Virus record (IMG/VR): IMGVR_UViG_3300035326_000449
Location: 4,280-68,279 of that record
DNA from: a virus
DNA: 64,000 bases
Direction: 5' to 3' (one strand)
Shown: in pieces, positions 1 through 64,000 of the stretch
Numbering within the stretch: the stretch's first letter is position 1
Layout of the letters: each line of letters begins with the position of its first letter
Notes under the pieces: generated by a model
What the model was told of the DNA's origin: nothing
Database searches by the model: none
What the model saw: the letters and a program-made list of their open reading frames with translations, nothing else
Program-made: the position numbers and the translations under genes

Positions 1-964
1 AGTTCTTCACAACGGTGCCACCGTCAAACTCAATCTCCACGTTTTCCATGTTGGATCTTTCCTCCTGAGCCTTCTGCTTGGCTTCGGCTTCTTCTACGAA
101 CTTCCAAAATTTGTGACGTGATGTGAAGATCTCCTTCCCTCCATTCTCCTTGAACTGAGCATTAAGGCTCTTGATGTAATCGGAAGCCCTGCGTAACATT
201 TCCACTTTGCCGTTCTTTGCGAGAGTTTCCATGCGGCTGGCAAGATTAGTTACGAAACAGGTTCTCGAATAGCCACGATATTCAGGCTTTTTCAAGTCAA
301 TACCCAGGATAGTTGAGGCAGTTCTGAAAATATCCTGCTTGATACCCTGCCACTCTATATCGGCACGCTCTTCCGGAGTACGCTTGGCTTCCATACGTTT
401 GAGTGTGCGCTTCTTGAAATTCTCGCGCCACTCATTGAATTTCTGGAAAGCGGTGTCATAAGCCGAATTTGCCTTTTCATTACGTCGTGTCGGAAATCGG
501 GCCGGTCCCGTAATCATCGCGCTAAGTATGCGAGAGTGCTTTGAGAATAATTCGCGCACCCAATCACGATACTTGGAAATATATTCCTCTTGATACTCCT
601 GCTCAATACCTTCCAGATCCTTCAGAAGCTGGCTCTCATAGTCGCGGATATACTGCTGGGCGCGTACTTCCGGAGAATGGCTTGTGGAGTAGAACGCCTG
701 GATTGCGAGGTCTTTCATGTCCTCTAAATTCAGATCGTACTTCCACGCAGTCACGACCCAATCTTTGAGGGAAATATCGCTAAAGGAAGCGATGACCCTG
801 CCATCTTCCGTCGATGCGGTATGGGTACGTATTTCGGAGAACATATTGACAGGCTTACGCTCAGCCCGCCAGTTGAATGTCAGTTCGGGGGACTCGCCTG
901 TATTGGTTGCTGATTTGATTTTGGCTGCTCTGTGAGCGTTCCAAACGGTTAAGATTGTTTCCAT
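1..964 (-). CDS. Partial early protein, DUF3560/polyvalent-protein-associated type (runs off the window)
   Basis: Hand-translated open frame from ATG 964 (METILTVW...) with HSRILSAMITGPARFPTRRNEKAN motif; not in the ORF track because it is truncated. Confidence 0.6.
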   Translation of the reverse strand, partial: METILTVWNAHRAAKIKSATNTGESPELTFNWRAERKPVNMFSEIRTHTASTEDGRVIASFSDISLKDWVVTAWKYDLNLEDMKDLAIQAFYSTSHSPEVRAQQYIRDYESQLLKDLEGIEQEYQEEYISKYRDWVRELFSKHSRILSAMITGPARFPTRRNEKANSAYDTAFQKFNEWRENFKKRTLKRMEAKRTPEERADIEWQGIKQDIFRTASTILGIDLKKPEYRGYSRTCFVTNLASRMETLAKNGKVEMLRRASDYIKSLNAQFKENGGKEIFTSRHKFWKFVEEAEAKQKAQEERSNMENVEIEFDGGTVVKN

Positions 965-969
965 ATTCC

Positions 970-1197
970 TTATGCTTTTTCAGTGTATTTGTTGATTACT
1001 TTTACTATATCATCGAAGCAGGTTACCCGATGAATGTTCTCGGTGTCGTTGAAATCATCGCCCGGAGCATAAACGGCGGTCATGAAGTCACCTTCTCCGT
1101 CAGGGGCTATCTCGATGAAACAGTAGTCCGCCCATTCAAGAATCGGCATCGCTTCATCGAATATCGATGCCAGGATTGGGTTGTCAGTCTCAAACAT
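970..1197 (-). CDS. Small acidic hypothetical early protein
   Basis: 75-aa ORF directly downstream of the promoter at 1238-1269. Confidence 0.7.
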   Translation of the reverse strand: MFETDNPILASIFDEAMPILEWADYCFIEIAPDGEGDFMTAVYAPGDDFNDTENIHRVTCFDDIVKVINKYTEKA

Positions 1198-1237
1198 TGT
1201 GTCTTGTTTTTAAGTAGTTAATTTCTTATTTGCATTG

Positions 1238-1269
1238 CAAATATAATACTTTTTTATCAAATACGCAAA
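1238..1269 (-). promoter_or_regulatory. Bacteroidota sigmaA-type promoter, early repeat copy 1
   Basis: Minus strand TTTG-N20-TATATTTG, TGATAA in spacer, conserved TGCAAATAAGAAA leader. Confidence 0.8.
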
Positions 1270-1301
1270 CATTTATCGGATAAAATTATCATTTATACTA
1301 T

Positions 1302-1342
1302 AAAAAATTCCGTCCGACCTGCACAATGCAGACCAGACGGAA
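1302..1342 (-). terminator. Intrinsic terminator of the lysis operon
   Basis: ttccgtc...gacggaa imperfect stem with A-run on the + strand (U-tract on minus). Confidence 0.6.
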
Positions 1343-1369
1343 TGAGTGAAGAGAACTGAGATACACGTT

Positions 1370-1915
1370 TCAGCGGGACCACAGATTAACCGCAATACCA
1401 ACACCGATGTACGGTTGAAATCCTTTGGGGGTTACTCCATAACCTGCTTGTAGTCCGACACTGAATCGCGGTGGCTTAGTAGGGGAACGGATCTTGACGT
1501 GTTCAACTTCCCGGAATAACAACAAGCTATCGAGGCTCGGATTATAACCGCTTACATAGGCGCGATAACCCTCACCCTCATACATCTTCTGAGTGATCGG
1601 GATGATTACATCAGCGCTGTCTGTAGGAAGCGTAGCGGTCAGGGCGTTGCTCTCTTGCAAACTATCACCAGAAACCTCCGATATTGCCAGGGGTGAGTCC
1701 CTGCTTGACAACGGCAAGCGGACTGATTCCGACCTGACTAACGATGAATCCTTTGCGGCCGGCTGAGTAACAAACACCGTATCCCTCACCGTATCACGTT
1801 CCACGACTTCCTCAAAGACATCAATCTCGGGAGGTCGAGGATGGCTGAAGAAGTAGAAGTTGGCGCACAATGACACCACAAGGAAAAGAAATATAACAAT
1901 GAGTAGTTTCTTCAT
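1370..1915 (-). CDS. Putative spanin-like lysis protein
   Basis: N-terminal TM/signal segment, C-terminal beta-hairpin (FSVGLQAGYG...PYIGVGIAVNLW); follows the endolysin. Confidence 0.55.
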   Translation of the reverse strand: MKKLLIVIFLFLVVSLCANFYFFSHPRPPEIDVFEEVVERDTVRDTVFVTQPAAKDSSLVRSESVRLPLSSRDSPLAISEVSGDSLQESNALTATLPTDSADVIIPITQKMYEGEGYRAYVSGYNPSLDSLLLFREVEHVKIRSPTKPPRFSVGLQAGYGVTPKGFQPYIGVGIAVNLWSR

Positions 1916-1922
1916 GATGGTA

Positions 1923-2582
1923 TTATATTGAAGTTACATATTTTTCGACACCGGCAACATGGAGATCCACGATTGCCTTATGACCTTCAGGCGAAAGAAG
2001 GAAGTCAACGTCAGCCTTATTGTCCTGGAAGAGCGACTCTGTCAGGACCGCAGGGCATTGCGTATGCATGAGGATATAGAAGCGAGCTTCATAGTCGGGA
2101 TCTCCGTCACTCCAGTCTGCGCGGATAGGAACCTGCTTCTTGTCATAGGCTCCCTGCTCTTTGAGAATCGGGAAGCGGTCGATGTACGGCTTGAGACATT
2201 CATTTGCGGCGTTCCAAATATCGGTGGCGAGAATGTCTGCCTTAGTCTGACCCGGTGAGGTATATACGCACCAACCTCCGGCGGTCTTCCATTTGCCGTC
2301 AGAACCTGCGGCATTGCAATGCACCGAAATGACGATTACTTTGTCCTTGCCAACCTTATTGCAAGTCTCGTTCACGCGACGGCAACGCTCAGAAAGAGGA
2401 ACATCAGTTTCTTCAGGGACAAGAATACGGGCATCATACCCCATCGCACGGCGCTTTGCCACGATGTCCTTAACGAGCTCACGAGCTTTCTTGTACTCAA
2501 GAAGTGAGCGGTCGGGCGAGCATTTACCTGCGGTATCTACGCCATGACCCGGATCCCAATATTCGATTATATTCTTCGACAT
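1923..2582 (-). CDS. Endolysin, N-acetylmuramoyl-L-alanine amidase (Amidase_3)
   Basis: DPGHG, LLE, ISVHCNA and PAVLTE zinc-amidase motifs. Confidence 0.9.
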   Translation of the reverse strand: MSKNIIEYWDPGHGVDTAGKCSPDRSLLEYKKARELVKDIVAKRRAMGYDARILVPEETDVPLSERCRRVNETCNKVGKDKVIVISVHCNAAGSDGKWKTAGGWCVYTSPGQTKADILATDIWNAANECLKPYIDRFPILKEQGAYDKKQVPIRADWSDGDPDYEARFYILMHTQCPAVLTESLFQDNKADVDFLLSPEGHKAIVDLHVAGVEKYVTSI

Positions 2583-2612
2583 AATGAAAAAGATTTATAG
2601 ATTATGGATTTA

Positions 2613-3218
2613 TCAGTCATTCATACGGTGGTAAAATTCGAGCTTGATGTCGTCATAGACCATCTTCACGTTGGTAAACGCGCGCTTGTTGTCAACACCA
2701 TGCTCGTTATAGATCTCTCCTTCGACAACCTGAGCGACACGCTCAATCCATTCCGGATTGCAGTATTGACCGAGCGGCTTACCTTTGTAAGTGAAAGTGT
2801 CAAATTTGGTATTGCGGTCCTCATAGAGATTATGCAAGAGATTACGAATCTTTTTGCCGGTCTTCTCTCTGTCGGCTATATGGTTCTCCTCTCGGACATT
2901 CTTTATCAGACGGCAGACTCTTTCGACCGACAGATCAAACGCGAAGCCGGAAAGATTGCGGATTCTCAATTTGGTCTCAACCCTCAGACCCTCTGAGATA
3001 GTCCTGAGCATATTGTTCTGCTCACGAGTCTCCGACAATAGGTCTCCAAGAGCATCCTTATTGTCGGAAAGAATCTGATTTATGATGGTTCTGAACCATT
3101 TGAATATCGCAACCATAACCGCTGCTGATAAGAGAATATAAACTGCTGTCATAATCGCCATAGCACCGTATTCGCTTATGCCACGTGCTATTTCCGTAAC
3201 TTGCTGCACGTCTTTCAT
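2613..3218 (-). CDS. Putative holin
   Basis: One N-terminal TM helix plus soluble domain, immediately upstream of the endolysin. Confidence 0.5.
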   Translation of the reverse strand: MKDVQQVTEIARGISEYGAMAIMTAVYILLSAAVMVAIFKWFRTIINQILSDNKDALGDLLSETREQNNMLRTISEGLRVETKLRIRNLSGFAFDLSVERVCRLIKNVREENHIADREKTGKKIRNLLHNLYEDRNTKFDTFTYKGKPLGQYCNPEWIERVAQVVEGEIYNEHGVDNKRAFTNVKMVYDDIKLEFYHRMND

Positions 3219-4510
3219 ACGCTTTCAGGTGTTATTTGGAACAATTCCTTGAATCTCTCGACGAGGTCAAGTTTCTCCCATGTGTAGTATTCCACATTCT
3301 TCTTCTTCACGCCATCGTAACCGATGTATGACTCACGCATATAAGACTTGCCGAAGTGTCCGTAAGCGGCGGTGTCCTCATATATGGGATTGAGAAGTTT
3401 GAGTCGCTTGATGATGCCGGCCGGAGTCAGGTCAACCTCACGGGAAATGAGGTCGGCTATCTCCCCATCGCTCATGTCAATATGAGATTTGCCGTAAGTA
3501 TTAACATTGACGCTTACTGGTTCTGCTACACCGATTGCATAAGCAAGCTGCACAAGAACTTCATCTGCGACACCGGCAGCTACGAGGTTCTTGGCGATGT
3601 GTCGGGCGGCGTAGGCTGCTGAACGGTCAACCTTGCTGGGGTCTTTACCCGAGAATGCACCGCCTCCATGTGCGCCACGACCACCGTATGTATCAATTAT
3701 GATCTTACGACCGGTGAGACCTGTGTCACCATGAGGACCGCCTATTACGAATTTACCGGTTGGATTGACATGGAGAATGAGGTCATCATCAAACAAGGTA
3801 CGGAGTTCCTTCGGAAGCAGACGGATAGCAGCCGGGATAACGATGCTCTCGATGTCATGGCGAATATGAATCTGCATATTTCTTTCCTGGTCCTCGATCC
3901 TCATGCCCGAGTCGGCAAAGAAGTCGTCATGCTGGGTTGATACCACGATGGTATGAACCCTCACCGGTTTACCTTCGGGAGTGTACTCAACTGTAACCTG
4001 GCTCTTGGCATCGGGGCGAAGATATGGCATGATCGGCTCATCGCTCCATAAGTAACTGCGAAGCTGCAGAAGAATGAGGTTTGCAAGATAGAGCGGAAGC
4101 GGCATGAACTCCGGAGTTTCGTTCACGGCGTAGCCGAACATCATACCCTGATCCCCGGCTCCCTGGACCTCCTGCTCAACTCCGCGCTGAATATCCTCGC
4201 TCTGGCAATGCATGGCATTCATGATGCCGCAGGAATCACCGTCAAACCCATATTCGCTCTTAGTGTAGCCAATATCCTTGATGACGTTTCTCGCGATTTT
4301 CTGAACATCCACAGTCGCTTTTGAGCGGTATTCCCCGGCTATTATCACTTGCCCTGTAGTCACCAGGGTCTCACATGCCACTTTTGCATTCGGATCTTTG
4401 GCGATGAACGCATCGACAATAGCATCCGAAATCTGATCGGCAATCTTATCAGGGTGCCCTTCGGACACTGCTTCTGATGTAAAAAGTATGTTATGCTTAG
4501 TTGGCTTCAT
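3215..4510 (-). CDS. metK: S-adenosylmethionine synthetase
   Basis: FTSEAVSEGHPDKIADQISD, GAGDQG, GGPHGDTGLTGRKII and GGGAFSGKDPSKVDRS all intact. Confidence 0.97.
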   Translation of the reverse strand: MKPTKHNILFTSEAVSEGHPDKIADQISDAIVDAFIAKDPNAKVACETLVTTGQVIIAGEYRSKATVDVQKIARNVIKDIGYTKSEYGFDGDSCGIMNAMHCQSEDIQRGVEQEVQGAGDQGMMFGYAVNETPEFMPLPLYLANLILLQLRSYLWSDEPIMPYLRPDAKSQVTVEYTPEGKPVRVHTIVVSTQHDDFFADSGMRIEDQERNMQIHIRHDIESIVIPAAIRLLPKELRTLFDDDLILHVNPTGKFVIGGPHGDTGLTGRKIIIDTYGGRGAHGGGAFSGKDPSKVDRSAAYAARHIAKNLVAAGVADEVLVQLAYAIGVAEPVSVNVNTYGKSHIDMSDGEIADLISREVDLTPAGIIKRLKLLNPIYEDTAAYGHFGKSYMRESYIGYDGVKKKNVEYYTWEKLDLVERFKELFQITPESV

Positions 4511-4532
4511 CTGTCTAATTCGGTTGATGAGC

Positions 4533-4600
4533 CAAAATTAACTTGAAATTAGCTTATAACACTTATTAAAGCCGGGCATATCGGTGAACATCATTGTTCA
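4533..4600 (-). promoter_or_regulatory. Putative activator-dependent late promoter of the metK-lysis operon
   Basis: -7 box TAATTTTG (4533-4540), no -33 TTTG, palindrome TGAAC-N6-GTTCA at 4585-4600 (44 nt away) inside a larger hairpin at 4571-4615. Confidence 0.65.
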
Positions 4601-4643
4601 GTCAATATGCCCGGCGAGCCTAAAAAACAATCTTAATTAACTA

Positions 4644-5519
4644 CTACTTTTCGACATTTTGTTCTGCATCCTTCTTGCGATGCAAGATTTTGAATAGTTC
4701 GGTCTGTTTGACTTCCTCCTGCTTTTCCAGAGTCAAGCCATCAAACCACTCGTTAAAGGAAACACCCTTGACATCCGGTTGCTCCCCACGATTCTTTATT
4801 TCAACCCAACGGTAATAAGGCAAAGGGGTTAATCCGGCTTCCTCTACAAGTTTACGATAATGCCAATACTCAGCGCGGAGTGCCTTATCTTTACTCTTCA
4901 AGTCTTTAGGTTGTCCTACATCGTCACAATCACTGTGTGTACCAGTGCATACTACAGCTTGCCTGGCCGCTTCAGACGTTGCTTCTGAGCCACTGCTTCC
5001 GAGGCCTCCACCACGGCTCTTGCAGGATAACTGAGGGACGACTTCGAAGTAAGGGGCTATCGTTGAATAAAACGTCATCTGGGCTATTCGAGTGCGCGCC
5101 TTGATTGTGAAGGCGACATCGTTATTCTTCAGGATAATGTTAATGCTGTCCGTGAAGTTAGGATCAATCTTGCCCGGCATGACATCAGCATCGAAATTCA
5201 ACCTGCCTGACTGCATGGCCCTCCACGGAATAAAGCCCCATTTCCAACCCCACTTCACACGTGTGCCGTAGCCTTCCATTCCCCGGAGCGTCATGCCGCT
5301 TCTGGCTTCAATCTTGGCTTCCACTCCGAAAGGAAGATTTATGGCGAAATTGAGAGGGATAGCCACGCGGCTATGAGCCGGCACATGGAAATCCACTGGG
5401 CAAACAAGATCATAACCGATGCTTCCCTCTTTGGCTTTCTTGGGGATGAAATACGGGAATGCAGTAGGACAAATCTCGAATGTCTTCTTAATTACTCGCT
5501 GTACTTTCTTGGTTCCCAT
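4644..5519 (-). CDS. dut: Trimeric dUTPase-family protein with an internal insertion and C-terminal extension
   Basis: GSIGYDL, ARSG, GKIDPNF, RIAQ and RGGGLGSSG (motifs I-V). Confidence 0.8.
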   Translation of the reverse strand: MGTKKVQRVIKKTFEICPTAFPYFIPKKAKEGSIGYDLVCPVDFHVPAHSRVAIPLNFAINLPFGVEAKIEARSGMTLRGMEGYGTRVKWGWKWGFIPWRAMQSGRLNFDADVMPGKIDPNFTDSINIILKNNDVAFTIKARTRIAQMTFYSTIAPYFEVVPQLSCKSRGGGLGSSGSEATSEAARQAVVCTGTHSDCDDVGQPKDLKSKDKALRAEYWHYRKLVEEAGLTPLPYYRWVEIKNRGEQPDVKGVSFNEWFDGLTLEKQEEVKQTELFKILHRKKDAEQNVEK

Positions 5520-6004
5520 TACTTAGCAAATGTTACCTTAACACAAGTGCTGGCGCTTCTTGCCGGTGCGTACAGCTTGGAAATCTCTCCCGTTTCCTCA
5601 TCGACAACGGTCTCGCATTGGCGTATGCCACGAAGGAATGCTTCACGCTCCTTTAGCAAGGCTTCGATCTCTTTCTTCTGCTCGTAGAGATCATTCCACT
5701 TGCTGTCATTGCAGACTGAGAAATCATACTTGACGCCAGACTCGGTGATAGTAAGTTTAGCGCCATGGAACTCAGCCGGAGCTGACCCCCATTTTTCTTT
5801 GGCTTTATCAACAGCTTCCTTGACTTCCTCGTTTTTGAGGAATAAGCTGAGGCTGTCGCTCAATCCCCTTATCTGGCAAAAGGCTGCGATGGGATCTACT
5901 TCACCTTTGGTGACAGACTTGATTAAATTATTAGCGAAGTCAGTCTGACTGGACTTCGACAACGCCATTGTGTTATTCAACGGCTGTATAGCATTATTTT
6001 CCAT
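5519..6004 (-). CDS. Hypothetical phage protein
   Basis: Likely start ATG 6004 (MENNAIQ); helical protein with GVKYDFSVCND segment; abuts dut. Confidence 0.7.
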   Translation of the reverse strand: MENNAIQPLNNTMALSKSSQTDFANNLIKSVTKGEVDPIAAFCQIRGLSDSLSLFLKNEEVKEAVDKAKEKWGSAPAEFHGAKLTITESGVKYDFSVCNDSKWNDLYEQKKEIEALLKEREAFLRGIRQCETVVDEETGEISKLYAPARSASTCVKVTFAK

Positions 6005-6234
6005 ATTCGGTTGATTTTTTTCGTGTTCTTGAATGCTTTCTTGAAATCTCTGATTGAGAGGTGGAACAGATATGTACCCACAATGAACATCAGCAGTAGC
6101 ATGATGCTTGGGAACCAATGATTTGCGTTTATAACACCGTGATTAATGAACGTGATGTCGGCACCCATGAATATTCCGGCTCCCAATAAGAGCTGAAAGG
6201 TTGCCATAATTCTTTCAAAAGTATTCTCTGTCAT
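5977..6234 (-). CDS. Small two-TM membrane protein
   Basis: Two hydrophobic segments; ATG 6234 just downstream of promoter copy 2. Confidence 0.65.
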   Translation of the reverse strand: MTENTFERIMATFQLLLGAGIFMGADITFINHGVINANHWFPSIMLLLMFIVGTYLFHLSIRDFKKAFKNTKKINRIWKIMLYSR

Positions 6235-6266
6235 AGTTTTAGGAGTTTTATTTCTTATTTGCATTA

Positions 6267-6298
6267 CAAAAATACAGCTTATTTATCATATAGCCAAA
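6267..6298 (-). promoter_or_regulatory. sigmaA-type early promoter, copy 2
   Basis: TTTG-N20-TATTTTTG with TGATAA in spacer. Confidence 0.75.
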
Positions 6299-6411
6299 TT
6301 TTGAGTGGAAAAAATTATCAAAAATAATCATTTCTACTGTGATTGAGCCAATCAGGGGGCTGGCTGAGATTAGTCAGCCTATTTACGCCCCCGATGGTTC
6401 AGTATTTTATC

Positions 6412-6633
6412 TTATTTGCATATAAACGAGCTTTCCTCAATGAGATGGGCGAGAGTGCTGAGTACCGATACACGGTTCATCACAGTCTTCATGTCTGTAT
6501 CATCGCTTTCTGCGGCACAAGTCGGATAGTCCACGATTATTTCCCTGATGGTGTCAAGCAGATCTCCTGCCGGCAGATGATTTTCAAGATTGACGCGGAG
6601 CATTTCTGTGTCGATTGTGAGTCCCGGTATCAT
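6412..6633 (-). CDS. Hypothetical protein homologous to the C-terminal domain of the BRO protein
   Basis: DLLDTIREIIVDYPTCAAES...ICK matches DLLEVLRDIIVDYPLCASES...ICK of 9038-9835. Confidence 0.75.
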   Translation of the reverse strand: MIPGLTIDTEMLRVNLENHLPAGDLLDTIREIIVDYPTCAAESDDTDMKTVMNRVSVLSTLAHLIEESSFICK

Positions 6634-7247
6634 ATCTCACCCCCTTTCTCCCTCATAAGGCGCTCAAGGGTGGTGATCCGTCTTTCCATGTCTTCCACTC
6701 GTTCAGCCTTGACAAGCTCAAGGCGAAGAAGACGTGTCATGCAGTCAACCACAAACTGGAAATCTACCGATGAGGTGAACGACTTGTGGTCGGGTTCGAG
6801 CAATGACGCCATGCGCTCCATATCTGCGATTATTCGGCTTTTCTCGTCAATGACATCATTCTGCCTGTCTATGGTTTCCTGAGCGTCAAGGAGAGCCTTG
6901 TGGAGCTTCTCAACGGTATCAAGGGCGTAGCCGGGAATACCGCAGGCGCCGGCGGCTTGCATTTCAAGTTCCTCCCAACGAAGTATAAGACGAGCTCGTG
7001 CTTTATCATTAAACTTCGTGGCGATATAGAGACACTCAGTCTTGGTAAGGGAATACATGGGAAGTTTACGACCCGTGGAATCGGTGTATTCACTGAGCCC
7101 AAATTTTGACCCAGTAACTTCTTTCCAAGCTGGCTCCATCCTTCTGATGGCTTCTAAAACATGGCGATGTTGTTTATTGGCAACTTCAGCGATCTCAAGT
7201 GATGACATTGTGGTTGCGTTGACAAGTGAGCTGATTGAGGTTTCCAT
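6630..7247 (-). CDS. Rha-family phage regulatory protein with coiled-coil tail
   Basis: MSSLEIAEVANKQHRHVLEAIR, SEYTDSTGRKLPMYSLTK and RARLILRWEELE. Confidence 0.85.
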   Translation of the reverse strand: METSISSLVNATTMSSLEIAEVANKQHRHVLEAIRRMEPAWKEVTGSKFGLSEYTDSTGRKLPMYSLTKTECLYIATKFNDKARARLILRWEELEMQAAGACGIPGYALDTVEKLHKALLDAQETIDRQNDVIDEKSRIIADMERMASLLEPDHKSFTSSVDFQFVVDCMTRLLRLELVKAERVEDMERRITTLERLMREKGGEI

Positions 7248-7257
7248 GACGTAGCTT

Positions 7258-7458
7258 TTAGAGGGTTACTGAACTTGCGATTGCTTCCACCTGAGCCCCG
7301 TGCATTAGGGCGCTGTTGTCATTGATGATTTCCGAGTAAGCTACGGCATCGGAATAGGCGGCATCGAGAAGATACTCCGCAAAAGTCATTTCGCTCTGTG
7401 AGCCACTGGCGCTGTACGCTGCAAACCATTTGTTTGCGATTTCTCTTAATGATTTCAT
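7258..7458 (-). CDS. Small hypothetical protein heading the Rha operon
   Basis: Likely start MKSLREIANK directly after the leader's antisense-target sequence. Confidence 0.6.
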   Translation of the reverse strand: MKSLREIANKWFAAYSASGSQSEMTFAEYLLDAAYSDAVAYSEIINDNSALMHGAQVEAIASSVTL

Positions 7459-7662
7459 TGTTACTCTTTTAGTTTGGCATTTAGACAGAAAAACGGCTGT
7501 CATATCCCGTCGCCAAACTAAAAGAGTAACACTCCGCAGAGTAGTAATCTAAAGGATACAACAGCCGTGTGGCTTATGTTTGAGCATATAAAAATGCTCG
7601 AATTATGTCCGAGCGATAACCGACGCTCTGCGGAAGTGCTTACACTCTTTTAATTTGGCATT
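7459..7662 (-). ncRNA. c4/CI-like structured leader or antisense RNA 1
   Basis: Perfect 20-bp inverted repeat 7459-7478/7512-7531, third degenerate copy near 7640-7660, extra stems. Confidence 0.65.
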
Positions 7663-7663
7663 A

Positions 7664-7695
7664 CAAAATTACGGCTTTTTTATCATATACACAAA
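7664..7695 (-). promoter_or_regulatory. sigmaA-type promoter, copy 3
   Basis: TTTG-N20-TAATTTTG with TGATAA in spacer. Confidence 0.75.
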
Positions 7696-7769
7696 TTTAT
7701 CCCCGAAAAAAATTATCATTTTTGAGGCATTTTTTGGCGCAATTGCCGTTATTAGCGGCATGGCGAGGA

Positions 7770-8129
7770 TTAATCCTCAACCATGCACGGAATATTATCT
7801 TCGAGGTATTTAACAAGCTCCTTTACCTCTGATTCAGGAACCTTTTCTTCCTCGTCAGTATCAGGATCGCACCATAATACAGTTACATCACCCATGGAAA
7901 CCACCGCATGGCGAATGATTGTCTCGTAAGGGGTCCAATACCCGTCACCGTCATGAATTATGTCTGCCGTTACATCATAGCTGCCTTCTACGAGGTAGCC
8001 CTCATCTTCAAAGTAGATGTCGTTTGTACGGTAATCGTAGCCGTCACGGTCGTAGCCGCCGACCTCCACGTAATTTGTGCAATCGCTTAAAATCTTGTCA
8101 AAAAAGTCTTTGAGTGGTTTTCTTGCCAT
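7770..8129 (-). CDS. Highly acidic hypothetical protein
   Basis: Likely start MARKPLK; very rich in D, E and Y. Confidence 0.7.
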   Translation of the reverse strand: MARKPLKDFFDKILSDCTNYVEVGGYDRDGYDYRTNDIYFEDEGYLVEGSYDVTADIIHDGDGYWTPYETIIRHAVVSMGDVTVLWCDPDTDEEEKVPESEVKELVKYLEDNIPCMVED

Positions 8130-8169
8130 GGCTGTGTCAGTGTTAAATCCTTTTGCATAAGCCCGGTCA

Positions 8170-8436
8170 TTAAAGACCGAGCAGTTTCTTGATGTTTCTT
8201 GCCATTGCATAGCCCTCGGTGGTGAGGCTGTGAGCCTCGTTGAAGTAGAGGACGGTAGCGGGGTGAGTCTTGCGTATCACTCTCTCCAGACCGCTCTGCC
8301 ATTTGTCAGCGTAAGCGAGAAGCTGGCGGTATTCCTTTGAGCTGATAGTGCGGAGGATGGTGCCGACCATGATGAGTGTCTTACCATAGACGAGGTCAGC
8401 ATCGATGAATTTCACGAGTGTTTTAACGGTTGCCAT
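8170..8436 (-). CDS. Hypothetical early protein
   Basis: 88-aa ORF directly after promoter copy 4. Confidence 0.7.
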   Translation of the reverse strand: MATVKTLVKFIDADLVYGKTLIMVGTILRTISSKEYRQLLAYADKWQSGLERVIRKTHPATVLYFNEAHSLTTEGYAMARNIKKLLGL

Positions 8437-8479
8437 AATGTCTTGTTTTTAGGAGTTGTTTAATTTCTTATTTGCATTG

Positions 8480-8511
8480 CAAATATAACATATTTTTATC
8501 AAATACGCAAA
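8480..8511 (-). promoter_or_regulatory. sigmaA-type early promoter, copy 4
   Basis: TTTG-N20-TATATTTG, TGATAA boxes, conserved leader. Confidence 0.8.
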
Positions 8512-8737
8512 CTTTATCGGGTAAAATTATCATTTCTACTATTTTTTTTGAGAAGGCGATGTCCGCAGTATGGACGCCATCAAAAAACGAACGCCCCTTT
8601 CAACACATGGGGTGTTTACCATACACCCCATCGCTTCCCTCGCGCGCACACGCACACGCGTATAGTTTATATATATATTATAATAAAGACTTACTATAAG
8701 GCTCTACTACGTAGAGCGTTGACAAACTTCCCAGCGC

Positions 8738-8929
8738 CGTGCAAAATCCGTGCAACCGACACCCATAACCTCCCATAAAATCAACTCCGTAGGAGTGCAA
8801 TCTTCGTGTAACCGCTTTGAAACCGTGCAAAAATCGTGCAAACTTCGTGCAAAGTCCGTGCAATCGGATGCTTTAATATGTTGAGTTTTGGGGAGTTATC
8901 CGTGCAAAGTCCGTGCAATTATCGTGCAA
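8738..8929. repeat. Iteron-like CGTGCAA array, putative replication origin
   Basis: Nine perfect copies (8738, 8749, 8824, 8835, 8846, 8857, 8901, 8912, 8923) plus two degenerate (8794, 8805), 11-bp period, near AT tract 8660-8690. Confidence 0.65.
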
Positions 8930-9037
8930 AGATTGTGTGTAGGCTGAATCTCAGGAAGTTAGGATTTTCTGCAAGAAAAGGGCACCGTCATCCCGACGAC
9001 ACCCTCCCCGTATTAATTACGATATGATGTTATTTTC

Positions 9038-9835
9038 TTATTTGCATATAAGCGAGTCGTTGAGATCGGCTGATTCATTAGTCCTGCCGAAATGATTGCG
9101 GAGCACCGCATAGAGAGAGTTGAGGACCTTGACGTTGTGGTTCACAGTCTCCATGTCCGCTACTTCGCTCTCGCTGGCGCATAGCGGATAGTCAACGATG
9201 ATGTCACGCAAGACCTCAAGGAGATCACTTCCGATGCTTACGCCCGAGAAGTCAACCTCTCCAAGACACTGTGCATCAAGAATCTTGCCGACATTCCTGC
9301 CGACCTCCTTGTTGTATGCGATAAGGTCAGAAACCTTGTGGATGAGGAAAGAGAGTTTTTCCGTAAGTGTGCCCGAATCGTCCAGGGTGTCAGCCACAGC
9401 GCGGTACACGTTGTTGAGTTGACGGAACTCCACAATCTGACGGTTGATCGTGCGGTTGGCTTCGTCAAGCTGGGCGCGGAGAGCCATCACTTCCTCGGTA
9501 CGGTAGCCACCGGTTTTTCGGATGCTGGGAAGCACCTCAGATGTTACCCACTTGCGGAACACCTTTGCTTCCGGCTTCCGGCTGATGAAGATGGCTTCGT
9601 ACAAGCCTACTTCGGTGACAAAGGTCATGGATTGAACCCCTCCTTCAGTAAGGGTGTCGGTAGTAACGACATCCTCTGCATCAAGTCGAGATCTTACATC
9701 ACGACTATTCTTGATGTCGAGTGCCCTGCATACATCGGCAAGGCAGAACAGCGGTTGGTCGCTGGATCCGGCGGTGCGGATCTCTCCGAATTGCGGAGAT
9801 TTGAATACTAAACTTGTGTTCATGTTGTAAAGCAT
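9038..9835 (-). CDS. BRO-N domain antirepressor-like protein
   Basis: FGEIRT...PLFCLADVCRAL, SRKPEAKVFRKWVTSEVLPSIRKTGGY. Confidence 0.9.
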   Translation of the reverse strand: MLYNMNTSLVFKSPQFGEIRTAGSSDQPLFCLADVCRALDIKNSRDVRSRLDAEDVVTTDTLTEGGVQSMTFVTEVGLYEAIFISRKPEAKVFRKWVTSEVLPSIRKTGGYRTEEVMALRAQLDEANRTINRQIVEFRQLNNVYRAVADTLDDSGTLTEKLSFLIHKVSDLIAYNKEVGRNVGKILDAQCLGEVDFSGVSIGSDLLEVLRDIIVDYPLCASESEVADMETVNHNVKVLNSLYAVLRNHFGRTNESADLNDSLICK

Positions 9836-10056
9836 TTTATGAACGGTTAAAGTCAGGGCGCAAAAAAGCGGTCGCCTTATTGCGCTGCTTTACAAAGATT
9901 GACCCCTCGCTCGACTGAGCAAGTACCGTTCTTTACGCAATAGGCAACCGCCTATGAGAGTGGTGTCGGAGCATAGAAAATGCCCGACCGCAATATGGTT
10001 GAGCGAGTAACGACCGCTCTGCCGAACCGTAGGAGGTTAACCTTTGTAAAGCACTA
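9825..10056 (-). ncRNA. c4/CI-like structured leader or antisense RNA 2
   Basis: ttgtaaagca at 9825 and 10044, complement at 9886-9895; GC-rich stem ending in a U-run; same layout as 7459-7662. Confidence 0.65.
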
Positions 10057-10088
10057 CAAAATTAATAAAAAATAATCATATAGCCAAA
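10057..10088 (-). promoter_or_regulatory. sigmaA-type promoter, copy 5
   Basis: TTTG-N20-TAATTTTG with TGATTA in spacer. Confidence 0.7.
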
Positions 10089-10228
10089 CTTTAGCCGTTC
10101 AAATTGTTATAAAATTTATCAACCAAGTTCTGCCTGCCCGTGAGGGCTGACTGGACTTCCGGGGGATGGCTGACGGTGTATGAAACTCGACAGGGTTTCT
10201 TCACCATCCCCGGTTTTCTATGAACGGA

Positions 10229-10474
10229 TTATCGTTCAGTTTCAGGTAAGGGAAGAATCCTGATGTTGTGCTTTATGGCGTTGGCTTCGGCGCGAGGGCG
10301 TTTCTGCATGAACTGACGGGACTTCTTAAGTCCGAACCCTCTGTCCATCCGATGAAGCGTTGAATCAGAAATCCCCAACAGAGCCTTGATCTCATCGTTC
10401 TTGGTATGTTTGAAGTGACGTATCAACCACTTCTCCTGTTCCGGACTCAGATATATTTTGACGGTCTTTCCCAT
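10229..10474 (-). CDS. Small basic HTH-like protein
   Basis: NDEIKALLGISDSTLHRM HTH-like pattern. Confidence 0.55.
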   Translation of the reverse strand: MGKTVKIYLSPEQEKWLIRHFKHTKNDEIKALLGISDSTLHRMDRGFGLKKSRQFMQKRPRAEANAIKHNIRILPLPETER

Positions 10475-10503
10475 TGGTCAGCTATCTTTGTAGATGAAGG
10501 AAA

Positions 10504-10800
10504 TCAATCAGTAAAACCAAAATCCACAATTTTCAGATATTCATCTTTTTGGGGGAACAAAAGAGTCGATTCCGTAATGAGTGTGCCAAACCAATTTACT
10601 CCCACTCTTTTTTCAATCGTTGTTGGTTTGGAATCATCATTGTCTGAATGACGAATATCGTAGGCTTTTTGGTTTACGTCCAAAGAATCACGATTTACGC
10701 GGACTTCGACAAATATCCCTTCTATTTCCTGCTTATTTTTCAACACAACTACCGCATGACGATAATTACCAGAATTAATAATTTCTTCTAATGTCTTCAT
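10504..10800 (-). CDS. LPD28-like (large polyvalent protein-associated domain) protein
   Basis: RVNRDSL...YDIRHSD...PTTIEKRVGVNWFGTLIT pattern; AT-rich. Confidence 0.6.
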   Translation of the reverse strand: MKTLEEIINSGNYRHAVVVLKNKQEIEGIFVEVRVNRDSLDVNQKAYDIRHSDNDDSKPTTIEKRVGVNWFGTLITESTLLFPQKDEYLKIVDFGFTD

Positions 10801-10948
10801 TTTTTAATATTTAATAAAATTGATAATTTTGAATCAAAGAGAAAAAAGAGCTGGACGGTTTAGGAGTCCTATGGTCAAGACTTTGCAAATAACTTCCCAT
10901 TGGGGTTGTTTCCTTGCCCTCTCCATGCCGGCCGGCTCTTATGAGGAT

Positions 10949-11074
10949 TCAGGCGATGCAGTGTTTAAGGTTCCACAATGCCGAATCGAATATCTTATTG
11001 AGTCGCTTCGCTTCCGACGCAATCTTTTCTGCCTGAGCCGTCAAATTCCGGCTTACGTTCTTGTCTGCTCTCAT
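10949..11074 (-). CDS. Possible 41-aa peptide
   Basis: Hand-translated MRADKNVSRNLTAQAEKIASEAKRLNKIFDSALWNLKHCIA with A-rich upstream region. Confidence 0.35.
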   Translation of the reverse strand: MRADKNVSRNLTAQAEKIASEAKRLNKIFDSALWNLKHCIA

Positions 11075-11218
11075 TTATTTCTGCTGAATTATTCCAAATT
11101 TCAATTATTTGGAGCATTTTACTAATTTAGATGATTGGATTTTGAGGATTATGCGCTCAGTGAACAGTTTCGTTCACCGCTTTTCGCTTTTTCAGGGGGA
11201 TTCCGGGTAGTTTTGGAC

Positions 11219-11434
11219 CTATTTATACTGGTACATGCAGAGCATCACGAACTCCTGAGCCTTCTGCGGATTATAGCCGGTGGGGGTTCCGAAAATGACC
11301 TTTCTGGTAGCCGGATCGCATGTCTGCAACTCGGCATTGACGTACTCTTCAAGGCTCATTTCATCATAGAGTCCCTGGCTTTCGTACTCATCCACGAAAT
11401 AGCGGGCTGCTTCCTCAATTGTCGGTGAACTCAT
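11219..11434 (-). CDS. Small acidic hypothetical protein
   Basis: 71-aa ORF in the operon behind promoter copy 6. Confidence 0.65.
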   Translation of the reverse strand: MSSPTIEEAARYFVDEYESQGLYDEMSLEEYVNAELQTCDPATRKVIFGTPTGYNPQKAQEFVMLCMYQYK

Positions 11435-11437
11435 GGC

Positions 11438-11599
11438 TCAGATCTCCTGGAACATTCCACCTCTAAACACTGCCACGAAGTAATCTTTGTTGTTGTTAGC
11501 CTTGCAACACTTATTGGCGAAATCACGGGCTACTTCCTCATTTCTGAGAGACTTAACTGCGTATCCGGCAGACTTTTTGATAACATAAAACTTGCTCAT
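11438..11599 (-). CDS. Small hypothetical protein (53 aa)
   Basis: MSKFYVIKKSAGYAV... starts at the conserved AAAACAAGACAAAATG leader. Confidence 0.65.
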   Translation of the reverse strand: MSKFYVIKKSAGYAVKSLRNEEVARDFANKCCKANNNKDYFVAVFRGGMFQEI

Positions 11600-11642
11600 T
11601 TTGTCTTGTTTTTAGGAGTTGTCTTATTTCTTATTTGCACTA

Positions 11643-11674
11643 CAAAAATAATACAATTTTATCAAATACGCAAA
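11643..11674 (-). promoter_or_regulatory. sigmaA-type early promoter, copy 6
   Basis: TTTG-N20-TATTTTTG, TGATAA boxes, conserved leader. Confidence 0.8.
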
Positions 11675-11847
11675 TTGTATTCGGAGAAAATTATCATTTT
11701 TACGAAGGATTCAATAAAAAAGCGTGCCACAAGGACACGCACAGATGATTATGATAAAAGTCAGGCGGCTATGCTCACGCACGACACCCTGCCTAACTAC
11801 AAAGAAACGTTTTATACGTCAATCTCAATATATTTACGGCGTTTTTC

Positions 11848-12564
11848 CTACTGAACGGGCTCGTCCGCGTTTGCCGGAGTCTCATTAAAGTCATTCTTTG
11901 CTGTCAGAACGACCTCCGTTGTATCGGCAATGACAACCCACTGGCCGTTCTGGATCGCATAATGCTTGCTGTCGGTCAGAGGCATGTCAGGGATGGAATT
12001 AAGTTTCGTCTGGATGCTTGCGAGCTGGGTAGTGAGCAATGCCACAGACTGAGCAAGTGAATTGAGGGCTGATTCTTTGGCATACTCTGCCATATTAGGC
12101 ATATCAACCTTCTTCTGGTAGATACGATCCGCATCTGTTGCCTTCAGATAATCGGAAAGATCCACCTTCGGATTGAATTTGCCGACCACTTCCCAATGGT
12201 CTCCGGTCCATATGTATTCTATCCGCTCATTTTTCCCGACCGCTCCGTCAGGGTCAGGAACGCAATAGATTTTGTTCTTGATATCCGATGTAGGCAATTC
12301 ATCCACGAGGACAAAGGGCGACACATCGAGCGTGGTGCGGATCTCGTTAGTTGCGGTAATCTCTATGCCGTAGCCGGGAGTGAGCTTATTCTGCTTGCCA
12401 TTGACGGAGGACTGTGTGGCCATGCCCTCGCGGATGATGGATTTCAGCAATTCCACCGAAAAGGCACCGTTCGCATTGTCTTTCGCAAACGGTATTATTT
12501 CCTGGCCTGTAAGATCAGGAGCGAGCATGAGCTGGCTGATTGATAAGTCTTGATTCTGATTCAT
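11848..12564 (-). CDS. Tail/fibre-associated structural protein
   Basis: KQNKLTPGYGIEI and VDELPTSDIKNKIYCVP...EYIW..WE fibre-type segments; end of the virion operon. Confidence 0.55.
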   Translation of the reverse strand: MNQNQDLSISQLMLAPDLTGQEIIPFAKDNANGAFSVELLKSIIREGMATQSSVNGKQNKLTPGYGIEITATNEIRTTLDVSPFVLVDELPTSDIKNKIYCVPDPDGAVGKNERIEYIWTGDHWEVVGKFNPKVDLSDYLKATDADRIYQKKVDMPNMAEYAKESALNSLAQSVALLTTQLASIQTKLNSIPDMPLTDSKHYAIQNGQWVVIADTTEVVLTAKNDFNETPANADEPVQ

Positions 12565-12575
12565 ATTGAATGTTG

Positions 12576-12878
12576 TTAATCTTTATGTTCAAGATGGATT
12601 TTGAAACCGTCCTCCTGAAGAAGTCTGTTACCGTTCTCAAGCATGAGTGTCGGATAGACCTTCGGAGGAAGCAGAGGAAAAAGCCGGGTGCCCTCCCTTT
12701 CCAATCGAATCCGGCCACCGTTCTCAAGCAGGAAATGGAACCCGGACTCAAGGGCGAGCAATGGCTTCTCCCTCATATTCGTGTCTGGTCTGTGAAAGCT
12801 CATAACGACACGCTGCATCATGACCGGAGTCAGGCGTGCCGTTACGAGTTTCACAATGGGTATCAGAACTTCTTTCAT
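12576..12878 (-). CDS. Small virion-operon protein
   Basis: Repeated LLENG/LQEDG motifs; coupled to neighbours. Confidence 0.55.
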   Translation of the reverse strand: MKEVLIPIVKLVTARLTPVMMQRVVMSFHRPDTNMREKPLLALESGFHFLLENGGRIRLEREGTRLFPLLPPKVYPTLMLENGNRLLQEDGFKIHLEHKD

Positions 12879-13153
12879 ACGCCTGTGATTTTTGCGGCGG
12901 TCACTTCGGTATATGATACAAGGGTGAGCTTGACATCGGCTGGAACATCGATCTCAAACATCAGATCCTTATATGAACCAGGACCGAAGTTGAAGAGAAT
13001 CGACTTCTCCAAATCCCCAATGCTGCCATATACAAGGAGAGTGCCGGACTTTGTTCTGTTGAGGTCAACCGCTATACGGTCTCCCAAAGATGTGCAGTTC
13101 GCTTCATAGTGTCCCTGAGCGTTCTGCGTGAAAGTGAGATCAGTTGCCGCCAT
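12875..13153 (-). CDS. Small beta-rich virion-operon protein
   Basis: 92-aa ORF, 4-nt overlap with the downstream gene. Confidence 0.6.
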   Translation of the reverse strand: MAATDLTFTQNAQGHYEANCTSLGDRIAVDLNRTKSGTLLVYGSIGDLEKSILFNFGPGSYKDLMFEIDVPADVKLTLVSYTEVTAAKITGV

Positions 13154-13156
13154 ATC

Positions 13157-13429
13157 TTATGTCGTTTTGTGATGTTTGATTATACTCTCTATAGCATCGA
13201 TGAAAGCTGGACTACATAGCTTGGAGTACGCTTCTATGAGTTGCAGTTCCCTTTTCTCATAGTGAGTTGGCCCTGCGGAATTATATATCTTCAGGGCGAG
13301 CGCGTGAGCCTCGATGCCACTGCCAGAATTATAGATCACATCTGCGAACTGAGTCCGGAGGTCACAGATTTGGCAATTCATGTGAGCCACGTCCGTGAAG
13401 ATTTCGATTCTTGAAAAGTCGATTGTCAT
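13157..13429 (-). CDS. Small hypothetical protein, possible fibre chaperone
   Basis: 90-aa ORF directly after the fibre gene. Confidence 0.55.
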   Translation of the reverse strand: MTIDFSRIEIFTDVAHMNCQICDLRTQFADVIYNSGSGIEAHALALKIYNSAGPTHYEKRELQLIEAYSKLCSPAFIDAIESIIKHHKTT

Positions 13430-13436
13430 AATTATA

Positions 13437-15428
13437 TTAGTTTTGTCTGTTTATAATTCTCGCTGTATACATTAGGCTATATGATGTGTCAAGCACCCCC
13501 GACTTGTTTGGATCGTATATCAATAGGAATGTTACGGAATCTCCGGCCCCCATTTCAAGGCTGTCGTATCGACCGTTATTCCAATGGGTCATTGTCGGAT
13601 ACTCACTTGTGTAGTAAGGTGTCTGTTCAGAACCATTGACATTCACTTTCTTTTGACATCGCCCATAGACATTGAAATTATTCTGGCTGTGCAAATCGGC
13701 TACAATGGTAAATTCAATGCAAAAAGCAGTGGATGTTCCGATTCCCAATGCAGTACGAACCTCAGACAAGGTCGGGAGTGTAATGCCTGATGAGGAACCG
13801 GTCGCATATACTATCCACTTATTGTTTTGCGAGATTTTCAAATATCCATTGTATATCGTGTTACTTGCATTCAGCGTATATTTGCTAAAATGGTAACCAC
13901 CTATCCATCCGTCGAGGTTTCCGTTTCCCGATCCTAAGAAAGCATGGTTTATATCTGCGTTCTTTGCTGAAAGCAACATAGCAATGTTCCTTCCAAGCCC
14001 CCAGAAGTCATTATTATCCTCATTTTCAAAGCGTGCCACGGCCCTCATTGCAGAAGTAGCCGGGAGGATATTCCCTCCTATTCCGGCGAATGTATGATGA
14101 GTATCATTCCTGAATATGATGCAGGCGTCATTGTCAAATTCCGGCCCGTTTGTAAGGCTGTTACCAAATATGTTGAACCCCGCTATCTTGCCGGAAGTAG
14201 CTGTGATTTTTCCTGTAATATTTGCGTTGGATGAAAACAATGCTCCAAAGACATCGACCCTAAACGGAGCATCATCTGGAAGCTGTGAGCCAGCCCAAAT
14301 ACGAATCTTCTTTCCACTATTAGAGCCGGAAAAGCCGGCAGTGATAACCCCATCATCATTTGTTATAAGAATCTGGTTAGATTGCATCAGTGTTATGATG
14401 GCATCGTCGGCAAGAAGCAACGGCGTGTATATCGGTTCAAGGTCGTTAAGCGGCTCCCAATATTTAAGCCAAGGTTCAGTCCCTTTGCTCGTAAGTTGTG
14501 GGGCGTTGTCTTCGGAGGAATGATGAGTTTCCCTGCACCTGAACCATTTCGCTTTAGAGGCGAGCACAGAATTTTGCTCGGACATGAGATACACAAGGTC
14601 TATGTATCTTAGTCCGGCTGTTTCAAGTTCCGAGTCATTACGGAACATAAACCCAGTAGCAAATTTGGAGCGGCGGTATATGCAGCCTTGCAGACCTTGC
14701 AAACCCGGCGTACCATCCTTGACCGTATGGACGCATATTATCTTTTCATATTTCTTTCCACCGGCAGTGACAGTAAACGGAATGTCTATATTCACATCAT
14801 TTCCTGCGACATACCTGAAATAATAGTAAAATCCATCGGAATCATCGGTGCCGAACCCCCATGTCAAACCGGATGTTATGGGTTTTGACATACCCTCCCC
14901 AAGAGTGGAACACAGGTATTCATCATTATATTTCAGCTTTTTATTTCCTATATACACATCAATCTTGACAACTCGCCGAGGAACAGATGTTGAATAATTG
15001 AACTCAACATTCTCGGGAGATACAACGATAGTGACCGCATCCATTCCGGGCTGTCCTTCACGGTTTATGACAAGAGCCTCGGATGCAACCACTTTGTTAT
15101 TGATCCGATACTCGAAAGACACTGCCGCATAAGTTGCCGCAGCTGCAGAAGTAACTCCAGACGCGGCAACATCTGAGATAGTGCCGTCCATTTTAGTATA
15201 GACCAGCCTCATACCTCCATCATTGGCCTCGGAAGTAACGCCACCAACATTTTTATAAGCTTTTGCGGTTATATTGTTGGCATTACATATGACCGATCCG
15301 TCTGCTTTTATAGTTATTGAGTTGGGTGAAAGAACAATATAATAGTTGACCGAATCGGCCCCCGGTGTCCCCGGGGTGCCGTCTTTCGGTCTGCGCCTGA
15401 TTGTTATGCGGCCTTGTGCTTTCGGCAT
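13437..15428 (-). CDS. Tail fibre/spike protein
   Basis: 663 aa, short collagen-like GxP/GLQ stretches, ANITGKITATSGKIAGF fibre motif, beta-rich. Confidence 0.65.
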   Translation of the reverse strand: MPKAQGRITIRRRPKDGTPGTPGADSVNYYIVLSPNSITIKADGSVICNANNITAKAYKNVGGVTSEANDGGMRLVYTKMDGTISDVAASGVTSAAAATYAAVSFEYRINNKVVASEALVINREGQPGMDAVTIVVSPENVEFNYSTSVPRRVVKIDVYIGNKKLKYNDEYLCSTLGEGMSKPITSGLTWGFGTDDSDGFYYYFRYVAGNDVNIDIPFTVTAGGKKYEKIICVHTVKDGTPGLQGLQGCIYRRSKFATGFMFRNDSELETAGLRYIDLVYLMSEQNSVLASKAKWFRCRETHHSSEDNAPQLTSKGTEPWLKYWEPLNDLEPIYTPLLLADDAIITLMQSNQILITNDDGVITAGFSGSNSGKKIRIWAGSQLPDDAPFRVDVFGALFSSNANITGKITATSGKIAGFNIFGNSLTNGPEFDNDACIIFRNDTHHTFAGIGGNILPATSAMRAVARFENEDNNDFWGLGRNIAMLLSAKNADINHAFLGSGNGNLDGWIGGYHFSKYTLNASNTIYNGYLKISQNNKWIVYATGSSSGITLPTLSEVRTALGIGTSTAFCIEFTIVADLHSQNNFNVYGRCQKKVNVNGSEQTPYYTSEYPTMTHWNNGRYDSLEMGAGDSVTFLLIYDPNKSGVLDTSYSLMYTARIINRQN

Positions 15429-15437
15429 GACAATTTA

Positions 15438-15842
15438 TTATTTGAGCATTGTGATTACGGTAGTGGCGATTCCTTTGGCGGTCGTGCGCCATGACTGATA
15501 TTCCGACCATTCATTGACATATTCCTCGCGCTTGTCTTCTTCGACAGAGCTTCGGGTGTCTTTCGCGTCAATGAAGTTTGCGGAGAGAGCCTGAACGTCA
15601 TCCGCAGAGTATCTGTCATTGACAATTGCCGAAACTATCGAGCCATAGGTGATGGGCGCGGGCACATCAACGTTATAGCACTCGCATAAATCTTCCGGCT
15701 GTGACGGGGATTCCTCTGAGCCGTCCGTGATTTGAGGATCTGGAGCTTTCATGATGTCGAAGAAAATTCTGAGGACTGCGCCCTCCTGACGTATGATGAT
15801 GCCGCTTTCGGGAATCACCGGGATTTGTTCTAATGTCTTCAT
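15438..15842 (-). CDS. Hypothetical protein downstream of the DGR RT
   Basis: 134-aa ORF between RT and fibre gene. Confidence 0.65.
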   Translation of the reverse strand: MKTLEQIPVIPESGIIIRQEGAVLRIFFDIMKAPDPQITDGSEESPSQPEDLCECYNVDVPAPITYGSIVSAIVNDRYSADDVQALSANFIDAKDTRSSVEEDKREEYVNEWSEYQSWRTTAKGIATTVITMLK

Positions 15843-15862
15843 TTCTTTTTCTTGTTTTGGGA

Positions 15863-16444
15863 TTATTCAAATATGTAATCTGTAATTCCGTCTCCGATGT
15901 CTCGCTTTTTGAGCTTTGTCTGAATCGGAAGCGCGTTCATTGTTTTTGCCTGGTCGAGCTGGGACTTCAGGGTGAAAGAGTTCGTGATGAACTTCGCTTC
16001 CTGATTCTCGAAGACTATCTTGACGGCATAGCGTCCACCGCCATTGCGAGTCTTCACGTCCGGCTCGAAATCTAAGACTGTTATAGGGACGTTCAGAATC
16101 TCCATTGCCCTGACTTTACGTATGTCGAAGAAACGCTGTCCGTCCTTGGTAGTGCTTCTTCCGGTTATTCCCATTTCTGAAAAACTCATGTCGTTTTTTG
16201 TTATAGTTTGCCATAAATGACGGCAGTTGCCCCATTTGCACCAGCCCCAATATGAAGCCCGTGTCTCCAGGCGGCGTTTTGCCGTTCTGATTTTCTTTTC
16301 CTTTCTTGCGAAAGACTTCTTTATTGATTTGCGCAATCTCACGTTGCCGTGAGTGAAACAGTAGCCGAGGAAGTCAATGCGTCTTCCGTCTGTTACCGCC
16401 GCGCTGACGCTTCCTTTTCTTCCTTTGTCCGGGTTCTCTTTCAT
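15863..16444 (-). CDS. DGR reverse transcriptase segment 3 (motif 7, thumb) fused to an extra ~108-aa C-terminal domain
   Basis: IDFLGY, VRLRKSIK, SYWGWCKWGNC, followed by MSFSEMGI...DYIFE. Confidence 0.85.
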   Translation of the reverse strand: MKENPDKGRKGSVSAAVTDGRRIDFLGYCFTHGNVRLRKSIKKSFARKEKKIRTAKRRLETRASYWGWCKWGNCRHLWQTITKNDMSFSEMGITGRSTTKDGQRFFDIRKVRAMEILNVPITVLDFEPDVKTRNGGGRYAVKIVFENQEAKFITNSFTLKSQLDQAKTMNALPIQTKLKKRDIGDGITDYIFE

Positions 16445-16703
16445 GTCCGATTGGTGAGATTACAATGTTGGATTTCACACACAGTCCGAGTTCAGATGAC
16501 TTCTCATAGAATATTCGGAGTTTCCTGCGGGCTTCGGCCTTGGTTCTTGCAAGTCCGAGCGTATCGTCACAATAACGCAAGTAGCCGTGATTCCTTCCTT
16601 TATACACTACGGCGTGGTCAATGCGCTTGCCGGACAGATTGCCTATCATCTGACTTGTGACAGCACCGATAGGCGTTCCTCTTCGTGCGTTCGGATTCTT
16701 CAT
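16374..16703 (-). CDS. DGR reverse transcriptase segment 2 (catalytic palm)
   Basis: GTPIGAVTSQ (DGR-type SQ motif) and YLRYCDD. Confidence 0.9.
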   Translation of the reverse strand: MKNPNARRGTPIGAVTSQMIGNLSGKRIDHAVVYKGRNHGYLRYCDDTLGLARTKAEARRKLRIFYEKSSELGLCVKSNIVISPIGHEREPGQRKKRKRQRGGNRRKTH

Positions 16704-17436
16704 TCAGGGTCTGTATTATGTTTTCATCGCTTGCATAGTTGAAAAGGATAATCCGTATAAGCCTTATGAAATGTCTGTCCTTGAATAGAGCGGTCATTTC
16801 TGCCTCAATCAGCTCATGTGGAATCGACTGATAGAACTTCTTGAAATCGGTCTTCCAAAACCATTTCCATTCCGGGTGTCGGCGAAGCATCTTTTTCAGA
16901 GTCCTGACACCGTAATGAAGCCCGCGCCCTTTGATGCAGGCGAATGCGCCGGGTATCAGACTGCCATAGACCTTTGGCTCGATTACACGCAGTACCGCAT
17001 GATGAAGTATGCGCCACGGATAGAAATGCTGTTTGATTATCTCCCTGACTTTGCCGGCATCGGTCTTGATTTCCTGCGATGTGTACTCGCAAGGAGGGAA
17101 GTCAAGCGTCAGAATCATGAGTTGAAGTTCACGGAGTTCCTGAAACTTTCTTTGATTGTGCCGTGTGATATAGCGGTGCGGGACATGAAACACCCTGCCG
17201 CTTTTGACAATCCGGCGTTGCGATTTCCCTTTTTGTGCCGTATCGTCGGCGGCAAGAAGATTATCCATTGTAGCTATCCGCTCAATGATGTGTCCCTCTC
17301 GTTTCGGACGTTTGCCGCCGTTAATCCTTATGGCGGACTCGTAACGTTCGATACGTGCCGACAGCAACGCGTCAATCTCTGAGCAGGAGAGTGAACGCCA
17401 GTCAATGTCTGATATGTCAGCCGTGAGATATTCCAT
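16618..17436 (-). CDS. DGR reverse transcriptase segment 1 (motifs 1-3)
   Basis: GKVREI, RILHHAV, ACIKGRGLH, KTDFKKFYQSIPH. Confidence 0.9.
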   Translation of the reverse strand: MEYLTADISDIDWRSLSCSEIDALLSARIERYESAIRINGGKRPKREGHIIERIATMDNLLAADDTAQKGKSQRRIVKSGRVFHVPHRYITRHNQRKFQELRELQLMILTLDFPPCEYTSQEIKTDAGKVREIIKQHFYPWRILHHAVLRVIEPKVYGSLIPGAFACIKGRGLHYGVRTLKKMLRRHPEWKWFWKTDFKKFYQSIPHELIEAEMTALFKDRHFIRLIRIILFNYASDENIIQTLNEESERTKRNAYRCCHKSDDRQSVRQAH

Positions 17437-17743
17437 GTCTATACGTGTATCGTCATTCTGAAAGAAGTGTCGTGTTTGCCAAACTCATGTCTTTTTCAGA
17501 CCTATATAAAAAGATTCCACATAGGCAAGCGGACGCTTGCTTGGAATCCCTGCCCGGAGCTTTCGAGAGTCAACCTACTTGCCCCGCTTGTCTGCCCGCA
17601 AGAGACAGACCTTTCCGCTTACGAGATTTTTTGACTTCACGGAACTGTGTCTAAGTTCCGTTACGCTGCACAGTCGAATCGAGTTAGATGCAGGGTCAGG
17701 GTTCGGGGAACGGTTTTCAGGATTTCTCCTGTATGTCAAGTTT

Positions 17744-17851
17744 GGCGAGAGCCGTAATTCGCGTTCGCATTCGAGAAAGCGTTCCTCGAGTTCGCGATGC
17801 CGAGACCGCAATACGAGCCGTTATTCGCATTGCCGCCCCAAAGCACAAGCT
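17744..17851 (-). repeat. DGR template repeat (TR)
   Basis: 108-bp copy of the VR; AAC/AAT-rich (reads LVLWGGNANNGSYCGLGIANSRNAFSNANANYGSR). Confidence 0.95.
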
Positions 17852-17999
17852 CTGTCCCCCTCCACCCACCGTCCGCGAGCCGTTCACGCTGCACGTCCCG
17901 AAAACGAGACCGCTCCGTGATTGCTCTTTCGGACGGATTTGGAAGTTTCTTTCAGAATGTCAAAGTTCTTTTCTTTTGTTCAGCGATGGAGTTGATTAC

Positions 18000-19346
18000 T
18001 TATGCGGCCGCAACGAGCTGTTTGCCGGACATGAACGTGAGCGGGCCGTAATAAGCAAGGCGAGAGCCGAAAGCCGCGTTCGCATACGAGAAAGCGGACC
18101 TCGAGAGCGCGAGGCCGAGACCGCAATACGAGCCGTAAGTCGCACTGCCGCCCCAAAGCACAAGCTGGCCTGTGTTGTTGATATACTCATAGTCACCCCA
18201 ATAGGATGTCGCGCCGCCTCCGATTGCAGAGCCGAATATGTCGAAGTATTCGCCAATAATCATCTTTGAGATATACCCCTCTGAATTAGCCGTAACGGCT
18301 CTTCGGGCGAGCTGACGGTATTTGCCATTGGGGTGGGTGGAAAGTTCAGCCGCTGTCGGCATACGGTTGCCTTCATAGATGAATATTTCCTGACCGGTCT
18401 GAGCTGAATTTTCGGAGTTTCCGCAGTATACTCCCTGAATCATCTCATATTGCCATCCGTAGGGGTCTTCGATTCCGAACAGATTCACACGTGATGAATT
18501 TGTCGTGTGTATGGTGCTGTCGGATGTGTTAACGAGATTTGCGATACTGATTTTGGCGAGAGCGTCACCGAGACTTTTTGTTGCGCCGGTCAGCAATTTT
18601 GAAGCTGCGCTCCACACGTCCTTCCAACCGCCCTCGCCGCCGACACCATTGCCGAGCTGTGTCTGAATGTTCGGGTTTCCGTAGTGTCCGAGTCCGAGCA
18701 TCATCATATAACGGCGATGGTCGTAGTTGGTGAGACCCCAATCTTTGCCGTTCACCTGAGCCGCAGTCCAGAACTGTTCTATCGTTTTGGCACCTGTCGG
18801 GGTGACACCCGAACGAGATACGAGCGTGCTTCCTGACATACTTCCCTTGTATGCCGCGATGCAGATGTATTCATCGTTATGGCAGTCGCCGATATAGTGT
18901 CCGCCGATGGGGAGCTGCGAGAGCCAGAGATAATCTACACCGCTTGCCGCGTCCTGCTTTATTACATAATAGAGACGCGGGCCGATGAACATGACATTCC
19001 CTTTTGATTCATCGAGAGTCGTGCCGTCCGCATATATCGCGGAATTGGTCGGGGACAGCTTTGCCGCGAGTCCCTTGGGGGTAACAAGATAGCGTCCGCA
19101 CATGGACTCATATTCGGCTCTCATACCGGTGTTGCCGATAACACCCCATGCCTGGCTGGTCTGATTCTGTTTGAGTGGCACACCCCATGCGACCTGACGC
19201 AGAAGCATCTCGTCGCCGGTATTGATGACATTCATGAGGTTGTCAAGTGTGATGCGGCGTACAGAGCCGTTGATTTCCATAAACACACAGTTTGATTTGA
19301 GTGCGGAAGTCACAAGTGTTGCTGTTCCTAAATCTTGATTTGCCAT
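18000..19346 (-). CDS. DGR target protein, putative C-type-lectin-fold receptor-binding protein
   Basis: NLFGIEDPYGWQYE and LWGG...FGSRL flank the VR at the C-terminus; in the tail operon. Confidence 0.85.
   Translation of the reverse strand: MANQDLGTATLVTSALKSNCVFMEINGSVRRITLDNLMNVINTGDEMLLRQVAWGVPLKQNQTSQAWGVIGNTGMRAEYESMCGRYLVTPKGLAAKLSPTNSAIYADGTTLDESKGNVMFIGPRLYYVIKQDAASGVDYLWLSQLPIGGHYIGDCHNDEYICIAAYKGSMSGSTLVSRSGVTPTGAKTIEQFWTAAQVNGKDWGLTNYDHRRYMMMLGLGHYGNPNIQTQLGNGVGGEGGWKDVWSAASKLLTGATKSLGDALAKISIANLVNTSDSTIHTTNSSRVNLFGIEDPYGWQYEMIQGVYCGNSENSAQTGQEIFIYEGNRMPTAAELSTHPNGKYRQLARRAVTANSEGYISKMIIGEYFDIFGSAIGGGATSYWGDYEYINNTGQLVLWGGSATYGSYCGLGLALSRSAFSYANAAFGSRLAYYGPLTFMSGKQLVAAA
18059..18166 (-). 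repeat. DGR variable region (VR)
   Basis: 12 mismatches to the TR, all at TR adenines on the coding strand. Confidence 0.95.
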
Positions 19347-19367
19347 ATTTTACTTTGATATTGATTG

Positions 19368-20405
19368 TTAGCTGAATTCTACTTCTGCCACTACCTCGAC
19401 ATCATTTTCTTTGTTGTTTCTGTCTGTCTCGGCAGTGGTTATTGTTATTGAGTCTGTGTTACTGTGCTTGATTGATTTCCATGTGTCCTTATCCATGACA
19501 TCGCACTTCCAGACGGGATTGTTGAGGGTCTGCACTGAGTTGGTGCGTGTGTTCACGACTTTTGCCTTTACCGTGACATTCTGCCCAGGGGCAACCTCTC
19601 TCGCAGTGGAGGTGTAATCAAACACGATGATATGCTCGTCAAGCGAGTCAATGATATAAACCCCTGCCCGTGCAACGGGGGCTGTATCGGAAGCTTTCAG
19701 ATAGAACTCGGCGATAAACAACTGTGTGCCGTTGACATCATCGCGACCGACAGTGACTTGCTTGTTACCATCCATCGATGACCACGCTGTGTCATCTTTG
19801 AACCACTTGACATGATAAGACGTAACAGGGTCTGCTCCTGACTGTAACCCAGTTTTCAAAAGAGATGTGAGATTGTTTGAGTCAAGAGTCTGAGGAGAGG
19901 CTACTATATAGCCATAGAAAGATGAAGCACCCATGTTCTGAATCACCACATCAATGCTCTTGGCGATATTGTAATTAGTACCAGAGAGGGTTGCCACGCA
20001 AGAATATTCAAGCTCACCGTTAGCCACGGCATTAGCATTGGCAAGATTCCCGATAATTTTGAGTGAGCCGCCTTCGTCGCCGGTTGTAAGATTGATCTGA
20101 AACTTTCCCGTGCTGTCAGTCCTCCAATTTCCATCAGAGCTTGTGGCTCCCGTAAAAATAAGTGTCTGCCCGTTCCATTTCCATTGGTGAGATGAACGAA
20201 CGACTGTATTTCCTCTTACTGATGTGACTTTAGGAGTGATTATGGGCTGGTTGGCAGCGACAGTCCAGTCGGGCGACACGCTTCCGGTGGAAGTATCAAC
20301 CCCTTGATAAAGAGGCTTGCCGTTGGTGTCAAACGATACATAAAGGCTGTCACCGTTTCGCAGACGCTTAATCGTAATACTGCCTTGTGCTGAATAATTA
20401 CTCAT
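19368..20405 (-). CDS. Tail/baseplate-associated protein, probably Ig-like domains
   Basis: 345 aa, beta/Thr-rich, inside the virion operon. Confidence 0.55.
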   Translation of the reverse strand: MSNYSAQGSITIKRLRNGDSLYVSFDTNGKPLYQGVDTSTGSVSPDWTVAANQPIITPKVTSVRGNTVVRSSHQWKWNGQTLIFTGATSSDGNWRTDSTGKFQINLTTGDEGGSLKIIGNLANANAVANGELEYSCVATLSGTNYNIAKSIDVVIQNMGASSFYGYIVASPQTLDSNNLTSLLKTGLQSGADPVTSYHVKWFKDDTAWSSMDGNKQVTVGRDDVNGTQLFIAEFYLKASDTAPVARAGVYIIDSLDEHIIVFDYTSTAREVAPGQNVTVKAKVVNTRTNSVQTLNNPVWKCDVMDKDTWKSIKHSNTDSITITTAETDRNNKENDVEVVAEVEFS

Positions 20406-20640
20406 TTTCTGTCTGTTTTATTTGCGTTAATGATTTGCGCCCTTTTATGAAATCAAGCGCCGATACACGGCTTACAATGAAGCCGTCAACCTTGGCAACT
20501 ATATCATGAAGTGCCATGTCAGGGAATTTAAACTTTAATTCATTTTCATTCAAGATGACCTGCCCGTCAATTATTGAGGGCGATGCCGGAATGATGCCAT
20601 TGCCTATGACTGAGCTTCTTGGTGCGATGATATACTTCAT
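20398..20640 (-). CDS. Small virion-operon protein
   Basis: 80-aa ORF coupled to neighbours. Confidence 0.55.
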   Translation of the reverse strand: MKYIIAPRSSVIGNGIIPASPSIIDGQVILNENELKFKFPDMALHDIVAKVDGFIVSRVSALDFIKGRKSLTQIKQTENE

Positions 20641-20643
20641 AAG

Positions 20644-21846
20644 TCAATTAAAAATATAACGATTACCGTTTTTATCAGTCCACACCGTTGTTCCTTCTGT
20701 GGCGGTCTTATGAGCTGGCTTATACACGCATTCGCAATACACGTCACACCAATCGTCCGAATAAGTAGAGCCTATTCCGGTCTTTTCGAGTTGAAAGACA
20801 GTTTCGTCTCCTTCATTATGTTTTACGCCGGTCTTGGAGATTGTGTCAGTGAACCATACTATACGGAATATCATTCCGGGGCATTCAACGATATTGCCGT
20901 CACTGTCAACCATAGCCCTGTCATACCTTTCGGTATCAGACGGGTGTATGGCAGTGCCGTTGGTTGGGATGCATGAATAGTCTTGATAAATGCGGTTGAA
21001 TCCCAATTCTACCATGGCAACCTCCTTATTCGCTACGAAAGCCTTGATAATATAGGATGCCTTTTCTATCAGTCGGACATCAAAAATTACCTTAGTCGTA
21101 GATATTGTGTGGATTTCATCAATCCCTGATGTAAGCAAGGTCAAGCTTGATTGATTCACCACGCGGTAAACACGAAGCGTGTATCCGGATGTCATTTTTG
21201 TTTTGCCGTTGAAAACGGTTACCGGGACTTCATGCAGGTAGGAGCATTTATCTTTAGCTGCATTCTGTGTGGACGAAGATGCGGCGATGAGACCATGCGC
21301 TACTTTGTACTCATATAGTCTGAGCCTATCCTTTAGTGGGTCGTATTGGATGATTGGGCTGTCACCAATTGATATTGAATACCCGTCATTCGCTTTCTCG
21401 GTAGTCGAAAGTGTTATCTTATCAGTTTTAATGGGGATATTCACGCCAAGACGGTTGTCTGCCAGATTTGCTTCAAAATGCAACTCAGCCGCATCTCGGG
21501 GGGATATATTTTTGCTAATTGATATTGCACCACGTGTATCTCCAACTTGGTCTATGCTATATTTGCCGGACCAATCAGCAAGAGTCGCAATATCCTTGCC
21601 ATTGACAAACCAGTGCATGTCGGCAAGAAGAGCATTTGAATATGGATTAGGCCAACTCCCGTCTGTTGCATTGGCAACCACTTCGGGAAGTATGATTGTA
21701 GGAGAAAGTTCGCGGTCAGGCTCATACTCTCCGTTCCCTCCATTATAAATCTGAGTGACAGGAGAGGCGGGAGTTATGCACCGTATGGAATTTGCGACCG
21801 TCAGTGGGGCGAATTCTTTTCTTATTCTTTTCTTATTACTCTGCAT
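20644..21846 (-). CDS. Tail/baseplate-associated protein
   Basis: 400 aa, beta-rich, operon position. Confidence 0.55.
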   Translation of the reverse strand: MQSNKKRIRKEFAPLTVANSIRCITPASPVTQIYNGGNGEYEPDRELSPTIILPEVVANATDGSWPNPYSNALLADMHWFVNGKDIATLADWSGKYSIDQVGDTRGAISISKNISPRDAAELHFEANLADNRLGVNIPIKTDKITLSTTEKANDGYSISIGDSPIIQYDPLKDRLRLYEYKVAHGLIAASSSTQNAAKDKCSYLHEVPVTVFNGKTKMTSGYTLRVYRVVNQSSLTLLTSGIDEIHTISTTKVIFDVRLIEKASYIIKAFVANKEVAMVELGFNRIYQDYSCIPTNGTAIHPSDTERYDRAMVDSDGNIVECPGMIFRIVWFTDTISKTGVKHNEGDETVFQLEKTGIGSTYSDDWCDVYCECVYKPAHKTATEGTTVWTDKNGNRYIFN

Positions 21847-21849
21847 AGT

Positions 21850-23103
21850 TTAGATCGTTAAATTTGCTGTGGCGGCTGGAGAATCTGAAATCTCGGCTAC
21901 AAATGTAAATAGAGTGCTCAACACCAATGAATTGCTACCAAGGTCATTTTCAGCGGGAGTGAAGCATATTTCTAAAGTCCCGTTGAAGTTCTGCACCTTT
22001 GGTTTCAAGGCCCATGAAGCGTCTTCTATGGCGTCTCCTGTGTCACGTGTGACCGTCCATTTCACCACCTTGTCTGTTACGTCTTCCCACCCTCGGTATA
22101 CCCGACAGGTTATCTTCTTCGTCTCTCCATAAGCAAGAAATGTGTCCCCCTCAGTATCTATCTCCATGCGCGGGAACAGAGCCTGCATCTGCTCTATCCG
22201 TCCGGTCATGTATATATTGTTGAGGTAGGCGGAATATCCGGCCATATCCATTCCGAAAGCCGACAGATTGCTCAAATCACCGAACTGGGCAGCTATGTTG
22301 GCGGCAGTGAACTCCCAGTCGTTGACATTCTGCAAGTACCTCTCGTAAGTTCTGGTGGAGTATCTGGATGTCTGCCTGTCCTTGTTGGAGAAGTTGCCAT
22401 ACCCGACAAAGTGCATAGCTTCGGCTGGATGGAAAGTGTGCATCCAATTCTGTGAGACAGGACGAAGGGCATAGCGAAACACTGAGTTGTTACCTTGGTT
22501 AATAATCTCAGTTATTCGGAAGTACACAGAGTAGAAGCCGGCAAATCGAAAATTACCGAGACTATCATCATAGTTTACGGCAGAGTTTACGGATGTCTTG
22601 ACTTCATTGTGGAATATTCCCATACAGATGTCATCGACTTCCACCGTTCCAATCTCTCCGTCTTCAAGATGAAGCGTGACGGTGCCGGTCATTAAGAGGT
22701 TTCCATCACTGTCTTTGTCAGGCACACATTTGAGGACAATGCCACCGCCAGGTGCCCTCCATTTGTTGCCGACCTCAATACTGACACGATTATATCTAAC
22801 TTCCGGAACTTCAAGGAAGCGATGGAGTATGAGGCTTTGTAATTCTCCATTGCCGTATTGGTCAATCTTACCACCTTGCCCCATAATTCCGGGAATGAAA
22901 TTCCCAAACTCCACTCCCTCAAGGAATGTAATAAGCTTCTGGGCTGTGTCGGGATCGATCTTGCTGAGGAAATATTCTTCAAACGCTTCGATAATGTCAT
23001 GAAACATCTTGCCGACACGCTCAGCGGTATTATGCCCCTCAAGCGTCTCATGACGGATTTGAGCGGCATCGCCTAAAAGCTGTTGTTTGTTGATAAGGGG
23101 CAT
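21850..23103 (-). CDS. Tail-associated protein
   Basis: NTAERVG and YFLSKIDPDTAQKLITFLEG segments typical of Bacteroidota phage tail proteins. Confidence 0.55.
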   Translation of the reverse strand: MPLINKQQLLGDAAQIRHETLEGHNTAERVGKMFHDIIEAFEEYFLSKIDPDTAQKLITFLEGVEFGNFIPGIMGQGGKIDQYGNGELQSLILHRFLEVPEVRYNRVSIEVGNKWRAPGGGIVLKCVPDKDSDGNLLMTGTVTLHLEDGEIGTVEVDDICMGIFHNEVKTSVNSAVNYDDSLGNFRFAGFYSVYFRITEIINQGNNSVFRYALRPVSQNWMHTFHPAEAMHFVGYGNFSNKDRQTSRYSTRTYERYLQNVNDWEFTAANIAAQFGDLSNLSAFGMDMAGYSAYLNNIYMTGRIEQMQALFPRMEIDTEGDTFLAYGETKKITCRVYRGWEDVTDKVVKWTVTRDTGDAIEDASWALKPKVQNFNGTLEICFTPAENDLGSNSLVLSTLFTFVAEISDSPAATANLTI

Positions 23104-23114
23104 GATGTTTTGGA

Positions 23115-23627
23115 TTAACCGATTTTACGAATGGTGCATCCCCCGGTGTTGGGACGGCTCTTTTTGACACTTTGAATGAGTCCTTTGGCTCTGCAATACC
23201 GCACACACTCTGTCAGATAGTAGTTGGCAACTTCCAGAGTGTTGTTATAGGCATCGGAACGCTCCTTTGATGAGATATGGCTTGAATAGTCGTCGTCCTT
23301 GATGACTACTCCGAAGCGAGTTGCCTGAATGTCTCCGGACATCAGATTCTGAGCATACACGAAATAGGCGATTGTCGTTTTAAGTCCGGTGAACGAACAG
23401 GGGTTCCCGTCCGTATCCTCATAGGTCCCGCCATTAAGGAGAATCTGATAATCCTCATTGGCATCGTCTTCTTTCAGTAATGCCATAAAAAGGGTTTCTC
23501 CAAGCACCGGCTTGATGTTCATGAATTCTACCTCGGTAATGTAGGCATTGAATTTTGCGTCGTCAATCTTGCCCGACATGGGACGACCTAACGACTGGGC
23601 TTCTTTAGGCGTTATTAGATGTTCCAT
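23115..23627 (-). CDS. Putative head-tail adaptor
   Basis: Helical 170-aa protein overlapping the portal gene end. Confidence 0.5.
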   Translation of the reverse strand: MEHLITPKEAQSLGRPMSGKIDDAKFNAYITEVEFMNIKPVLGETLFMALLKEDDANEDYQILLNGGTYEDTDGNPCSFTGLKTTIAYFVYAQNLMSGDIQATRFGVVIKDDDYSSHISSKERSDAYNNTLEVANYYLTECVRYCRAKGLIQSVKKSRPNTGGCTIRKIG

Positions 23628-24798
23628 TTTCGGAATTGTTTATGTATACAAGAGGTTGAATCTCATAATTGTCACTGGGATTAGCCGGCTCAAACCAATG
23701 GTTGAAGATCTTTTTAAGGAGTCTGGAGATTGCCCTACGCTCATTTCCTACATAGGAATTGTAGTACTCGTAAGCTTCGGATGTAGTCTTGCCACTGAAT
23801 CCCTGCTTGCCAGTTCGGATGCTGTAAAATGGCTCCTGACCGAAAGCGGCATATATCCTCTCAATGGTGCTGGATTCGGTACAGGTAAATTTGTCATCGT
23901 AGTTAGTGCCCTCTACCGGAATGAAAGTCGGCTTATCTTCATCAGATTGCAGGGTGATATCCATAATAGAGCAACAGTTGACATCACCCTGAAATATATC
24001 GATATTCTTGGCGAAGTCATAGGCATCATCATCGTCTTTTGATGTAATGGGTTTCCCATCTTCATCGATATTGATATTGCTGCCTTTCTTGTGGACGAAC
24101 ATACCCGCAAGGAGGAAATTGTTCCTCGTATTGCGGTACTTCACGTTATCCAGACCCTCATCTGTTGAAAGGGCGGTCACAATCTTGTCATATTTCGGTT
24201 TGGGGTACTGAAACCGACCGGACATAGAAAACCACAAGATCTGACCCTTGTAGTGTTCTATGCCACCGGCCGCTTCAATTTGAGCCATGACTACTTTCGG
24301 CTCAGGATTGAAGGGGAAGATCTTTTCAACGTTCTGCTTGTCAACATACACTTTCCTTCCTTTCCTAGTCTTCTGACCGCTCCAGTCGGGGTGAACGTTG
24401 ATATATGCAACACGTCCGCTATCATCTTCTTCTTCAAGACGGCAGTCCTGGAAAGGCACATGCTGGACTTCCACAATCTCACAGGCGAGATTATAGTTCA
24501 CATGCAGGGCTATTCCGTTGAATCGAGCCAGATCCTGAGACATCAGGTGAAGAATGTCATCGACAGTATCACCTCTGCGGTTGCACTCATATTCTGAGAA
24601 ATCCTGATTATCCACACCGTTGCCCTCGATAAAGTTCTGAAAACGCTCAAGGCACGATGAGCCTGTAGCGCTATTATCGACAATATCCAAAATACGCTGA
24701 GGATAAAGGTTGTCCTGTCCGTATGTCTGAATATTGAGGTCGCTCTTATATGAATTTATGAGCCGTTTGGTTGGCCTGACGACACTATTTACATTCAT
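23605..24798 (-). CDS. Putative portal protein
   Basis: YGQDNLYPQ, FIEGNG, DLARFNGIALHVNYN, HVPFQDCR portal-like segments. Confidence 0.7.
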   Translation of the reverse strand: MNVNSVVRPTKRLINSYKSDLNIQTYGQDNLYPQRILDIVDNSATGSSCLERFQNFIEGNGVDNQDFSEYECNRRGDTVDDILHLMSQDLARFNGIALHVNYNLACEIVEVQHVPFQDCRLEEEDDSGRVAYINVHPDWSGQKTRKGRKVYVDKQNVEKIFPFNPEPKVVMAQIEAAGGIEHYKGQILWFSMSGRFQYPKPKYDKIVTALSTDEGLDNVKYRNTRNNFLLAGMFVHKKGSNINIDEDGKPITSKDDDDAYDFAKNIDIFQGDVNCCSIMDITLQSDEDKPTFIPVEGTNYDDKFTCTESSTIERIYAAFGQEPFYSIRTGKQGFSGKTTSEAYEYYNSYVGNERRAISRLLKKIFNHWFEPANPSDNYEIQPLVYINNSENGTSNNA

Positions 24799-24841
24799 TG
24801 AGGAATTGGTTTAAGGAAAAGAATATCTGGGATTCCTTGGA

Positions 24842-25675
24842 TTACTCAGCAGCTGCTTCTCCGTTTTTTAGGCGGGTATTGGCTGATTTGAGCGCGCGGT
24901 TCTCGTTTTTGAGATTCGTGATCTCAGCCTTGAGACTTTCGTTCTCTCCTGCAAGAGTCTCGCTTTCGACACGGAGGTTTTCAAGTTCAAGATTGAGATT
25001 GGCGATATCTTGCGAATTCTCGCCATTTTCCACCATGTCGGCAGATGGCGCCGGCGTTTCAGACTTCATCCTTTCGATTTCGGAAGCAAGTTCGCTGTTC
25101 TTTGCGGTCAGATTCTCATTCTCTTTGGTGAGTTTCACGTTCTTTTCGCAAAGGTCATTATTGGTCTTGATGAGCGAGTCGTTTTTTGCACTGACTTCTG
25201 CCAACTGACTTTCTGCCTTTGTCAGCTTGTCGGTCAATGAGGAAAGTATCTCATTTGATGGAGCTGATTCCTGCTCTGAGATACCTGCTTTTCTGGACGC
25301 GACGCGAGCTTCCCAATCGCTGGGGAGATCCGAGAACATACATTTATTGTCGGAGTTCAAGCCGAGATATTTCTCAGCGATCTCGTCTGTAAGATTAGGA
25401 TTGCTGTATATCGCGGACTTGCCGAAAAACTGAATCACTGCACCAGGTTTCAGCCTATAATTGCATTTCTGAGGCATGGTTTTGTTCTTTTTGAGATAGT
25501 TGTTGATTAAAATGAAAGCATCCCGATAGCAGTCACTACAGCCACGATTGGTGATGTCCCTCCCAAAAATGTTATAGTGGAGTCTATCGAGATACGACCT
25601 GTCAAGAGTTGAAAAGCCGTCGTTGAAACGGCTTTTCATACTCTGAAGGGTAGTCATTACTTCTTTATAATCCAT
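24842..25675 (-). CDS. Hypothetical protein with CxxC and long coiled coil
   Basis: GCSDC; heptad-rich C-terminal half. Confidence 0.7.
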   Translation of the reverse strand: MDYKEVMTTLQSMKSRFNDGFSTLDRSYLDRLHYNIFGRDITNRGCSDCYRDAFILINNYLKKNKTMPQKCNYRLKPGAVIQFFGKSAIYSNPNLTDEIAEKYLGLNSDNKCMFSDLPSDWEARVASRKAGISEQESAPSNEILSSLTDKLTKAESQLAEVSAKNDSLIKTNNDLCEKNVKLTKENENLTAKNSELASEIERMKSETPAPSADMVENGENSQDIANLNLELENLRVESETLAGENESLKAEITNLKNENRALKSANTRLKNGEAAAE

Positions 25676-25686
25676 AGTAGGAATGA

Positions 25687-26280
25687 TTAGCTTCCGGACA
25701 CGAGAGAAGCAAGGGCTGTGCGAGTGGCTGCGAGAGACTCACCGAAAAGGAAGATACCGCTTCGTGGAGCGTTGGTTTCCTCCAGTGTGGCGGCCCAACC
25801 GCCATCGGTCTCTTCCGAATACTTGTCGTCTGTGAGTGTGGATGCCGACATACCCTGTTCGAGACCGTAGATTTCAAACGTGTTCTTTGCACCTGCGCCG
25901 GCGAACTTGTTTTCAAGGACAATCACAAACTGACCGTTTGCGAGCTGGTCGATGATATTGTGGCAGACATCAGGCCCATTATCGAGAATGACGACATTCA
26001 CTGTCTTGGTGAACTTGTTGCGGTAATTACCTTTCACCATCGCCTTGTTTGTCCCTGTATAGGGCTTAGCACCGGGCACATACATACTGTAGGCTTTCTT
26101 CCCTGGCTGGAGGGCAAGCGTCTTGACGATGTTGGGATTGGTCTCGTCATATGTAAGGGCGCTGAAGTCGATGTCGTCAAAGTTCATGATGTAGCCGGTG
26201 TTTTTGAGACCGGCTACTGATGGGTTCTCACATGAAGCACTGAGGTCGGCAGCTAACTTGAAATCACATGATGTTGACAT
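25687..26280 (-). CDS. Putative major tail tube protein
   Basis: 197 aa, beta-rich, follows the capsid gene. Confidence 0.55.
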   Translation of the reverse strand: MSTSCDFKLAADLSASCENPSVAGLKNTGYIMNFDDIDFSALTYDETNPNIVKTLALQPGKKAYSMYVPGAKPYTGTNKAMVKGNYRNKFTKTVNVVILDNGPDVCHNIIDQLANGQFVIVLENKFAGAGAKNTFEIYGLEQGMSASTLTDDKYSEETDGGWAATLEETNAPRSGIFLFGESLAATRTALASLVSGS

Positions 26281-26295
26281 AACTTACCTCCTTCC

Positions 26296-27360
26296 TTACA
26301 TTGCCAAGTGAGTGAGAGCATCCTCACCTACGAGGGTGCCAATATTCGACTGGGCGAAGATATAGTTCATACGGTCAGTGTCATCGAAGTGGACTGAGAG
26401 GTCAGCCACGCGCTGCTTATCGTCTGTGCCGACGAAGAGATTGTTCGGGGTCGAAATGAGGGCACGGTATGGAGCGTTGAGCTTAGTGCCGTCGTTCTCG
26501 AACTTCTTGATAAGGCGATCCCATACATCGAGGATGATAAGGGGATGACCGTCATACTCGGACATCTGGATGCCGGAACAGATTTGAGAGACTTCGAGGT
26601 GAAGGTTCTGGACCTTCTTGACGTCATTGCGGAGCGCTTTGAAAAGGCCGTTGGTCATGTAGATGGCTGCCTGCTCATCATCAAAGATACGGGAGTCGCA
26701 GTCAGACAGCATTTCATCAACGATGCCGATTGCGACACCGGGCACGCGGATAGCTGCCTTCTGAGCGGCATATGTGGATTCTTCGTTTGCGGCAATTGCA
26801 GTGAACTGGCCGGGGTTTGCGGAAGCTATGCCTTTGAGCTGTTTGAACAGACCATCGCACATGTTAAGGAGTTCAAGATCCACGGTCTCGGTAATGATAC
26901 CACCGTTCGTGATATTCTTGGCATCCTTATCTCCGAACCATACGATGCGCCAGAACATTTCAACGATGGCTCTTTCAAGCAACGGCATCAGAACATGATC
27001 CCAATACGGGGTATCAATGAGATTGCCTATTGCGGTTCCGGAGTTCATGCCGTATTTAGCAACTGTGTTTTCCAGTTCATCATAGCAGATCTCAAGAGGA
27101 ATCTGCCAGGGACCGAGAGCCCATTCTTTTTCGGTACCGGTGATTACAGGCTTCTCGTATTTGGGCTTACAACCCTTGCGGTTCTTACCCACATCTCCCA
27201 TGGAGTGAAGGCGACCGAGTTTCTTGCCGTTGACTACGCCTGTTTCCGAGCTAACGACAAGTTCTATGTCGGGGTCGTTGAAAAGGGTGTCGAATAAGAG
27301 TTCGCGAAGATCCCTAATCGCACCGTTGTCAACGGTAAATTGACTAAAAGGAATTGCCAT
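26296..27360 (-). CDS. Putative major capsid protein
   Basis: 354 aa after the prohead protease; WRIVWFGD...CDGLFKQ segment; strong codon bias. Confidence 0.7.
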   Translation of the reverse strand: MAIPFSQFTVDNGAIRDLRELLFDTLFNDPDIELVVSSETGVVNGKKLGRLHSMGDVGKNRKGCKPKYEKPVITGTEKEWALGPWQIPLEICYDELENTVAKYGMNSGTAIGNLIDTPYWDHVLMPLLERAIVEMFWRIVWFGDKDAKNITNGGIITETVDLELLNMCDGLFKQLKGIASANPGQFTAIAANEESTYAAQKAAIRVPGVAIGIVDEMLSDCDSRIFDDEQAAIYMTNGLFKALRNDVKKVQNLHLEVSQICSGIQMSEYDGHPLIILDVWDRLIKKFENDGTKLNAPYRALISTPNNLFVGTDDKQRVADLSVHFDDTDRMNYIFAQSNIGTLVGEDALTHLAM

Positions 27361-27384
27361 AATAAATTTGAATTTAATGGTTGA

Positions 27385-28683
27385 TTACTTCTTGCGTTCG
27401 GAGCGCTTCTTGGCTGCATTCTCACGGCGCTCACGGAGGGCCTTCTGAGTGGGACTCTCATTGGCAGGAGCGGATCCTGTCTCCTTGAACTTGCGGTTCT
27501 GAGGGGTGAAGGTTGAGGACAAGCCTACCACCTTGTCGATCCACTCACGTCCTCCGGCTTTGTTCGCTTTGGCGAGAATGTATTTCTCATCTTCAGAAAG
27601 GACGCGAGCGCCTTTCAGAGCTTCGAGCTTGCTTTCAAGTTCGTCATTCTGCTTTTCAAGCTCATCGATTTTCTCTTGCTGATCATCGATTTCCTTCTGC
27701 TGGTCGTCCACTTTCTCTTCAAGGTCATCGATTTTATCCAGAAGTTCATTCTCATCAAGAGCCTGTGCATTGGGATTACCGCCACCCTCGGCAGGAATGA
27801 TTTCAGTGATGACGCTATTGTCGATCTTGATGGTCGTGCCGTCGTCCATCACATAGGTGCCGTCGGGATAAGCGACATCACCAACCTGCGGATCTCCTTC
27901 CTCGCGCTCGACCGTAAAGACTGAGCCGTCGGCAGATGTGATTTCCTGGGCTTTCATGTTCGCCACGTCCTCAATCTTCTTGAGTCCGCACATAGCGAGC
28001 AGCTTATTGAGCGCGCTCTGCTCAACTCTTACTTTGCCTTCTTTTGCCATTTTTGAATTGTTTGATGTTGAATTAATGAGTTGTCTTTTCTTGCTTGCGG
28101 TGTTGGGTACGAGAGTCTTGGAGATAAAGCCGAGTTCAATGGCTTTATCGGTGTCAATGAAAGTGTCACGCTTCATCAGGGCAATCAACTCCCCACGTGT
28201 TGCCTTAGTGCGCTGAACGTACAAGTTCAGTATTTTGTCCTCTTCTTGCCGTAAAAGTCGTGCCTGTTCCTGCATATGGTCCGTAATTGTGTCGATGCTG
28301 TCAGCGGTAAGACGCTTCGGGAAATCTGTATCGAGATAGATCGCGGCAGGGTTGTGGATGCAGAAATGAGCGTTCTTGTAGGAAGTTCTGCGTTCAAGAG
28401 GGGCTGCCAAAAGGATGATGGTTGCCATCGATGAACATTCACCCTCTACGGTCGTGTAGATGGTCTTCTTAGATCGGCGAAGTGCGTCATAAATAGCCCA
28501 ACCCTCAACACAATCGCCACCGCGACAATGCAGGCGAATGTCGATGACCTTATCATCTTCGGGAATGGCGTTGAGGAATTCCTGAATATCTTTGTAGCAG
28601 ATACCGTCGATTCCATCCCAATATTTCATCAGGATTTTTTCTTCTTCGCCTACGATGTCATTGTAAATTTTCAGTGTAGCCAT
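27385..28683 (-). CDS. ClpP-type prohead protease with scaffold-like coiled coil
   Basis: IRLHCRGG, GECSSMATII, FCIHNP, AIELGFI; acidic coiled-coil C-terminus. Confidence 0.85.
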   Translation of the reverse strand: MATLKIYNDIVGEEEKILMKYWDGIDGICYKDIQEFLNAIPEDDKVIDIRLHCRGGDCVEGWAIYDALRRSKKTIYTTVEGECSSMATIILLAAPLERRTSYKNAHFCIHNPAAIYLDTDFPKRLTADSIDTITDHMQEQARLLRQEEDKILNLYVQRTKATRGELIALMKRDTFIDTDKAIELGFISKTLVPNTASKKRQLINSTSNNSKMAKEGKVRVEQSALNKLLAMCGLKKIEDVANMKAQEITSADGSVFTVEREEGDPQVGDVAYPDGTYVMDDGTTIKIDNSVITEIIPAEGGGNPNAQALDENELLDKIDDLEEKVDDQQKEIDDQQEKIDELEKQNDELESKLEALKGARVLSEDEKYILAKANKAGGREWIDKVVGLSSTFTPQNRKFKETGSAPANESPTQKALRERRENAAKKRSERKK

Positions 28684-28705
28684 TGCGATGAATAATTTTC
28701 AATTC

Positions 28706-28773
28706 CAAAGTTATTGTGGCGACACCTTATTTCTTGATTACTTAAAAGGATTTGCAGTGAACGCAATCGTTCA
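28706..28773 (-). promoter_or_regulatory. Putative late promoter of the head/tail operon
   Basis: -7 box TAACTTTG (28706-28713), TGAAC-N6-GTTCA at 28758-28773 (44 nt away), no -33 box. Confidence 0.7.
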
Positions 28774-28840
28774 CCTCCAATCACTTGGATATTTGGAATT
28801 ATTTTTGTAATTTTATTCCAAATAACAATTATGTAGAAGT

Positions 28841-29065
28841 ATGGCAAAAGTTATTCACGTCCACATCTTCGCTCGCTCCAGGAATGAGCGAAAGGATTTT
28901 TACTTCACCAATATCTCCGCGATCTATACCACACTGACTCCGGAGGATATAGGTATGAAAAAGAGTTCACTGCTCCATGCCGGACTCACCGGCAACGGAA
29001 CAGTGGTTACCAAAAAGGCGATTATCAAGCAATCGCAGTTGATCTCTACGCCAAGAAAAAAGTAG
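28841..29065 (+). CDS. Small basic protein, divergent; possible regulator
   Basis: 74 aa, one of the few convincing + strand genes; TATTTTTG box at 28800-28807. Confidence 0.65.
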   Translation: MAKVIHVHIFARSRNERKDFYFTNISAIYTTLTPEDIGMKKSSLLHAGLTGNGTVVTKKAIIKQSQLISTPRKK

Positions 29066-29118
29066 CCACTATGCATCGCGCACGGTGACTACATGACATT
29101 ATGTGGAATATTGCTTTA

Positions 29119-29526
29119 TTATTTTATCAAGTCATCGATGGATTTCTTCAATTCCATCATGAGTTCCGGACCATTCTCCTGGAAAGCCTGACCCTCTGAG
29201 AACACTCCATCTCTATAGGTGAGGCAAGCAAACGTACCATCAGGCTTCTGGACGGAAAGACGTGGCTTGCCAAAGTGCATATCAATCTCGATGCGAGGAG
29301 ATTCCTTGCCATCCTCCTTCTCGAAATCGAACATCGGATAGATGTACTTGCATGCATTGACGATAACCTCTGGCTTCTTATCTATGTACGCCTGCGCTCC
29401 TATATAGCGGTTGCCCCAAAAGGAGTCTTTAATGGCGTTGATGTCAAATTTCCTATCTTCTATGTAGCCCCATTCGGTTGCTAACTTATTTGCCACGACA
29501 AGCATGGCTTCATTGGCGGTCTTCAT
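29119..29526 (-). CDS. Hypothetical early protein
   Basis: 135-aa ORF. Confidence 0.7.
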   Translation of the reverse strand: MKTANEAMLVVANKLATEWGYIEDRKFDINAIKDSFWGNRYIGAQAYIDKKPEVIVNACKYIYPMFDFEKEDGKESPRIEIDMHFGKPRLSVQKPDGTFACLTYRDGVFSEGQAFQENGPELMMELKKSIDDLIK

Positions 29527-29543
29527 ATTGTTTTCTTTTTAGG

Positions 29544-29783
29544 TTAGACATAAATGTGTTGAGAGATCTCCGATACTTCCTCGGTCTCGCCCCTGTCAAT
29601 CATCTGCTGGAAATGAGTCATGCGCGACTCTATATCTGGAGTGTAACGAGTATAGCTGAATGTAGCCGTTATGCATTCTGCTTCCGGACAAATCAGGAAA
29701 GCGACTGCTACGCTGTCCCTGTCAGCCGGGCATCTACCTATTAGGAGACCTTTAAAGTCCCATACTTTTCCTTCTTGTGGCAT
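29544..29783 (-). CDS. Hypothetical early protein
   Basis: 79-aa ORF in operon. Confidence 0.55.
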   Translation of the reverse strand: MPQEGKVWDFKGLLIGRCPADRDSVAVAFLICPEAECITATFSYTRYTPDIESRMTHFQQMIDRGETEEVSEISQHIYV

Positions 29784-29789
29784 AGTGTC

Positions 29790-30134
29790 TTAGATTAAAG
29801 TGAATACTCTGAATGAACGGAAGTTGTTTTTCTCTACATCAAAGTAGCACATTACGTCATCATCTGGCTTCGCCCTCTTGACTGTATTAGAAGAGGGAGC
29901 ATAGTCGATGTCGCAAAGTGTTCCGACTGCCTTTCGGACGGTGCCGTCGAGCTTCCTGAAAGAAAACTCGACTTTACCAATCTGCATTTGTGTATATATC
30001 CGGATTGCTTTCCACGCGAGTCTGAGCGCTTCGGAGAAGCTTGCGACCTGTGACTTCCTGATGATGGCGTGGGCTATCTTGAAAAGTTTTGATCTGTTAA
30101 TCTTGGTACTCATGGTGTAATTCCTTATTTGCAT
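29790..30134 (-). CDS. WYL_2/SH3-like (DUF2693-type) protein
   Basis: VEFSFRKLDGTVRKAVGTL...YFDVEKNNFRSFR. Confidence 0.75.
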   Translation of the reverse strand: MQIRNYTMSTKINRSKLFKIAHAIIRKSQVASFSEALRLAWKAIRIYTQMQIGKVEFSFRKLDGTVRKAVGTLCDIDYAPSSNTVKRAKPDDDVMCYFDVEKNNFRSFRVFTLI

Positions 30135-30458
30135 TTATCCTTTGATTTCTGATTCCTGAAACGAGAAGCGTTTTGTCTGAGGGTCAAATACAATGATGTA
30201 TGTACCCTGCACCTCTTTATTCCAATATTTCACCCAGTCGATGATGTCTGTGCAGTAAGGCGTGAGCTCTGTTCCGTTCTCTCTCACACCCCAATAGAAG
30301 CGAAGAGAGAAGCCGAAGTTTTCCTCCTCCATTTCATCAAGTTTGGAGGCGATTGTTTGAACATCTGAGAGGGTGTCGCCCTTGGCGTACATTCCGAGGT
30401 TGGCAACTGAGTTGCGCATTGTCCCGATAAGCTGGGAGAGTGTCATATTCTCTTTCAT
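30135..30458 (-). CDS. Hypothetical early protein
   Basis: 107 aa, first gene after promoter copy 7. Confidence 0.7.
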   Translation of the reverse strand: MKENMTLSQLIGTMRNSVANLGMYAKGDTLSDVQTIASKLDEMEEENFGFSLRFYWGVRENGTELTPYCTDIIDWVKYWNKEVQGTYIIVFDPQTKRFSFQESEIKG

Positions 30459-30499
30459 AATGTCTTGTTTTTAAGGATGTTTATTTCTTATTTGCACTA

Positions 30500-30531
30500 C
30501 AAATATAATACTATTTTATCATATACGCAAA
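30500..30531 (-). promoter_or_regulatory. sigmaA-type early promoter, copy 7
   Basis: TTTG-N20-TATATTTG, TGATAA boxes; terminator-like hairpin upstream near 30576-30607. Confidence 0.8.
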
Positions 30532-30626
30532 CTTTTACGGTATAAAATTATCATTTTTCCTAATATTTTTTTCATAAAAAATGCCCCGAAGTCTGGGCTT
30601 CGAGGCTTGCTGATGAATCCTGTCTA

Positions 30627-30986
30627 TCATCTGGAAGTATGAGTCTTCAGGAACCGGACCTCCGGCATAAGGCTGTCGAGAAGATTATATATTCCGCTAT
30701 AATCCTTCGCTTCATACAAGGTAACCAGTTTATTCCAATTCCTGATAATAGGAGCGTAGAATGGAAATCGCGCAAGAATTTTTGGGAAATCTTTGTCAGG
30801 ATCTACTTCGCAGAACTTAACCAGGTCATAGCACCGTGAGAAATCATCCGCATCATACGGAACGTCAAAACTGATTATGGGAGACTGAGGCGCCGGCTCC
30901 ACATCCATAAGTCCGGTCCACATCGTTCGGGATGAAACACCTACATGGTGATTAGCGATCCACTCATGAAGTTTCTGAATATTCAT
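30627..30986 (-). CDS. Hypothetical protein
   Basis: GVSSRTM...PYDADDFSRC; 119 aa. Confidence 0.7.
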   Translation of the reverse strand: MNIQKLHEWIANHHVGVSSRTMWTGLMDVEPAPQSPIISFDVPYDADDFSRCYDLVKFCEVDPDKDFPKILARFPFYAPIIRNWNKLVTLYEAKDYSGIYNLLDSLMPEVRFLKTHTSR

Positions 30987-31327
30987 AGTTCGGTCTCCAT
31001 CATTAGTCCTCCGCGCTCGACATGCTGCTTCAAGCCGGGAGATAATTCGACATACTGCTCATAGGTAGGACGTACCCATTTTATAACAGGCACATTATCG
31101 GGAACACTCTTGAATGTCCTTGTGTGAGACATTGTGAGACCACATTTAGGACAAGGAATGACAAATGGGGTTACTCCCTTGACCGCATAAGTGGTTATGA
31201 TACGATGGCCGCAACTCTTCCCGGTAGAGAGTTCTCTGCACTCATAGAGATCGTAAGTCCCTCTGCCATCATAGACCTTCATAGATTCTGCCTTATTGCA
31301 GAAATCGAGATACTGTTCTTTGTTCAT
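30983..31327 (-). CDS. Zinc-ribbon hypothetical protein
   Basis: YEC...CGH and CPKCG; likely start MNKEQ. Confidence 0.65.
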   Translation of the reverse strand: MNKEQYLDFCNKAESMKVYDGRGTYDLYECRELSTGKSCGHRIITTYAVKGVTPFVIPCPKCGLTMSHTRTFKSVPDNVPVIKWVRPTYEQYVELSPGLKQHVERGGLMMETEL

Positions 31328-31791
31328 ATATAGATATATTGTTTGATTTTGTTGATATACGTTGCCGGCACATAATAGTTGAACTCGCCACGTTCCAAAG
31401 CGTCTATCTCCGCTTGAATGCCTGCGATATTCGCTTCGCACTCCGCCTTTCCTAATCCAAACAGATCATCGGCAGGCATCCTGTTCCGAAGCTTGGTGAT
31501 TGTTCTTTTCTTCCCCGCGATGAGTGAGGAAGTTTTGGCATCGATATAATCCTGACCGCATAATATCAGATTATCCCCGGTCTTATCATCTTGCCTTCCG
31601 ATGCGAAGTTCTACATGGCGCCGGGGATTGTGGATCTTAACCAATGCCATAAGATACTCAAAATACCATTTGTATTTAAGCATTAGGTTCATCGGAAGTT
31701 TATACTGGTAATAAATCACATCCTCTACTGAATATCCTCCGACAAAGGAAACTGAGATTTTGACAATCATCAATGGCTCTTCAAAAGTCAT
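31324..31791 (-). CDS. Hypothetical protein
   Basis: Likely start MTFEEPL; coupled overlaps. Confidence 0.65.
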   Translation of the reverse strand: MTFEEPLMIVKISVSFVGGYSVEDVIYYQYKLPMNLMLKYKWYFEYLMALVKIHNPRRHVELRIGRQDDKTGDNLILCGQDYIDAKTSSLIAGKKRTITKLRNRMPADDLFGLGKAECEANIAGIQAEIDALERGEFNYYVPATYINKIKQYIYI

Positions 31792-31793
31792 GG

Positions 31794-32168
31794 CTATATC
31801 TCTTTGAGTTTGCATCCGATTTTTTTGAGCCATTCAATGGCTGACACACAACCCTCAATAGGCTCCTTACATAGACACCCAAAGGGATCTGACAGCCCTT
31901 CTGTGTGGTACTTTACTTCGTATCCGAAAGGGCATTTGCATAACTGAAACTCATAGCTTGAATCACCGATCTGCACACTATTTGGGAGGAACGCGAGCAA
32001 CACCGACAACGACCACGCCGGTTCATCCTTATCGGAGAACACTCCGTGATGGTAGCATATAGCACTTAGGTCGTACCCGTCGGATAAGGTCATGTCGGCC
32101 GTAGATGGATTTAACCCACAGGCTTTCAGTCTTGCTGACTGGGATGAGTTAGTTGCAATCTGTATCAT
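31794..32168 (-). CDS. Hypothetical protein, paralog of 32149-32592
   Basis: QIAT...QSARLKACG...TADM...PAWSLSVLLAFLP. Confidence 0.7.
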   Translation of the reverse strand: MIQIATNSSQSARLKACGLNPSTADMTLSDGYDLSAICYHHGVFSDKDEPAWSLSVLLAFLPNSVQIGDSSYEFQLCKCPFGYEVKYHTEGLSDPFGCLCKEPIEGCVSAIEWLKKIGCKLKEI

Positions 32169-32592
32169 GAGAATTGTCAAGTTTAATTCCCTTTAATGTA
32201 AGCCATTCGATGGTTTTCACACACGCTTCGATTGGTGATTTGTCCCAAAGCCGGACATACTTGCCGTTATCATCTGTCGGATGCCATCGGTCATGACCCG
32301 AAAACCATTGCACTTCAAATTCCGTGTGGATTCTGAGAGTGCTTAACTCTAACCGATACTCTGTCCCCATAGGACTATGAAGGCATCGAGGAATGAGGGC
32401 AAGGAGAGCCGAAAAACTCCATGCTGGAGAGTAATGCAAGTTCCGAAGATTCTCTATCCACGGATGATTGAGCACCTGAAGACGGATGCTCGTCAGGTCT
32501 TCTTTCCATGCCATATCCGCCGTTGAAAGATCTACGCCACAGGCTTGGAGCCTTGCGGATTGTTCCGGTGTAGTCGCTATTTGAGTTGTCAT
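32149..32592 (-). CDS. Hypothetical protein, paralog of 31794-32168
   Basis: QIATTPEQSARLQACG...TADM...PAWSFSALLALIP. Confidence 0.7.
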   Translation of the reverse strand: MTTQIATTPEQSARLQACGVDLSTADMAWKEDLTSIRLQVLNHPWIENLRNLHYSPAWSFSALLALIPRCLHSPMGTEYRLELSTLRIHTEFEVQWFSGHDRWHPTDDNGKYVRLWDKSPIEACVKTIEWLTLKGIKLDNSHDTDCN

Positions 32593-33053
32593 TTCTTTGC
32601 TTTGATTATTTTTTCATATTCATTATAGTCATAAACCTTACCTTGATACTCGGCTTCCAACTTTTCAAGCCATGTGGCTTCACATTCTCCACCGTAAAAG
32701 ACATAGCAAGTCTTCAGTTCCTCCGCAGTGCTCCAGGCAAAGTGAGTTAATTCATCGAAGCTAAACAATTCCTCGGCTGATTTTGTCATTCCATCCCACC
32801 ACTGACCCCAACACTTCTCTACCGTGCCATCCGTCAATGGTAATGTAAACTTCCTCCCTCCGAATGCGGTCTTCCCAAATGGGAGAGTCAAGAATTCTCG
32901 TTTGAAGAAAGTCAATGCTCCTTCATCTTCTCCGATGATAGTTTCATAGTCAATCTTTGTATAGGATTTCTGCAGAGGACGGTTGATGACATAATATTTG
33001 CGATCGCCATTCCTGATGATGGCTTCAATTCGGATTTTCTCTTTTTCCATCAT
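32589..33053 (-). CDS. Hypothetical protein
   Basis: AFGGRKFTLPLTDG...GQWWD; 154 aa. Confidence 0.7.
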   Translation of the reverse strand: MMEKEKIRIEAIIRNGDRKYYVINRPLQKSYTKIDYETIIGEDEGALTFFKREFLTLPFGKTAFGGRKFTLPLTDGTVEKCWGQWWDGMTKSAEELFSFDELTHFAWSTAEELKTCYVFYGGECEATWLEKLEAEYQGKVYDYNEYEKIIKAKK

Positions 33054-33358
33054 CTGATTGTTTTTCTATATCCGAAATATGCTTCACGCCTATTCCAGAA
33101 CTGATCCTTGTGTTTGGTACAGCAGAAACATTGCTGGTATGATTTCTTGATGAACCGGTTGTTGCACTTAGGACCGGCACACACTATCTTAGTGCCGACC
33201 TTAGCCTTCTTGTTTAGCTTGTAGTGACGTTCATCATGTGCGACACCTTCTCCGACCTCCGCGATGAAATCTTCATACGAGGAACCTGGTCCGTCATCAT
33301 CATAGATCTCACAGAGGTGAGCTGCTTCGCTATCATCTGTAGTTGTGTATCCACTCAT
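33050..33358 (-). CDS. Cys-rich small protein, possible zinc finger
   Basis: CAGPKC...CFCCTKH; first gene after promoter copy 8. Confidence 0.65.
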   Translation of the reverse strand: MSGYTTTDDSEAAHLCEIYDDDGPGSSYEDFIAEVGEGVAHDERHYKLNKKAKVGTKIVCAGPKCNNRFIKKSYQQCFCCTKHKDQFWNRREAYFGYRKTIR

Positions 33359-33396
33359 GTCTTGAAATGATTAAATGTTGTTTCTTATTTGCACTA

Positions 33397-33428
33397 CAAA
33401 TATAGTAAAAACTAATCAAATACGCAAA
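33397..33428 (-). promoter_or_regulatory. sigmaA-type early promoter, copy 8
   Basis: TTTG-N20-TATATTTG with conserved leader. Confidence 0.75.
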
Positions 33429-33455
33429 TATTTCCAACTGAAAAAATTATATATA

Positions 33456-36400
33456 TCAGTGAATTGTATTTGCGACTGCATAACGCCCCTTATGGCTGTA
33501 GAAATCCAATATCTCGGCACATCTTTGGTGCGGCTTCAGGGCGTTCCATTCTTCTTCGGTGAAATAGGATGTCAGATTATCTTGCCAAAACTGGTAAATA
33601 TCATCGAGGAATAATGAGGTGTCGATATACTCGTCTTGCTCGAATTCTTCCACTCTATTCACGGCTGACTCACATTCCTTATGAGCATAGCAACGGAACA
33701 TCTGACCTCCGTCCGCATACGACCATGATGTTGCTGTATCTCCCGGGTTGATGGACTGCATACAATACTCGCAATGATGTTTCTTCCGGACGCGGACCGT
33801 CTTACTGCTTAGGATATCCATAATTCAACAAACGTAATAAATAAGCCAATACCGACCATCCCTAAGCGGAAGGAGTAGATAACCTCTGTAATCGTCTTCA
33901 AAGTAGCACCACTGATGAACCAGGTAGGTAAATGATGCATCCTCATCGACATCCTCAACCTGTTCGGTGAATAACAATCTTCTCAGATCAGGATGTTCCT
34001 TCGCGCTTTCTTCAGTGATTCTGAAGAATCTACCCGTAGGCGACCATCGGAATCCCGTATTCTTTTCTTCGGGAACATGGACTGCATTGACATAGCCAAT
34101 GTGCTGGTTTTCCATATCATCCAACCATTCTTTGACTGAGGTCTCAAAATTCCCTTTGTAGATTCCGTTCTTTCTGAAATATCCCAAAGCCTTCTCGAAT
34201 TTCTCCCGCTCAACTTTCGACATTTCAGCCATTTCCTCTAAGATTGCACGCTCCTGTTCATCTAACGAGTCGGCAATTATTGAAGTGTCCTCGCTCATAT
34301 CTCCTGCTTTATCTGGTTAATAATACTATCGGAAACCTCTTTGTCAAGACTGCCAAGAACAATGAAGTTATCCAACACATTCCGGATAACGCTCATCTTG
34401 ACTCTCGGATCTTTTTGACAGTCTATAAGCTGTTGCTGCTTCCGTCTGATTCTCTCTCGGAATCTTTGCTTGAATGAAATGAGGGACTGATCGGAGCGCA
34501 TGACTACTCCGGCGAAGTCAGCATAAACCACATCGCCGGAGTTTTCAGATTCTTTGCAAATCGCTTCATAAGCCTGCTCCATTGTCATCCAACCTGGAGT
34601 CTTAATCTTTATCATAACAGGCATCATGATAGTTATACTTCTCCCTCATTTTGGCGATCCACTCCTTATAGGCTGGAACCGCTCTGGCCGCTGACGGCAC
34701 GGGAATCTTGAAATCCGTATCGCTGGAGGTCAGACAATCCGGGCAACAATAGTACCCATTGAATTCTCCGTCCTTGATTGTTCGCCATCCTCTATCATGG
34801 AGGTAAGCGATCACCAATACCACGAAACTGAATAATCTCCAGTCGTGCAACTGAGGTTCTGCCGGCATTGGTGCATACAATCGGGCACCACACCTTTTGC
34901 AACAAACGTGGTTCATTCTCGTAAATTGAGGATCAGCACCGCTTTCTGCTCGCAATAAGCGTCTAACTCTTGATTTATCTTCTTCCATATTTTTTGATTG
35001 TTAGAAATCTAATGACAACTGAACCGCGCCTATCCTCTTCACGGTTCGTTTATGAAAGGGGCACTTTGAGAGTAAGGACAATTACCCCCGGCTGCTTGTA
35101 GATTGGCTCCGTGCCACTGGTCCCAGTCTTTCACTCCGTCTTCTGTAAGAAGTTCGATCAGCTTCATGCAGGTAAATCCTCGCTCCTTATGTTTCGAGTC
35201 GTGGAGTTCAACTAAGCCGTTACCTTGTGGTCTCATGGCTTTTGTATTTTGGGTATATGCATCCAATGAGTCACCACAATTTCTCCCGATTTGGCTTTTT
35301 CTTCAAAATGGCTGTCCTGGAAATCCCAAACCTTATATCCATTGGGGAACACCTTGAAGTTAGCCGTGCAAACATCATTGAATCCATCCTTATGCCTGAC
35401 ATGAAGAAGAAACACATCCATCACAAATATTCCTCCTACTCCAAACAATTCATATTCGTAATCTTTGGGTTTGGGATAGCCATCCTTCTTCACGCTGTGC
35501 CATAGATCTTCAAGCGTTTCCTTGACTGCGGTGTGGTAACACCGTTTTAGATGATTTGAAATATCTAAACGGATAGCTGGGACATCTGAGCATTGTACGG
35601 CAAAATTGATTGAGGCGTATGCCTGAGCCTTTTGTTCGTAGGTCTTCATATAGGAATTATTCTTTTGGTGGTTCTGGAAGCATCATCCAGATATTGAATA
35701 GGCTAACTTCGCTGTCGTCTGACTCATACCAAAACTTCCCATTCTGGAAATAGGCGGCATAGAAGTACTTTATAGAATTATCTACTCTCTGAATAGCGAC
35801 AATTACCTGATCACCATCTTTGAGACCTTCTGTATCAGTGTCTTTTCTCCACTGACCGGAAAGGGCTCCGATTGCTCCTGCTTCATGAGCATCCAACAAA
35901 TCCTTTGGGGTTATTGTGATCCTGACTTTTTGAGGTTTCTCTGGAGTGAGATTTGGGAATAATGAATCAGCAAAGTTATATTTCGTTCCTCTGCTGACCC
36001 AGTATTCATCCTTGTCTTCTGGATGAAACTTCCATTTATATGGCTCCTTCAGGTGAACCACTACATCATCACCAGGATAGTCTATTGTCGCCCAACCCTC
36101 GATTTCATTCTTTACATCCTTTGTGTCGGGAAGAAAAATAAGGTCGGACTCAGCGATGAATCCTCCATTCTTTTTGTCGCGTCTGCATATGACTTTGGTT
36201 TTCATGTTGGTGAAAGTAAGTTCAGATACTTCAACCACCTCACCTGTGCTGATTCTCTTGGCTTTCATTTCTCAATCATTTTTACATAATCTGACACTAA
36301 ATCAATAACTTTTATACAAGTAGGGCATTCTACTGAATGGCTGCTCTCATATCCGTAATAATGGGTTGCCTCGTTCCAATTGAACTCAAAAACACAACCG

Positions 36401-39160
36401 CACTTGGGACATTCGGCAAGGTAGAACCGAAGGTCTTTGAGCCTTGACAGGTCGCCTTCCTTGATTATTCTCATTCCTAAACCTCCTTTCCCAAAAGTTC
36501 CAACGCCGCAGCGATTCCGGCTGAGAGAGCTAGTTCGTAAGACGTGTGATTGCCACCTGCATCATTCATAAACTCGGCACTCGCTACGTCCATCAATTCA
36601 AATCCCCATGAAGGATATTCATTGTATAATGCACCATCCGCATCTATATCGTAGCCCATATATGGGTTCACTGAAATATGGATTCCTTTCTCTCTCAACC
36701 ACTTCTGAACCTGACATAAGGTCGGAGCGGAGCAAAATTCCAATCCTTTAGCTATTCCCTTACGGTTATCATTGTAGTTCTTGGGAGTTTTGCTGTGTGC
36801 CATTTTGGGTTCACCGAAAGAAAGTTCCGGCTCTAAACGCATCTTGACGGAATATCCGTAATGGCACGGCTCATCAAACCCATGCTTCTTCAGCGCAAGG
36901 GCAATGGGGTAGGAAACGTAGTCTTCGGGGTTCATAATACTAATATTTCTCGGTTGTTTATATCTATACATTCAGGGCGGTTGCTATCAGAATACCATCT
37001 GAGATACCATTTATCCCCAATTTTAGCTTTCCACATTTTCCCTGCATATTGACCGCTGGGCAATGTGGTTGAGTATTCTTTTAGAGCTTTGAACGTCTGT
37101 TCTGACATCAACGCACATTTATCATCCATCTCAATAAAACGGCGATGCGGTTGTTGCCAACATTTTCCTCGTGGGTTAATTATTGGAGGAATTACTTGTT
37201 CTGCTGTCATCTTTCTCTTTTGTTTTTGGGGTGTAATGTGGTTTGTCAAGCAACGAATAACATAAACTGCTGTTCGGACAGTCCATCGTTCCATAGTTAT
37301 TGCAGTCTGCGCAGGACTTAGTTTTTGTTAACTCTTGGTCTATAAAACTCGGACGATGGTATCTATTCTCCATGATTCTAATGTGTTCTTTTGCCGCTCC
37401 TGCAAGAAGTCTTAGCTCTCCAAACATAATCTCAACTCTCGCATAAGCAGGATAACCGCCTTTAGGCTGATTTCCCAACTCATGATTTGAGATATACTTA
37501 CCGTTGATGTGTACGGTATAGAAGTATGATTTAGCGCGGAGTATGCGCCATATTGCTTTTAGTTTATCTGTCATTGTTTATCTTTTCTAGGGTGAAGTCG
37601 GGGCATTTGTCACGATCGCAAATCAAGATACATGGTCTTTCGTAAGAGTACCGTCTGCTCTTTTTCTTGCGCCTTTTACACAGCCAACCTGCATAAAAGT
37701 GCTTACACTCGCTCGGTGTCTGCGGTCGGTCAGTCGGGGGCATAGTCATAAGTTTTGAATTTTTTACATAGCCAATGTTCCCAATCTTGCAGACGGCTCT
37801 GCGATATTTCTTTTTTCATTTCTTTTTCCTCCTTATTTTGTCAATTTATCAATTGCGGTTTTTAGCTCTTTGTTCGCCAGATAAAGCGAACCTATTGCTG
37901 TGGTCAGTTCGCTGGGTGGCAATCTCAGTTCGCTTTTGGTGATTATACACGATTCCCTCAATGCCCAAACCATATTCTCAATCCTTTTGAGATTGGCAAT
38001 ACATTCTTCTTGTGTCATGGCTTAACATACCCTTTCTCCATACACCCACTCGCCATTGTCAATGCGCTTGCCTCTGAATTTAATCGTTCTCATTCCTTTG
38101 CTAATATGTAATAAACATGTTTATTATCTTCTCGTGTTTTGCCGTTGCACTTCTTTAAAGGGCAGGCATGATGATAACCGGCATTAAGGCTAAAGCAACA
38201 ATCGTCACAACTATTTTCAAGCCTATATTCTTTTGCCATAACTTTGTAGCCATTGATGACGCCAACACCACCAATAGGGATTTCATTTCTCTTTTTCATT
38301 CCAGACCTCCTTTCTGTTTGCTATCTTGCCAATAACCCACGCTACAGCATCCCACGCTTTCCAAATGGCTATTATCTGGAACATCCAAATGAAAATATCC
38401 TGACCCATATCGGTCCTTCTGCCGATATGGGAAAGCAACAATGTAGCTACAATTCCGAGGGCAAACACCACAAGAATGAATATGGTGAAAGACAATGACA
38501 AAAGCAATAGCGTACCGATAAATTCCAGATTCTCTCTCATTTCGATTCCTCCTTCCTGTTTCTAAAATCCTCACATTCGAGATCCGGGCGAATCTCGCAA
38601 CGGCAGTCCTTCAGAGAACCACTCTTTATACTGTGGTCTATGCAGAAGCCACCTTCCAATGTGCAGAAGTGGACACATTGGGGATAGTCAATTTTATTTA
38701 TGATGCATTGCATACTTCGATTCAATTTTTAGAATGTTATCCGACACCTCTGCCTTCTTCGTCCCCGGTCTCTTTGAACGGAAACGATTGAGCAGATCAA
38801 CGTGCCGGTGTAGTTCTGAAATGAGGGTTTTGTTATCAGCCTGCAACTCTTTGATGATTGTCTTCAGTCGTTTTATTTCCTGACTCTCCATCTGACTTTC
38901 CGTAAGGGATGGCTCGCATGTGCAATCCTCGATGCGGTTACTGACAGCCACAGCCATACAGCCGGGAATTAAGACCTTCCCGGCCATACGGTCATAGATG
39001 TAGTGGCACCTCATCATCAGTAGTCGTTTTCGGAAGGAGTCTGGGATTTGCTACTGAAGTTGTCTGTCAGGGCGTAGTCGCCTGCGAACGCTGCGATCAC
39101 CCACCACCATGAGCAGGTCATACCGAGTGCTTTTGCAATAATGAAAGCTGCTGTAATCAT
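33456..39160 (-). other. Array of about 17 small tightly coupled hypothetical genes, many with Cys motifs (e.g. 33456-33821, 33825-34298, 34295-34627, 34602-34988, 35233-35649, 35657-36268, 36265-36474, 36477-36935, 36932-37210, 37176-37574, 38694-39017)
   Basis: Back-to-back minus-strand ORFs with ATGA-type overlaps; no catalytic motifs recognised. Confidence 0.7.
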
Positions 39161-39179
39161 AATTTGAATTATTTAAGGG

Positions 39180-39827
39180 TTAAAGTGTTTTCAGTAATTC
39201 CGGGTTATCATAGATATTCCCGACAATCTTAATCTCTCTATTGAAATCATGCCACCAGTCGGGGCGAATTCTTTGCCAGGGATAAATCCAGATTTTGTCT
39301 AACTCATCGATATTCGCCATGCAGAACGAAGCGTGATCGGTTCGGTATTCAATGAGCTTCGGATAATTGCCATGGATTGTTATTACATCACCGGCGAAGA
39401 CATCAACTTTGGCGCTATCTGTCAACCCGATATATTGTCCGACCGTCTCACGTCTCACTACGGCTATTTCATCATTGAATAATTCAACTGCGACACGATT
39501 GCTATTCGGGATATTGGGGTTCTCTGTCTCAGTTGGAGAGCCGAAATATATCATGCTTCCTCCACCGATATTCAATAGATCTCCATAGACCCACTCTCCT
39601 GTGTCCGCTCGCTTGCCCCTGAACTTAATGGGGAAATAAGATGGATCCACGAGTTCCACATCCTTCGCATCATACACGCCATAAACGCGGTCTCCGAAAT
39701 CAAGAGTGTATGAACCATCTGGTAAAATCTCCTCGACTCTCGCATCTGAATTGTCACTGAAATAAGGCTTGGGATTCCATATCAACCGCACCTTATCTCC
39801 GACCTTGATTTCCCTGCGGTCTAACAT
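39180..39827 (-). CDS. YopX-family protein with N-terminal SH3-like domain
   Basis: IKFRGKR...GEWVYGDL, TVGQYIGLTD, IVGNIYDNPELL. Confidence 0.85.
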   Translation of the reverse strand: MLDRREIKVGDKVRLIWNPKPYFSDNSDARVEEILPDGSYTLDFGDRVYGVYDAKDVELVDPSYFPIKFRGKRADTGEWVYGDLLNIGGGSMIYFGSPTETENPNIPNSNRVAVELFNDEIAVVRRETVGQYIGLTDSAKVDVFAGDVITIHGNYPKLIEYRTDHASFCMANIDELDKIWIYPWQRIRPDWWHDFNREIKIVGNIYDNPELLKTL

Positions 39828-39831
39828 ATCT

Positions 39832-40122
39832 CTAAAGTTGTTTGATTGTTTCATAAGCGGCACGAATCTCTTCCAGATGCTCATTCAGGTATTTGTCGAA
39901 TGAGCCCGGACCTCCGAAGATCTCATCAAGACGCTCCGAAATCTTACCCAAAGGATTAAGCCATCTGTCATTCTCAACTATTTCCTTCGGCTCATAGAGG
40001 GCTATCAAGTGTGCGTTCCCTCCGAAGTGAGCAACCATTCCAACGTAAGCGGTCAACTTGTTATCGGCTTCGATTGAATAAAGTGAGCTCATTGCTCCGT
40101 ACTTAAATACCATATATTTCAA
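39832..40122 (-). CDS. Hypothetical protein
   Basis: 96-aa ORF. Confidence 0.6.
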   Translation of the reverse strand: MKYMVFKYGAMSSLYSIEADNKLTAYVGMVAHFGGNAHLIALYEPKEIVENDRWLNPLGKISERLDEIFGGPGSFDKYLNEHLEEIRAAYETIKQL

Positions 40123-40167
40123 GTGTTAAGGGGAGCAACTGAAATTCAACTGCTCCCTGATTCGTAA

Positions 40168-40851
40168 TCATGCTCCAATGTATTTGTATTCGTCTCCTAC
40201 CAATTCGAAATCTGACCGACAGGCAATGCCGAGATCGAAGCAAAGGTCGAATGCTTCTACTGACCAAGGTTCCGGAGAATTGTCATTAGTCGTACCTTTG
40301 GCATGGAAGAAACTGCCACAATTGTAGACATCATCGGCATACTGGTAGGTGATTATCACTTCAGGGAATTTATCAGCCAGAGCCTGTATGACTTTGGGGA
40401 CTCCGTTCCATGGGGTGATGAACTGAATCGTATTCTCATCGATCTTAATGCAGTCGTCAGCGTTCCACTTCGATCCCCACTTATTGCGGCGCCAGTCATA
40501 CCAAGTGGGATGTCCGTACTTCTCCCTGTTGCTGACAAGCTGATGACCCAGACTAAGATACTTCTTGAATTCTTCAGGGTCTTTCATGGCTTGGTCTGCA
40601 TAAGGGTATTTGTAGTAGCCAACCACTCTGGGGTCAGGTAGATGATGTTCGTGAACGAAGATGTAGGCTTCGGCTTCCTGGGATCTGGAACTTTCTTCCA
40701 CCATTAGTTCTGCCGGCATCGGGATTATCTTGTTGAAATCAATCAGCAGATTCTCTCCCTTTTCATTCTCACCTTTGATGAAGTCGAATAATCTTGCAAC
40801 CACTTCATCCGGACCTGTGACGGTCATTTTATTCAATACGTCATTTGCCAT
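40168..40851 (-). CDS. YubB/DUF1281-like ferredoxin-fold protein
   Basis: IDFNKIIPMP...WYDWRRNKWGSKWNA...FITPW. Confidence 0.7.
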   Translation of the reverse strand: MANDVLNKMTVTGPDEVVARLFDFIKGENEKGENLLIDFNKIIPMPAELMVEESSRSQEAEAYIFVHEHHLPDPRVVGYYKYPYADQAMKDPEEFKKYLSLGHQLVSNREKYGHPTWYDWRRNKWGSKWNADDCIKIDENTIQFITPWNGVPKVIQALADKFPEVIITYQYADDVYNCGSFFHAKGTTNDNSPEPWSVEAFDLCFDLGIACRSDFELVGDEYKYIGA

Positions 40852-40854
40852 AAC

Positions 40855-41073
40855 TCAAATGTCTTTATAGTGGAGGACTTCGCCATTCACGAGGACGTGT
40901 TCATCATTCTCTACCATTTCCTGCAATCCAATCCAACAGCCTTTGTTGAGGGATTGAACGAGTTCACGGTATCTGGACTCTGCTGTTTCCTCATTCGTAA
41001 TGAGGACTTCAATCACTCGCTCTTCAACAGCGAGATACCATGTGAGCTTGTATATCTTCATAATCATAATCAA
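40855..41073 (-). CDS. Hypothetical protein
   Basis: 72-aa ORF in operon. Confidence 0.55.
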   Translation of the reverse strand: MIMIMKIYKLTWYLAVEERVIEVLITNEETAESRYRELVQSLNKGCWIGLQEMVENDEHVLVNGEVLHYKDI

Positions 41074-41224
41074 TCAAGGGTAAATTCATCTTCATACACA
41101 TAGATGTGCTTCCCGGAGCCACAAATCTCTACTTCCCACTTATACATTGTAGGCCAGTATTCCACGAGGATGATGTTGGTGTATCCCTGGTATGGCTCAT
41201 TCAGTGTCGCTGATCTTCCGTCCA

Positions 41225-41485
41225 TCATTGTTCTTTTAAGATGTCAATAAAGGGGGTGTCGCTCTCTTCCGATTCGTAGAGGACAATGAAGCCTGCCGGT
41301 GAACGCTGGTCTATGCCAGCATAGAGTCCGGAGACATAGGCTGTGGTTTCTTCCTCTGAGTCGAATTTTTCCTCTCTGAAATCGGCTCCATCTTCGATGA
41401 TTTCACGGAATGCATCCAGATCCTCATCATAGACCGCCTGCTCAACAGACTGGTCGCGTACGATGTAAATTCTCTGCTTTCCCAT
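41225..41485 (-). CDS. Small acidic hypothetical protein
   Basis: Likely start MGKQRIY; D/E-rich. Confidence 0.6.
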   Translation of the reverse strand: MGKQRIYIVRDQSVEQAVYDEDLDAFREIIEDGADFREEKFDSEEETTAYVSGLYAGIDQRSPAGFIVLYESEESDTPFIDILKEQ

Positions 41486-41489
41486 AGTA

Positions 41490-41954
41490 TCAATAATGAG
41501 GGTCAATGTAGTGGCGCTGATAGGTGAGCACAAGGAGGCAGCCATCTTTGATTGACTGACCTTCCATAATCCACTGGCCGTTCTTACGCTTGGTAAAAAT
41601 ATCCTCACCACCTTCCAATTCAGGGAGTATTTCATAATCTCCTGCATAGTAATCCTTGCATTTGGTCTCATTGTGGCGCACCGCGATCTTCTTGTCGGAA
41701 ATTATTCGAGTGACGGTAACTGCCCGGTAATCGCTCCAATATAAGATTGTGCCAGGGAGTCCGACCTTTGGGACTATCCCCCGGACGGCTTTCTTGAAGC
41801 GAGCGTCATGCTCTTTTTCCCACTGGTGCTGGAGTTCATATCTGGCGTCCTTCTGCTCATCGCTGAATGTGCGCCATTCTTCAGGAGTGAAATCGTAGGG
41901 GTTCTTCTCGGCTTTAACCGCTTTCAGAACCGCGAAACTTTCTTCTGTAGTCAT
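41490..41954 (-). CDS. Hypothetical early protein
   Basis: 154 aa, first gene after promoter copy 9. Confidence 0.7.
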   Translation of the reverse strand: MTTEESFAVLKAVKAEKNPYDFTPEEWRTFSDEQKDARYELQHQWEKEHDARFKKAVRGIVPKVGLPGTILYWSDYRAVTVTRIISDKKIAVRHNETKCKDYYAGDYEILPELEGGEDIFTKRKNGQWIMEGQSIKDGCLLVLTYQRHYIDPHY

Positions 41955-41997
41955 TTTGTCTTGTTTTTAGGAGTTATTTAATTTCTTATTTGCATTG

Positions 41998-42029
41998 CAA
42001 ATATAATATAATTTTATCAAATACACAAA
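41998..42029 (-). promoter_or_regulatory. sigmaA-type early promoter, copy 9
   Basis: TTTG-N20-TATATTTG, close match to copy 1 over ~100 bp. Confidence 0.8.
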
Positions 42030-42123
42030 CTTTTATCGGATAAAATTATCATTTATACGATTTTTTTATTCAAAAAAATAGGGAGCCGGACACCCGACTC
42101 CCTCAGTCGAAGATAGATGATTG

Positions 42124-42573
42124 TCAAGGCACCTTCGCGGTGCCGGCTTTTTCGACTTCACTTATACATTGCACTCGCAAGGCTTCCAGATCGATTTTGG
42201 CTAACGCTTCCTCGAAATCCGCAACACTGACTGACTTGATCCAGGGATATTGTTTGTAGGAATCTGAGAGGACCAACGGATCATCTTTTGAGAGCTTCAA
42301 CGATATAGCCATAATCTTATGACCAAAGTCTGCGATCATCATGAATCCGGCAAAATTGATAACGCCAATCAGGATATCCACTGACACAGGACTTGTATTG
42401 CCAGACTCCCAAAATGTGTGGACTTCATTATCTGCATACCAAAGGCGATATATTGCCGTGACGGTCACTTCCGAACCTGCCGGCTTTATGCGGTCCCAGG
42501 TTTCCCGGACTGCCATCATCGGGCTCATAGCACCAACCATGAGTACTGAGTACCGTCCTCCTTGCGCTTCCAA
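42124..42573 (-). CDS. Hypothetical protein, start uncertain
   Basis: ORF between two terminator-like hairpins (about 42072-42103 and 42617-42640). Confidence 0.5.
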   Translation of the reverse strand: MEAQGGRYSVLMVGAMSPMMAVRETWDRIKPAGSEVTVTAIYRLWYADNEVHTFWESGNTSPVSVDILIGVINFAGFMMIADFGHKIMAISLKLSKDDPLVLSDSYKQYPWIKSVSVADFEEALAKIDLEALRVQCISEVEKAGTAKVP

Positions 42574-42664
42574 TGCGTCAATTTCTGCAATTCAAATTCC
42601 ATATAAGCATTATATTAGGGGCGAGAAAAGCCTCGCCCCTGAGTGAAAAGAATGGGTAATCTGA

Positions 42665-44476
42665 TTATTCTGTCACCTGAGTTTCCTCGGCGCTATCAGT
42701 TGTAGGTGCTTCAGGTGCTTCCTGCGATTCCTCAGCACCCTCGGCTACCTCTGTCTCAGGCTGCTCTGCCGGAACAGATGATTCCGCTTCATCAGCGGCA
42801 GACACCTGACTCGGGATAATTTCCTCTTCCGATTCCTGAGCGGGCTCTTCGGGAACGATCTTCTCACGCTGTTCCTCGATGAGTTTCTCAATGGATGCCA
42901 CCTGCTCCTTGTAGGAAATATCAAGCCTTGTGGCGATCTCCGATGCCTGTGGCTCAAAGCGCTCGTTCATTACGACTGCAAGGAGAGAAGCCAGATCTTT
43001 GGAGAAGTTCACGCTCTGCTCTGAAAGGGTAGTGCGGATGAACTCACGGACGATAGCCGGGAAATTCTTTTTGAGAATCTTGAAACTGTCAACGACATTG
43101 GCGGTCGTGCTGGTATCGATGCCGAGTGAGGTCTTGAAGTCGAAACCGAAACGCATCATCAGGATAGCCAGGAACACATTGCGCTCATTGTCAGTGAGGT
43201 CAGTGTTGAGGGTGGAGTATTGGGACGTGCTGAAGAATTTGCGCTGTTCCTCGACCTCATCCGACGCTCTCTCCGCCTTGATGTCTTCAAGTTTAGTTTT
43301 AAGAGTGGTGATGTCGTTGAGAATCTTTGTGGTGGCGCCATACTGAGTGTCGTACTCTGACGCCGGCACATTGTAGAGGAACTTGACTTCGCCGGTGAAC
43401 TTGTTGCCGTTGGCAAGTTCAAAGACCTTTATCACTGAGCCGTCAGCGACATTGCTATCGAACACCGCCTTGACCTTCTCGAAGTTGATCATGCGCATCT
43501 GATAGGTTTCCTTATCTTTGAACGTGCTCTCAGACGGAGCCACTGGCTCTACCACATACTCACGCTTGCCGAGTTGTTCCACTTTCAGACCGAATTCCGA
43601 TGCGAAGTTGAGGATGCTCTTATCGGTCGTGCCTGCGACAACTACAGGTATTCCTGCCGTTTTAGCCATACGGAAGAGGGCTTCACGGTTCTTTGCCGTG
43701 AATTTCTCACGGTTCATGCATCGTGGGCGGTTCGCTTCCTTGTAATTGGATGCATCTGTGGCCGTGTTTAAAGGACAGCCCTCGCAGGAACCGCAGGCGG
43801 TATAAGTGGTGTCGGATAGATTGAAGCGGGCTTTTGACAGGCTGCACATGATATGCTCATCAATCCAATCATGGAGTTTATCCATGCTGAGGATCTTGAA
43901 GTCCCACTGAGCGACACATTCCGGAGTGAAGCAAGTGTTGAAGAGGATTTCCTGATTTTCGGTTGTGAGCTTGCAAAGATCTTGCAAGTGAATGAGGCAG
44001 AGGGTGCCGACGTCCATAAGTTCCGCAAACTGAGGGATGATGTTTGTGAGTTGGATGCGGCTGATAACAAAGCTGTCGCTCTTTCCGAGCATCTTTGAGA
44101 TCTCCTTGATTTTGTAACCACCTTCGGTGTAAAGCCTGTTAATGGCGGCGGCTTCTTCCAGAGGCTTGATGTCCTTGCGCTGGAGGTTTTCGAGAATCAT
44201 AAACTCGAATGCCTTCTTGTCTTCAAGTTCCGTTACCTCAGCCTTGATGGTTTCGGCTCCGATGAGTTGACAGGCACGATAGCGGCACTCACCGCACACG
44301 AGTTCATATTTGAAGTTAGGCTTCTTGCCGACCTTGCGGACTACGATTGCCTGAATGAGTCCGTTTTCCTTGATGCTTTCCGCGAGTTCCTGGATATAGT
44401 TCTCGTCGAATGTTTTACGGGGATTGTTGGCGCTGACTACGATGTCAGCCATAGGGATGTTCTTTATCTGTGACAT
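42665..44476 (-). CDS. Large ParB/Spo0J-family protein (PRTRC ParB-like)
   Basis: NPRKTFD, GLIQAIVVR, VCGECRYRA, ENLQRKDI, HTH; acidic tail. Confidence 0.85.
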   Translation of the reverse strand: MSQIKNIPMADIVVSANNPRKTFDENYIQELAESIKENGLIQAIVVRKVGKKPNFKYELVCGECRYRACQLIGAETIKAEVTELEDKKAFEFMILENLQRKDIKPLEEAAAINRLYTEGGYKIKEISKMLGKSDSFVISRIQLTNIIPQFAELMDVGTLCLIHLQDLCKLTTENQEILFNTCFTPECVAQWDFKILSMDKLHDWIDEHIMCSLSKARFNLSDTTYTACGSCEGCPLNTATDASNYKEANRPRCMNREKFTAKNREALFRMAKTAGIPVVVAGTTDKSILNFASEFGLKVEQLGKREYVVEPVAPSESTFKDKETYQMRMINFEKVKAVFDSNVADGSVIKVFELANGNKFTGEVKFLYNVPASEYDTQYGATTKILNDITTLKTKLEDIKAERASDEVEEQRKFFSTSQYSTLNTDLTDNERNVFLAILMMRFGFDFKTSLGIDTSTTANVVDSFKILKKNFPAIVREFIRTTLSEQSVNFSKDLASLLAVVMNERFEPQASEIATRLDISYKEQVASIEKLIEEQREKIVPEEPAQESEEEIIPSQVSAADEAESSVPAEQPETEVAEGAEESQEAPEAPTTDSAEETQVTE

Positions 44477-44516
44477 GATTTTTAAGATTTTGAAATTACC
44501 ATATTATTGAATTTGA

Positions 44517-45137
44517 TTACTGAAGCCAGGAAAGCTGATCCTTGACAGGCTTCTTCTTCCAACCTTCAAAAGCAAAGGTGTTGATGAGGTTGGTGTAGGA
44601 GATTGTTCTGGGGCACTCAGGAGCGGGCTCTGTATCAACTAATCCGAGGTCAGCGTTGCAGGGCATGATTATCGCAGTGAACATTGAGTTCTTCATCAAT
44701 ATCGGACGTTCAGGCTCGCCAACAAGTAGCTGGATTGAACCGAGGGCATTACCCTGCTTGAACACAGTCAGGATACGGACTAACTGATCTATGCGGAGTG
44801 CCACATTATCAATGAGGACATTGTCATCTTTTGTGGCAAATTCACTCCGAAGATACCATTGACTTGCACGGTAGAGTTGATCGAGGTCAATAGGAACAGG
44901 CTTTTTGTGTGTTGGGATTACCCGGTCAACATCTGGGAATCTACCCTGGATTTCCTCGCCCTCGGCGCTGATTGTCTTGCCGGCGTGTGCTTCGCTTCCT
45001 TCATTGTAGATAAGGAGGATGCGAGTGTTGGTTGCATAGCAACGTTCTTTCTCGAAGTGTACGCCCATCAGATTGGGACGGATAGGGTCAGTTGATGCAA
45101 CTTGCGTATACATCGCTTGTATTACCTGTTTGTTCAT
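44517..45137 (-). CDS. DNA polymerase III beta-clamp-like partial-domain protein
   Basis: ASTDPIRPNLMGVHF, YATNTRIL, GRFPDVDRVIP, AIIMP resemble DnaN domains II-III. Confidence 0.55.
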   Translation of the reverse strand: MNKQVIQAMYTQVASTDPIRPNLMGVHFEKERCYATNTRILLIYNEGSEAHAGKTISAEGEEIQGRFPDVDRVIPTHKKPVPIDLDQLYRASQWYLRSEFATKDDNVLIDNVALRIDQLVRILTVFKQGNALGSIQLLVGEPERPILMKNSMFTAIIMPCNADLGLVDTEPAPECPRTISYTNLINTFAFEGWKKKPVKDQLSWLQ

Positions 45138-45175
45138 AATCTAAAGATTTGATGTTTAATTTCTTATTTGCACTA

Positions 45176-45207
45176 CAAATATAATACTATTTTATCAAAT
45201 ACGCAAA
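45176..45207 (-). promoter_or_regulatory. sigmaA-type early promoter, copy 10
   Basis: TTTG-N20-TATATTTG, TGATAA boxes. Confidence 0.8.
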
Positions 45208-45253
45208 CTTTTACAGGGCATTTTTATCATTTCTGCAAAAGATTTTTCAGGTG

Positions 45254-45592
45254 TCAGACAGCCACCGGAATGGCTGTCTTGTCCTTGAAATTGGCGCGAG
45301 AGTCAGAGCAGAGGACACAGGCGATTGCTTCCTCGATTGTCTCATACTTGCGGAAACCCTGAACACGGATCCTCTCCAGTTCGTCAACGATGACGGTGCG
45401 GACTACCTGTGCGCTGGTACGGATCTTGTAGATACGCTTCCAACCCTTCTTGGTCTTCTCATACTTGGTGTCCTCAAGGTTGAAGTCTGCCATCATTTCC
45501 TCCTTTGTGCGGAGCATGGCGAGTGAGTTGTCAGATGCGAGGTTGTCAATAGCCTGCGATACTTTCTTAGATGTGAATGAGAATCTTTTCAT
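45254..45592 (-). CDS. Hypothetical early protein
   Basis: 112-aa gene flanked by two promoter copies. Confidence 0.7.
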   Translation of the reverse strand: MKRFSFTSKKVSQAIDNLASDNSLAMLRTKEEMMADFNLEDTKYEKTKKGWKRIYKIRTSAQVVRTVIVDELERIRVQGFRKYETIEEAIACVLCSDSRANFKDKTAIPVAV

Positions 45593-45634
45593 TTTTGTCT
45601 TGAATTTAAGGAGTTTTATTTCTTATTTGCACTA

Positions 45635-45666
45635 CAAAAATAACACAATTTTATCAAATACGCAAA
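45635..45666 (-). promoter_or_regulatory. sigmaA-type early promoter, copy 11
   Basis: TTTG-N20-TATTTTTG, TGATAA boxes. Confidence 0.8.
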
Positions 45667-45704
45667 CTTTTTAAGGATAAAATTATCATTTTTACTAAAT
45701 AATT

Positions 45705-45920
45705 TCAACGGAGATTCTTATTCAGGGTAGTCTCGCAGTAGTCAATGAAAGACCAAACCTGAGCTGGTAGCGGTCGCGTTTCCCGGTCATCAATGATCTG
45801 GCTGTATGCACTGGGGTAGGTGTATATCATATCGAAGATGAAACTCTCGAAAGAGGAGTCAATGGATGCCTGGAAATCATTGTACCACTTCCGGGCAAGT
45901 TCTGGGCTAAAAGACTTCAT
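45705..45920 (-). CDS. Hypothetical protein
   Basis: 71-aa ORF. Confidence 0.5.
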   Translation of the reverse strand: MKSFSPELARKWYNDFQASIDSSFESFIFDMIYTYPSAYSQIIDDRETRPLPAQVWSFIDYCETTLNKNLR

Positions 45921-45991
45921 ATCTGGAATTTGTTTGGTTATTCTTAATCATATATGCAAATTTTTGACTATCTTTGCAGTATTAAACCGAG

Positions 45992-46498
45992 GTGATTATG
46001 ATACGGATAAAGCACAACATTGATGAGTCAAAATTCAAGTTCCTGTGGGCGAAATACGTTGAGGACGGAAAGATAGACAAGCATTGCGCTAAATGTCTGA
46101 CAGGACACTGGAGCAAGAAATTTTCCGGGGCGTGGAATAAAGATCTACTATCCCAACCCATATTGGAAATGGATGAGTTTCCCGAAGGGTCATTCAAAGC
46201 CATATACTTCTGTGGTGTGGCTAAGTCAGGCTACCCGAAAACCTGCTATCCCCACAACCTCCACTTTGCCGTCATTCCTGAAGAGGGTACATCTGACTCG
46301 TTCGACTTCGAGGAATGGCATGTGGAGATTGAAGGGGGCAGACTATCCGAGATTCCGACTGAGGACCGATTAGGCCGAAGATTTTTCCAAGAGCCATACA
46401 ACGAACACTACTATACTTGCAGAATATTCCGTTGGATGCTGGGCTTCTTCTATCCGGAGACTATCAGTCCATCGACACCTCCGACTCAAAGCGCTTGA
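45992..46498 (+). CDS. Cys/His-motif protein, paralog of 59820-60308
   Basis: LWAKYV...HCAKCL...YFCGVA...HNLH...YYTCR; TATCTTTG box at 45969-45976. Confidence 0.7.
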   Translation: MIMIRIKHNIDESKFKFLWAKYVEDGKIDKHCAKCLTGHWSKKFSGAWNKDLLSQPILEMDEFPEGSFKAIYFCGVAKSGYPKTCYPHNLHFAVIPEEGTSDSFDFEEWHVEIEGGRLSEIPTEDRLGRRFFQEPYNEHYYTCRIFRWMLGFFYPETISPSTPPTQSA

Positions 46499-46703
46499 TG
46501 ATTTTGTAGATCCCGCGCTCCGTCATATTGTTTTCAGTGGCAAGATGAACTACGATGTAGCCCACCTTATGACCTTTAGATTTCATATCCAAAAACTTAT
46601 CGTATATCGCCAGATAACGGATGTCATTGGGGTTGATTTTGTTGTCGAGCATGATAGAGAATAATCGCTCGTTCATTTTGAGGATGTCGTAGTTAGTCAT
46701 CAT
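46464..46703 (-). CDS. Small HTH protein (Mor-like C-terminal HTH)
   Basis: IVVHLATENNMTERGIYKIIKR. Confidence 0.55.
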   Translation of the reverse strand: MMTNYDILKMNERLFSIMLDNKINPNDIRYLAIYDKFLDMKSKGHKVGYIVVHLATENNMTERGIYKIIKRFESEVSMD

Positions 46704-46707
46704 ATCG

Positions 46708-49700
46708 TTAGAATGTATCAAGTTCTTCTATGGTTTCCACTCTCTGCTGAACCTCGTTGATCTCCACTACGGACACAACGGGCTTGATTTCCTTCGCTGC
46801 ACTCTCAAAGGATGATGTCAGCATTTCGGCTGACTCCACACTATCAGTTGAGCCTACCACCTGCATAGGTACGCCACTGCCGATTCCGTTCATGGCTTCC
46901 AACAGGGGTTCAAACATCTTTGTCGCCTTGGCGGTCATCACATACTCCCCGTGCGAAAGAAGAGCAGGCACACTATCGCTGGTTCCGGTGCCAGGTCCTG
47001 AGACCTTACCACCCTGTGCGAATTTGGCTGACTTGACAGTTGAAATGGCGGTCGCTATATTTGCAAGGACGGTAGCCACTGTGGTACCGATGGCTGCAAG
47101 GTTTCCGGGGAACGGAACGGATGAAGCTGAAGCGATACCTGCGGAAAGAGCCTTACCTGTATCAATGGCGATCTGAGCAAGGGTGATTACCTTTGACATC
47201 ATCGCAAAAGCCTTGTTGCTCTCGCCCAAAGTATCAAGCAATCCGGTGAGCGATGAGGTTACGGCTTTCATAGCCTGAGCCTTTGCTTCCTCATTCTTGA
47301 TGTATGCGTCATTGATAGCCTTCTGCTTGTCGAGCCACTTATTTTTGGCTTCATTCTGCTCTGCAAGCCATTCCTCTTCCGTCTGAGTGGAAAGTTGGCC
47401 GCGCTCGACGAGACGTTCATACTCCTGCTGAGCAAACTCTTCCTCCATCTGAAGTTTGGCAGCTTCGGCTCCGGCGATGCTCTCAAGCATCATTCTCTTA
47501 TGTTCCTCGTATTCCTGAGCATCGAGGTTCTGCCATCCCTGACGGTGAAGCTGGCGTTCAGTCTCTGCCATATCAAGAGCATCAATCTGGTTCTGAAGAT
47601 GTTGTTTGGTTATCTCCAGGTCCTTCTGCTTCCGCTCATCTTCGATGGCGGCACTCTCGGCGGCATACTTGGCTCTGAGGGCTGCTATGGCTTCCTGCTT
47701 CTGAATTTCATCCTCATAGGCTGTCTCGGCTTCTTTCAAAGCGAGTTCGTGAGCCATACGAAGATTTTCCTGCTGTAGCGCAAATTCATGGTTGGAACCG
47801 ACCTTCATGGCAGCCAACTTCGCTTCATTGATCTTGACCTGGTCCTCATAGGTACGCTTCAGTTCCTCATCCGACAATTTTTTGAGGGCTGCCTGCTTCT
47901 GCAATTCCAGCGACTCAATAATCTTGGTGATGGTCTCCCGACTCTTTACGGTCAGGTCCTTTTCAGTTGTCAGTCGATACTGCAAGTCACGGATCTGCTT
48001 GTCATAGCCCTCTTCAATGACCTTCCGGCGCTTCTCCGCTCCCTCCTTGACGAGTTTGAGCATTTCGGCTTGAAGTTGCTCCATGAGTTTCCTTTCCTCG
48101 TCGGCGGCTTTCTTGGCGGCTTCGGCTTCCTTCTTGGCATTGTCAGATTTAGTCTTGTCTGCTGCTGAATCAACAACCTTTGGTGCAGGATTATTCAAAG
48201 TGGTCCCGCTACTACCGTTGTCGGGAGCATTATCTTTCGTCACGGTCATGTCTATTGGCTCCAACTTATCATTGATGCCATTGATTGTGTCAACAGTGTC
48301 CTGAGCCATTTCTTTAATGGTATCCACTGCTAAATCTTTCTGATTCTTGTAGAAGTCAGTTACTGCTGTACCGAGTTGCTTTACTCCGGCTACAGCCTTA
48401 TCGAAGTCACGCGTGAACAATCCGGACAGGGCATTAGCCACACTCGAGATAATACCTCCCAATAATTTGAAAGAGTTGCCTACAGCCTTCACGCCTACTT
48501 TTATGATGTCCCATAAAAGATTGAACGCCAAACCTACGGACTTGACAATGGTGCGGACATATACGGCATCATTATAAAGGTTGATGAACCAATTGCATAC
48601 ATCGATAAGAATATCAAGTAAAGCAGACAGTGCTTCATTGGTTAGCACCTTGAACTGACCTGTCAGAGTCTCGAAAGATCCGCCTGTCATATCGAATACA
48701 GCGGCGAGTTTATTCTCCAACTCGATTTGGCTCTCCATGACCTGTTCTTCCATCTTGCCGACCTCGCCGGTCTGCCCCTTCACACTCTCAAGGTTAGTGT
48801 CAATATCTTTAAGACATGTGATAAGTTCGTAGCCTGCTTCCACACCCTTTTCACCAAACACCTCTTTCATGACTTTGCCGGCCGCTTCTGAACTTTCAGG
48901 AAGTTCATCAAGTTTACCGGCTACTTCCTGATAAATATCGAACATGGATTTTTCTCCACTCTCGACATCTTTCAAAGCCTGCTCTGCGCTCATTCCAATC
49001 GTGGAAAGGGCATCTTTTGTAGCCTGACTCATCTCTCGGAATTTCTTGTTGGCTTCCTCTATGACTTCCATGCCTTGCTCACTAAATATGCCGGAACGAG
49101 TCTGCGCAATCATGGCTGTCATTTGACTTGCAGATAATCCGGCTTCTCTAAACGCGGCAGGGTATTTACCAAGTTGTTCCAAGAAATTTCCGTTAAGATC
49201 GGATCCTGCGACAAATCCATCCTTGATTGTCTGCATTGCATCCTCAAAGGATATTCCGAACTGCGACACAAGACCGTCTGCGGCGGCAAGAACCTCGTTG
49301 AAATCCTTACCGTAGGTATCTGCGACACCGATAATTTCTGAGCGCATGGATTTCATCGCTTTACCGGTCATGCCAGTAAATTCTTCAGTGAGTCGTGTGG
49401 CTTCCTGCAAATTCTTGTTGTAGTCAAAGATCCATTTCGCCACTATCAAAGTACCTGCGATGCCGAGAAACGCCAGGACGGCAGGATTGGCAAGCAATGT
49501 CATGAGGGTTTTGGCGAAAGCTGACACATTAGATGTTAAAGCCTTAATAGCGTTGCCGGAAGATGCGGAGTTGGCGGAAAGCCCTTCAAGAGACTTCCCG
49601 AAATTGAGGTTTATGCCGAGCATACTACCCAACTTATCTGCCAACTCCTGATTGGCATCAGTAGTTTTTTCGGTAAGTTTACGATTATTTTCAAGTCTCT

Positions 49701-50754
49701 CATTGATGCGGTCGATTTCTTCCTGCACGTTTGGAGCGGTGAGGTCAAGGTTATCAAGCGCTTCTTTAAGTTTTTTGTTCTGTTCTTCGACTTCCTTGAC
49801 CGTTCGGACATTCTGGCTGAGGATTTCGTCAAGTGTCTCGACTGCATCCGAAGACTCCGACACCGCTTCATCATGAGATTGTGAGGCAGATGTTGCCGAC
49901 TTGATAAGTTCGGCATTCTCTGCTATTCGAGCATTATATTCAGCAATTTTCTCCATCGCTCCGTCAGCCGTAAGATCAATGTCATTGATGGCTGCCGTAA
50001 GGATAGAGTTCTGTTCCTTGGCTTCATTAATGGTTGAGGCGTGTGTAGCCATAGCGGAGTCAGCAGACTTCACCGTGGCTGAATTTGCCTTAATCATAGC
50101 CGTGTTTTCCTCAATTTTAGCATTATACTCGGCTATCTTTTCTTTGGCATCGTCTGCACTCAGATCCATTTGTCTGATTGCTTCACGAAGTGCCTTATTC
50201 TGCTTCTCAGCATCCGCAATAGTTTTCACCTGCCCGGTCAAAGCCGAAGAGAGATCTTCTGCTGACGATGCGGCCGCACCCTCATAGCCTGGATAGTTGC
50301 CGACATTTCTGAAATAGCGCTGAGTGGCTTCTTCTGCTGCTTTGAGGGTTGTTGTGGTCTCATTGATTTTATCAAGGAGTTCATGACCTTTCGCTCCCTC
50401 TCGCTCTTTTTTTGATAATCGGTCATAATCAGCGTTGAGGTTAGAAAGTTGTGCGCGGAGTTGAACGAGCGAGCCTAACTGCTCCTGTTCGACTTTCTGC
50501 TGATTACGAATTTGCTTCGTGAGAGTATTGATGGAATTATTCTGTTCGGCGATGGATATACGAGAGGCTTCCATCTGCCGACCATACTCAGCCTGTGTTA
50601 TGGTACCCTCGTCAAGCTCCTTTTTGAGTTCCTTCTGACGAGCCTTTGTTTCTTCGATAGCCTTACGGTAAGCTGCTATCTGATCCAGGGCATCCTCATA
50701 TCTGACCTGTATGTCGAGAATCCTTGTTGTTACATCGTTGCTATTGCGTGCCAT
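46708..50754 (-). CDS. Tail tape measure protein
   Basis: 1348 aa, helical Ala/Glu/Lys-rich, hydrophobic segments, FAQGGKVSGPGTGTSDSVPALLSHGEYV motif. Confidence 0.9.
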   Translation of the reverse strand: MARNSNDVTTRILDIQVRYEDALDQIAAYRKAIEETKARQKELKKELDEGTITQAEYGRQMEASRISIAEQNNSINTLTKQIRNQQKVEQEQLGSLVQLRAQLSNLNADYDRLSKKEREGAKGHELLDKINETTTTLKAAEEATQRYFRNVGNYPGYEGAAASSAEDLSSALTGQVKTIADAEKQNKALREAIRQMDLSADDAKEKIAEYNAKIEENTAMIKANSATVKSADSAMATHASTINEAKEQNSILTAAINDIDLTADGAMEKIAEYNARIAENAELIKSATSASQSHDEAVSESSDAVETLDEILSQNVRTVKEVEEQNKKLKEALDNLDLTAPNVQEEIDRINERLENNRKLTEKTTDANQELADKLGSMLGINLNFGKSLEGLSANSASSGNAIKALTSNVSAFAKTLMTLLANPAVLAFLGIAGTLIVAKWIFDYNKNLQEATRLTEEFTGMTGKAMKSMRSEIIGVADTYGKDFNEVLAAADGLVSQFGISFEDAMQTIKDGFVAGSDLNGNFLEQLGKYPAAFREAGLSASQMTAMIAQTRSGIFSEQGMEVIEEANKKFREMSQATKDALSTIGMSAEQALKDVESGEKSMFDIYQEVAGKLDELPESSEAAGKVMKEVFGEKGVEAGYELITCLKDIDTNLESVKGQTGEVGKMEEQVMESQIELENKLAAVFDMTGGSFETLTGQFKVLTNEALSALLDILIDVCNWFINLYNDAVYVRTIVKSVGLAFNLLWDIIKVGVKAVGNSFKLLGGIISSVANALSGLFTRDFDKAVAGVKQLGTAVTDFYKNQKDLAVDTIKEMAQDTVDTINGINDKLEPIDMTVTKDNAPDNGSSGTTLNNPAPKVVDSAADKTKSDNAKKEAEAAKKAADEERKLMEQLQAEMLKLVKEGAEKRRKVIEEGYDKQIRDLQYRLTTEKDLTVKSRETITKIIESLELQKQAALKKLSDEELKRTYEDQVKINEAKLAAMKVGSNHEFALQQENLRMAHELALKEAETAYEDEIQKQEAIAALRAKYAAESAAIEDERKQKDLEITKQHLQNQIDALDMAETERQLHRQGWQNLDAQEYEEHKRMMLESIAGAEAAKLQMEEEFAQQEYERLVERGQLSTQTEEEWLAEQNEAKNKWLDKQKAINDAYIKNEEAKAQAMKAVTSSLTGLLDTLGESNKAFAMMSKVITLAQIAIDTGKALSAGIASASSVPFPGNLAAIGTTVATVLANIATAISTVKSAKFAQGGKVSGPGTGTSDSVPALLSHGEYVMTAKATKMFEPLLEAMNGIGSGVPMQVVGSTDSVESAEMLTSSFESAAKEIKPVVSVVEINEVQQRVETIEELDTF

Positions 50755-50755
50755 A

Positions 50756-52987
50756 TTAGGGAAGTTTTATCAGTTCACATTTACATTTGCCCGTTCCGTC
50801 CCGAAGGATTGACACAATGGCGAAATAGGAATTATACTTGTCAAGATATATCGGACGTGTATAATCGAGATTGAGCAGATCGAATTCATCAAGACGCAAG
50901 TTCTCTTTTATCACAAATGGCTTCCGAATTATCTGCTGAAGATAGTTGAATGACTCGTTGGATAGGATAGAGCCGAAGCGATTCCAGACTTCCATTGTCA
51001 TGCCATAACCTTTGACAACGGTCTCTCCGGTGTTGAGATCCTGAGTTATCTCCCTGTCTCTGACAATCCCCAGGGCTGGCTCCGGCTTGCAGAATTCAAG
51101 ACGGTTGTAGATGGTGTTGCGCTCATTTGAATCCGCTTCATCTGCCAAAGTCCAACACTTGATTGTCTGGCCGGTATCATAAGACGGCAATTTTCTATTC
51201 AATGTGTAGGGAGCAAAGAACGGAACTTGAATCACCGTCTTGCTTTTCTCCAATGTAGAGTTCTCTACCGATAGACAACCAATGCCCTGAGCATAGACAT
51301 CCTCATCCACATCTTCCGGGTCATAGGCTGATTCCAGATCGTCCGACTTCATTATGTAGTAATTTGACTGAGCGAAGTCAGATGTTGCAAACTTTATCTC
51401 CGACGGCAACTCCGAAGCCGACCCCGGAAGTTTTGCAGACCAATCAAGCACGTTACCCGAATTGAGGTTATCACGTAGTTCAACATAGAATCGAGGAATG
51501 ATCTCATGGCTACTATTGACAAACGGGAAAGACCCCATCATATAGAACAGGGATTTTATAAAGTTCAGACAACCAATGTCCGGGAGATTGCTGATAACGT
51601 CAATGTTGTGCGGATCGATACATTTGTCGCTGTTTTTCAGGAACACTTCAATGTCCTTCTGCATTGTAAAGATGTGAGCGATGCGATGGCTGAATACAAA
51701 AAGCAGAGCACCACCACGCATTACTCCGTTGGAAGTCGCTTTGACATTTTCACATGATAGGCGATCACCTCCATTCTCCAATGAGAAATTGAACTCGAAC
51801 ACACGCAAATTATTACTGCTCCCGACTTGCTCCCCATCAACGCTATCAAGTTCCACCCACTCATAATAGGTGCGAATGGTGGAACGTCCACCGTTCCACT
51901 CATTCTTCCACACCTGTTGTCTCTGATATACTGATAAGGTAGGGAACTCATCAGATGTGAGGTTCGCTGGAAAATCACCGAAGGCGACTTGCAGACAGCC
52001 GTCTATCTCAACCGACATATTCTTTACCTTCGGCTGGACTCCAACCTTATCGTAGGTTGTGCCTGATGCGTCATGTTTGGCAAGACGGAGTTTCCCAGTC
52101 TCCAAATAATCTGTAGGAGAGCCACAGACAACCTGAGTGAAACTGATAACGTCATGGATCTTCAACTCGTTCTCTTCCTTGATTGTGGCATTGACATATG
52201 TGTACTTGACACCTGAAAGGTAGCACTTGCGCTGAAGCCGTTCCTCATAGTTCAGCTTATTAGCAATCAACGGGAGCACCCCTTTCTCTATCACAGCCCG
52301 CTTGATGTCATAGTTCTTGGCTTCACCGATTCCTATACTCTTGCCGAGATTGAATTTGGTGCCGAAATGGGAATTGATTATCTGAAGTAACTTGTATACA
52401 GGGACCACCGGCATGGGATACGCAGCAAATGATGTATAACGAGAAGGTACTCTTCCTTGACTGGTATCGTAATAGGGCATACTCCATCTGTAGTATGGGA
52501 TTCCGCAATTATATAGGGGATGAAGCACAAGTTCGGTATTGCTGAACGATTCTTCTTCAGTAGTAACTTCCACACCTCCGAATCGGGTCTCAATGTTGTC
52601 GTTAGGAAGTTCTCGCAATGAAATGTCATTATCTTTAAGTGCGGTCATACCTTCGATTACATCCCATGTCATTACAGCGTTATAGCTGGTGCCGACCGAG
52701 TCAACATAAAGGTTGGCGTTCTTGAATAGATTGACACCGTTCTGATAATATGAAGCTTTCAGGCGCTTTCGGATCATATTGGACTGATGTCGTATATCCT
52801 CAGCAAAGTCAAGCACCCTCCGGTTGTTTATAGTCATCGGCAACTTGAACGTGTAGGTATGTGAGCACTCTATCTTCGACAAGTCACCGAAGAGATTACT
52901 CTTGTAGTTAAGCTGGATGCCGCTCGGCTCGTTGAGATCCAGACGCTCATATCCGGAATCCGTCATGACAAACAATTCTTCTTTCAT
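50756..52987 (-). CDS. Putative baseplate hub/tail tip protein
   Basis: LDL...IQLNYKSN...SHTYTFKLPMT N-terminus and LDYTRPIYL...KCELIKL C-terminus. Confidence 0.65.
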   Translation of the reverse strand: MKEELFVMTDSGYERLDLNEPSGIQLNYKSNLFGDLSKIECSHTYTFKLPMTINNRRVLDFAEDIRHQSNMIRKRLKASYYQNGVNLFKNANLYVDSVGTSYNAVMTWDVIEGMTALKDNDISLRELPNDNIETRFGGVEVTTEEESFSNTELVLHPLYNCGIPYYRWSMPYYDTSQGRVPSRYTSFAAYPMPVVPVYKLLQIINSHFGTKFNLGKSIGIGEAKNYDIKRAVIEKGVLPLIANKLNYEERLQRKCYLSGVKYTYVNATIKEENELKIHDVISFTQVVCGSPTDYLETGKLRLAKHDASGTTYDKVGVQPKVKNMSVEIDGCLQVAFGDFPANLTSDEFPTLSVYQRQQVWKNEWNGGRSTIRTYYEWVELDSVDGEQVGSSNNLRVFEFNFSLENGGDRLSCENVKATSNGVMRGGALLFVFSHRIAHIFTMQKDIEVFLKNSDKCIDPHNIDVISNLPDIGCLNFIKSLFYMMGSFPFVNSSHEIIPRFYVELRDNLNSGNVLDWSAKLPGSASELPSEIKFATSDFAQSNYYIMKSDDLESAYDPEDVDEDVYAQGIGCLSVENSTLEKSKTVIQVPFFAPYTLNRKLPSYDTGQTIKCWTLADEADSNERNTIYNRLEFCKPEPALGIVRDREITQDLNTGETVVKGYGMTMEVWNRFGSILSNESFNYLQQIIRKPFVIKENLRLDEFDLLNLDYTRPIYLDKYNSYFAIVSILRDGTGKCKCELIKLP

Positions 52988-52990
52988 AGC

Positions 52991-54199
52991 CTACAAGGTT
53001 TGAGATTTATATTCGGGGAGTGTGAACGACAGCACAAGGTCATGAAGTTTCTGAGTAGTGTCATAGTCGAATGAGGACGCCACAATCACCACCGGAACCC
53101 AAATTTCCCTTCCTGACGCTGATCTTCCAATGAAAAGGTCTATGACCGGCGCTGAAATGATTGTCGAAACGTATTCATAGATTTCATCCGGCAATGACAC
53201 CGCACTGCACTTGCATGTGAGCTTTGATGATATCTGAGTGTTGCGGATATGGTTAGCATACCACATAGAACCGATCTGTTCCATATCGGACACTGTATCC
53301 GAGTCAACGGTGTTCTTGTCGGTCTCCACTCCTTTGGTGAAAAGGAAATACTGGAGTTCCCCGTGACGGTCTATCCATCTGAGGTAGTAACCGCACTCGT
53401 CATTGCTGATCCTCAGATTGACAATGTGTGTAGTGAGTCCGTTCTGATAGAATGTGTAGTCGAATGTAGGGTCAAATACATTCATGGTCGCGCGGTCTCC
53501 TATGCGGAACGATGCGGTCTTCTTAGCCTGTGAGAAGGTCCACGCTGGATTGATGTCAAAAATTCCGTATTCACGGGCGTTGCCGACATCTTCCGGGAAA
53601 TACTTTTGCAATGACGTGTCGAACTGATAGATTTTGTTGTCTGTGCCACGCCACTCTCCATCGACATTTGCAGGTGCGGTCAGCGGAATAGATTGTAGGG
53701 GGATATAGGGTGTCTTGATTCCGTCTCTCACACATACGATATTATGATTGGGATTAAGTGAGAACATTGATACCTTGAATGGAAACTTTTTGAACCAGAT
53801 GCGGGTGCGCTCGTACTCTGCCTTCTCATCGAACTTGAATAAGCCATAAGCATTATAGCGGTCTCCCAAAGTCAGAGACCCCCATATAGCCACGAATGAT
53901 GTGCTGAATATATTAGTGCCTGCAAGCGAAAGCGACACGGTGAAATCAAGTGTCCTGAAGTGCTTGTAATCATCGAAGAAAAGCTGGAGGATGCGCGAGA
54001 AGAAGATCCTTGCTTTCCCTTTGAATAACTCCACGTCAATGCTTCGGGTCACGCCATCGCAAACGACATTGAACTGCATGGAAAGATTGACCGATGCAGT
54101 ATTGATGATTATATACAACGGATTAAAAGCGAACACCACATTGTCTGGGAATTCGATGGACCAATCCTGGCCGTTATGTGTCGTGGAGTATGTTCTCAT
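52991..54199 (-). CDS. Putative distal tail protein
   Basis: YLRWIDRHGELQYFLF motif; position in tail block. Confidence 0.55.
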   Translation of the reverse strand: MRTYSTTHNGQDWSIEFPDNVVFAFNPLYIIINTASVNLSMQFNVVCDGVTRSIDVELFKGKARIFFSRILQLFFDDYKHFRTLDFTVSLSLAGTNIFSTSFVAIWGSLTLGDRYNAYGLFKFDEKAEYERTRIWFKKFPFKVSMFSLNPNHNIVCVRDGIKTPYIPLQSIPLTAPANVDGEWRGTDNKIYQFDTSLQKYFPEDVGNAREYGIFDINPAWTFSQAKKTASFRIGDRATMNVFDPTFDYTFYQNGLTTHIVNLRISNDECGYYLRWIDRHGELQYFLFTKGVETDKNTVDSDTVSDMEQIGSMWYANHIRNTQISSKLTCKCSAVSLPDEIYEYVSTIISAPVIDLFIGRSASGREIWVPVVIVASSFDYDTTQKLHDLVLSFTLPEYKSQTL

Positions 54200-54693
54200 T
54201 ACAATTCTTTGTTTATCTTCGCAATACTCTGTGCGGAGGTTATAACTAATTCGCCGGCGAGGGCTTCCAGTTCCTCATTCACGGCTGATGTGTAAATATC
54301 GTTATAGAGGTTGTCGCGGTGCATCCGTGAGCCTTCTTTCATAATTTTATAAGCGACCGCCCCCGCGAAGGAGTTAAGACCGCGCTCCATCGGAGTGTAC
54401 TTGACATTCTTACGCTTTGCAGGAATCGGCTTGTATGAAATGCCCTTGTTGACAATCCATTCTCTAATGATCCCTACAAAGTTATAGGGTATCTTGCCGC
54501 CCTTGCGTCCCCTTTCAATGGCGAGAAATGATCCGCTTCCTGTCAAAGAACCCGAATTCCCCGACACGGCTACTGTCAGGGAAGCCGCCGTCCTGCCTGT
54601 GACATTCCTATTGTTCTCAGCAATTTTGGCGATGATCGTAGCCTTCAGATGCTCAAGATGCCTACGCAATATGTCTTGTACCTCATTAGCCAT
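54199..54693 (-). CDS. Putative neck/tail completion protein
   Basis: VTGRTAASL...IERGRKGG...IREWI. Confidence 0.55.
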   Translation of the reverse strand: MANEVQDILRRHLEHLKATIIAKIAENNRNVTGRTAASLTVAVSGNSGSLTGSGSFLAIERGRKGGKIPYNFVGIIREWIVNKGISYKPIPAKRKNVKYTPMERGLNSFAGAVAYKIMKEGSRMHRDNLYNDIYTSAVNEELEALAGELVITSAQSIAKINKEL

Positions 54694-55240
54694 TATCCGA
54701 GTCCTCCAGGTCTTCAAGTTTCACAAACTTTTGACGTATCTCAGGATCAGCACAAATCCATATACCGTCTGTCTCCTTCAACTGAGGCTCTATCACTATG
54801 CCGGTGACGTTCTGATTCAAGTGATCGTAAAGGACACGATAAGGCAGATCTCCCTCGATAAGTTCAAACATACCGCTTTCATTGACCGCCAAAACAAATT
54901 TGATGCAAAGGCGCTTCATCTGCTCGATAAGGTCCTCATTGTCTTCTGAGTCGAAATCAAAGTCAGTAGGAACGACAAATGCAATCTGGGCGTTGGGTGC
55001 ATCCTTAACACGATTCCAAGAGAAATCAAGTTTGCCGGAAGGGGGGAGCACATAGATGATCGAGGGCACCTCCACCTTGTCAAGAGCCACATTAGCCTGA
55101 GACCAATTGCAATAAATGTAGTGGGGGCTGGTAACTCCGTCCTCATTCTGAGTCTGGAGCGTTGCAACTATGGAGTGGATCTTTCCCTCCACCGTACCGA
55201 GTTTTACGCCACTGTCGTAATCTGTGCAATTCTTCTCCAT
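54686..55240 (-). CDS. Putative tail terminator protein
   Basis: 184-aa acidic protein in tail block. Confidence 0.45.
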   Translation of the reverse strand: MEKNCTDYDSGVKLGTVEGKIHSIVATLQTQNEDGVTSPHYIYCNWSQANVALDKVEVPSIIYVLPPSGKLDFSWNRVKDAPNAQIAFVVPTDFDFDSEDNEDLIEQMKRLCIKFVLAVNESGMFELIEGDLPYRVLYDHLNQNVTGIVIEPQLKETDGIWICADPEIRQKFVKLEDLEDSDNG

Positions 55241-55242
55241 GA

Positions 55243-55845
55243 TTATCTCCTTTTAGATTCCTTCAAAAACTCATCCCGCAGTCGTCGCTCATAGTTATTC
55301 TGCTCATTGTCATTCTTCATGCAGGTATAGATGCGCACCCACGCCACGCTGAACACCTCATCTTGATTGGTGATTCCCATTCGACGCGCATACCAATCCA
55401 CAACTCCGAACGTACCGAACTTCAGATCCTTCACACCGGCTGCTATCTCCTTTGAAGTGAACTTCGGCTTTATCGAATTGAAGAGCTTGTTGATGCGCTC
55501 TATCTCACTCTTGCAGAAATTCACAAAGCCGAAGACATCCCACACATTGAGGGCATAAACCTCTTTAGGTTCGAATCCCATTATGATGGAGAGACAACTT
55601 GCGGCTGGATCCTTGCTGTCCGATGCACGAGACAAGTCGTCAAGCTGACCGTAAGTGATCATATTGAAATCTTCGGGAACCTCCTTACCAAGAAGAAAAG
55701 CCGGGCGTTTCGCAGTCGAAAGATGATTGAGCAAATTCATCTGGTGGCTCTCCCGACAACAAGGGAAGAGAGTCAGGAACTCCCCATAGGTGTAGCTATA
55801 TTTTCGGACATTCTTCTGTCCGTGTCTCCTTCTTTTCTTTTGCAT
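55243..55845 (-). CDS. Putative tail assembly chaperone
   Basis: ITYGQ...EIAAGV...FGTFGVVDWYARR; first gene of tail operon. Confidence 0.5.
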   Translation of the reverse strand: MQKKRRRHGQKNVRKYSYTYGEFLTLFPCCRESHQMNLLNHLSTAKRPAFLLGKEVPEDFNMITYGQLDDLSRASDSKDPAASCLSIIMGFEPKEVYALNVWDVFGFVNFCKSEIERINKLFNSIKPKFTSKEIAAGVKDLKFGTFGVVDWYARRMGITNQDEVFSVAWVRIYTCMKNDNEQNNYERRLRDEFLKESKRR

Positions 55846-55848
55846 AGT

Positions 55849-55916
55849 CAAAATTAACGTGAAATGATGTTGGAATTGTTAAGTTTCAGGTGGTTTCTAC
55901 TGAACACCGTTATTCA
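55849..55916 (-). promoter_or_regulatory. Putative late promoter of the tail operon
   Basis: -7 box TAATTTTG (55849-55856), TGAAC-N6-ATTCA at 55901-55916 (44 nt away), no -33 box. Confidence 0.6.
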
Positions 55917-57260
55917 GTTCTGAAAGGTCTTAACCTTGACCCTCGCTCCCTGAGTCGGCTTCGTCCGGCGGAAGAACATCGCCATCATCAAGGCATCCAT
56001 GTAGTCCGGAGAGTGACCGAGTATAACCTTCATGGTCTCTTTCGTGATGACGGTCTTCTTTCTGGTATCATTGTCGATGTCGAGTTGCTTCAACGCACCC
56101 AGTTCATCCATGATGCGCTCCCGTTGCTCTGCCGTACACTGGATTTTGATTTTTCGGTTGTTTATCATTTCGGCGAGCTTGAAATAGCACTCCGATCTGA
56201 GATTGGCATAACGCTGGTCCAAAGGACGACCACCACCGTGAAACTCCTTAATGCCCTCAAGGTAGCTTTCAAGGAATGAGCCGATACCGTCTGCATCGAC
56301 CACTGTAAGGGAGCGAGGTATCTTCTGGGCTATCATTAGATTCTTCAGGTCAGTCTCTACCTCCTTGCCAGGCGAATAAGGCTTGTCAATGACAATTCGA
56401 CAATAATTCCCGGTCCAATGAGTAGCAACAAAGCGATCGTGTCCCTTGCCCGCAATGTCCGCTGAACAATAATTGGCTCCAACGGGAGTAATGAAGTCAT
56501 TTGTGAACAGGTCATTGATTGCATCGAAATCACACAATGTTGCCGGGTCGTCGTCATACTCGAAGTTTCCGTAGTAAAGACGCTGGACGGTCACCTTATC
56601 TGCTTTGAGCAAGTTGTCAATGTATGCCTTATCCACATAAGGGTTATCGATAGGGAGAGCCTTGATGAACTTTCGGTGTGGCGGGAGCTTCCCAACCTTA
56701 TAAGGCTTCACGAAATCAGTGTAGATCCAGTTTCGCTTCGGGTTACAAGTGTAGAGAGCTTTCGGAATGGTATGCCATTTGTTCCCGTACTCATCCTTGC
56801 CGTTCAATAAGGAGAAACGACCTTTGAGGACCGATATGGCTTTCTCACATACTTGCTGACACTCATCAATGAACAGATCCGTAATGGCAAGAGAACCCAG
56901 ACGGTCAAATTCCGGGTCCTTCGGATAGAACATCAACTCACGGAAAAGAATCTTACTGCCATTAGAAAACACCATCGTCTTATCAACGGCATTATACTTG
57001 ACTGCCGAAGTGAGGTGCATCATCTTCAGCATTTCAAACATCGTTACGATGGTGGTATCCTTCAGGTTGGTCAGTTTCTCACGGCAGACCAACCCGACAC
57101 TGCCGGGGAGCTTGATTCTACGGAGAATCTGCCATATACAGCCAAAGGCCGATTTGCCACCGCGCGCACCACCCCCATAGAGCACCTCAGTAACGACATC
57201 ATTGTCTTCACTAAGATACTCCCAAGCCTGATACTGTTTTGGGAACAAGTGTACATCCAT
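55914..57260 (-). CDS. terL: Terminase large subunit
   Basis: YGGGARGGKS Walker A, FIDE Walker B, TCNP, nuclease SADIA...SPDYMDAL. Confidence 0.92.
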   Translation of the reverse strand: MDVHLFPKQYQAWEYLSEDNDVVTEVLYGGGARGGKSAFGCIWQILRRIKLPGSVGLVCREKLTNLKDTTIVTMFEMLKMMHLTSAVKYNAVDKTMVFSNGSKILFRELMFYPKDPEFDRLGSLAITDLFIDECQQVCEKAISVLKGRFSLLNGKDEYGNKWHTIPKALYTCNPKRNWIYTDFVKPYKVGKLPPHRKFIKALPIDNPYVDKAYIDNLLKADKVTVQRLYYGNFEYDDDPATLCDFDAINDLFTNDFITPVGANYCSADIAGKGHDRFVATHWTGNYCRIVIDKPYSPGKEVETDLKNLMIAQKIPRSLTVVDADGIGSFLESYLEGIKEFHGGGRPLDQRYANLRSECYFKLAEMINNRKIKIQCTAEQRERIMDELGALKQLDIDNDTRKKTVITKETMKVILGHSPDYMDALMMAMFFRRTKPTQGARVKVKTFQN

Positions 57261-57305
57261 GAGTTTCCGTCCTCCTTCACACGCGCGCGCACGATGTCAA
57301 TTTTG

Positions 57306-57560
57306 TCAACCCTCATTTCCGCACCTGTCAGGTGTCGCGTTGCTCACATTATCGTCATTGTAACCGTACTTAAAACCGGGAACAGGAACCAATGACAAGC
57401 GCAGAACTTCAATAATCTTCTCAAGGTTCGCATTGCTAATTGTCCGATTACCAGACAAAAAGGACGAAAGAGTTGATTTATAAATTCCGGTTGCCATACT
57501 GAGGCGAGTCATCGGCATGCGAATCTCAGCCATTCTTTCTTTAATCTTCTCTCTAAACAT
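57306..57560 (-). CDS. XRE-family HTH protein
   Basis: LSMATGIYKSTLSSFLSGNR. Confidence 0.8.
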   Translation of the reverse strand: MFREKIKERMAEIRMPMTRLSMATGIYKSTLSSFLSGNRTISNANLEKIIEVLRLSLVPVPGFKYGYNDDNVSNATPDRCGNEG

Positions 57561-57774
57561 TTGGGTTTTCGTTAGGGTGATATACATTGTCAATGCTGCC
57601 GAGTGTCAACCCGACAACTGCACACAGCTTTTCAAGATGAGCAAGGGGCAGTGTACGATTACCTTTCAGGAAAGCCGAAAGGTTCTGAGTCTTGATGCCG
57701 ACTCTTGCTGCTACGTCAATCTGCTTTACGCCAAGAGACTTGATGCGAAACTGGATTTTTTCTCGAATATTCAT
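57553..57774 (-). CDS. XRE-family HTH protein, tandem paralog
   Basis: QIDVAARVGIKTQNLSAFLKGNR. Confidence 0.8.
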   Translation of the reverse strand: MNIREKIQFRIKSLGVKQIDVAARVGIKTQNLSAFLKGNRTLPLAHLEKLCAVVGLTLGSIDNVYHPNENPNV

Positions 57775-59438
57775 TGTTCTATGTTTAGTAATCTAATAGC
57801 TTTGTTGATGGTCTTTTCCTCAGTGCTTGTCTTAGATCCGGTCACAAGAGCCGACTCCCCACGCTCCCGGTTGATTATGTCATACATATCTTCATCGAAA
57901 GTGTCCTGCCCCAAGAGGTATGTGCAGTTAACGACATTCTTCTGACCATTTCGGTATGCCCGGCACTCACATTGGTCGCAGTCGGCCGCAGTCCACGGAA
58001 ATTCCACAAAGAGCACATTTGACGCGGCGGTCAGGGTTATCCCGACTCCGCCACTCTTTATGTTCAGGACTATCAGCCGACACTCCGGGTCATTCTGAAA
58101 CTTATCGACTGACTTCTGCTTCTGATCCTGGTTATCATCGCCAGTCACCGTTACTGCATCACGGAAAGACTTCTTGATTTTTGCCACGACTGATTTATGA
58201 GCCGCAAACACAATGAGCTTCTGGCCGGCATCGAGGATATCCTTTATGAAAGAGATTGCTTCCTCCATCTTGCCTTCGGCAGATAGCCTGCGGAGCACTC
58301 CGATCTTTACGATGGCTTCACTTCTTATAGCCGCCTTAATCTTTTCATCATCGCATTGAGTGTATTCTTGCAGATAGCCCCGCAAGTCATTCTCTGCTGA
58401 TTCATACTCCTTGCGGTTCGTGATCTCAATAATTCGATATTGACGGATCATATCAGGGAGTTCCTTCAAGACGAGAGATTTGTCCCTACGGAAATAGCAG
58501 GTCTGCCATAGACGGTAGTTAAGTTCACTAAGCATTACTGGGCTGACATTCTTTCCTCCATAGCGGGCGATGAACTTCCTGACCCCTCCGAAGTCCTCAA
58601 GGCGTTCCATTATCCGTAGCTGCTGAACGAGATCCTTTGTTCGGGTAACCATAGGAGTACCGGTGAGCATGAAGATGTATTCCTTATTCTGGCATATACG
58701 CTCAAGGTATTTAGACCACTTTGTGGATTTCTCCTTGCATCGATGGCACTCATCCACAATTACTGACTTGAACATAGCCGCCCTACGGTCAAGCATTATG
58801 CTTTTGGTCGTAACCCTCTTTCCGATATTGCCACGAATGAAAAACTTCTTCAGGCTCTCATAATTCGTGATGAATATATTGCAGATTCCGGTGACGAACA
58901 TCTGATGCCAGTCATTGCGGTTGTTGTCGTCGAGAATGATAGCCTTCTTGCCTATGAACTTGAAAAACTCACGTTGCCACGTCACCTTCATAGCGGCAGG
59001 ACTCACAACAAGACAGGGATATGCCTTTGCTATTCCGATAGCCGCTATGCTCTGCATGGTCTTCCCCAGGCCCATATCATCACAATTAAACGTCCGCTTC
59101 TTCGACAGCATATACTGAATGCCCTTGCGCTGATAATCGTAAGGATTGACAAGCATCTTGAAAGACACCTCCAAATCCGGCATCTTGTCAGCAAGACCCT
59201 TTATGTCGTCGGCCGAGTCAAGGGATATAAAGTCTCGTGCCAGATTCCTACGCACCGCATACTCTCCGAATTCCCTGACAAACCGGGACTGAGAATGTGG
59301 AACAATCCAACAACCGCTTTTCTCATCGAAGGAAGCCATCGGAATTCTCCTGATGAAGTTGAGTAGAATCTGGCTATAATCGAAGCGAAGTTCATAACTA
59401 TCGCCCCGGTCAAGAACATATATCGTGTTATTGTTCAA
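57771..59438 (-). CDS. SNF2-family helicase (SMARCAL1/HARP-like)
   Basis: DDMGLGKT, VDECH, LTGTP, GGVGITL, QCECRAYRNGQ; probable TTG start overlapping the terS stop. Confidence 0.9.
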   Translation of the reverse strand: MNNNTIYVLDRGDSYELRFDYSQILLNFIRRIPMASFDEKSGCWIVPHSQSRFVREFGEYAVRRNLARDFISLDSADDIKGLADKMPDLEVSFKMLVNPYDYQRKGIQYMLSKKRTFNCDDMGLGKTMQSIAAIGIAKAYPCLVVSPAAMKVTWQREFFKFIGKKAIILDDNNRNDWHQMFVTGICNIFITNYESLKKFFIRGNIGKRVTTKSIMLDRRAAMFKSVIVDECHRCKEKSTKWSKYLERICQNKEYIFMLTGTPMVTRTKDLVQQLRIMERLEDFGGVRKFIARYGGKNVSPVMLSELNYRLWQTCYFRRDKSLVLKELPDMIRQYRIIEITNRKEYESAENDLRGYLQEYTQCDDEKIKAAIRSEAIVKIGVLRRLSAEGKMEEAISFIKDILDAGQKLIVFAAHKSVVAKIKKSFRDAVTVTGDDNQDQKQKSVDKFQNDPECRLIVLNIKSGGVGITLTAASNVLFVEFPWTAADCDQCECRAYRNGQKNVVNCTYLLGQDTFDEDMYDIINRERGESALVTGSKTSTEEKTINKAIRLLNIEQ

Positions 59439-59823
59439 TCGGCTTATCGCTCTTAATGACGTTAATGACTGCTGGGAGTTTATCTCCGCCTGTGGTAAGA
59501 TCCACACTGTTGCCAAAGCCCTCATCCTTACCAAGAGTCTGGAGCAGGTATATCAGCATCTTTGTGTCTGGACGCTCGATCCATCCCATAAGCTTTCCCT
59601 TTTCGATTCTGGGAATACCCATTGCTATAATCCTGGCGGTTTCAAGTGCCTTATCAAACACACGCTTGCGTGAATCCTTTACTACGTTTTCAAATTCCTC
59701 ATCGCCCTTGATCCACTTATAGATAGCCTGACGTGAAACTCCAAGCATACTGGCCACATCAGTCATGTTTCCCATGCAGGATTCAACGGCTTTCTCAAAT
59801 TCTCCTATTGATGGCTTTTTCAT
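59428..59823 (-). CDS. Putative terminase small subunit
   Basis: N-terminal HTH (GNMTDVASMLGVSRQAIYKW), LIYLLQTLGKDEG, VDLTTGG. Confidence 0.75.
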   Translation of the reverse strand: MKKPSIGEFEKAVESCMGNMTDVASMLGVSRQAIYKWIKGDEEFENVVKDSRKRVFDKALETARIIAMGIPRIEKGKLMGWIERPDTKMLIYLLQTLGKDEGFGNSVDLTTGGDKLPAVINVIKSDKPIEQ

Positions 59824-60308
59824 GTGTCAAATAAATCAAGAGTGTTTTGTTTTGATACATCTGAACGAGGATCCCCCGGATACGGCTCGTGCAGGCCTTT
59901 TGCAAGCATAGACGCGAATTGCCAGTTCCGGCAAGTGTGGTAATCCTTTCTCCGGGAAAGCGGATTGGACCAGTCGATGAAACGAGTGCTGATCTCAAGC
60001 CGTCGGGCATTGACAATCTTCAACCTGCAAAAATCGTTGTCGATAATAATCTCCTGGCCAGCCGCCGGGACGAAAGCAACATGAAGATTGTGTCTCCATA
60101 TGCGATCGTAGGCCACACCGCAGAGATAGTACACTGGTGCATCCCTGAGTTCAAGATTGTAGATGGATCGCATATAAGCTTTGATCCTTTCCTCATACTC
60201 CCCCAGGAGACACCGGGCGCAGTGAACCGAAAGATTGGTGCCTGTGACGTATTTCAACCACAGGTACTTGTACATCCTATCCGTGTAGAAGTATTCAATT
60301 TTAACCAT
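59820..60308 (-). CDS. Cys/His-motif protein, paralog of 45992-46498
   Basis: LWLKYV...HCARCL...YLCGVA...HNLH...YHTCR. Confidence 0.7.
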   Translation of the reverse strand: MVKIEYFYTDRMYKYLWLKYVTGTNLSVHCARCLLGEYEERIKAYMRSIYNLELRDAPVYYLCGVAYDRIWRHNLHVAFVPAAGQEIIIDNDFCRLKIVNARRLEISTRFIDWSNPLSRRKDYHTCRNWQFASMLAKGLHEPYPGDPRSDVSKQNTLDLFDT

Positions 60309-60345
60309 TTTTCTTTCGTTGGTGTTAATTCATTATTTGCCTTAG

Positions 60346-60377
60346 CAAATATAAGAAAAAATTATCATATATACAAA
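60346..60377 (-). promoter_or_regulatory. sigmaA-type promoter, copy 12 (terS-helicase-terL operon)
   Basis: TTTG-N20-TATATTTG with TGATAA in spacer. Confidence 0.7.
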
Positions 60378-60396
60378 TTTTTCCTACATTCAATTT

Positions 60397-61761
60397 CTAT
60401 ATCTCAGGGTAGCCGAACAAACGCCTGATGTCATTGTGGCGACCATAGCGGCGGTTGTTGGGGAGCTTCATATTGAACTCGAAATCTATAGCTTCCATAT
60501 AGGCTTCATCTGGAAGTTCTTTTACTTTCATTGCTCCAATCTTCCACATCTTGCCGTCGTCTTTCCGGGTGAACACATCGAAGCCAAAACGCTCAACAAT
60601 ACGGTCTATGTCATCCGGAGAGTGGAATTTCTGGTAGTACCATTGCCCCTGAGTCATTTTTGCAGTCAGACCATTCTCATCAAGGAAACGGGCATCATAC
60701 TCGCAATTCTTTGTAGCCTTCTTGAAGTTACGCTTTTCATAGACCGACTTCATGCTCCGGCCGCAGAAGAATATAGAACCGCCCAACTTGCAGAAAAGAA
60801 GAAGGCATCCGAGAACTGAATCCTCAGCCTTCTGGGAATTGACGCTGTTGAGGACCGAGTCGCAGATCACATAATCGAAGAGACCATACTTCTGGACGTG
60901 AGCAATGAGATTGTCTATCATTTCATTTCCCTTCTCCACGCTGATGCCTACACGGTTATGGTTGAAGAATTCCAAGCCTACGGAATGACGGTAGCCCAGG
61001 ACCTGCTTCATGTGAGTAATGCTGAACGCCTTGCCACATCCGAAGTCAAAAATGTGAAGATTACGATTGTTCTCAGCCGTGATAAACGGCAAAGCCATCC
61101 GATAGATCTGGCTATGCTCGAATGTATTGTTAGTCATCTGAGCGCGTCCTTGCACGAAATCCGCACGTTCTATGTGGTCGTAACTGAAAAAGCCATAGCT
61201 CTTCTTGAAGTAGTAGTCGAACATCATTCTCTTTGACGGATCAAGAGAATACACATGGCACGGGATATTCAGGCACTGACAGGCCCGAATATAATTGTTC
61301 CCGAACACCACCTCATTGCCACAAACGATAGCGCAGAGGGCATCGCCATACTCCGTTATCAGCTTGCAGTTATCCTTGACGAAACTTGCCATCGCTGTGG
61401 AGACATCGAAATTAGATGCAGGCACCGCTTCGTGGAATTCGCCGTCGGCAAGATGAATAAGACATTTCCCATGTTCCTCCGGCTCGTTCTCGATGCCGTT
61501 GTGAACCTGGTTGAAAAGGATCTCCGCTTCAAGAGACACCCCATCGACAAAGTATGCCGGCACTTCGGTGATTCCTACCGCCGTGCTTGCTTTTGTTCGC
61601 TGGTGGCCGGCAACGATAGTCATGTTGCGCTTGTTTATGATTATCGGCAGAATAAAGCCAAGAGTCTTCAGGGAACCCTGCAATTCCGAGAAAGACTCTT
61701 CCGTGATTCGTCTTGGGTTGTAGGACGCAGGCTTAATGTCCGAGATTTTAACTGTTTCCAT
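60397..61761 (-). CDS. ParB/Srx-domain protein fused to a class I SAM-dependent methyltransferase
   Basis: YNPRRI...IVAGHQR; possible second degenerate ParB repeat; IFDFGCGK SAM motif; CDSVLNSV. Confidence 0.8.
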   Translation of the reverse strand: METVKISDIKPASYNPRRITEESFSELQGSLKTLGFILPIIINKRNMTIVAGHQRTKASTAVGITEVPAYFVDGVSLEAEILFNQVHNGIENEPEEHGKCLIHLADGEFHEAVPASNFDVSTAMASFVKDNCKLITEYGDALCAIVCGNEVVFGNNYIRACQCLNIPCHVYSLDPSKRMMFDYYFKKSYGFFSYDHIERADFVQGRAQMTNNTFEHSQIYRMALPFITAENNRNLHIFDFGCGKAFSITHMKQVLGYRHSVGLEFFNHNRVGISVEKGNEMIDNLIAHVQKYGLFDYVICDSVLNSVNSQKAEDSVLGCLLLFCKLGGSIFFCGRSMKSVYEKRNFKKATKNCEYDARFLDENGLTAKMTQGQWYYQKFHSPDDIDRIVERFGFDVFTRKDDGKMWKIGAMKVKELPDEAYMEAIDFEFNMKLPNNRRYGRHNDIRRLFGYPEI

Positions 61762-61764
61762 ATC

Positions 61765-62442
61765 TTATTGCTTTTGGAAGATTGAACGAATGAACCCGAA
61801 ATCAACGCCAGTTTCCTGAACGTATTCCTCGTATCTCTCTACAAGACGGTCATATTCCTCACGCGTTACCGCTATTGTGCTACGACCGAATTTGAGGGTG
61901 TTGACCTTTCTGCCCTGTCCCATACCGTTGACATACTTCGTAACGAGGGTATCATCTTCGGTCGGATCATAGAAAAGACCTTCATCGAAGCCGAAATTGA
62001 TAAGACCTATTTCATCGAAAAGCAGAGGGAGCTTGTTGTAGTCGAATTCTCCGAACTCATTATTGTCCTTTATGATGAGCTCCTTTTCTTCTTCTTCGGT
62101 CAGATCCTCCGCAACGGTAACTTCGACAAGGGGATTCTCCACCCACTTTTTCCAGTATTCTATAATCTGGTCCTTGACTGCTTCGGTATAGGACATCCAC
62201 TTCTCATTCTCCTGCAACACAAGCATCCAGTCAATAGACGGAGAATTAAGAATCTCAAGCAACGTGGCCACGCGCTGATTGCCTGCAAGGATGACGTTCT
62301 CTTTATTGACAATGATGTCACGGTAGTAGAGCATCTTCGGGAACAGCATGATGCTCTGCTGAAGACGGCGCTTGTTGGGGGTGCTGATCTTCCGGGGATT
62401 GATCGGATTGATTACCAAATCTTTTACTGACAGCTTACTCAT
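61765..62442 (-). CDS. ParB/Srx N-terminal-domain protein
   Basis: NPINPRKI...ILAGNQR...IIKDNNEFGEFD. Confidence 0.75.
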   Translation of the reverse strand: MSKLSVKDLVINPINPRKISTPNKRRLQQSIMLFPKMLYYRDIIVNKENVILAGNQRVATLLEILNSPSIDWMLVLQENEKWMSYTEAVKDQIIEYWKKWVENPLVEVTVAEDLTEEEEKELIIKDNNEFGEFDYNKLPLLFDEIGLINFGFDEGLFYDPTEDDTLVTKYVNGMGQGRKVNTLKFGRSTIAVTREEYDRLVERYEEYVQETGVDFGFIRSIFQKQ

Positions 62443-63119
62443 GATAGTATATGCATTAAAAAGCCATCGGTACCTCCGTCATGTTCGGCAAGATACTCGT
62501 CAAGGGCTTCGTTCAACATTGTAAGTTCCTCATCTGTGATTACGACCGACACATATCCGCATGAGAATTTCTGGCTTGTCGTGCGGACCTGTTCTATTGC
62601 GGAGTCGTTGATCTTGTCATCGTAGTCATAGAGATTCCAGGGCACTGACCCCATAATGTCATGGATCATTTCACGGTCAAAGTGCTGCTTCATCACGTTT
62701 ATATCATCCTCGCCATAGTGCATATTGTCCTTGACGAGCAATTCCTTCTTTTCTTCCGGAGTGAGACCTTCCACCGGGCGCGCCCAAGCCATAGGCTTCT
62801 TCTTCCATTTCTTCCAAAATTTCTGAATGGCGTCCTGCTGCTTCGCTGACGCCATACGGTACTTCTTCTGGTTGAACATGGCTTCGACAATTTCCTCATC
62901 ATTCATCCCCACGATCTTTTTCAGGCAATAGGCCCTCTGATTACCGCCGAGAGCCACATTATCCTCGTCGATGAGGATGGGGCGTAACTGTAACATTTTG
63001 GGAAATATGAGGATGCTCTCTATAAGTTTACCCTCCGCAAATTCGCTCAATTCACGGGGGTTAATCGGGTTGATTACCACGTCATCAACCGGTATTTGCT
63101 TGTCGGGTAATTCTCTCAT
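62439..63119 (-). CDS. ParB/Srx N-terminal-domain protein, paralog of neighbour
   Basis: NPINPREL...LRPILID...LGGNQR...LVKDNMHYGEDD; likely start MRELPDK. Confidence 0.75.
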   Translation of the reverse strand: MRELPDKQIPVDDVVINPINPRELSEFAEGKLIESILIFPKMLQLRPILIDEDNVALGGNQRAYCLKKIVGMNDEEIVEAMFNQKKYRMASAKQQDAIQKFWKKWKKKPMAWARPVEGLTPEEKKELLVKDNMHYGEDDINVMKQHFDREMIHDIMGSVPWNLYDYDDKINDSAIEQVRTTSQKFSCGYVSVVITDEELTMLNEALDEYLAEHDGGTDGFLMHILS

Positions 63120-63142
63120 AAATCTATATCGTAATTTATTGG

Positions 63143-63174
63143 CAAAGATAATCAAAAATAATCAAATCTACAAA
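63143..63174 (-). promoter_or_regulatory. sigmaA-type promoter, copy 13 (ParB/MTase operon)
   Basis: TTTG-N20-TATCTTTG with TGATTA boxes. Confidence 0.7.
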
Positions 63175-63365
63175 TATTTACGACATAACATATCTACAAT
63201 CAAGCACTTTATTGTCATTTCCATTTGCATATCTCATCAAAAATGATTATCTTTGCATTGAGATTTTAATTACCATATTCCGAAAATCCACCCGTTCTGG
63301 GTGGTTGTCTTGGGATTAGGTGTTAATTTCTTATTTGCATATAAGCGAGTCAGCCCGTGAGGGTG

Positions 63366-63635
63366 TCACTCGCTTTCTTTTTTTCTCGCGCCGGAACCCC
63401 ATATATGAGGGTCAGCCATCGCATCGAAATTGTAGTGGCCGCACGTCTTGGCAAGGTTAGCGGTCAAGCCTGATTCCCGCTTGTGGGAGTCCAGATATTC
63501 CTTGCGTATCTTGCAGATTTCCTCATTCTTGCAATAGCCACAGCACTGATAGTCGATTCCTTCTAACATCTTCTTCTGAAATATTTGCACCACAGGTATG
63601 GCAACCACAACTTGATCTTCAATCTCAAAGGACAT
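63366..63635 (-). CDS. Cys-rich small hypothetical protein
   Basis: CCGYC...C...CGH. Confidence 0.55.
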   Translation of the reverse strand: MSFEIEDQVVVAIPVVQIFQKKMLEGIDYQCCGYCKNEEICKIRKEYLDSHKRESGLTANLAKTCGHYNFDAMADPHIWGSGARKKESE

Positions 63636-64000
63636 TTCACGGATTTGGCATAGAAGTATGACCGGGAATATGGTCCGTCAAGGACACAAGGGTTCGGATG
63701 ATGTCTATACCCCAAGGCTTCCATTTGCTTGACGCTCTCCGCAGCAACTGCAATTGAGGGCACCGCCTTGTTATGGCCGCAACAACTCGCCATGGTCTTG
63801 ACTCCCTTTGAAAGCAAGGAAATGACCTCATCAGCGATACAGGCATCTACCCATATCGGATGTGGCAGATTCTTGTGTTGGATCTGTATCTGATTCTCAA
63901 ATGATCCTAATTGAACGTTCTTACAATTACAATGATTCGGTAAAATTTGAGGTTGTTCAGCCTTGGCTAAGCCGCTAACTGAGCCAACCGATGATTTATT

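Follow-up and report, generated by a model that had tools for sequence, protein, structure and literature searches.

The reverse transcriptase (RT) of a DGR carried by a gut phage is encoded in three overlapping frames, and selection maintains an internal ATG at each of the two junctions between them. Because these ATGs are maintained, we favor the reading that the RT is made as three separately initiated polypeptides that assemble into one enzyme, which on the comparison of sequences we judge to be slightly better than an even bet. The DNA analyzed is a 64,000-nucleotide stretch of a virus record (IMG/VR IMGVR_UViG_3300035326_000449, positions 4,280 to 68,279), referred to here as the window. 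DGR RTs are under development as targeted-evolution tools, DGRs are very common in gut Bacteroidales phages, and translation initiation and ribosomes in Bacteroidota differ from the E. coli model. If the RT is truly tripartite, it would reveal where an RT tolerates cuts and would be, to our knowledge, the first multi-chain enzyme of the DGR RT class; we know of no description of a three-chain RT. If it is instead the product of double recoding without a known slippery motif, it would point to a new kind of frameshift signal in Bacteroidota. In the published text available to us, the sole proposal for how this widespread RT family is made is an inferred pair of frameshifts (PMC8008677).

Layout of the RT Gene and Its DGR

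Features of the gene and its element, in window coordinates, are as follows.

17436..16618, minus strand: RT ORF1, 272 aa
16703..16374, minus strand: RT ORF2, 109 aa
16444..15863, minus strand: RT ORF3, 193 aa
16701..16703, minus strand: junction 1 ATG, in frame 2, spelled by frame-1 codons AAT-GAA
16442..16444, minus strand: junction 2 ATG, in frame 3, spelled by frame-2 codons CAT-GAA
16377..16427, minus strand: K/R-rich tail of ORF2, QRKKRKRQRGGNRRKTH
17744..17851, minus strand: template repeat (TR), 108 nt
18059..18166, minus strand: variable repeat (VR), at the 3′ end of the target gene
18000..19346, minus strand: DGR target gene, 448 aa

The start coordinates of ORF1, ORF2, and ORF3 are 0, 2, and 1 modulo 3, so each frame is +1 of the preceding one, and the ORFs overlap by 86 nt (ORF1/ORF2) and 71 nt (ORF2/ORF3), which confirms the coordinates and frames given in a first-pass annotation of the window. 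ORF1 contains the RT fingers and motifs 1–3, with the catalytic Asp within TDFKKFY, and a clade-specific helix (ENIIQTLNEESERTKR); its final 19 codons (about 16674-16621) are ORF2 read out of frame and are unconserved. ORF2 contains motif 4 (RGTPIGAVTSQ), motif 5 (YCDD), motif 6, and the K/R-rich tail, which is conserved as frame-2 protein in every split lineage and missing from in-frame relatives. ORF3 begins with an unconserved leader and continues into motif 7 (GRRIDFLGY), the thumb, and, toward the C terminus, an additional alpha/beta domain (about residues 86–193). The junction 1 ATG stands directly after a frame-2 TGA (16706-16704) and 8 codons ahead of the Gly of RGTPIG (16679-16677). 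The junction 2 ATG has a TAA five codons upstream and lies 24 codons ahead of the F of FLGY (16372-16370), and the ancestral GRRIDFLGY begins at the Gly at 16387-16385. Both of these pairings of stop and ATG had been pointed out in the first-pass annotation, as had the shared ending of ORF1 and ORF2, CGCATTGA, and all are present in the window.

The Pfam profile RVT_1 matches ORF1 over profile positions 6–107 (27.4 bits) and ORF2 over 117–186 (20.7 bits), each ORF alone falling under the cut-off of 29.6 bits. These matches place the RT in the DGR clade together with the resemblance of an in-frame relative, P0005, to the DGR RT 8ub7 (E 2e-20 by sequence). The P0005 model (pLDDT 92) superimposes on 8ub7_A with a TM of 0.89, normalized to the solved chain, and an rmsd of 2.5 Å, and both junctions fall in loops of this model. 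The element is an active DGR of a temperate gut Bacteroidales phage, of the same type as those of Quimbyvirus and LoVEphage. All 12 mismatches between the TR and VR of the window (108 nt) are at TR adenines, as are almost all TR/VR mismatches at 19 other loci. No Pfam match (E ≤ 0.01) was found for the target, two neighboring ORFs, or the ORF3 C-terminal domain, the four proteins scanned. Between the target, TR, and RT there is no ORF, hence no gene for the accessory protein Avd, and the flanking ORFs have no Pfam match.

The split itself is real. All sampled words of the window stretch (100%) are present in 14 DNA runs, and contigs from two DNA and two RNA-library runs, which are public and come from four studies, span 15700-17600 with no gaps; the sole difference among them is A>G at 16787 in one run. 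An assembly artefact is at odds with this agreement without indels. That the split marks a decaying pseudogene is countered by the recurrence of the same two junctions in all 14 clusters of the comparison set (25 sequences, with ORF1 and ORF3 identity down to about 37–40%) and by adenine-specific VRs that differ between near-identical phages. Individual copies are broken: L030 and L031 have lost YCDD by an 11-nt deletion and carry four non-adenine VR mismatches, L085 has one surplus A in ORF3, and L083 has an additional frame change in ORF1. Given the conserved layout and the TR/VR pattern, decay is as unlikely as the first-pass annotation had proposed, and we consider it or an artefact practically negligible as the explanation of the split. 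Transcriptional slippage or editing was also rejected, with junctions free of long homopolymers and RNA-library contigs identical to the DNA sequence, although such contigs are blind to rare variants and such libraries may contain DNA.

Conservation of the Junctions and Their Start Codons

The +1,+1 layout was found at 40 of 45 viral loci, the exceptions being L008, L030, L031, the 5′-cut L040, and the distant single-frame L045, and at all 22 genome loci (L082–L103). Single-protein scans of viral contigs returned no relative with ORF1, none with P0026, and, with P0012, only single-frame RTs; a longer word-index search with ORF3 gave one weak match. An incoming-frame ATG lies 5–10 codons before the motif 4 Gly at junction 1 in 24 of 25 sequences, which represent 13 of 14 clusters, L041 having TTG where the others have ATG. 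At junction 2, an incoming-frame ATG is present in all 25 sequences; it precedes FLGY by 9 codons in L042 and by 16–24 codons in the other 24. These ATGs are spelled by outgoing-frame NAT-G in which N is G, A, T, or C, encoding D, N, Y, or H, so that what is conserved is the nucleotide string and not the residue it encodes. The position of the junction 2 ATG is not homologous among clades: it falls just after PIG in the clade of the window, the LoVE and L029 clades have it 4–5 codons further on, and L042 has it a long way downstream. When codons were randomized synonymously with the outgoing protein fixed, an ATG arose with a probability of 0.3–0.85 per lineage; multiplied across clusters, these probabilities come to 5.6e-4 at junction 1 and 1.3e-3 at junction 2, a calculation that treats clusters as independent and ignores shared ancestry. 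None of 12 close in-frame relatives (picked by eye) has a Met within 12 residues ahead of the motif 4 Gly. Selection thus maintains the internal ATGs at both junctions, and each piece of the RT has a start codon of its own.

In the window, both internal ATGs have a start-like context, A-rich at −14 to −10 and G-poor upstream. They fall at the 99.3rd and 98.9th percentiles of 1044 internal ATGs and equal the start of ORF1 itself. With the same matrix, 13 of 24 junction 1 ATGs and 12 of 25 junction 2 ATGs are at or above the 95th percentile. In LoVEphage, scored with a matrix from its own 62 annotated starts, the ORF2 ATG is at the 20th and the ORF3 ATG at the 81st percentile of internal ATGs, and therefore the start-like context is not replicated there.

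The ORF1 stop falls 7–78 codons past junction 1 at no fixed place, so the ending CGCATTGA of ORF1 is peculiar to this phage, and, where it departs from synonymous shuffles at all, the overrun is on the long side (mean cluster P(sim ≤ obs) 0.70). The outgoing ORFs are untrimmed, and under a three-chain reading every ORF1 molecule would bear a junk tail. For ORF2, 19 of the 25 sequences have the stop 4 nt ahead of the F codon. This stop, at ATT-GA, is missing in 3 of 14 clusters (four sequences, L084/L092, L103, and L101) and displaced in L042 and L095, and it is no commoner than the roughly 0.4 per lineage obtained under synonymous shuffling. In L101, ORF2 continues 70 codons beyond the frame-3 Gly (about 65 beyond FLGY). 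The outgoing-frame codon that overlies the incoming Gly is AGG, CGG, TGG, GGG, or AGC depending on the active lineage. The AGC, in place of an Arg codon at junction 1, belongs to the L033/L035/L037 lineage, whose VRs still differ with every difference at a TR adenine. Outgoing-frame conservation reaches the start of the ancestral incoming motifs, with E.ER.KR running up to RG.PIG and RKRQR..R up to GR.IDFLGY. The first-pass annotation had expected aligned homologues to keep both the place and the motif of the junctions: the junction sites are kept among the 25 sequences, whereas neither CGCATTGA nor the likeness of the purine strings is conserved. Its proposal of a look-alike junction motif as the recoding signal is not supported, given the unfixed ORF1 stop and the varying codon over the Gly, and the purine strings encode the K/R-rich peptide.

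In-frame forms nest among split forms in a quick SH-aLRT tree, which indicates that a fused chain works, and P0012 and P0021 are forms split at junction 1 only. A C.WAS segment of the in-frame relatives was considered as an out-of-frame relic of motif 4 and is unsupported by the DNA of L053–L079.

Of the possibilities raised in the first-pass annotation, the comparisons and the upkeep of the internal ATGs favor three separately initiated subunits, and we think it most likely that translation initiates at these ATGs and that the resulting pieces come together as one enzyme. Chain 1 would be ORF1, with the fingers and motifs 1–3. Chain 2 would be ORF2, initiated at the ATG at 16703, with motifs 4–6 and the basic tail, and chain 3 would be ORF3, initiated at the ATG at 16444, with motif 7, the thumb, and the extra C-terminal domain. 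Motifs 3 and 5 would then contribute their catalytic aspartates from different polypeptides, with the primer grip and thumb on a third. In the proposed origin, the frame of a single-chain RT would have been broken twice by one-base changes in surface loops; an internal start codon, together with complementation between fragments, would have rescued each break, after which the upstream ORFs would have run into random tails. For this fuller account, a three-chain enzyme with that history kept across a large gut-phage DGR family, we put the chances at about even. Pairing of the pieces or binding of the template RNA might be helped by the basic tail of ORF2 and by the ORF3 leader, which overlaps that tail and is often acidic, and having to bring together three scarce pieces could be what keeps the rate of mutagenic retrohoming low. 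Standing against three chains are the untrimmed outgoing ORFs, the poor start context of the LoVEphage ATGs, the nesting of in-frame forms among split ones, and the fact that the solved and other known RTs of the DGR class are all single chains.

Frameshifting and Other Rival Explanations

Two programmed ribosomal frameshifts (+1, or equivalently −2) that fuse the frames into one RT of ~520–560 aa are the published interpretation (Benler et al. 2021, PMC8008677, in the part available to us) and, in our estimation, the main rival, possible if doubtful. At junction 1 the ribosome would change frame somewhere from the frame-2 ATG to the RG codons, and at junction 2 it would do so where the basic tract ends, immediately ahead of GRRID, perhaps stimulated there by the basic nascent peptide; the tract is found in every junction-2-split lineage and in no in-frame relative. 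Outgoing tails that are long, variable, and unselected are as expected if they are seldom translated, and the extension of outgoing-frame conservation up to the ancestral incoming-frame motifs and the nesting of single-chain relatives in the split clade are likewise in keeping with frameshifting. The 25 sequences in 14 clusters have in common neither a slippery or hungry codon nor a stop context nor a downstream RNA structure, and they lack the conserved shift-prone codon, slow A-site codon or stop, and stimulator that define a programmed +1 site. A hungry Arg codon or a −2 slip on AGAGG/CGCGG looked promising in the first 12 lineages and was dropped when L093 proved to have TGG, L101 GGG, and the active L033 group AGC. 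A +1 shift at the ORF2 stop was rejected because GR.IDFLGY is ancestral in single-chain relatives, so that such a shift would lose the ancestral GR.I, and because the stop is not universal, with a frequency per lineage within synonymous expectation. Small hairpins formed by the repeated PIG codons and by GGAAG/CUUCC were considered as downstream stimulatory RNA and are no more stable than in synonymous shuffles; for downstream folding the mean z is −0.22 and −0.80, with controls at −0.15 and −0.10. A phage-encoded suppressor tRNA to read a four-base codon was discarded as well, there being no tRNA gene in the window or the other 4.4 kb of the 68-kb provirus. The RNA-library contigs carry no inserted or deleted base, and frameshifting leaves the upkeep of the incoming-frame ATGs unexplained.

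A mixed mechanism, with a frameshift at one junction (most plausibly junction 1) and separate initiation at the other (most plausibly junction 2), seems improbable to us. At junction 1 the conserved parts of the two frames meet with no linker between them, and at junction 2 a long leader overlaps the basic tail. Ribosomes might restart at the upstream ATG after termination. The junctions do differ in the distance from ATG to motif (5–10 against 16–24 codons) and in their stops, that of ORF2 often being set 4 nt before the F codon and that of ORF1 fixed nowhere, but the ATGs are kept about equally strongly at both, and the ORF2 stop is neither universal nor commoner than under shuffling. A 61-nt translational bypass at junction 2 in the style of T4 gene 60, with take-off at the GGA of SPIG and landing at that of GRRID, would yield a canonical-length ISPIG-RRIDFLGY loop, equal in length to that of single-chain relatives such as P0005 (SPIHSNGKGRMIDFLGY). 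This GGA-to-GGA hop, suggested in the first-pass annotation, has matching take-off and landing codons in the window, but matched Gly codons occur in only about 8 of the 25 sequences (by eye), roughly a third, and the take-off place is Ala, Gln, or Leu in many lineages. No stop follows the take-off codon directly. Moreover, the supposed gap is conserved as the frame-2 K/R-rich peptide with synonymous AGA/CGN changes and is therefore translated, and we regard the bypass as highly improbable.

Comparison with Known Systems

Classical +1 frameshift sites include that of prfB, CUU-UGA-C with an upstream SD-like element, and that of Ty3. The junctions share with these sites the +1 change and, at junction 2 in many lineages, a stop within four codons and an upstream purine-rich element. 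They differ in having no re-pairing codon, a stop that is not universal, and a site codon that varies freely, and a shift at the stop would yield a protein without the ancestral GR.I. Translational bypass is known from T4 gene 60, and as there, a GGA-to-GGA hop over tens of nucleotides is possible in the window; unlike in gene 60, the matching codons are unconserved and the skipped stretch is conserved as protein.

The three-frame layout is not new, being already in print for gut phages related to this one ('Quimbyviridae'). Benler et al. (2021, PMC8008677) reported the three-frame RT of Quimbyvirus and inferred two programmed frameshifts, as the first-pass annotation had correctly stated; within the text available to us, it is the only paper that our literature search found to treat such an RT. 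The available portions of PMC8008677, PMC8525569, and PMC12629997 locate no shift site and do not discuss separate initiation. LoVEphage (PMC8525569, PMC12629997) has relatives that are cultured and inducible (PMC12629997; BI-TP1 record). The window RT resembles those of Quimbyvirus and LoVEphage in its three overlapping ORFs, each +1 of the last and broken before motif 4 and before motif 7, in the adenine-only TR/VR changes, and in belonging to a temperate phage of gut Bacteroidales. Relative to BI-TP1, of the LoVEphage species, ORF1 is 53%, ORF2 about 50%, and ORF3 54–56% identical, with 68% nucleotide identity over 38% of the gene. Unlike Quimbyvirus and LoVEphage, the window phage lies in another clade with another host range and comes from mouse-gut runs, and its junction 2 ATG and ORF1 stop are elsewhere. 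An identical RT is found in a Lepagella muris genome record (ORF1 and ORF2 100% identical). The bRT of Bordetella phage BPP-1 (PDB 8ub7 and related entries) has the same fold and motif order, judged from the model of the in-frame relative P0005, and the same adenine-specific TR-to-VR outcome. It is a single 328-aa chain that works with Avd, whereas the window gene is in three frames with no avd gene seen between target and RT, and unlike bRT the window RT carries two inserts, a helix ahead of motif 4 and a basic stretch ahead of motif 7, as well as an additional domain at the C terminus.

Layout and activity of the split gene

The first-pass annotation described the reverse transcriptase (RT) gene of a diversity-generating retroelement (DGR) in three overlapping frames, and this reading is borne out: the window holds three pieces in successive +1 frames, overlapping by 86 and 71 nt. 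Junction 1 (ORF1 to ORF2) precedes motif 4 (RGTPIG) and junction 2 (ORF2 to ORF3) precedes motif 7 (GRRIDFLGY). ORF1 alone and ORF2 alone each score under the curated Pfam RVT_1 cut-off.

Features of the DGR (window positions)
17436..16618, minus strand: ORF1, 272 aa, RVT_1 profile positions 6-107
16703..16374, minus strand: ORF2, 109 aa, RVT_1 profile positions 117-186
16444..15863, minus strand: ORF3, 193 aa, where the GRRIDFLGY part starts, plus the thumb
17744-17851: template repeat (TR), 108 nt, compared with the VR
18059-18166: variable repeat (VR), at the end of gene 18000-19346, compared with the TR

The TGA immediately 5' of ATG 16703, the TAA five codons 5' of ATG 16444 and the common ending of both upstream ORFs, CGCATTGA, were likewise found as claimed. 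As a side observation, the minus strand carries 53 of the window's 55 long ORFs.

All sampled words of the RT stretch (100%) were present in 14 DNA runs, and also in RNA-library runs, every run being labelled mouse gut or coded. A check for assembly indels found none: contigs from two DNA and two RNA-library runs of four studies span 15700-17600 without gaps, their sole difference being A>G at 16787 in one run, in a comparison whose runs may include the source sample and whose contigs hide rare variants. The VR, annotated as diversified, differs from the TR at 12 positions, all 12 at TR adenines, and adenine specificity holds for the TR/VR pairs of 20 loci. Two viral contigs, L030 and L031, carry an 11-nt deletion in ORF2 that takes out the catalytic YCDD, and they alone among the TR/VR loci compared have non-adenine VR mismatches (4), which fits the expectation after loss of RT activity. 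The window's element is real DNA and an active DGR, leaving a vanishingly small chance that the split reflects decay or artefact.

Conservation of the layout

The +1,+1 layout occurs in 40/45 viral-contig loci and at both junctions of 22/22 species-representative genome loci (L082-L103), with ORF1/ORF3 identity down to 37-40%. Loci L104-L119, at 25-35% identity, are single-frame.

Viral-contig exceptions to the +1,+1 layout
L008: A8 for A6 before the ORF3 ATG; ORF2 and ORF3 in one frame
L030, L031: 11-nt deletion of YCDD
L040: 5' end cut off
L045: distant single-frame RT

The fused frame of L008 (1300-1320) reads ..TETKKMGTKS.., leaving out the basic tail described below, and its VR lies off the contig; the fusion may be natural or stem from a sequencing error in the homopolymer. 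A Muribaculaceae genome locus, L083 (1900-1905), has a further frame change within ORF1, absent from its close relative L084. The assemblies that contain three-frame loci L093 and L103 bear the labels Anaerovoracaceae and Thermoclostridium, not Bacteroidales; the loci could lie on mis-binned phage contigs, or the host range could be wider.

Separate starts or frameshifts

We compared the junctions in 25 sequences forming 14 clusters (80% identity over 80 residues of ORF2). An ATG in the incoming (downstream) frame lies 5-10 codons 5' of the motif-4 Gly in 24/25 sequences (TTG in L041), and at junction 2 in 25/25, 16-24 codons 5' of FLGY in 24 and 9 in L042. Both ATGs arise from NAT-G in the outgoing (upstream) frame, where all four N give Asp, Asn, Tyr or His, and the junction-2 position is non-homologous between clades. 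With the outgoing protein fixed, the chance of an ATG in all clusters is 5.6e-4 at junction 1 and 1.3e-3 at junction 2, figures that take clusters as independent and so make the evidence look stronger than it is. The K/R-rich frame-2 tail RKR.R..R.K, with synonymous AGA/CGN exchanges, is present in all lineages split at junction 2 and in no in-frame relative.

Starts of the window's ORFs have ~0.6 A at -14 to -10, upstream G depletion and no Shine-Dalgarno-like signal; BI-TP1, which forms one species with the published LoVEphage, has the same pattern. On a matrix from the 55 long ORFs (A-rich at -14..-10, G-poor upstream), the ORF2 and ORF3 ATGs reach the 99.3rd and 98.9th percentiles of 1044 internal ATGs, comparable to ORF1's own start, and 13/24 junction-1 and 12/25 junction-2 ATGs of relatives reach at least the 95th. 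On a matrix from BI-TP1's 62 annotated ATG starts, its own ORF2 and ORF3 ATGs fall at the 20th and 81st, so the context argument is good in the window and many lineages but fails in LoVEphage.

The proposal that the look-alike junction motif is a recoding signal was not supported. The outgoing codon overlapping the incoming Gly is AGG, CGG, TGG, GGG or AGC at junction 1 and varies just as freely at junction 2; the AGC lineage (L033, L035, L037) is active, since its three VRs are distinct with purely adenine-specific changes. ORF1 stops at no fixed distance, 7-78 codons beyond junction 1 in the 25 sequences, so CGCATTGA at both ORF ends is accidental, its likeness originating in RID encoded twice as CGC-ATT-GAC. 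The ORF2 stop lies 4 nt 5' of the F codon in 19/25 sequences; in L042 and L095 it comes earlier, and in L103, L084, L092 and L101 it follows 17 to 194 nt later. Synonymous shuffles give this common stop at P ~0.4 per lineage. RNA folding 3' of either junction was no more stable than in synonymous shuffles, and a search across the provirus found no tRNA gene.

On balance, because the ATGs are maintained and no common shift signal was found, we favor an RT made as three separately started polypeptides, an option the first-pass annotation had offered beside recoding. The untrimmed out-of-frame tails, at times very long (ORF1 tails are not shortened against synonymous shuffles, mean cluster P 0.70), and the poor context of the LoVEphage ATGs count against it. 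These same observations, the abutting of outgoing- and incoming-frame conservation at the junctions and the single-chain nature of all known RTs speak for two frameshifts joining the frames, which we consider the main alternative, though less likely given the maintained incoming-frame ATGs and the absence of a signal common to relatives. A mixed mechanism is improbable, and bypass highly so.

Single-chain and published relatives

Scanning with ORF3 by full HMMER yielded 283 relatives. Some are in-frame RTs that share its C-terminal domain (P0005, P0008, P0015, P0026 and others), some begin at junction 1 and are fused at junction 2 (P0012, P0021), and some consist of the C-terminal domain standing alone. 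The in-frame forms carry ..RRGIPIG.. and ..GR.IDFLGY.., indicating that the incoming-frame motifs are ancestral. Their linkers at junction 1 differ and are unrelated, and at junction 2 they have short loops. A quick tree with SH-aLRT support only groups every split form with P0005, the P0008 group and both junction-1-only forms in a single clade (99%), and the in-frame forms nest at two places within the split clade, which suggests that the single chain was regained at least twice. An AlphaFold model of P0005 (pLDDT 92; TM 0.89 to the solved DGR RT 8ub7, normalised to target) places junction 1 in a predicted loop that separates an inserted helix from motif 4, and junction 2 in a predicted hairpin turn linking motif 6 to motif 7.

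The extra alpha/beta domain behind the ORF3 thumb (residues ~86-193, window 15866-16189) has no Pfam match; elsewhere it forms stand-alone proteins of ~105-115 aa or a gene of its own upstream of single-frame RTs (L109-L117). No avd was seen next to the window's DGR. The domain may be an accessory factor, fused in the window and free in other loci.

The window's ORF1 and ORF2 are 100% identical to prophage copies in a Lepagella muris genome record. That record (L085) equals the window over 1901 nt apart from a single added A in the A6 run (ACAAAAAACGA) at 16199-16205, which breaks ORF3 after ~residue 80; all four runs compared have A6 there. Either a sequencing error or variation in homopolymer length could account for the extra A.

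The earlier report that the annotation mentioned is in print: Benler et al. take the three-frame RT to suggest 'two programmed frameshifts' and show adenine-specific VR variation (PMC8008677). The available portions of the LoVEphage papers (PMC8525569, PMC12629997) do not discuss the layout. The LoVEphage and BI-TP1 records share it and match the window's ORF1 and ORF3 at 53-56% protein identity; the three-frame layout is already published, and the window contributes a mouse-gut member.
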